Source: Chlorokybus atmophyticus (Eukaryota > Plantae > Mesostigma and Chlorokybus algae). From it: 64,000 bases of DNA. Of the stretch, positions 1-64,000 are shown in pieces. The notes under the pieces are model-generated. The model worked only from the letters and a program-made list of their open reading frames with translations, was not told the origin of the DNA and did not search any database. Both the position numbers and the translations under genes were made by a program. Within the stretch, counting starts at the first letter, position 1; every line of letters begins with the position of its first letter. The stretch spans positions 1 through 64,000 of the forward strand of contig RHPI01002503.1 of the NCBI GenBank assembly GCA_009103225.1. Reading direction: 5' to 3'.

Positions 1-10260: not shown

Positions 10261-12062
10261 ACGAGAGCATACATATATAACACGGCATACACTGCGTGAC
10301 CACATGTGGCTCACTGCCATCTTGCCACCCTTGCCTTGCCTGATGTACCGCTCTCATCCCTGCCCATGTCATTCACGTAATTAGTGCACATAGCTAGTTG
10401 TGCCCTTGCCCTTGCCTTAATTATCTTCTTCGCTGGCTGGTGCTTGTGACTATGGCTTGCTTTTGCTGGGTGTCACTGCTTGTTTGTGGCGTGCACTTTG
10501 CAACTATAACACTTGGAGAGAGTATATACGTCCATCCATTAAGCCCACCACCACGCCCAACCTCTGCTCAGCTATGCTGCAAGTCAAGCCCGCTGCTCCC
10601 TCTGCCAACTCAACCCACGCACTGCTAAGGCTTACATTCACGTAGAGTAGAGTATCAGTATTGTAGGCCAGTGCTGGTGGTAGCGTTGTTGGATACAGTA
10701 TGTAGTGCCGTGGGTGTTTGTTTGTTATGCGCTTAGCATGGAGTGCTAAGATGAATGACTATACACCGTACATAGGGTATACATCATAGTCATTCACATC
10801 TAGACAAACATGCTAGTGCAAAAACATACAACATACGTACGTCTAAACATAATGCAAAAAACGTGTGATGCAAAGAATTGTGAAAACATGTATATCGTGC
10901 AACACATGTCCTTAAATGTGTATGAGCTGTCCAGTGATTCAGATGCATGAGCACACAACACACAACATTCAGGCATGCTAGCCAGCAAAGCAGCAAGGCA
11001 GTGGGCAGACAATTTATGTTAACGTAGGGGCACACTTAGCTAAGTGCTGTAGCTAAGTGCGTGCAATGGCGTGGGCGAGGGCGAGGGGCACAGCAGGGCA
11101 ATCGAGGAGCAAGCAGTAGGCCACACGAGGCGACAGGGTGACTTGCGTTAGGCAGGTGGGCGGAGTGCATAGCATAAAAATAGGACGAGGGAATGGGAGC
11201 GAAATTAGTGCTATATTGTGTATTATAAATAATCGTGCAATATGAATTGAACGCATATTCAAGGGTAAAAACGCTGTATGCACATGGCGCATATCTCCGA
11301 GGAAGCACGTCTTGAATTATGCACATCAATACTTGACACGGATGGTGTGCTTGCAAGGAGGTTGCCGTGTATTTGCTGTACAGAGTCTACTACTTACAAT
11401 TGTTGTTAATATATGCTAGACATGAGTTGCCCACATCTTTCCCTAACTTGTGCATCATGCTCAGAGTTTATTACCTATGTGTTGCTTAACAAAGTAAAAT
11501 CTCTTGTACACATTGTGCACATTGTGCTTGGTGCAAACATAGGCGAACGCGCAGACTCTGTGCAATTGTATACAAAGAGTAACTGCACAGTTTCATCGAG
11601 TTACGCCACAGGCACTGCATTGCGCAGATTTTGAGTCAGTTGCAAGCCCATCAGAGGTGTTTCAACTGCGCAGCGGCACCACACCGGCGCGTGCTTTACC
11701 ATGCACTGCACGGTGCAGCGACCAACCCGCACAGTGCTCACGACAGGTCACCCTGCTCGCATGCACTTCTCCATCATCATCGGGCACAACTGACCTTGAA
11801 GTAATAAACTACAATCACATTTACCTAGTGGCGATGCTGTTCACTAAACTTGATGACAGCAACCCGATCAAGCAACAATACGGTAAGCCTGACCGACAGC
11901 GCATTAACACGAAAAGCTTGACTGAACATTTGACCAAACAAAATAAACAAGAGGTGCTGATGAAGCTGTCAATGTGACAGCATGTTGAGGTGCACGTCGC
12001 AGTCTTCTCCCAGTTTTCCATGCAAACAGATGCTCTCATACCCAACACAAGCACCGCGCAGA

Positions 12063-15000
12063 CTACAATGGAGGTGTAGTCGATCGACGGCCTCGCATCT
12101 TAAATGCGCTGGACTTCTCGTCCGGAGGCGGCAACATGTCGCGGAGGGCGCGCGCCACCGTGCGCGACAGCAACTTCTCTGCCAGGCGAAACGGCACGCG
12201 CACGGCTTGCAGCTTCACTTCATCCGGAAGCTGCACACACCAACGATGAGTATAACAAGTCACACAACAAACCGGTGTGTGGCCAGCACGCCACGCACCT
12301 CGAGTACATCTTGAATATCCTTCGTGTTCAACCCCTGTGCAACATTCACTGCTTCCCTCAGGTAGAATGTCGCCTGCTGAAAGGGCGAGCTGAACTGCAC
12401 AGTGCTGCCATTGGCCATCTGCGGCTGAGCGGTTGTTGTTGTCGATGTGGTCATCGAGTTTCTATATGTTGATGCTGTCATTGTTGTTGGCATTGTTGGT
12501 CTTTCGCTGCGCATTGAGCGCTGGAAGAATGCAACAAACTGTTGTAAGTCTTCCAGGTGCTGTTTGTCCTCTTGGGTGTAGAGGCTTCGCACTCTGGACA
12601 GAGCGGGCGTGGTTTGCGTTGACAGGAAGGAAGGCAAACTCTTGGCAAGGGTGTCGGCGATGCCATCGAGCGCGGCGCGGTTGAGGGCGTCGATGCCCTT
12701 CGTGAGCTCGTCAAGGACGCTCTCAAGGACAAAGTCGCCCTCCTCGCTGAGAGCAAAGCGCAGCGCCGTTGCAAAGCGGCCTCGCTTATCATCTGACGGC
12801 GCCGCGCTCGACATTGAGGGCGTCGTGAACATTGGCCTGTTGGCTTCAGATAGCAGTGAGTCCAGGCGGTCCATACGGAAGCGGCCCCCGTCCGTGTACA
12901 AGATCTCTTTCAGTGTGTCGCGCAGGTCCTGACTTTTGTCCGTCAACAACCTCCGAGCTATCCACGGATACGCCGCGCTGAGAACCTTGTAGTTAGGGTC
13001 CTTGCTCAATGCTATGCCCTCCAGCACAGTTAAGCTTCGGATAATCAACTGCAGAGAATACACACATCAACAATAACCCCCGCGCCACGACCACCACCAC
13101 CAACAACAACCATCACAACCACCACCACCATGAGTACAGCCAACAGCCACACAACAAGCATAATGCATGTAAAGCTTGCTTCGAGGCACTACAAGTGCTT
13201 AATTGCTTCAACTTACTGAGTAGTAGGGAGGTATCCGGAACCGATATCTGAACATGGTGGCCCCGAGATCTCCGGAGAGATCGCTGAAGCTGATGTTGCG
13301 GACTCCTCGTTCCGTGGCCTTTCTGAACACGTCGGTGAGCGCAGGCGCAACCTCATTCAGGTCCACGTCGGCGGGAAGCAGCCCGAGAGTGACAAAGTCC
13401 CGCGCAAGGGCAGCGTACTCCTTATTCACGAGGTGCACCGTAGCCTTCACCAGCGCATTGCGGATGGGCAGGTCCACATCCCCCATCATGCCAAAATCGA
13501 TGTACGCCAGCTGGTCGTCCTTCGTCCTAAGGATGTTGCCCTCATGTGGGTCTGCAGTGCATGCGCATCATCAGCATCCATGGCCTGGCTTGAATAAGCC
13601 TCAAGTCGAGAACCTTTTGACATGGTAGGACAAGGTGTGTTGACGCTACGCGTAATCACAATGCAAATGTCACCTGCATGGTAGAACCCAACGTCCAGCA
13701 GCTGTGACAATGAGCAGTACACGCCGACTTCAACCAGGTGCAAGTCTCTCAGCTTGCTCTCGGGCGTATTGTCTCCCTTGTCCAACCGCTGTCCATCCAC
13801 CCACTGCATGGTAAGGACTCGCGTCGTCGTGTAATCGGTGAACATTAGAGGCACGAACACGTCTGGAAGGTCGCCATAAAGCTCCCTGTTTTTACAGGAC
13901 AAACTAAAATCAGTCTCACAGTAATCGCCAAGACATATAGCCCATCACATTGCCACGCAATAACACCTGACATTGCAAACAACACTGGTAGCACATCATG
14001 TTTGCAAGTTGAATATGAGTGCAATCATCACCTGAATCGGATGCCGTTCTGTGCTTCCTGCTCGTAATCCAACTCTTGGTAGAGAGAAGTGGCCCATTCG
14101 TCCACAATAGCCTGCAGATCGCTGTTGAGCCTTCTCAACTTGGCGGCATAACCGGCCAGGACCCTGATTATGTACACATCCAGCGATATTGCCCGCTGAA
14201 CACCTGGCCGTTGCACCTTTACCGCCACCTTGGTACCCGTTGCACGCAGATAACCGCGGTAAACCTGCCAAGGAACAACAAGTCAAGTCCATCAATGGCA
14301 ACCTGCGGACTGCATGCTTGCCTGCATACATGTACACGCGCGTGCCTGCACATGTGCGCGTAAGCATGCACGGATATGTGCGTGGAAATTGCGAACCCAT
14401 GGCGTGCTGCTTGTGGCCACAAAGGCTGTGGCAGTTTAGCAACGTGTGCTATGAGACAAGACAGCTGCTTTACTGCTTTATACCTGACCCAAAGAGGCTG
14501 CTGCAATAGGCTCAGGGGTAAGCTCTGCAAAAATATCTGAGACTGGAATGCCAAACTCCTCTTTCATCAGAGCCAGAGCATCCCTCGTTGGAAAAGCTGG
14601 CAACCGATCCTGTAGTGACCACATCAATTGAGTGCTGAGTGTATGACTACGGCACGTGTGTGCATTGTGATAAGAGCGAGCACCGCTCACCTGTAACAAA
14701 GTCAGCTCTGCCAGATAGGCAGGCGGGAACACGTCTGGCCTTGACGCCACTGCTTGGCCTATCTTTACATATGCAGGCCCCAGTGCCGTCAACACCTCTC
14801 TCAACCTGCCCGCATTGAGCTTGAAGCGCTGGTCCGCTCCCACACCCCTGAACTCATCCCACCACCTGCATGCGAAACAACACTTGGTATAACACTCCAA
14901 TGTAAGCTACATGCGTGACAAGCAGCTTACTACATTATGCGCACCGGCTCAGGAACCAGCCTCCAAAAGCACCGCCAATCTGCAGCAGCCGGCCGGCAAC

Positions 15001-15754
15001 TGCAAAGGGCCTCGCTTGGTAGTATCGCGCGTTGTCCAACGGGCTGTATGGTCTCCAATCTGTCACCTTTCGCGTCCATCGGACTCTGCAGGGCAATACG
15101 ATCACTACCATCACTCTCGCATGCATGGGATGTGTACTGGAAATAACTCAAGCTTGCATTGGCTCAACACGTGCAGTACAGGTTCTGTAACTGTGCGCAG
15201 GTCCCAATTGAAATGCATAGTGCTTGTCTTCTGACTGCTATCAACCAGTGCATGGCAACATGCAGTTGAGACTTGATAAACAAGCAAAACGCAAGCTACA
15301 CACAGCGAAACGGTGCAAACACCCAGACAGAAGGTCAGAGGACTTGTAGTAATGGTAAGAATGCTTGTCACTATTACCTGGTGCTGTCTATTTGGGTCAG
15401 GACAGTGGCAGTGTCGGTGTCGCCGCGCTCGTTGGCGTCCGTCACTGTGGCGGCGCCGGTAGCCGCAGGTGCTACCGGATCTGCTGTTGCAAATGACGAC
15501 GACGGCAACGACGACGTCCTCAACGAATGCGTCGTTGGCAAGCTAGACGTCCTGGGCACAGTGGACGTCGCAACCACCGGACCTCTCCTCCTCTTCCGCG
15601 CAGCAGCCGAGTGCAGGCTTCTCGCTGGCAGCAGAGGCTTCTCACAAGCAAAGCCATCGCTCTCCCGGGATGACAACGATGACGAGGACGGCGACAGCGA
15701 CGGCGAACTCCGGCAGCACACCGACATGGACACCGGCAGCGCCATGGTTGCCAT
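12063..15754 (-). CDS. ABC1/UbiB atypical kinase (ABC1K family), probably plastid-targeted; multi-exon
   Basis: LGPAYVKIGQAVASRPDV, PEPIAAASLGQVY, VAVKVQRPG, ELDYEQEAQNG, LTMQWVDG, QLLDVGFYHA-DPHEGN, YIDFGM, IIRSLTVLEGIA and YPWIARRLLTD; Ser/Arg-rich transit-peptide-like N-terminus. Confidence 0.93.
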
Positions 15755-15967
15755 GACGCAGTGATGACCTACCATCTACAGCTGAATGCCTTTCATTCTG
15801 TTACCCATGCGCATGCACTTCCACGCACGCTACCGTCTCTACCACCTCCTCCACCTTCACCTTCCCGCCACCGTCGTCGCCAGCGTCGCCACGTGGCGAG
15901 CGAAGCATGCCACTGCAGCAGAGATCAGCGCAGCTGACGTGGGCGCAACAAAGTTTGGGACCAAACA

Positions 15968-15977
15968 TTTAGGGTTT
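15968..15977. promoter_or_regulatory. Telo-box (TTTAGGGTTT) in the divergent promoter; perfect G-box GCCACGTGGC at 15888-15897
   Basis: Motifs read directly between ATG 15754 (-) and ATG 16182 (+). Confidence 0.5.
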
Positions 15978-16181
15978 CTTTTGCGAGCTTGTGCTTCTGC
16001 GCACAAGAGCGCACAAGAGTGTTTGACCGGCACATCACGTGAGGCAGATTGCCGCCGTCCCCTGTGTTCGGCGGCAGTGTTGTGGTAGCTAGTGCTGCTG
16101 CTGCTGCTGTCGTGTGGTTGTTGTGTGTGGGTACTGAGTATTGGTGGCTGACTTGGTGTTTGAATTGCTTGGGCTGCCGCC

Positions 16182-17524
16182 ATGGGCGCCAAGAAGGAAG
16201 CGACCGTCACCAAGAGCCCAAGTGTAAGTTGGGCTCTCAAGTCCTGAGACGTTTCTGACCCCATGTGCCAATGCCTCTTTTGCATTCACAAATTCTCAGC
16301 TTCTGCTTCCAAAACAACAAATCCATTCTTTGCTGTCTCTCATCTCCTCAGCACAAGAGCGTGGGCGGCGCTGGGTCCCCCCAGCGCGGTAAGGGTGGAG
16401 CCGGCGCGGGTGGTAAGGGCGACAACGCCGTGGTGGACGACGCCAACTGGCGCCAGCGCATCCGCAGCGAGTACGACTCCGCGGGACGGTGGCAGAAGGA
16501 CTGGGGGTTCCTCGCGCCAACCACGTCCTCGTCGACGACTGAACTCACAGCAACAGCTGCTGATGCGGAATCACAAGTGAGAGACATCAGATGCATATTG
16601 CGCAGAATTGTCTAAGAAGCGAGCAATGTGCAGGAATGCAATGGCTCTGCTGTCACAGCCTTCTTGGTGTTATGCAATGTATCCCTCCTCACTCAGGCGA
16701 GATAGAAGCCGAGAGTGTGTGTGCGCTCGCGCGTTTGTGTGCGTGCGTGCTGGCGTGCACGCACCCACACCCACACGTATTCACACAGAGTGTCTCAACC
16801 ACAACCTGTCTCCCTCTCTTACAGTATTACTCTGACTCACACGCTCACATTCTTACAAGGACACATGCACACGCGCACACCCACACAGCATGCACGTGAG
16901 CGGACAACGTGCACACGCACACTCACGCGCACACTCGTTCGCTCACTCGTTCACTCAGTCGCTCAACAACCACGCATCCACTGCTTCATCCACTCTCTCA
17001 CTCGTCTGCTCGCTTGCTCTCTCCGTTGTGTGCAGTACGTCTCATCTCGGCGGGCAGCCATGTCGAACGACCCCCTGGCGCGCGCTCTGGTGGAGGAGCT
17101 GCGGACGGTCGGAGGCGTGGACGTGGAGGCGCACGAAGAGGAGGTCGACAGCTTCGTTACCACGTACACGCGCCGCCTGCTCAAACGCCCGCCGGGTAGG
17201 CTTGCTGTTAATGTCGCGCGTGCGTGTGTGCATGTGTGCGTGCATATGTGCGCCCGCACACGTCTTTCATGCGTGTGCGTCCATGTATGCACGCACACGC
17301 TTTTCGGGTCCTGTGTGCCTGTGTATGTGCGAGTGTGCGTGCCAGTGCGCTCCATTTGCTGCATATTGTTACTCACTCTCGTGTGTTTGTCTCTGAACGC
17401 TGTTGCCACAACAGGTGTGCCGAAGGAGAGATTTGACAAGCCCGTGCTCAGCTCGCACGAGGTCGGGTGGAGAGCAGGCAAGCCACTGGAGATATTTGGG
17501 CGCTTGTCATGTGCATTGCGGTAG
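16182..17524 (+). CDS. Small ciliary microtubule-inner-protein-like (C20orf85/C2orf50-like) protein; exons 16182-16223, 16352-16576, 17036-17195, 17415-17524
   Basis: Consistent splice phases. Motifs DANWRQRIRSEYDSAGRWQKDWGFL and PKERFDKPVLSSHEVGW (PxSSxEVGW-type repeat). Confidence 0.6.
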
Positions 17525-18699
17525 GTAGTGTATGGTTAGTCTTGGGTAGTGCTTTACATTCTGCCAGCGAAAGCTGGAGTAGCGCAGCTAAAGCGATATA
17601 CCTTACCCAGTTCCCAACATGTCCTGTACACGTGTTGTGTGTTCATGTGCACGTGCGCGAACCTGTTCACGCGTGCCTGTGTGCCATGGGGTAGGGGCGC
17701 GCATGATAGACACCAGTATGCTGACATGAGACTAGGCTTGGCTAGAGAGCCAGTGATGCTACCAGCCGAATGTGTACATATGTGCATAACAGAGTGCCTG
17801 CTTGCAAGTGACACTGCTGTGTGCAAAAAAGGGAAACTTGCTTGATCTGTCACAGGCTTAAGCATGCTAACAGGATGTCGAAGTGTACAAGCGTAAGGTG
17901 TCATGTTGCAACTACATGAATGCTTGTCCTTATTTTACAATCCATCCTACCCAACGAGCGTCAACTCTTCATTATAGAATATCAGCTGGCAGTGTTCGGA
18001 ATCAAGCACATGTCAAGTCACTCACGCACAACAAAGCTAGAGTTCTCAGGGCAGTCGCGTCACCTGACCTTGCTCTGGAACGCGTGCCATGATGCTGTAG
18101 CTTGCTTCTGTGCACATGTGTGTGACGTTCACACAAGCATACCCTGCAGGCACAGCCTCCTGCGTCATCACTGCATAACTGATCAACTGCTGCTCCCTAC
18201 ATGCATGTCCTGTTGTCCATCATTCATTTCTTATTGTCAACAGTTGGTCACCACCTCCACTGTTGCCAATGCTGGCCTTGAGTTGCATTCGACACCTAGC
18301 TAGCCCTCCAGTGTACATTTAGACTGCTTGCAGCGTGCCTGGCTGGAGTGTGACACTACTGTTGGCATACGCTGCGAAATATAAATGTGTAGAGTAGCAC
18401 AGCAGTTGGGCAATTGCATGCACAAGCTTAAAGTATACAAGCTCAAGACCGCGACATCAGCAGAGCACACATGGGCTCTACATGTAGCAGCATATCCCTT
18501 TTGTACTAAGGGGTATGACATGCGTGTGTGCCGATTGGCAGACTCTCAGCATAAATACAAACAATCAGTTATTAACAGCGACCTGCCAGTTGCACACAGT
18601 GGAAGCTGTCATTCTAGTCCAACACCCGCTAACAGCAGCAAATGTACCTAGCATCAACCGCAAAACCACAAGTTGATTCAATTACACCAAGAGCAGGGC

Positions 18700-21026
18700 T
18701 CAAAGGGAAAGGCTCTTGATGGCGCATTTCGCAGCGAGAGAAGCTCGGCTTTCTTCGAGATGCGCCATCCCGAGGTTGAGCCGCTCCACTGTGTCGAGCT
18801 TCTCCATTGCAAGGAGGCGGCGCTGCAGCAGCTTGTGCGACTCTGCTGGCGACGCCCCTGCCATCCAGTGACAGTAAGTTAGCCCATAGACTCCTGCAAT
18901 TGTTCTTTGCTTGATCAATGTACACAACAGCCAATTCTGCTAACTGGTTGTACACCTAATGCATGTTGCATGGGATCGCATCCAAGCTGGCAGTCGGCAT
19001 CCATTGACAGCAGTTTCTCACCAGGAACAGCCTGCAGCACTGCAAAAGACAATCTCTGAGCCCGGAGCAGCTGCGCAGCCGTGCTCTCGGCATCCATGCC
19101 CTTGAGCGCTTCTTCAGCCCAGCGCAAACACTTGTCTAGATCAAGCTCCTTCTCTTTTCCATCCTGCAAACAATCAATACGTGTAAAATTGCATCATTTA
19201 TGTTCTGGCTGCTCATTTGCCTGGTCACTGCTTCGTACCTGCAGTTTATGCGACAGCTCTTGCACGTCCGGCACCAACTTTTCAAGCACACGTGACAGCG
19301 TCACAATGGACTCTGCGTCTGCTGGTACAACGTCTTCTATTTCCTCCACTACCCCTCTAAGATACGGCTGCATCTGTGGCCAACATTGGTGTTTGTGTTG
19401 GTGTTTGTGTGGTGTGCATGACAAACACAAGCAAAGCCACTACCGTCAAACTCTCAAGCATACTCATTAAGAACAAAAACACACACACAGACTTGCGTGT
19501 ATGCGTGTGCAGTACATTACACCTAGCAAAGCTATTGATGCTACCAGTTACCTCCTTGAACGAGTTCAGCTTTATGCGCCCAATGCCTTGAATCTGCACC
19601 ATGGCGCCAACAGAAACCTTCACAACCTGCGCGCTGGTCATCAATAATTCATTCATGCGTGCAACAGCGCGGCTAGGAGGAACATACAACAAACATACTC
19701 AACCCACCCACCTTGGTAATGACCGACAGACAATTGTGCACCGCCACATACGACCCGCCTCCCCCTTCCGACTCTGTAGCCATTGGTTCAACAACTACGT
19801 GTGCAAACTGCCGATCCGGCTGAGCCAACACCTGTATGTGCACAGCAAACGAAATATCTCTTTATGTACTCCACAATGCTCTGCCCTTGTAATAGAACCA
19901 GATGCACACACATCGGTTCGCTTGTGACGCGCATACCTCATCCAGAAATGCAAGATAACGCGCTTCATACAGATGCAGAGTCTTCTGCATTCCTGGCAGA
20001 AACACCTGCGAACGCAAAACCTTGCACTTGATTGCAGAGAAATAATAGCCATGTGGCCATCAGCAAGTTGATGCTTACAGCGTCAGTAGCTGCATACTAC
20101 TACAGATGCTGCACTTACCAGGTTAACTCTAAACTAAATTGCATGTGTGACTAACCAGCATATGTCCAATCAAAAAGAAATGCAGCTGCCTTCCCGCCAA
20201 CAAGATTACCTCATTTGGAGGGAACGGCAAACACGGAAGCTCCCTGGTACCTGTGTGAAATTGTGTCAGCAATTGTGGTCAGTGGACGCGCGGTACCGTC
20301 CCTCGCAGCATGCATGGGACAAACTGCACTCTATATGCTCTATGTGCATCACGGAGATATGAATGTCGATTGTGTTGCCGAACTATAGACCGGCAATACA
20401 ACATGCCAGCAGGCCAATGGGACTGGTATGTATGTTGACCAAAACAGTCAAGTAATAGAACTGTGGACTGCATGTTTTGCAACAATTGCAACAATCGCAA
20501 CAATTCCTGGATAGCTTTGACACCAGCACACCAACCCATGAACCCTACAATACACGCAAGACCTACATGGGAATGCATCTGGAGTACAACAGTAGCAAAC
20601 AGACATAGCAAATTGAAGCAACGACTTACAACGTAAGAAGAAGCAATACTTAAACACATAGGGACGCAGCAAGTAATAGAATTGAAAAAATAGCTGGGCA
20701 ATGCAGCAGGCAATGAAGTTGCCTTCACACAACAGCGAACCTGACACAGTCCCGCTGCCTGCCGCAGCCACAGGCCTTCTCCTCCTCCTCCTTCCCGGCC
20801 TCCTGCCAGACCATAGAGGCAGCAGCTCTGCCTGCCACAACGACGCTGATGATGGTGACGGCAAGCTGCTACTACTCCTGCTTGGGTTGTGGAGTGCACG
20901 AGCACTGCCGCTTGATGGTGGTCGTCTCCTACCTGCAGCAGCTGCACGAGAACATGCAGCAGGCGGAGGCAGCGTCAGGCATGACGGCGACGCCATCGCA
21001 CACATCGCCGCCCACGCCGCCGCCAT
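18700..21026 (-). CDS. LON peptidase substrate-binding (LON-N/PUA-like) domain protein, plastid-targeted; multi-exon
   Basis: Spliced ELPCLPFPPNE-VFLPGMQKTLHLYEARYLAFLDE, VGAMVQIQGIGRIK and PYLRG; C-terminus ERLNLGMAHLEESRASLAAKCAIKSL; transit-peptide-like first exon. Confidence 0.8.
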
Positions 21027-21471
21027 CTTCACCTAAGTAACCCCGACGCAGTGTTCAGTGCAGCAGCCCCAGCGGCGGCGGCGGTGTAGGCGGCGGTGGT
21101 ATGGAGGTGGAGCTGCAAGTGGACATGTTTACACTCTCTGCCTGAGCCGGTACAGGAAAGCAGCATGCTGAGACTATGCACAATCAACCCACTGGAATTG
21201 TCGCCTTGCACTGATGGGCAGCCGCTGAAACGGCTTTGATTGAAACATGGGTTATTTGCACAGCTCGTTTGCACCCGAACCCTAGCATGGCTCAAGCACG
21301 TGCACATGCGCATGGTCCTCAACGTTGGCAGTATGCGTACAGTTCATGCGTTGATTGTACTAGAAGATTAACGTGTGGAGCACTTTTGTCATTGCTTTTT
21401 GCCCGGTTCTGTGAAATACGTGTTGCTCTTCCAGCACGACGAGTTACTTTGCAGGCGAAGTTTACATCAAC

Positions 21472-23523
21472 ATGGAGGCATTCGCTTGCGTATTGTCGGC
21501 CAGTGTTACACTGGAACGTTTGCAAAGGCCCAAACTGACACTCAGACGAGGCACGCACACAAACCGGCTGCTCATTCAGCGAAGCAGCAACCATAGCTGT
21601 CATTCAAGTGGCGAAGCATTGCGCGCAAGGTGTTACACTGGCGACACTCCACCACTGCTGGTTGTCATCGGCGGTGGCGCCGCCGGTGTTTTCGGTGCCC
21701 TGCGCGCGAAGGAGCTCTGCCCCGCACTGGACGTAACTGTTCTCGAGAAGGGTGCACCACTCAGCAAGGTGCTGATTGCGCTGCTATTGTAGCGGTTGGC
21801 GTTTTGCATTCTGCGTTAACAGCTGTGCTTTTTTACTCACCAGGTGAAGGTGTCTGGCGGCGGCAGATGTAATGTTACAACCGGCCTGCCTCTTTCGGTG
21901 CTAGAGCTTGCGGGAAAGTACCCAAGGTATGTGTGCGAGCACACGCAGTGTGCATGTGCGCACATGCGTGCATGTAAGTAATAATGCCGCGTGTGCGCGG
22001 TCTTGTGCATGCGTGTACGTGTGCAAGCGCCCGCACATGCGTGTTGGTTGTGCTCACTTGCAGTCTGTGGCAGAGGGCACAAGGAGCTGCGTGGGAAGTT
22101 CTTCAGGACATACGGGCCTGCAGACACCGCCGAGTGGTTTGTCAAGAGAGGAGTGCAACTGAAGACGGAAGTGGACGGCCGCATGTTTCCCATCACCGAC
22201 TCTTCATCCACCATCATCGACTGCTTGCTATGCGAGGCACAGCGGCTGAATGTGCGCCTGCAGACGGGCACATCCGTGGGTAACATCTGACTTCAACTCT
22301 GACTCACCTTTATGAGTCACGCATGCTTACGGACAACACTGAGAAAAGTTTGATTACTTATACTGATTGTATTGCTTGCAGGTTCAGTCACCAAAACAGC
22401 CCCCGGCTTTGGAGTGTCCATTACGTCCAAGTCCCGCAATGCTGAGCCCCTGGCAGCCAACTATGTGTTGCTGGCATCAGGGAGTGCAGTGTCGGGCCAC
22501 CGCATGGCCGAGTTGCTGGGGCACACCATCGTGCCGCCGTGCCCCAGCCTGTTCACCTTCTGCATAAATGACCCCAAGCTGACCGCACTCGCGGGTACAA
22601 GCTTTCCGCACGTTACCGCGAGGCTGCAAGTGGCAGGGAAGAAGGCGCAACAGCAGGCGAGTGTCTAACCATCCATGACATTGCACGTTTTGCTCGCTCA
22701 GCTTGCTTTGAAACCCAACAACAAACATCCAACATGTTGCATCTGCTGCAGGAAGGCCCGCTGCTCATCAGTCACTGGGGCTTAACCGGCCCTTGCATCC
22801 TGAAGCTCTCCGCATGGGCCGCGCGGGAGTTGCACGACAGCATGTACAAAGCAGAGCTTCAGGTTGACTTTGTGCCGATTTTGACTTCAATGGAGATCAG
22901 TTCCATGCTATTCAACACAATGCGCTCGGCGCAAGGATGCGCGGGGAGCTTCTGTCCTTCAAAGCTAGCGCTCACGCGCCGCTTCTGGTGTTATGTTCTT
23001 GAGTCTGAAGGCATCGACCCGACCAAAACATGGCGATCGATGCCGGAGAAGGTGCTAAAACGAGTCGCGGAGAAGTTGAAGCGCTTCCCTTTTGCTGTTA
23101 CTGGGAAAGGGGTGTTTAAAGATGAGTTTGTGACAGCTGGAGGAGTGACGCTAAAGGTGAGCAGACCCAACATGTGTTATTTTCGTACTGGTTGGCATAT
23201 CAGGTGTCTGCTGCGTTTGGTTGATCACACGGTTATTTCAATCAATGAAGGAGGTAAACATGAACACCATGGAGAGCACTATTGTGCCAGGGCTGTATTT
23301 CGCGGGTGAGGTGGTCAACATTGATGGCATTACAGGTGGCTTCAACTTTCAGGTAATGCGGTGGTGTGTCTGTGTAAGAGCGTGTCATGGTTGTTGCCTC
23401 CATTGCGAGTGTAGCTCATGCGCGGGCCTCGTGCAGAACGCTTGGACTGGCGGCCACATCGCAGGCACAGCCATTGCAACGCACACCATGGAGCAACTGC
23501 AGTTGTCCTTGGCACATGGTTGA
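21472..23523 (+). CDS. HI0933/BaiN-family FAD/NAD(P)-dependent oxidoreductase
   Basis: [90 protein letters not shown]. Confidence 0.93.
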
Positions 23524-24735
23524 CTGCGCGCGGGAGCTGCTGACACGCCATCACACTATCCATGCGAAGCATGTGCGCAAGTTCATGCAGTCTAGATATG
23601 CATCCTTGTGGCGGCCAGCAGTGTGTGCGTTCATGAATGCTTAGAGCAACCATGCGCAGTGCGTCAGGCGCTCTGCAACCAAGCACACAATGGCGTCCAA
23701 ACGGCGTTGAGCATTGCGACAAGCAGGTACTCCCAACCACAGGCGTGATGCTTGCATGCCATGCTTTAGTACTTGACACAACTGTCTTGACAATATTGTG
23801 TTGACGAGCCGAGCGTACAACTGTGCCGCATTGTGTGTCTGACAAGAGGCTGCATGGCAGGCAACATGAGCTCCTTTCAACTTGCACTTCTCCCAGCTGC
23901 GCGTCAATTGGTGAGGGCACTCATCACACACAACACACCGCAATTCCTGCTGGAGTAATCCATGGTGCTCAATGCTACGCATGCATGCCAGCAAGCATTT
24001 GTGGCGACCATAACCTGGCCTTGGGCGATCCGCTCAACTGTTGGGAGCCACAGCACTGAAACGCAATATGGCGACTGAGGCTGTGACAAGTGCTGCTCCA
24101 ACTCATTGATGCAAAGCAGCTGCAATGAGTTGCTCATGGCGGCTGTTTTGTCAGCGGCAATGACAAAACTGCTAAAACTGTTATATTGCCACTTAAGTGC
24201 GTGGTCGTACGAACCTGAGAGCTGTGTCAGCTATTGCACAGCATCAAGCCTTGTACTGCTAAGTGGCTGCTCGTCCAAGCCTTCTATGAGGCACTGCGCA
24301 TGATACAGCTTTGACTCAATCTATCTACTTGACATACATGCTAGCTTCAATCGTTTCTGGTGCATGCGGGCCTACTATGACACAAGGCACCTGGCAAACA
24401 TAAGGTATGCAGAGTTGCTACAATGGATCAGTAAACTGAACGACAGCCCGTAACATAGCCTATGCAGTTGACATGTCAGCACCAGAGTGTGCATCAATGC
24501 TATGTATATCCAGAGGTTTGTATCTACGATGGTGATGGAATTGTGTGTATTGCGGGCCTGTTGCGCATGCAAACTTTTGAAGGTTGCACCTATGTCTTTG
24601 CCTATGTCCTGAGTTGTAATACTGGTGAAGTGTGTAATCGTTGTGCGGTAGCAAGTGCCAGCTCCTCCTATACACCCTACTTCACGCCGCCCTTCACAAT
24701 TGCAACAGGAGGTAATAATAGGTGCGTCCTTGATC

Positions 24736-27040
24736 CTAGAAGTCAAATCGCTTTTTGGACTTCACAAAAAAGGAGGTCTTATCAACCTCCTGCGGCACCA
24801 CCAGCTCGGCAAGCACTTTGCCGACTTTGGGTGCGTGCTTGGCTCCGAGATGTTTATGGCCAGCCTATAGATGACAAAAGCTGTGACAACAGAGCCCAGA
24901 TCCTTCACAGGATGAGATTAACAGAAACCTCAGAGCACTCACCAGAAATTCTAGGCTGAAAGCCCTGGTCGACGTGTCAAACTTGGCTTTGAGCGTGAGG
25001 TCGTGCCGGAGCTTGTGCTTGTATACAGTGGCTAAGTTGCTGTCTGTGGCGTCAAAGTATGTGCTGTGTACAAGGCAACATAAGCGGGGATCAGTTCAAA
25101 GAACCTTTTTCTACGATTGCAAGCACTTGTACAGTCAAATCATGTTGCTTGTGACATGTGTTGGACTGATAAACTGTACGGTACAGTGCTGCGCCAGAAG
25201 AAGTTTCTTTGTCATGGTTTGTACGATAAGGCAAGACAAAGAGCTTTAACGCACCTGATCTTGCTGTGTGCATTGATGTTGCGCTTCAGTGCCAGCGAGC
25301 ACGCATTGGTGGCAGCATTGAATGAAGGGATCACTGTGTAGTTGTCTTTCTGCATGCAAGTACAAGTTTCAATGGAGGCACACACAGCAGGGACACACGC
25401 ACGCAAAGGTGCACACGTTGATACCCAACACAGACACTCAGACATGCACGCGCACATACACCAACACACGGGGACACACCTATACATGCCACAACAATCT
25501 CACAAACACACATGCGCACGCGCACGACTGCAGAAGTGCACAGACACACATTGCCGCACCCGTGCATATGCGGCGTATGCACCCGCAGGCGTACACACAC
25601 ACATGTGCGCGCACCCTTGGAAAGGCACATATACATGGCACACATACAACCCGGTGCACACGCTCACACGCATGTGCACCCGCGTGCGCACACACATACG
25701 CGCACAAACACACATTCACACGCACGTATCACCTTGTACTTGTACTTGAACTCAACCACTCTGTGTGCCAAGCTCCCGCTCGTGATAAGCACACCTTCGC
25801 CCACAGGAAACCCCACAAATCCACTGATCCCAGGCGGGGTGTTTGTGAACTCATCGCCATAATGCGAATACTGCACTCGGCCAAGCTTGGCTCCGAGCGC
25901 CGCACCTGTCTGCACAACACACGCTCAGTTGCACAACCAACAAGTCAGCAAAGTTCTCTTTTGCCCCTTTGCTTACCACAGCCGCCTGCTGCAAGTTGTA
26001 CATTACGGACACGTTTGCATCATCGTGTTCACCAACATTCGCGTTCAGGTCCACGACACTGTCGTTGCCCTGCATAACCAAACATGTGTACATCACACAT
26101 ACTCACATGCTGCGCTTATGTGATGCGCATGCATATATATTACTGTTGCGCCATGAACAAAACAATAAACTATCCACGGTCACCTGGGGTGTGATGTCAT
26201 GCTGCAAAGCCATGCGGACTTTGTTGCCAATGAAGCTGCCGACACTGAACCGACACGAGCCATCATCCGCATTGTAGTAAGCCTGCGCGGCGGGACAGGA
26301 TGATACATACGCCTGTCGCACCAGCACGACACACACAAGTTGTCACCGAGTAGCAGTTCAATATACCTCAAACTTGTCGGACTTGAAGCCCACAACAGGT
26401 ATCCCAACATTCCAGGGAGTGCCAATGCTAGGGAATGATGCCTTGAGCTTGCCTTGCCCGTTTGGCAACTGGAATGAGAACCTGAGTGTATATACATGTA
26501 TATTGCTAAACGGTAAGCAACAAAGTAAGTTGCGTGGTGCTCCCTTTACTCAGTAAACTCACGTGTTGTGAGAAGGGGCTTATGCCCAAGCATGCTTGTT
26601 TCTGGCTTAATGCATATACACTTATGCATATAGCTTGCACGTGGCATTGATGTTGCATGTGTTCGAGTGTATTTGATTATGCTGCATGCAATGTCAGAAA
26701 TGGAATTGAAGGATAAACATACTCAAAGCTTAGCAAGCAGCTAATTAGGGTTCAGTGAATTCCAACTCCAATGCAGTAAAGACCCAACACGCACTGCCCA
26801 GAACAATATGTCCACCTGCATGGTGGCAATGTGTGCATGACACATGTTCGCCACAACTTCTCACACTGCCAAATGTGCGTGAACTTGCCATAAAATACAC
26901 AGTTGCATCAGGAAGTCACTTGCATCCAACAACCGTGTTGTAGTGCACATAGTGCACCTGTTGACGGAGTCCTTGGTCTGGCTGTCAAACTCGGTGGAGA
27001 ACTTCATGCGTTGCTCCGTGTATCCCCTCACCCTCGCCAT
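24736..27040 (-). CDS. OEP37: Plastid outer-envelope pore protein OEP37-like beta-barrel; multi-exon
   Basis: Spliced exons give MKFSTEFDS...GKLKASF...FKYKYK-KDNYTVIPSFNAATNACSLALKR...TYFDATDSNLATVYKHK...LKAKFD...LVVPQEVDKTSFFVKSKKRFDF*. This is colinear with land-plant OEP37 as recalled (RVTSEFDS...YAYKDD..FIPSIS..AFKRR..YKAGYD..KKRWDI). Confidence 0.75.
25370..25730. repeat. Degenerate alternating purine-pyrimidine (CA/CG) tract in an intron; similar tracts at 16720-17350, 21930-22050 and 38440-38600
   Basis: cacacgcacgca-type low-complexity sequence read directly. Confidence 0.8.
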
Positions 27041-28100
27041 GGCGTTAGATCCAAGATGACACAACCGCACAGCACAGCACGACGGCAACGCTGCCGCCCA
27101 CAACCAGCACCACAACTACACCGCAGGCAATTTTTGTAATTTGTTTTGGTTGTTAGACATCAATCAAGCGGAACTTCCGACATCCTTCCGTCCTGCCAGC
27201 CTTCCCTTCCGCCAGCGGCGTCTTCGCTGCCGTTGATGCAGAAAGTCAGCGTTGCCGGCAGCGTTGTTGACAGCGTCGTAAGACGGGACCCCACGTGCGA
27301 TTCGGAGCGATCGACTCACTGGCTACGACCGACATCACGGCGCTGCCAGGATATCGGCTTGGTTTGTGAGTCAAGTTGCGCGTATCCGACCAGAGGTACC
27401 GATATCTGTGTATGCACGGGGCTGAACGGGTCGCATCCATAGCCGTTACAGCGGGTTTCAAACCAGCTGAACCTTAAAGCGTTGACAGCCAGGCGCGTGT
27501 CAAAGCGCGGAAGACTCGACTCACCCGCAGACAGCCGCCTTTTCCCGGTTAACGTCTATCCGTTTAACTCCGCTGTCAACGCCAGAGCGCGTCGCAGCCA
27601 ACCTCCGTCAACATTGGTTCACCGGCTGTACGTGGGAGACCAAGCCTTGACCGACTTTTTATTGCGAGCGTTTTAACCAAGCAGGGGTTGACTCAAACCG
27701 GGATCGGAGCCATGTCACTGATCGTCTCGTCATCATAGAAGAAAACGGTGGCAAGAAAACTGCGCTTTCGGTCGGTCAGTGCAGTGGTTTTGTGTTGCTG
27801 CGCATGCTGGGGCTGCCAGCTGGCGGTGTTGGACTAAGACGTGAAGTCAGGGATAACTTACTCACTGAGCTTATAGCCGGCGGTGTTGCTGTGCCTGTCA
27901 TTGTGTCTGTGTGTGAGGGTGCGCGCGTTGCGCAAAGGCAGGCATCTATTCCACCTTTCTTGCATTGGTTGGCGGCGGCGACAGCTTGGCAACGGCTGTG
28001 AAGGCAGTCTCAGGAGACTTGCAGGGATTGCTGGATAGGGTTTAGCTTAGATTTAGCGAGCTTTGTGGCAAGCCTTTTGGTTTGCTTCTGCTCGTTCAGC

Positions 28101-29620
28101 ATGGCGTCGCGGTCAGTGCTGCTGGCGCTATTGGCTGCTGTGCTCTTCTTGCAGCTCGCCGCCGCCGGCGTCGCCGCTGGAGCCGCCCGCAGAGAGCTGC
28201 TCCAAAGCAATATCCCCACAGACAACACTGCCCCTCCTCCCAAGATTGGTAAGCTGCTGCTTGTGGCTGTGTCCAGGGCTTGGCTGGCAGTGGTTGTCAA
28301 TGCTTGCTCGCCTCGAATAATCAGCGGAACCTTGAGCTCAAGCTGGTCCTGCCATTCGTGTGTGCAGAGGGTTCTTGCAAGGCCCTGCAGTGCCCGGACA
28401 ACTACACGGACGTCTGCCGCCTGGCCCCCCTGTGTATTGTGCAGAACTACAAGTACGTCTGCTTCTACACCAACAAGAAGTCCAAGGATGGCGCTGCATG
28501 CAAGAAGGGCTTCCCCAACTACTGCAAGGACGGCGAATGCAAGCGTAAGTCACAGTTCTAGCAGGGCACATAACAATCAATATCCCAGTTGTACTGCTGC
28601 AAAGGCAGCATTGGTTTCTTACAGAATGTGGAGTACAAGCAAGCCACTCACTTGTGGCAATTGCAGAGGCGTTCTGTTTCCCTGGCGATGCCACAGTGCA
28701 ACTGGAGAATGGCCAGAAGATTGCCATGTCCAAGTTGATGCCTGGTGCCCGTGTGCAAACTCTGAATAAGAATGGGAAGGTTGTGTACACCGATGTCATG
28801 CTGTTCCACCACGCGGTCAATGGCCCGGCTGATGGCGCCCCAAGCCCGATGCTCAGCATTGCTTACGAGTCTGAGGGGCGCGCTGGATCACTGCGACTGT
28901 CACCTGAGCATATGCTTTACACAGCACCATCTACCAATGCCTCCGCAGTCAAAGTTGTTCCCGCCATGGCGCTGAAGGCTGGTGAGTATTCTTGATAGCA
29001 ATTGCCATGCAAGCGGGTATTGTGTAGCGTCTGAGTCTGCACGGTGGAGTTGTACGATGCAGCAAGCAGCAGCTTCATCACGTGTCGTTTATTATGGTCG
29101 CAGGTGACTTGGTGTTGGTGGAGTCTGCTGGTCGGTCAGTAGCAGTTGAGATTGTTGGCATTAGCAAGGCTGCTGCAGCTTCCAGCTACTATGCTCCGGA
29201 GACAATGTCTGGTAAGCCAACCACCAAGCAGGATTACTGAAAAATCCCTGCTCAGCACTTTAGTAGGTTGCTTACACTGTGGTACAACGCGACACAAGGT
29301 TGTTGAGTTGTCCAAAAGTAACTCAATGGCATGCCATCACAGGCAACCTGTTGGTGGATGGTGTGCTGGTTTCCACGTACGCTCGCCCTGCGAACACCCA
29401 CGAAGGCGCCCACATGTCAATGGCGCCCATGCGCGCACTGTACAGGATGTTCCCGAGCTTGTTCTCTCAGCGCCAGACGGGTGTTTTCTGGTACAATCAG
29501 ATGCTCCTCAGCATCCCCCAGCCAGTCCGTGATTTCCTCGCTCGCACATTCCTGCATGGCAAGGTGGTGCAACGGCCGCATATCGCTGCGACCATTGAGA
29601 CAAACTCTCTGGCGGCCTGA
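28101..29620 (+). CDS. Secreted Hog-domain protein (signal peptide, 8-Cys domain, Hedgehog-type Hint + sterol-recognition region); exons 28101-28248, 28368-28544, 28667-28981, 29104-29211, 29343-29620
   Basis: Hydrophobic signal peptide, then AF|CFPGDATVQLENG (Hint block A), LRLSPEHML (block B), GDLV, YYAPETMSGNLLVDGVLVSTY, and HMSMAPMRALY...GVFWYNQML (SRR-like). Splice phases are consistent. Confidence 0.88.
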
Positions 29621-30750
29621 GTACAAATTTGCTGGAGTGTACTTGTACCAGTTCTTTTCAGTCTAGGCGCATGATGCCTGGCAAACACATTCGAGTTGCA
29701 AGATATTGGATGGATCGGTCACAGCAGCGTCTTGTGCGGGGATGTGCTGTGTTATGTAGGGGATCTATAAGGTTGATGCGGAACTTCCGAGTAGAAGTGT
29801 CTGCTACTGCTGATTTCTCCATGTTCAATGGTTGTCGGCAAGTCATCATGTTCTTCATGATTCGGTTGTCCTTGTTGTAATTGTTGTGTATGAGTGCAGG
29901 TTGTTTTGTGATCCTCAGACTGTTTAGGCCTACATATGTGCAAGCTTCATTGGAGTCTTTCACCTGTGCAATGCTGGTCGACATGGAGTCATGTGGCCGA
30001 ATAGAGAAAGGGGTCACAGGGCGGACGTGCACACTTCATTGCATCAAAAGCCTCATCTGTGGCTGGGCTGAGAAGTGTGAATACATCTAACTTGTATGCC
30101 AACGTTCATTGTTTGCTTTCAGCTCTGACATACTGCTACGGTTTTGTGTATTACCAACACGCTGATGTCCGCAACTTGTGTTACCGCTGTTGTGAGTATT
30201 GGCACTTGCATGTATGGGTGCAGGTTGTACATTGAGTAAATGCAATCATGCAGCATATGTGCATGCAGATGACTATGCCACACTGCTGATCTCACACAGC
30301 AAGCCCTGCCAGAACACAGAATACAGAATTGCCGTATGCTCGGACTAGCCAGTGCACCCATACCAGCCTGCGATCACTCAATAATTGCCAACAAGTGAGT
30401 CCGCAAGCACAACACCAGTGAAGTGCTGTGTGTCTCACACAGCACTTCACATACCCTATACAACACCAGTGAAGGCACTTATAACATTGCAAAAAGAACC
30501 CCCTCCCATCAAGCAGCAGAGAGTCATATGAACGAGTTCTGCTTGAATATGGCTGCATAGCAGATAGCGTGCACTCAGCAGCACATGCACAAAACGTTCT
30601 ACATGAGACGGATACTAATGAACAATGATACAAGTACTAATGAACAACCTCAGTTCAAGCTGAAAGTATAACGCAACTGCACAAGTCGCTGCATGACAGC
30701 GACGTGTCAAGGTATACATCGCCTTGTCTTGTTGAGCTCAACTGCATTGA

Positions 30751-33700
30751 TCACTCGCACTTGATGGCGCGGTAGATGTGGCGCACAAACAGCAAGGAAG
30801 CGCGGTAACCGACGGACCCAAGCATCAAGAAGAACCCGTAGCAAACCGCTCCCATGTATCCAAAGAAGAAGGACGTTTGCATGAGGCCCGTCATGTCCGA
30901 TCGTGCATTGTAATAGTAGAAGCAGTACGCGTAGATGAACAGCCCTGTGGACCCACCGCACAAGACAGACCTGCAGCGCACACATGTTAACCACTGCAAC
31001 ATGGAAGCCTGTAACCAAACTTGATGCTCGCAAGATTGTACCTCCACCACCAGTGGTGATCCTCAGCTGCTAACTGGAAGTAGGTGAGGGCAACAGTGAT
31101 GAAAGCCGTCACGATCAGCAAGATTAAGAAGACGATGAAAAGGATGCTGTAGATGGTGTACACCTGGCAGAGCAATGGTGAGTACTTGTGTGCAATAACT
31201 ATGCGTGCTCCGCTTCTGCACAAACCACAAAGAGCCGAACCACACAAGGCAATGTTCTCGCACGTAGGCACCCACACACCTTGTGGCCCCAGACGCTAGC
31301 AAAGATGTAGTAGAGCTCAATGTAAATGGCGCTGAATGGCAGGAACCCGGCCATGCACATCTGCACAAAACATAGAACTTAGCTCAGATTATGGCATCCA
31401 AACATCCTGTAGTTGGCACTAAGGTGATCTGACCAGTCACAATGCTCGTTACCTGGGGGACCGTGCCGCGATACCATGGCAGCGGTGGAACCTCACGAGG
31501 ATACTTGGTTGTCCGCACAGGGGCATAAAACTCAGTGGTGGTGTTCTTGCCAGCAATGCCTCCGATAACCTGGCAACAACAGTGGTTAGGACTTGCACAA
31601 TGATGCAACACAGTACAGCATTTGCCAAGCCATCAACTAACACCAAGTGATTTGAAAGCGCCTACCGTTAGAGGGATGGTCACCAGTGTCCAGATGACAA
31701 TGATCACGCAAATGGTTCCAAACGGAAGTGCTGCGGTAGAGTGATATGCAATTGCAACAGTGTTGCAGAAGCTGAATACCAGGAACAATGGTCCGCAGAA
31801 AAGACAGCAGGTCAAAAGAACATTCCTCACCTGCATGACCGCATGTCATGTGAGCTTCCACAACAATGCTTATAATCCTGATAACCATGCATGTGGCAAG
31901 CAACTCACCCAGGTTTCGCCACCCATCTGCTTGAAATTGCAGGATGAGACATAGCCTGCAATGCCAGCAGTCAAGGCATACAGGACAATGCTTGCAGTGT
32001 ACAGCGCTCCGCGGTTGTAGGGATAGAACACCCCAACGAGAGCCAGCAAGAAGATGGCAATCATCATTGTAAGGAGCTGGGTGCCAGAGCCAATGATGGA
32101 GCAGAACAGGCTGCATGCAGCAAGCATAGGGTGAGGAACAAAACAACAAATGACAGAATCTGGCATCAGATTCCCTTAGCAAAGGGCTGATGAAGGCTAG
32201 CCATGCTAAGTACCTGGGGTGCTTGGGGAAACGGAAAACATCGCCATGGATGTACTTCCAGCCTGTCTCTTCTCCATCGTCAGCGTCATCCTCACGGGCG
32301 TACCTGCACGTGAACTATTAGCCTGCAAAAAATCTGGGAAGAAGCAGTCTCCTCATTGCCATATCATGTACAATTCAGACCAAGCGACTCACTTGATGAA
32401 GTCGTTCTTGAGCACACGCATGAGAATGGTCGCCAAGAAGCCGGTCAATAGCAGTACTGTCACACAGCTGTTAATGATACTGAACCAGTGAATCTCCAGA
32501 TGCTGTGGCAGGAAGGAGTATCGCGAATATTTCTCCATGCGGCGCTCATATGGGATGTTGGTCTCCTTCCACTTGACAGAGTATGAGAATTGTACCTGGT
32601 GGTATGCACAGTCCATGGTCAGTGGTGCCTGCTGTTTCAGACGCGCACCATGCATGCCCTGTGTTGTCAGCCCTGCAGTCCCTGTGCACACTACCGATAC
32701 AACCGAAACAGCACTTGACGCACCATAGTCTCTTGGTCGCCTGAAATGTCCACAGTGCGCGTTGGGTCTGTTGACACATTGATCTCGATCACTTTATCCT
32801 CGTTGTAGTTAATCTCAAAGTGCACGTGGGTGAACAGGTAGTAGCGAAACTCTGTGCCTCCACCACGCACAATCTTCTCCATCTGCGTAGCACAATGTTT
32901 ATCAGCACATGCATCTGGAAAGGCAGGCAGTTATTGCTTGCAAAAGTACACACAATTATGGTACATGGTACCAATTTAAAAAGACCCATCAACGCTATGC
33001 CATGGCTCACCTTGCCAACGAATCCCCAGATAGGAAGGTCGTCATAGTACATCTGGAAGTAGTAGTCATCGCGTACGGCACGGCGGAACTTTTCTAGCTC
33101 ATCCTTGCCCAACCTCTGATTGCATAGTGGCTGCATCTCACGGTCGACACGGAAAGACAGATCGTACAATGAGCTTGCCAGACGATCGCCATTCAGGACT
33201 TCACCCAGATCCTCGCTCTTATGTTGCACGCCAGCGGCCGGCGGGCAGAATGGGAGATCATAGTATTGGTATGTTTCACTGCACACAACGAAATGAGGTG
33301 AGCCTCCTCACCACTCCACTCCGGAGATTGTTTGAAGAGCAAAGGCAAAGAAAACAATGCTGAGCGAGGTCACAGTTTAAAACAGTTGCCATTGCTTGGC
33401 TCTGCCGATCCAGTACTGAAAGGTGACGTATGCAAGCGATATCAACCAGATATCAAGCCTACATTACTTCACAGCCCGAATAGGGGATTGAGGTGTCACG
33501 GTCGAGCTCCGGTAGGTCCATAATCAACTTCAATGAAGGAAATGTAATCAAATGCGCAATGTGAACTAGGGTACTGCAGCTGTGGAATCCCTAAATCGCG
33601 TCCCTAGCACCCTCAACATCCGAAACAATATTGATGTGAACTGACAAGATGCATTATTCTTTCATGCATTGCCCCAGACGCTGTCAACCTGTCGAGCTGC

Positions 33701-34082
33701 TGGGCTTTCAATGCGACACGTAATCTGAAGACGTGGCTAAAGGGCAACGCAAGCTACACAACGCTAGAACAAGGCCAGCATGCAACAGCTGGACGATAGC
33801 ATGCGCGCAAAGACAATGACGGCTTCGCCCATGATGTGGCATAAGGGGCGAACATCACACATCGCAATTTAGCCACTACACCGTTGCTGCAAGCGACGGA
33901 ACTCTTCCGTCACACCTTGGGTTATGGAAAGGGCCGACTTTGTTGGCGTAAAGGGGGACTTTCTCGTGAATCTTGTAGCTGCTGCTACCGAGGAGCTGCC
34001 GGCGTGCAGCAGCAATGGAGGCATCCGCGAATGCAGCACAGTACACGGCCAGCAACAGCGCCACTGCTAACAACCTAGCCAT
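30751..34082 (-). CDS. Transmembrane 9 superfamily member (EMP70/nonaspanin, TM9SF1/TMN2-4-like)
   Basis: [112 protein letters not shown]. Confidence 0.95.
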
Positions 34083-34092
34083 AGCTGCGGCC

Positions 34093-34101
34093 AAACCCTA
34101 A
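34093..34101. promoter_or_regulatory. Telo-box AAACCCTAA next to the TM9SF start
   Basis: Read directly, 11 bp upstream of ATG 34082. Confidence 0.5.
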
Positions 34102-35580
34102 CCACCACCTCCGATACGTCAACTCCGCATAGGACGCTCGAAAAGCTCTGCTACACGCACACCGCTGGGCTTGATACCAAACCCCCCTTGACTCACGTAT
34201 GTCGCCAGCAACAACAACGAGGACAAGACTACTGTAGCCCTCAGGACAAGACCTTCTCGGCTATTTTCAGCTGCCAATCACAGCTAGCAATGCCTAGATC
34301 CCGTATTGTACGCTGGCTACGTCGCCATGCCCGCCCGCAGCCCCGTCGGGAAGGAGATCGCCGCCGCCGCGGCAGCAGCGGGAGCAACGACAAAGCACGC
34401 CACCTCCAGCTGGTGGCGCAGGCAAGCTTTACCCCAAAACGAGGCGAGTGAGCACGGCGGCCTATTGCTGTTGCCTAAGGTTCGTTGGCCCCGAATGTAT
34501 TTAACGGCGCCACTCGGCAGTTGACAAGCATCACGCGGCCCATACTTTATGGGGCATACATGCATCAAGCCAACACGCAGCAGCCTGGCAGGCGGGCTGT
34601 CTCGTCAAGCTTAACTAACGGCAGAGCGTTCTTGGACTTGACAGCGGTTCCGTCAAACGCCTTTCGACGACAGTTGCCCAAACCGGGTCACCGCATGGTC
34701 CAGGCTTACCCGCAGGTTTTGATCTGCATGTGTTGCAAAACAGGTAATTGGAGTATCAAGTGCCTTCGTTCATGCATACAAGCTTTCATGAATCAGAAAA
34801 TGCTGGTTTGCATAGTGACAGAGAATACGTAACATAATTTCGGCGTTGTAACATAGCATATCACACTTGCCTGAAGGTATTATGTATTCGTGATCAAAAG
34901 TATCATTGTTAAGACACTTTATTTCGCATATTATGCAATTAAGTATGTTGTACAATAGCAAGAATTCATGCTAAAAACGATAATCGATACTTACAATCAA
35001 GAAAGTAACTTATTGCACCTTAATGAACTGATGCAACCCTTGCCCTTGCATGATGTATAAGTAACTTAACGTGTAAATGTCCGGTATTGTACCGCATGCA
35101 ATATTATACCTAATGCACAACGTCTCGTAAGAAAAACATTACCACATTGCAATACCTGATAACATGTAAGTACAACGTAGGAATGTGTAATTGTACCATG
35201 CAAGTAGCAATTACTAATATGGGATAATTGGTATGATGGTTAATATCACAATCATTTTGAGGTGTTATTGTAATGAGCAAACAAAGCTTCGACTGACCTT
35301 AGATATATAATGTTTATTGTGTTGTATTATGACAGCATGCAGCTAACAGCAGCAGCAGATTCAAAGCTAAAACAATATAGTAAATACATTTTAATTCGGG
35401 ATGCATGTAAGTGCATTGATCGCGACGAATTGTGCAATTGATTGAAGTGCCAGCAATATGTTGTAGATATTCAAACATGCGGTATGGTATGCATTGTTCG
35501 CAAGTAACACAAACAATTTGGCGTCGGCGGTGCTAGGGCAATGTACGCAAAAGTGGTCTGCTTCCGTGAGTCACACAAGC

Positions 35581-36087
35581 TGTCACGGGAGGACCTGATG
35601 TTAATGCCATAATGGCCACAAAACTCACTTCGTGCTTTTGTGGTCTAATGGTTCATAACATTGGTATCGGAGCTTACGACCAAAAGATCCTATGGTTGAA
35701 CCCGCCTCCCGGCAGACGATAAAAGATTTTTGAGGTTGTTGTTATCGATTCAAGAATGCTGAGCGCGCATTTGCTCAGTGCAACGCGCGACTTGCCGGAC
35801 ATCAGTCGATTATTGCGACGCGTTGCGCGCACTTGGAGCCGCCGCTGGGTGGTATCGCGCGACTGACAGTCGGTCAGTCGGCGGCGTAACTTTTATTCAA
35901 TACGCATTAGGACTGCTCAGTGAGCAGTACAAAGCGCTTCTACTGTTACGTGACGATATGCCATGTGAAACCCACATCTCATGAGGATATTGGATGCCTA
36001 AGTGGGGGGGAATGTCACGGGACGACTATATAATAATAACGCCATAATGGCCACAAAACACACTTCGTGGCCTAGTGGTTTGTTACA
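35581..36087 (+). mobile_element. TRIM (terminal-repeat retrotransposon in miniature), 507 bp, non-autonomous LTR element
   Basis: 5' LTR 35581-35660 (TGT...ACA) and 3' LTR 36013-36087 share TGTCACGGGA, GCCATAATGGCCACAAAAC and CACTTCGTG. PBS TGGTATCGGAGC at 35662-35673 (iMet-tRNA type, one mismatch). PPT AAGTGGGGGGGAA at 36000-36012. Identical 5-bp TSD CAAGC at 35576-35580 and 36088-36092. Confidence 0.92.
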
Positions 36088-39000
36088 CAAGCGCTCCTTT
36101 GCAACATGTTGTGCAATCGTAATGAAGCTGTTACATTCAAAGGTGTGTCTTCAGGTGTAAGGTGTAAATGACACAACATTGCGCTAAAAGTGTATGCATA
36201 CATGATAGCAATTGATGTTAATTGTAAAACTAGCCATGCAAGCAATGAATTGAGTTTTGAAGAATTTTTTATGTAACCAGGATATCAAAAAAACCTCAAA
36301 AAGCTGCAAAAATGGCATATATTGCAGCTTGCAATGCATGACCATATTTAAAAATATACAACTCACATGGCCACATACAAGTACATGTATGAATTCATTT
36401 ATTTCGGCAGTTATGTTAAGACAGCCATGCTGATATTAGTTTTCGGCATGCTTATTTCAGCATGCATTACAGCAATCGGGAGTAACGGCATTACTCGTAC
36501 TTAGAAATTATGATTTGTTTACGTAATACCTATGTCAGAATATCACTATTATTAAAGAGTGTATGAATATTACGATAACGCTGCGTATTTACCCATAAGA
36601 ATGTACATGTGGAAAAACTCACAAATGCGATTATGCTTCATGTTAATAAACATATGGTTTAAGTTTAAGCTGCGATTTAACAATGTTATTGTCAAAGTAA
36701 AGTTTATTTAAGTGTTTCTTTAAGTAAAGTGTATATTTGTGGTTGATGTTCTCGTATATTATTGTTGGACACGCATTTCATGCAAACAACTACTTTGCAT
36801 TTTACTAGTGAAGTCAACATCTTTTTGGCAGATCATGTGGATGCATTGTTGTATAATATAATGTGGTTGGAATGTTATTACATTATGCAATGTATGTTTT
36901 AATCTTATACACATGCTATTCATTCATGCTTATGTGTGATATAAAATAAATAAAAGCATTGATACATGGTGGTGTAACTGTCGTCGATTGTAATTACATT
37001 ACATACATATTATCTGAATGATTTTGTGGTACATATGTGTAGTACAAGTGTAGCACATGTGGATAGTACAATAAAACAGCTGTACATGTACGTTAATATG
37101 AAACGCATGTACATTGTACGTATTTGAGTTATATCCAAATTCAGTGTAATAATCTATCCGTATCCTTGCAATTTAATCGGAATACAATTTTATGGTTGCG
37201 TTTAACTTATGGCGTTATGGCTTTTCATAACAAGCTTTTGTTATAAGACATTACCGTATTTACCCCATACAATCCTCGCCCATATATAGTCCCCCCAAGC
37301 AAAACCACGAGGGGATTGTGTTTGAACGACGTTCCCCCCTCCATTTTTATGTTGCCCCTGAGAGGGACTGTACTGACATGATATGTTAAACTGCCATGTA
37401 TATATGTCAACATCATAATCCACTACATATGCATGTGTTGATGATAAACAACATATTATGCATAGTACTACACATACTGAAGTATTACTATAATAAACAC
37501 AATCCGTCCTTTGCATTATTACATTATTGCATACCGTATGCAATATGTATGTAAAGTGACTTTGCATATTTCAGAATACATTTGCTTCATATTTTTTAGT
37601 ATGGCATAGATCATGTGAAATAAATTTAAGTTGTAACAGCGTATGTATGAAGGCTTGGTAGGAGTCGCGGGTTGCTAATGCGGCGCCAGAAGACTGGGTG
37701 CATCGCGCGGCAGCATGTATCACCACCGTTCGATGTAGATGATCGAACGGCCTGATGACGGTTGACCTCGTGATTCTGGCGGTCGACTGGCAGTCGACCT
37801 GCTTCCTGTTATAACGTGACCTCTACTGGCTGCAAACGACTAACAATCAAGCCGTCTACTTCGGTAAACTAACGAAACCAAGGGATAAAAACTCCCCCTT
37901 TTCATCAGTGGCTCACGTGTAATAGTTACACAAGAGCCTTTAAAGGTTTATATGTAGTAATTTTAATTGTTATTATCACTTGAGTCTATTACTACTGTGA
38001 AATTTAAGAGCTATCTACAGCACATATAAGCCTCAACAAATAGCCCTATATAGCGTTATTGTCACGAAATAGCAATTTTAACCCATCTTATTAAAAAAAT
38101 AAAAACTTAATAATTAGATACAATCTTTAACACTTTCAGCCCAACTTAACCATGCACATGCTTCATATATTCCTATAGCTTGCCATAAACAGGAGGTCCC
38201 AAGTTGATTGCAGTACGAGGCCACAACCGAGGGCACTGTACAACATACGAGTTTTTTACATTATCACAATTATTTCGCAATATTCTGGATCCTCGATTTT
38301 GAGGCCAACCGTATGCCTGCGTTCACAAAAACTTGTTAGAGATTGATACAACAACAGCAATACAGTAAGTGCTTTGCGTAATATGTCAACACATATGTAT
38401 CATACATAATATGTGAGTTGGTGTCGATGGGTGATACTACCTGTGTGTGCATGCGCGTGCTTGTGCGTATTGGAACTTGCCTATGTGGGCGTGCATTGTC
38501 GCTATAAGTATGTGTGTGCGTGCGTATATATGCGTGTGTGCAGTGCTCTGTGTGTACGCATAAACACGTGTGCACTTTTGTGCGTGCATGCGTGTGTGCA
38601 AGCGCGTGCGGGAGGGCGCCGGGGGAGGGGGGGGTGAATGCTGCTTATGCGTTTTACAAGGCATGGCACTCACCTGCCGGCCTGGCCGCCACCCTGGCTT
38701 GGCCTGGCCTGCGCCTGGTCGGCCAGTGCTTTGGCCTGGTTGCCGCCCTCGCCTGGCCTCCGTCTGCGCCCAATTGGCCACGCCTCCGCCTGGTTGCATG
38801 GACCACGCTGGAACGCGCCGCCTTGGCCTCCGCCGCCGCCGCCGCCGCCGGTGCTACGGGCACGTGAGCTGCGGGGGCAATCGACCAATCAAACGGTCAA
38901 CATGCCGGCACCTTGCCGGCTAGCGTCGCAAGCCTTCCTCACCTTACTGGCAACCCTGATAGAGTCCCCGGTTTTGATACAGTCCCCCTTTGATTTTGCC

Positions 39001-39399
39001 GGGGGGGGGGTCTGTATACCAGGGGGCATTCTGTTAGGGCGGGGGGACTACATTGTGAGCGTAGCACAGTCACCGCTCAGATACGTCGTTAGCGTCGGAC
39101 GACGTATCTGCGTAGATAACTTGACCCGCTCCGGTTACGCTATCAACTGTAACCCAACGGCGGCAGGTTGCTGCCGACTTGCTGTATTAAGCGCCCACAT
39201 GCAAGTGCATGTATTGCACATTTATACATGCTGTGATACTATTTCGGACTGTTTCATCAATGTGATGATCTTTTATGTGTGTGACATGTTCTTAATACCT
39301 GCCGACACAATGAGTGCATAAGTGACGCAGGCCGGATTCCCACCAGAGTAGCCGCTGGCATGCTGCACGTGGGCGTGAAGCGCGCAAATTTCCAACGCA

Positions 39400-39720
39400 C
39401 GCTGCGATGAGCAGCCGATGGAGGCTGCTGGGCAGCTGAACCTGAAGTGCCCTCCCGCGTCATGAAAGCTGATGGCGGCCGCCGCCAAGAACGTAACCGC
39501 GTGAACAAGCTGTTAAACACCTTGGATTTAGAAACTGTCGTCCATTGTCCTTACAATCAGCCTCAAACCTACCTACTTTCAGGTTCCAAGCTCTGCAGTG
39601 GGCAGGTCGATGTGACACTCGAAACCTACAATCCCGTGCGCCATTCATACATCGGATCCGTGTCCTGTTGTCGGTCTGGATATAGGCTTGGACATCAGCT
39701 GAGCTGCGCAAACGAAGCAT
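39400..39720 (-). pseudogene. Possible MuDR/MULE transposase N-terminal Zn-finger relic
   Basis: YIQTDNRTRIRCMNGARDCRFRVSHRPAHCRAWNLK|VFN follows the MuDR pattern (sD..R...C....C.wR..as......W.ik) but lacks the terminal HxC. A GT-AG intron follows. Confidence 0.35.
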
Positions 39721-39907
39721 TGGTTGGCGGTAGTAGCGGCGGTGGTGTCGGCGGCGGGGTGAGCGGGCGTGGCTCCGGTGGTGTGCGTGCCCTCGGGCTT
39801 GGAGGTACGGGGAGTTTGCCGAGCGGCTATGTTTGGCGGCTCACGGGGCGGTGCAGTGGCAGCGGCGGCGGCGGTTGAACTGGCGGCAGTAGGCCAATCC
39901 CGGCTTC

Positions 39908-39941
39908 GCCACGTGGCAGTGGGCGGTGCCTGCCACGTGGC
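39908..39941. promoter_or_regulatory. Two perfect palindromic G-boxes (GCCACGTGGC) about 600 bp upstream of MRS2
   Basis: At 39908-39917 and 39932-39941; CCAAT at about 39893. Confidence 0.5.
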
Positions 39942-40511
39942 TACCCGCAACCTGGAGGCTGCAGCGCCCATTGCTCCGGGCAGCGCCCATCGTCTGAGCC
40001 TCCTGCAGCGACTGGCACGGTCTGCTTCACGCGAAACCCCAAGCAGCGTCCTCACCTGCTGCCTTAAGGGTTCTTCCTCTCTGGACTGTGGCCAAACCCT
40101 CAACTATGCAGCCCTTTCACTTAGGTCTGGCTTCGCCGGTCGTCAGCCCGGCGATTCATGCCCAAGTAAGTTGAAACGTTGCTCAGCTGTGTTTGGGAAT
40201 TGGAGCCTTCAGCTGTGACACTACAGATTGTTTGTCAAGCTGTTAGGACGTGTTACAACACAATTCGTGTTGTAACGCGGACCCGGACTGGTGTGTGCGT
40301 CGACATGTGCATCAGTGGTATGGCTGCATCCAGATCTTTACTTGATCACCACTGCCATGTTGCAAGCACTGGCGGTGTCTTGCATTACCCGTTGGTCGGC
40401 GATTGGTCTCGTCAGTCAATGTCCTGTAGCAGCCTCTACTACGTGCATTATGACCATACTGGCGTCTGCCATTGGAACCCCAAGCTTACACTGGTGTCGC
40501 CTCAGGCGGGC

Positions 40512-42050
40512 ATGGCTGTCAAGCCTGAGCGCATGCAGTCGCCCAGTGCTCAGCACATGTTGGCCGATGGTATGCCCATCCTTTCCTCGGCAAATGACCT
40601 GCAAAGCCTTGTCAAGAAGCTTGGCGCCACATCCCGTACATGGCTGCGATTTGACAGCGAGGGCGGTTCTTGCCTTATGGAGGCAGACAAGCATGCTATC
40701 ATGCAGGTTTGTGCGTAGTAAAGTTATCATTAACAGATGCGCTGCCATGAACAGATCGTATTGTTTGATGATCTGCATCAGTAACAAGAATTGTTCATGC
40801 TTCCAGAGGGTAGGTGTACCCGCACGCGATCTCCGTATGCTGGACCCACAGTTGACGTACCCGTCAACAATACTGGTGCGCGACCGTGGGCTTGTCCTCA
40901 ACTTGGAGCACATCAAGGCGATCATAGGCACGGACGAGGTCCTGCTGCTGAACTCCTCCTCAGAACAGGTCGCTCCGCTCGTTGAAGAGATGCGAAAACG
41001 ACTCCGTCGTTGTGGTGCTGGCTTTGATCATGGTGATGAGCAGCCCAAAGCTGTTGGCAGGCATGCTGGCATGCTCAGTGACGATGAAAGTGCTGCGGAC
41101 TCTGACAGTGTGATGTCGCCTGGCTCTCGACAAGCCAGACAAACCCCGCGTTCAGCAACCAGAGGAGAGGCTGTCCTCCCTCTTGAGTTTCGTGCCTTGG
41201 AAGTGGTACTTGAGCATGTGTGCGGCATGCTTGACACTCAGACTCAGGAGCTCAAGACAGGCATGTACCAAGCTCTCGATGCTCTCACCTTCAAGGTCAC
41301 GAGTCTCAATCTGGAGCGCGTCCGTCGGCTGAAGAATAGGATGACCAGACTCACTGCGCGAGTGCAGAAAGTCAGGGAAGAGTTGGAGTCTCTTCTCGAT
41401 GACGATGAGGACATGGCTGACATGTATCTGACCCGCAAGTTGATGCCTCCCATGTCGCCTGCCACCTTGTCCACACCTGCTTCAAGGCGCTCCACGCGCT
41501 CTAGCAAGTCCTCCAAGTCGGAACAGTCCAACGCGCCACCAGATGTGCAGGAACTGGAGATGCTTCTGGAGGTGTTCTTCACACAGGTTAGTGGCGCACA
41601 TTGCCAACCACATGACTGCAGCACTTGCGTTTTCAGCATGCAGTGCCTGCAACTACAGTGGACATTGGTTTGCATATGCGCTTGCTACCTTTCTGCTGCG
41701 TAGATTTCCTGTTCCTTGACGGTGGTTGCGCGGTGCAGATGGATGGTGTCTACAACCAGCTAACTGCACTGCGTGAGTATATAGACGATACTGAGGATTA
41801 CATCAACATAGAGCTTGACAACCACCGCAACCAGCTCATCCAGCTGCAACTCGTGCTTTCCACTGCCACCTTCACCCTCAGTATTACTGGTCTGGTGGCG
41901 GGCGTTTTTGGCATGAATGTGCCGTTTGATTGGAATGGCAGCAGGGGAGTGTTTTATCCAGTCGTTGGGCTTTCCTTTTTTGCCAGCTTCGCGCTTTTCT
42001 TCCTTTTCACTGGGTTTTTGAGGTGGAAGCGCGTGCTTTGCGTCGGCTAG
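40512..42050 (+). CDS. MRS2: MRS2/CorA-type magnesium transporter; exons 40512-40706, 40807-41586, 41739-42050
   Basis: ADKHAIMQRVGVPARDLRMLDP, TILVRDRGLVLNLEHIKAII, LPLEFRALEVVLE, QKVREELESLLDDDEDMADMYLT, ELEMLLEVFF, IDDTEDYINIELDNHRNQLIQ, GVFGMN. Confidence 0.95.
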
Positions 42051-43689
42051 CCCATTTCTATCAGCTCATAACCATCAGATGCGTTGCCACCAGCCTCCTA
42101 GTAGTCAAGTGCGCGCCGCAAGTGGTTGTCGCTGTAAAAATCTTTGCTGTAAGTGTTTGGCGGCATGGACACTTTGCATAATGACGAATGCCCTTGGAAA
42201 GCAGTAGGTGTTGCCCGACATACTCCTGAATTGCTGAGTCACGCAGAACGAAGCGTGTAGTCTGTGGGGGAGAGAAAATGCTGTATCCCCATGTGCTGTC
42301 TTAGCATGCGGACTGGCAGTGATAGTGCTGCTTGCAATTGTACAGCACCAGTACGCCAGGCAGTGATGATAAGTAGGTATGGCTGCTTTACCCTGCTGTT
42401 GTAATTTGGCAGTGTTGCTGAGCAGCTTGTTCAATGTGTTATGTTTACATCTGTTCAACTCTACTGCTCGGTTGTGCATGCCGTCCGTGGTGCACAGCAT
42501 GGCATGGGTGTTGCCTGTGTACAAATGCCGCATATAGGGTGCAAGCTTGACATTGAGGCAAGTGCGTAGGCAAGCAAGGGTAATGCAGCAAAAGCAGGCA
42601 GCATATGCGCATGTGCATCATTAGCAATTTCGCCTTGCATTTGTGGCGATGTGTGATTGCATGTTTCTGATCTGCTTTTACTAAATTGCTGTACTTTACA
42701 ATCACAATTGATTGGTTACCTAGCTTTAAGTGCTGCGATGTATACAAGTCAGTGCATAAAAATCTGGAAAAGTCATCATAAACCAATAGACCAATAAGCA
42801 AGCATAACAAATTGTGCGAAACGGGTTTAGATGATTGGCTTATTGATATGCATATATTATACTACTGCCCTTGAACTAACTGATTGCCTAGATGTAAGCT
42901 GCAATGCATACGAGCCAGTGCTTGAGCAGTACATAAACCAACGGAATAAAAAACAAGCACGACAAGTTGTGTGCAACGGGTTGAAGAGGTGGCTTCTCAT
43001 CGCTGAGCAGCAACAATAAAAATGCCATACATGTCACTGCAACGAGGTGCAGTACAACAGTCAAAGCTTATTAGCTGTTGGGCGGAGCTCGCTCGGTTCA
43101 ACAACATCACAATCTACCTACGATTCTACCTACCTTAGCAACACTTCAACTCACGAAGTCGCGGCGAGACGAGCTCAATGTAACCATGTGCATATGTGTA
43201 ACCATGTACATATGTGTTTTAATGTGATAGCTCAGCAGTTGATGCAGGATAGCGCTTGGTTGAGTAGTTGCCATGCTCATGGTAGTGCAGCGGGGCCATC
43301 AGAGCAAACACAGCAGGACAACAAGCACACATGCACTTAAGCAGTGTTGTTCACAAGCGATGGTATGCCAGATACAAGCATGCACAAGGTTGAATGGAGG
43401 GGCCACAAACCATCATAAACCAGCAGGCATGCATAGGGTATGAGTCATACTCGCAAGAGTTGCAAGCCAGCATGCAGTCCGTGCTCACAGCAGCCAACAG
43501 TCACAGTCACATAAGCTAGCAAGCAAGGCCATACACTTGCATTACACCCAGGGCCAATCTACCACTATGCGCTAAATGACCTATGTGCAATGCCGTTGGT
43601 AAAGCAGGTAGCAGCCGCGACAGCAAACACCAATCAACCAACCAACCTGAGTGCACAAGCGTAGGCACAGTCAGCGTTGAAGTGAAGGC

Positions 43690-45970
43690 TTAGTGTAGAC
43701 GCACATCAAGGACGTGCGATGTGGTTTGTGTGATGGTGTGCTGGGTGTGCACTACGCCCGCCCTCTTCCCCGCCACTCTCTCCCCCGCTCTGGTGTTGCT
43801 CTGGCGGCTAGTTAGGGTTTCGACGCCGGCAGTAGTCAGTCTCAGGTCGTAGGCAGTAGTCGTTAACAGGCCAGTTGGTGTCATGTTATCAGTCAGTCAT
43901 GAAGGGGACAGTCCTTGAGCATGGATGCCATGGTAATTGGGTACACTCATACACAACGCACAATGGCAATATCACCATAGCAACAGCTACCAAGCAGACT
44001 CTATCGGACTGCATGAGGGCAGACCAGCTGCTCCCCTTATGCACGAGCTCACCTGCACCTACCTGTCACCCTGGTTGCCTCGCAGTCGCACCTACGGGTT
44101 GTTGCGGCATGCCCTCACAAGCTTTAACCTCCTGCAGATACAGCTGCAACGGTGAGAGGTCATATGTCCCCGGTTGCCTTGCCATCTTCGCCCTCGGTTT
44201 ATTCAGTAGGACATGCTTCCCGCAGCGATATGAACACATGGCTGCTACCAGCCGTTTCATTTCCCAGAGGAAATGGGGTCTGAATGTACACACTCTGGTG
44301 AACCTGACATGCCAGGACACAACCATGTTCATCTTAATCACAATGGCAAGATCAGATAGTGGATGCGGAGCCCGCAACACATGCACTGACTGAAATGCTA
44401 GCTCCCGTAACTTGTCATACAACCTGGTGCAAACACCATGGTTAGCTGTCAAGGTCAGCAAGTTCAACAAGGTCACTGCTGTTTTTGATGCTATTTGTGA
44501 TAGGGTCAGCATGTTCTGTGGGTAAATACCACCAGCAAGTGCACCATCTGCCATGTACATGAACTCAAGAAACTTGGGCAATGCAATCACTAGCAAGTCA
44601 TCCACAAACCGTAAGACACAGTGTGCCAGCCTGAGGAAGAGGGGCCTGTCTATCAAGGGTCGCAACCGTCGCAGCCTCCCGAGCTCATAAGCAAAGGTAA
44701 TAGTTTGCCAAGTATACACCCACACAGTTTCCCATTACAAGGCCAATGCGCTGCCTGTGCAATGTATCCTTGGCAGCCTGCGCGAACAGGTTGACACAAA
44801 CAAACTGCAACAGTGTGTGCAGCAAGTCCTCTGTGAGAATTTTGTGATATTAGTGCTTGCTATGACCGCTGAGCCAGCAGCCAACCTATGTGTCACCACA
44901 CCTGCGGTCACTGTGACATGCAGTGCTAATGCTCTGCATTGCCTGCGCATGTAGTCAAACACCTTATGCATCACCATGGCCAGGTTGTGCAACAGGTCAT
45001 CATGTGGGTTGTTAGTGTACAACGTGGTGAAGTCATAGGTTGGCAACTGCAAGAACTCACGCTTCTCTTCATGAGTGCGTGCGGTGTTGAGGTAGGTCTG
45101 TAGCTGCATGGTGTCAAGCACATGCAGTGTGTTAAGCTTGGTTGGCGCTATGTCTTTGAGACTTGAACCTTGTGCACATTCACTATGAGATATACAGATA
45201 GACTACCATCAGCACCTAGCACACAGACACTCTGCTTCATTGCAACTGGAAACCCTCAACAGCATTCACGAAGAGATCAACACATCTACAGTGACATCCG
45301 TTGTGAGTATCCATGCCGTTGATCCATGCATGACAAAAAAGGGGGCGGTAGGACTTGGAGCAGAGTGCAGCATGGACTTAGCCCAATGGTCGTGTATGAG
45401 GCATGAGGTGCATGTGGCTTGCTGTATTTGGTGTATAGGAGATGATACGCTTCATTAAGGTGTGGCTTTGGATTGTTTATAACTGCCTCGCGCATCCTGT
45501 ACACCGCATCATGGCGGGCAAAGCAACAAGCTGCAGTCCTAAGGCAGCATTTGACACTGAAAGCAGTCAGGACATCACAAATCAGCTTGTACTCTAGCAC
45601 TTGCTCCATTGCAGGCGCCCCACCGCTCCAGCCTGCACACGCTGTAGCACACCAGCAACCCACTGCCCAATTATACACAAGAAGCCTGCCATCATGTGCA
45701 ACTCCATCACGCGAGTCTACACTGCACAAGCTGCACAACTGCAGCAGATTATCAAAAGGCGTCCTGAAGTGCCATGTCTTCAACCCCATCGGATTGAAGC
45801 GCAACGGGGCGCAGTCACACTACATGTGCGCTGGCAGGCATGTGCTGACTGTGCCTGGGCAGTGTGCATGTGTGCGCGCTCGTGCGCTTGGGAGTTGAGG
45901 TGGGGGCGTTGGGGCTGTGCTGCTTCCGCAAGTTGCGCAAGCAATCCTTGCTGTTATGATGTACTATGAT
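43690..45970 (-). mobile_element. Decayed, 5'-truncated Penelope-like retroelement (Chlamys/Naiad-type RT) with frameshifts and stops
   Basis: YDFTTLYTNNPHDDL, frameshifted QRIGLVMGNCVGVYLANYYL-FAYE, RFVDDLL, GIYP, TRLYDKLRE and VRFTRVC match PLE RT/thumb motifs (DFSTLYT, GIPMGTNCAP, RYIDD, YDKRDDF). No GIY-YIG is visible. Boundaries are approximate. Confidence 0.8.
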
Positions 45971-46092
45971 CGCATATGCCCTTCAACCAACGAGTTCAGG
46001 TTGGCGGAAGATGCCAACATAAAAGTGACTTGCATTAACATTTAACATATTCGACCAAGCCGCATGGCCCTCAGGTTGGTAGCACACTACTC

Positions 46093-47745
46093 TCATGGCC
46101 GCGGTCTCCTGTTGATTGCTGCCAGTTTCAGATCACGCTCAGCTTCATACTCCCGCAACTCTGACCTCTGCAAGAAGGCTACTTTCTCCGTGTATTTGTC
46201 CCCACTCTTCTTGTGCTCCTCTAGTTCTTGTGACGTCCCCTCTTTGTCTTTGAGGGTGCCCCAGTCCATCCGCGTCTTGTCCAAAACATTCATTTTCCTC
46301 TGAGACACAATGACACTGACAAGTGAGCAATGCTGCCCCAACTTTACTGATGAAGTAGTGCGAGTGCAGTGTTGCAACTAACTTATTGTAACATGCCTTC
46401 TTCTCAATAGACTGCAGCAAGGAATCCAAGGCGGAATCTGAGTGGGCGGCGAAAGAACCTTCTTGGTCCGTTCTGCATGAAACAGCAACAACCCGCATCA
46501 GCATCTACACACACAGTTGCACGTCACAACTTGTGGCATACTACAGACCAAGCACCACATACTGTGCCACATACTTGCGCTTAGCAGCAGCAGCAGCCTC
46601 TTTTGTGTTTGGATCCAGTAACCTTGTTACCCTGTCGTGACACAACCGTTCAGGCCATGTCAACAGGTTGGTCATCCTTTGAAGGTAATGGTTCCGGACC
46701 TGAACTGATTTGCTGGTTCAACAACAAAGCAGTCGTACCTTACTGTCTCGCCAGCAAAGTCCCGGGTCTCTGTGACTGCAAGTTTATTGCTGGTGTCGGG
46801 CACTGATGCCACTGCAGCTTTCGCCGCCGCCAGTGCAGCGGCAGCCAGTGCTGTGGAGCTGCCTGAGGTGCCTGCACTATCTGTGCTTTTCTCTGCACTG
46901 CTCCTGGCCACCTTCCCTAGGTTTGCTAACCATGGCTGCCATAATTCACAGAAATTGTGATAACCACGCTGTGATGCACGATGCTGCTGCACACTACCAA
47001 CAAGCGACAAGCAGACGCACCTCCGACTTGAAACCTGGTTTGTGCTGCTGCTCCTGCTTAGCTGGTGTGACTGATGTGCGAACGGGTGCCTTATTCAGTT
47101 GTGCCCATATGGCTTCTACCTTGCTTTTGCGTGCTGCGTTCAAACATCATACACTTGAGTCAAACAGCCAGTACAGCAGGCACCGACCTGAACCTTCTGT
47201 AATGCCATGCTGCACATCATTATTGGCAGTGTAGCTACCTGCAGCTTGTGGATCCTGTACAGTAGTGTTCTCTGTCGTTGCGGCCTTTAATTGAGCAACG
47301 TCTTGCGCTGTGTCGGCTTCAGATTGCACCAAGGCACCTCGGCGACTGCTGCACGCACCAGCAGCGACAGCTAAGCGCAGGAAACCAACAACAGACTTCA
47401 GTCGCGGAGCGCATGCCGAAGAGCATGAACAGTGGCAGATTTCGAGGGGCGTGCAAGCACGACACCGCTGCACTGCAACCTGAAGTCCCACACAGTAAGC
47501 CTAGTTGTTGGCTACTTCTAAGCAGCAAATGCGAGCTAGTGCACATGACGGAGACAGGCGCTGCTGGTTGCTGCATGCAAAGTCCCAGCATTGACTTTGA
47601 CAGCACACCTGCGCTGTGGTGGCTTGAGCTTGCTAGTGCCGTTCTGCTCTGCCCTCTGCGCCTCCTCGTCCGCGCCCGGGTTGTAGTCCTGATCGTCCTC
47701 CTCGTCGGAGTCCAACTCCGCCTCCTGCTCCTTCAGCTTGTCCAT
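46093..47745 (-). CDS. SWC5: BCNT-domain protein (SWR1 complex subunit SWC5/CFDP1)
   Basis: N-terminal DSDEEDDQDYNP, VTETRDFAGETV, ALDSLLQSIEKK and C-terminal KKMNVLDKTRMDW...ELEEHKKSGDKYTEKVAFLQRSELREYEAERD. Confidence 0.9.
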
Positions 47746-50043
47746 GACGGCCAGGAGCACAACACACCGAAGGCCCAATCCCAACCACTAAGCAGCACAC
47801 AGACCACACTTCAGGCTATACACAACAATGTCAGATACGTCAACTACCCCGATCACCTCGCTGCTGAGCTCAACGACCAGGCCAACTCCACCACCAGTGA
47901 GGCGGCGACAGCAGCAAGCTGCTGCCGCATACGGAGCCAAGAGCTGACGTCGATATCATGCCAATTTCTGGCATGTCATCTGACAGCGATATCGACGTCA
48001 GGGATGCAGCGCTGTACGGTTGTTGGGCACCTAGCCTGGCCCTCCTGACAAGGACGCACCTGCACGCGAAGTTGGCTCAGGCAAGCTGCCTGGCCTTCGA
48101 GTTCAGCTTGTGACGGTGGTCATTGATTACCACGGTCAGGTGGTTAGGCCACACAAACCCAAGGGCAGCTACTCGCCATGCATAGGGTAAATCTAGGTCG
48201 GTAATGCACAGTCATGCAAACACACTCTCTCTCTACCATTGCGTGTGGATTGACACGTATGCTAGCAAACGCATTATGCATATCTGTGCAACTTCTACCA
48301 ATTGAGACACACACACATATTCATAGTTGAAGCAGCAAGCACGAAGTGCACAATGGACATGGCATGGGCAGGCAGCTTCACTTCTAGCAGGCGCGGAGAC
48401 CAGATGCTCTGGTGCATGCATAATGCACCCCAGCGATGGCGTCACACTTCAAGAATTGCTCAACTTTGGCAATTATTCATGCACCCGCCAACATCAAAAT
48501 GCATTTTCATCTATCTGTTTAAGTTCTGTGGTTGTGCGTTAACCATGCAATAACAGCACTTGGTTAACACCATAGCACTTGGTTAACATTGAATGCTATG
48601 CCCACATAGCGTGAGCATTTTACCAAGGTGTTTGACAATGTGCACATGCGCGTAGGGCACGTAGTGGGTAGCAAGAGGCCTTAAGTGTAAGTAGCTATAG
48701 GCTAATGCTATCTACTTACTAGCTCGTATACTGTCATGATGAGTGTTGAGCGAGTATATGTATTGTAGTATACGTATTATAAGCGTTGGCATACACTACT
48801 ATGCACGCTGGTCGTGTACAGTACATACTTAATACATGCCGGCTTATTGTCAATGATGTATTGTAAAACTTCAATCGCATGTATCCACATATCGTTAATG
48901 AAATATGAAGCATCAAGGCAAACTAGCTTGGTGCTAACAATGTATTCTGGTCATGTGGCCTATTGCAGCCCCGACTATCCAATCTCATGTGTTTATTACA
49001 TAAACTTTGCACACAGTATATAGCGTATGATGGCGGGCTTTTACATTTAAAGAGCTTGGCCAAAGTAACGTGTATGCGAGTGTACAGGCGAAACACATAT
49101 ACTAATATTTGCTGCTGTCTGCTGCCTACTTGTGTCTTGTGCTTGCATGCTTTCTCTCTCCTGCTACGCCGGTAACTAAGCTGCTGCTCCTTGCTCAAGC
49201 CGTCCACCTTTGCACATACAATTGCACGCCCATAGGTCCAGCCCCCCATAGTGTAGTTGCTTCGTTGTGCGGGTTTGTGCTTGGCTTGTGGCCGTTTATT
49301 CAATTTTGCTATGCCTTGTTTACTAATGGCCTCGAATGCTCTACCATATGCTTTGCAAGTAGGGTACAGGTTAGCCTATATGTGAATGCAGGTTTAATGG
49401 TCTTAATTTGTGATGGTTCATGACCGACGGTGTAAAAGGCCCTTATCGCCCTATACCACGGGCCTGGAAGAGCTGCCGTGTTACTCGTTATCAGAGCCAA
49501 GGAAAGTGCAAGTGCGCGAGATAGTTTAGTAGTTTTCATCACGGAAAACAAAACTGCTGGCCCTGCAACACGTTTTCCGAGGTTCTTTTGAGGTTTTCCC
49601 GTTCACACCGTGTGAATCACACGTCGTGGTTGGTGCTTTCCACGCCGTTCTAACAAAAAGCTCCCTTTGCGCGGGCATGACAGCTTTTCCCTCCGATACG
49701 GACCAGTTTTTTCACGTGCGTGCGCCACCTGTCGATCTCCCGCCAACGTCGCCGCCGCCGCCGCCACCGGGTGAGGCTCCAGCGTGGCAGCCTTGGCGTC
49801 GTAAGGGTCCTTGTCAAGTGGGAAGGAGGTGACAGTGCGCCACGTGTTGGACGTGGACGGGGTGGAGGAGAAGCGGCAGGGGCAGCAGTGATAGCTGGCG
49901 TGGTCAGTGGAGTGGCTGCGTGTGGTGGCCTGGCGCTGGAGCTCAGGCTAGGGTTTGTGGAAAGAGTCTGGCTCGGGCAAGGTGGGTTCTGCGGCACTGG
50001 AGGACAGGCGTTGTGTTGCCAAGGGCACGCGTGAGGGGGCGCC

Positions 50044-62310: not shown

Positions 62311-64000
62311 ATGGCTTCTATGGATCCGACTGCTGCCGCCGCGGACGGCTCTGTGCTGGCCGCAGCAGTGGACGTGACGCCCCCGACCTCCGCCGCAGCG
62401 GAACCCAGAGGTGACGGCGACGCCGACGCCGACGACACCTTCAGCGATCCGCACAGCGATGATGAAACTGACCTCGTCACTGCGGCGGCAGCTGCTGCAT
62501 TGAAGGAGGCCGAAGCTGCTGCAACTTGCACTGCTCCAGACAGTCGAGGTTGAAAGAAAATTGATGGCCGTATGGTTGGAATCCAATTCCTACTTGTGGC
62601 ACAATGTCTGAATCAATCAACAGCCACTTGCTCACCAGGATGGTTATGTTTTGTGTGTAATGTCTCACATGTCATACATTACACAAGCCAGCTTGGTCGG
62701 TTGGTCGTATAGCATGTCAACTATGTCAGGTATGATGTGTCCGTAGTTGAGTACCAGACACTGCTGACCGTCCAGAAGCGCGTGCTGTGTAGAACTGCGC
62801 CTGGTGTCGTGGCGTTGCTGCTACACATGCGCACGTTCCTTGTAGCCTGCATGTGCGCCTAGGATGTGCTGTTGGCTGACTGTCTGCAGCGGCAATGTAG
62901 TGCTATTTTCCTTCTGTCACTTATACGTGCACTGAACACATCACCTGGACGAAGCATGCCAACTTCCCGGCCCTGGTGACGTGTTCAACACAGTGACGTG
63001 AGGTGCAGTTTGCAGCGACATGTTAACCCGACAACTTATGCCTTGGGCCAGTTCCCAAGATTGTAGGACTTGTGTGTAGTGCTGAGCATTTGCCAAGGGG
63101 TGTTGCAGCTGCTTTGTGGAGTGTTAACCTACGTTTCTCATGTGGCTGATTTTGGCAATTATTGTTGTTGCAATCAGATTCTGGTGCGCGAGGCAGTTTT
63201 GACACACCGGCATTGCGGCATGACGCACTGGAGTACAAGATCGCTGAACTGGAGAAGTTGGCCGCAGCTAGCCAAGAGAAGCATGATGAAGAGCTCGCTG
63301 GACTAGGTAACCTCGAGCTTCTACCATTGGTGGCGGTGTCACTGTGCCAGCAGTGCTGACTGATGGCGACATGTGACAGCCAAGATGCGCAAGCGTCAGG
63401 CGAAGGAGTTGAAGCAGCTGATGGACGACAACACTAGCTCCACGGAAGACAAGCTGAAAATGCTACATTCTCGATTTTTGCAGCAGGTACCTGCCAGCAC
63501 GCCTTCTTGGAGTGTTTGTAAATCTTAATAGCAACATCAACAATGCCAGCATCGTAACAATACAGGGTCAGAACAATGGTCAGTAGCACAATTAGCCAGT
63601 TTTGGAGTTTATGTATATGGGTGCGTTACGCCCATGTGGTAGTTGCAAGCTTTGCGTTCAAGTCTTTGCCAACAGGCCACGGAGATTAGCAAGTTAGAGA
63701 AGGAATTGTTGGCACTCCGGCGGAAGTGCGAGCTGATCAACAAGGAGAAAGACACCAGTACGTTCGCACCCTGTGTTGTACTTTGGAAGCATGCATACGA
63801 TGTGAACACATGCCTGATCCTTTCCTGCACAGTTTATGCCGAGTGCACGAAGACTGCGGCGGTGAAGACCAAGTTGGAGTCCTTGTGTCGAGAGCTGCAA
63901 AGGCAGAACAAGATCATTTCTGTCAGTGTCACTCCTGTTTATCAGATATCTGCTCGGCTGTGGTGCCATTGTCTGTTGCTGTCAGAGACTTAGTGATGAC
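62311..64000 (+). CDS. Taxilin-family coiled-coil protein (3'-partial)
   Basis: Low-complexity N-terminus; coiled-coil exons including the taxilin signature KTKLESLCRELQRQNK. Confidence 0.85.

Follow-up and report, generated by a model that had tools for sequence, protein, structure and literature searches.

To our knowledge, animal Hedgehog is the only protein known to carry a covalently attached sterol, and whether Hog domains outside animals carry out the same chemistry has been a standing question since they were catalogued in 2008. The question is raised again by a gene of the alga Chlorokybus atmophyticus, whose lineage is one of the two earliest-diverging streptophyte lineages. Here we ask whether this gene encodes a Hog protein, what its Hint domain is fused to, and what the protein could release. 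Non-animal Hog proteins have been described in Physcomitrella, Selaginella, red algae, alveolates, cryptophytes, and other organisms (Bürglin 2008, PMC2362128), in agreement with a first-pass annotation of the locus, which had listed such proteins from protists, red algae, and moss as being of largely unknown function.

Gene structure and genomic context

The DNA analysed (the window) is a stretch of 64,000 nt from C. atmophyticus (assembly GCA_009103225.1, contig RHPI01002503.1, positions 1 to 64,000, forward strand). The Hog gene lies on the plus strand at 28101 to 29620; an ATG at 28101 and a stop codon ending at 29620 fall exactly at the limits given in the first-pass annotation, which had also named a green alga as the source, a description that is right in the broad sense for a streptophyte (charophyte) alga. 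Boundaries read from the sequence define five exons and four GT-AG introns of 119, 122, 122, and 131 nt, with GTAAG or GTGAG donors and CAG acceptors, and all four introns are in phase 1. The exons sum to a coding sequence of 1026 nt with a single, terminal stop codon and a product of 341 aa. The GC3 of the coding sequence is 0.69, compared with an intron GC of 0.49. The features of the gene are listed below; residue assignments within the Hint domain are based on alignments.

28101..28248 (+): exon 1; start codon, signal peptide (approximately residues 1 to 22/29), RRELL, and Pro-containing linker (APPP, residues 44 to 47), extending to the first base of codon 50; donor ttg/GTAAGC
28368..28544 (+): exon 2; symmetric, phase 1-1; residues 50 to 108, the 8-Cys module; NYT sequon at 61
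28667..28981 (+): exon 3; predicted cleavage junction F111/C112 and the N-terminal half of the Hint domain; PF01079 at 5.6e-15 alone; 100% identical to P0001 residues 110 to 213
28675..28677 (+): codon of Cys112, the Hint nucleophile (HhC C1), which matches SHH C198
28810..28812 (+): codon of His157, at the HhC D46 general-base position
28900..28911 (+): codons of S187-P-E-H190, the TxxH equivalent (HhC T69/H72)
29104..29211 (+): exon 4; central Hint beta-strands, residues 214 to 250, inside the full-length PF01079 match; pLDDT >90
29343..29620 (+): exon 5; last Hint strands, SRR-like helices, C-terminal tail of about 20 residues, and stop codon; PF01079 profile positions 150 to 209 alone
29375..29377 (+): codon of Thr261, at the HhC C143 position
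29399..29554 (+): SRR-like region, residues 269 to 320; helix 1 with H273, P278, and R280, and helix 2 with F298-W299-Y300 (HMMER alignment to human SHH 7e2i; block-mean pLDDT 77 to 95)

Searches were run exon by exon, and full-length analyses used the database protein P0001, which was recovered by the exhaustive search with exon 3. The five-exon product and P0001 (341 aa) are identical residue for residue. P0001 is EukProt EP00898 Chlorokybus atmophyticus P005778, which is jgi Chlat1 Chrsp44S05798, and its public annotation entry already has PF01079 attached. Because the spliced product equals P0001, the join between the Cys-rich exon and the Hint exon at the junction ...KQAF/CFPGDATV, as read in the first-pass annotation, is present in our own splice model and in an independent public one. 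That annotation had also considered that splicing might leave the Cys-rich exon unconnected to the Hint domain; the independent annotation shows the same join. When each exon was used as a tblastn query, no second copy of the Hog gene was found within the 64-kb window.

Pfam matches identified three genes in the flanking DNA.

22734-23309 (+): HI0933-like flavoprotein exon, upstream of the Hog gene (PF22780, 2e-22)
approximately 30707-33286 (-): multi-exon TM9SF/EMP70 (nonaspanin) gene (PF02990 pieces at 30751-31050, 30987-31277, 32389-32691, and 32789-33286)
40291-41703 (+): MRS2-like magnesium transporter exon (PF22099, 9.3e-28)

The flanks of the Hog gene are thus ordinary spliced nuclear housekeeping genes of similar composition, with no transposon context. 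The TM9SF/EMP70 gene lies immediately downstream of the Hog gene in convergent (tail-to-tail) orientation.

Hint domain, active site, and SRR-like tail

The full-length protein was compared with the PF01079 profile, a check that the first-pass annotation had proposed. The match scored 119.7 bits (cutoff, 29.7; E value, 1.8e-34), spanning residues 107 to 309 and profile positions 8 to 209 of 213, and exon 3 alone scored 55.9 bits (5.6e-15). The Hint domain starts at C112, the Cys of the CFPGDATV motif where it had been placed from the sequence. Among proteins of solved structure, human SHH was the best sequence match (2.3e-13), with Drosophila Hedgehog next; a second, weak stretch of the comparison with SHH aligned GVFWYNQMLL with the GIHWYSQLLY motif.

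The fold was examined with an AlphaFold2 model for which 45 aligned Hint sequences (P0001 and 44 Hint/Hog matches) served as input. The pLDDT exceeded 90 over most of residues 112 to 263, with 10-residue block means of 80 to 98 for residues 111 to 270, and helices were modelled at residues 269 to 285, 287 to 290, 299 to 306, and 309 to 320 with block means of about 77 to 95. The model has a Hint fold. The top two Foldseek matches were the Drosophila Hedgehog-C structures 6tyy and 1at0 (TM scores of 0.87 to 0.88; E value of about 5e-12), and inteins and BIL domains ranked lower. Likewise, VIA-align superimposed model residues 112 to 264 on Drosophila Hedgehog-C with a Z score of 21.3 and an rmsd of 1.5 to 1.6 Å over 143 to 144 of 145 to 146 residues, while inteins reached a best Z score of 17.8 (Hint-fold range, Z 13 to 18). 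A structure prediction other than a Hint fold had been named as grounds for abandoning the first-pass reading; what the model returned was a Hint fold that is closest to Hedgehog-C. This is almost certainly a genuine Hog-domain gene, and the combined data support a protein in which a signal peptide and an 8-Cys module precede a Hint domain of the Hedgehog type followed by an SRR-like tail, the two making up a Hog domain.

Residue numbers were related to those of HhC as follows: HhC residue n corresponds approximately to residue 111 + n, with a further offset of about 7 past an insertion that precedes the TxxH motif. C112 and F113 are invariant in the alignment (45/45). So is H190 (45/45), the His of the S187-P-E-H190 motif that had been picked out as the TxxH equivalent; position 187 is Thr in 25 of the 45 sequences and Ser in the remaining 20. 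The HhC D46 position is occupied here by His157 (His in 38/45 and Asp in 6/45), and the HhC C143 position is occupied by Thr261 (Cys in 21/45, Thr in 5/45, Ser in 5/45, and Ala in 6/45). Given the His majority at the first of these positions and the presence of Cys in fewer than half of the sequences at the second, most of the retrieved relatives lack the "canonical" Hedgehog active site. The residue that precedes the scissile bond is Phe (F111), in contrast to the Gly of animal Hedgehogs.

Both active-site substitutions can be set beside published work on SHH. The D46H mutant of SHH autoprocesses (PMC12054796), and PDB 6tyy is the structure of a D46H protein. At the other position, C143A and C143D abolish autoprocessing of SHH, and C143 has been proposed to bear an obligatory branched thioester, by analogy with the intein +1 residue; the C143 substitutions in that work did not include Thr (PMC12054796). 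In moss and red-algal Hog domains, the equivalent motif-J cysteine is Ser, Thr, or Asp (PMC2362128).

The C-terminal helices were aligned with human SHH (HMMER against 7e2i). Residues H273, P278, and R280 of helix 1 align with H374, P379, and R381, and F298-W299-Y300 aligns with the HWY motif of helix 2, such that W299-Y300 corresponds to W434-Y435 and H433 is replaced by Phe298. The hydrophobic moment of SRR-like helix 1 is 0.42 to 0.44. In human SHH, mutation of H374, of R381, or of any of the HWY residues lowers cholesterolysis, and mutation of P379, which is absolutely conserved, reduced the protein level instead (PMC7242414). The long Gly-rich SRR loop of SHH is missing from the Chlorokybus protein. 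An SRR-like tail had been noted in the first reading, and it stands: the PF01079 match runs to profile position 209 of 213, the SRR residues align, and helices extend over residues 269 to 320.

Compared with animal HhC (Hint plus SRR; 1AT0, 6TYY, and human SHH-C), the Chlorokybus domain thus has the same fold (Z score, 21.3; rmsd, about 1.5 Å), a nucleophilic Cys at the domain start, a CFPGDATV-type motif, a T/SxxH motif, and a helix-loop-helix tail with equivalents of SHH H374, P379, R381, and W434-Y435. It differs in having about 25% identity, in four replacements (Asp46 to His, Cys143 to Thr, Gly at −1 to Phe, and the His of HWY to Phe), in the loss of the Gly-rich SRR loop, and in carrying an orphan 8-Cys module as its N-terminal cargo in place of the Hedge signalling domain. 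With inteins and BIL domains, it shares the Hint fold (Z score, 13 to 18) and a first step consisting of an N-to-S acyl shift; unlike them, it has no C-extein, the chain ending after the SRR-like helices, and no above-threshold Pfam intein/BIL match.

Two other identities were ruled out. An intein or BIL domain was rejected on sub-cutoff scores (17.7 bits for Vint and 15.1 bits for Hint_2), the lack of a C-extein, and a structural match weaker than that to Hedgehog-C. A bona fide Hedgehog was rejected because residues 1 to 106 gave no HH_signal match and Thr261 stands in place of Cys143.

The putatively secreted N-terminal region and the relatives of the protein

The N terminus is hydrophobic, with a Kyte-Doolittle 19-residue mean of 2.57 at residues 6 to 24, and a crude hydrophobicity-based prediction placed candidate small-residue signal-peptide cleavage sites after residues 22 to 29. 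Residues 1 to 29 make up a hydrophobic signal-type leader, which bears out the signal peptide called in the first reading, and residues 30 to 49 form a short linker with RRELL and APPP. The RRELL sequence (residues 30 to 34; window positions 28188-28202) is a dibasic RRxL-type motif directly after the signal-peptide hydrophobic core, and we take it to resemble the pro-peptide sites of plant S1P/subtilases.

The domain of about 60 aa with eight Cys described in the first-pass annotation corresponds to exon 2 (residues 50 to 108), with the cysteines at 53, 58, 66, 72, 81, 94, 102, and 107 (spacing, 4-7-5-8-12-7-4). The module coincides exactly with one symmetric 1-1 exon (28368-28544) in a gene whose introns are all in phase 1. 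With this arrangement, the module is insertable by exon shuffling with the reading frame kept.

Relatives of the 8-Cys module were sought in several collections. Against Pfam, there was no significant match (the best was ADAMTS_CR_2 at an E value of 0.54), and residues 1 to 106 as a whole had no Pfam match and hence no Hedge signalling domain (HH_signal). No match was found among PDB sequences at E values up to 10, and no usable match was found in the protein atlas. A word-index search with the stop-free frame around exon 2 returned no relative, which excludes only close relatives since shared 5-mers and a length filter are required. Comparison with the N-terminal regions of the 73 other retrieved proteins (phmmer and blastp) gave chance-level scores only. 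The module also had no confident predicted fold (pLDDT <50), and a single-sequence AlphaFold run gave a mean pLDDT of 47.7. The 8-Cys module is an orphan, without a detectable relative or a confident fold.

Other Hog proteins also have cysteines ahead of the Hint domain. In P0007, P0029, P0045, P0051, and P0053, which are distant Hog matches from protists, metagenomes, and a mollusc group, the 70 residues upstream of the Hint Cys hold 7 to 10 Cys. In sequence, none of these Cys-rich stretches resembles the Chlorokybus module. Since many protist Hog matches have such stretches, it is the architecture that recurs and not the module, and a Cys-rich cargo joined to a Hog domain looks like a recurrent design. 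In nematodes, warthog, groundhog, and quahog are similarly modular: the Hog domain releases the small, secreted, Cys-containing N-domain to which it is joined. Their N-domains are unrelated to the Chlorokybus module, and nematode Hog domains contain a conserved Cys pair of their own. Match P0003, from a nematode, is about 38% identical over the matched part of query exon 3.

Relatives of the Hint domain were sought with an exhaustive phmmer search of exon 3 (104 residues) against 1.84 billion cluster representatives. P0001 itself was the only match below 1e-10, the next was at 7.8e-9, and 55 proteins reached 1e-3. Identity to the aligned relatives is 22 to 34%, and the Chlorokybus Hog protein is without close kin. 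Thirty relative clusters were looked up, most of which were metagenome or assembly fragments; the named ones were sturgeon Shh and proteins of a nematode, Arcella, Breviolum, and abalone, and none of these is from a streptophyte. No second Chlorokybus protein and no land-plant protein was among the exon 3 phmmer matches; with a query of 104 residues and a database of this size, divergent paralogues or moss proteins could fall under the threshold. Word-index searches with exon 3 and with full-length P0001 found only the protein itself, a result that again excludes only close relatives given the required shared 5-mers and length filter. In a FastTree tree of the Hog region, P0001 lay on a long branch among Hedgehog-like sequences, a placement given no weight at 22 to 34% identity.

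The order of parts (signal peptide, lineage-specific N-region, and Hog domain) and the replacement of the motif-J Cys are shared with the non-animal Hog proteins of the 2008 catalogue (PMC2362128). The Chlorokybus protein differs from the members of that catalogue in lineage (Chlorokybophyceae); the moss and Selaginella proteins were compared by their published description only.

Proposed processing and its alternatives

The explanation that we find best, and consider probable, is a secreted Hog precursor that follows a Hedgehog-type pathway with sterol-ester release of the 8-Cys peptide. The precursor would enter the ER and lose its signal peptide. The Hint domain would then carry out an N-to-S acyl shift at F111-C112, with C112 as the nucleophile and S187 and H190 assisting, and an incoming nucleophile, bound by the helical SRR-like tail, would resolve the thioester; the most likely candidate is a sterol, reacting through its 3-hydroxyl with activation by His157. 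The product would be an eight-Cys N-peptide of about 80 to 90 residues (about 9 kDa), ending in Phe111 with a C-terminal lipid ester, which may remain at or close to the cell surface and act there in signalling, adhesion, or defence. In inteins, Thr can serve as the +1 nucleophile, and Thr261 may carry an oxy-ester branched intermediate in the role of HhC Cys143; alternatively, that step may be skipped.

The steps of this proposal differ in strength. The gene model, the PF01079 match, the fold, the catalytic and SRR residues, the hydrophobic N terminus, and the housekeeping context all speak for it. Gene structure, domain identity, fold, and the presence of the catalytic and SRR residues are shown by the data, and we infer that the protein is secreted and cleaved, what its adduct is, and what the peptide does. 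Self-cleavage at F111/C112 is likely. That the adduct is a sterol is more tentative, a serious possibility. Both this cleavage and the "possibly sterol-anchored" peptide of the first-pass annotation are best described as plausible. More doubtful still is the narrower version in which the Hog domain would esterify the orphan 8-Cys peptide with an algal sterol via an oxy-ester, and not a thioester, on Thr261. Thr261 for C143, Phe at −1, and Phe298 for H433 count against the best explanation, as does the fact that the adduct of nematode Hog proteins is unknown, from which the name "ARR" derives (PMC2362128).

The same substitutions lend themselves to another reading, in which the protein cleaves itself without a sterol: the thioester would be resolved by water, another small nucleophile, or a lipid, the tail would be an adduct recognition region, and the N-peptide would be soluble and secreted. 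The changes of C143 to Thr, H433 to Phe, and G-1 to Phe are consistent with this, many protist relatives lack an HWY-type motif, and the ARR was so named because the adduct is unknown for non-Hedgehog Hog proteins in general (PMC2362128). However, the Chlorokybus protein retains the Hedgehog SRR signature more fully than do most protist matches, with H273, P278, R280, W299-Y300, and a confident helix-loop-helix, and a general base (His157) is retained at the position that activates the sterol hydroxyl. We regard release without a sterol as rather unlikely, although it is the strongest of the alternatives.

Considerably less probable is a Hint domain that is catalytically dead or very slow, with the protein working uncleaved as a two-domain molecule that is secreted or retained in the ER. 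Such a protein could be suspected from Thr261, which occupies the position where C143A and C143D kill SHH processing, from the bulky Phe at −1, and from the isolation of a sequence that has no close orthologue to show purifying selection. Against this, C112, S187, H190, and His157 are all intact, and the open reading frame is intact with a coding-type GC3. Thr, Ser, or Ala is found at the C143 position in 16 of the 45 relatives, and Ser, Thr, or Asp is found there in moss and red-algal Hog domains; the recurrence of Thr, Ser, or Ala argues for a tolerated, functional state.

Finally, a gene-model artefact, with the Cys-rich exon and the Hint exons on different transcripts, or a contaminant locus, is hardly credible: the public model may derive from the same sequence signals as our reading, but the two agree at every residue, the four introns are canonical, of 119 to 131 nt, and in the same phase, the Hint nucleophile lies just 3 residues into exon 3, so that this exon needs an upstream coding exon, and the genes nearby are likewise spliced, of an ordinary nuclear type, and similar in composition.

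With non-animal Hog proteins catalogued in 2008 and P0001 publicly annotated with PF01079, the Chlorokybus protein belongs to an already known kind. It is modestly new in its lineage, in its unusually good retention of the Hedgehog SRR signature, and in the orphan 8-Cys cargo on a symmetric 1-1 exon. Our literature search found no paper linking Chlorokybus and hedgehog and none that assays cleavage or sterol transfer biochemically in a Hog domain from plants, algae, or other non-metazoans. At 341 aa, with one small cargo and the SRR residues that matter in human SHH, the algal protein is a compact, tractable test case, and its natural substitutions, His at D46 and Thr at C143, are of mechanistic interest. 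An in vitro assay of cleavage and sterol use would tell whether sterylation is older than animals, whether the reaction can dispense with the C143 branched intermediate or use an oxy-ester in its place, and what sterols the domain takes. Sterol release of the N-peptide would suggest that one of the land-plant relatives that diverged earliest has a Cys-rich extracellular peptide with a lipid anchor. If sterylation through an oxy-ester proved true, it would be the first demonstration outside animals that a protein is sterylated and would place sterol-tagged secreted peptides at the base of the streptophyte lineage.
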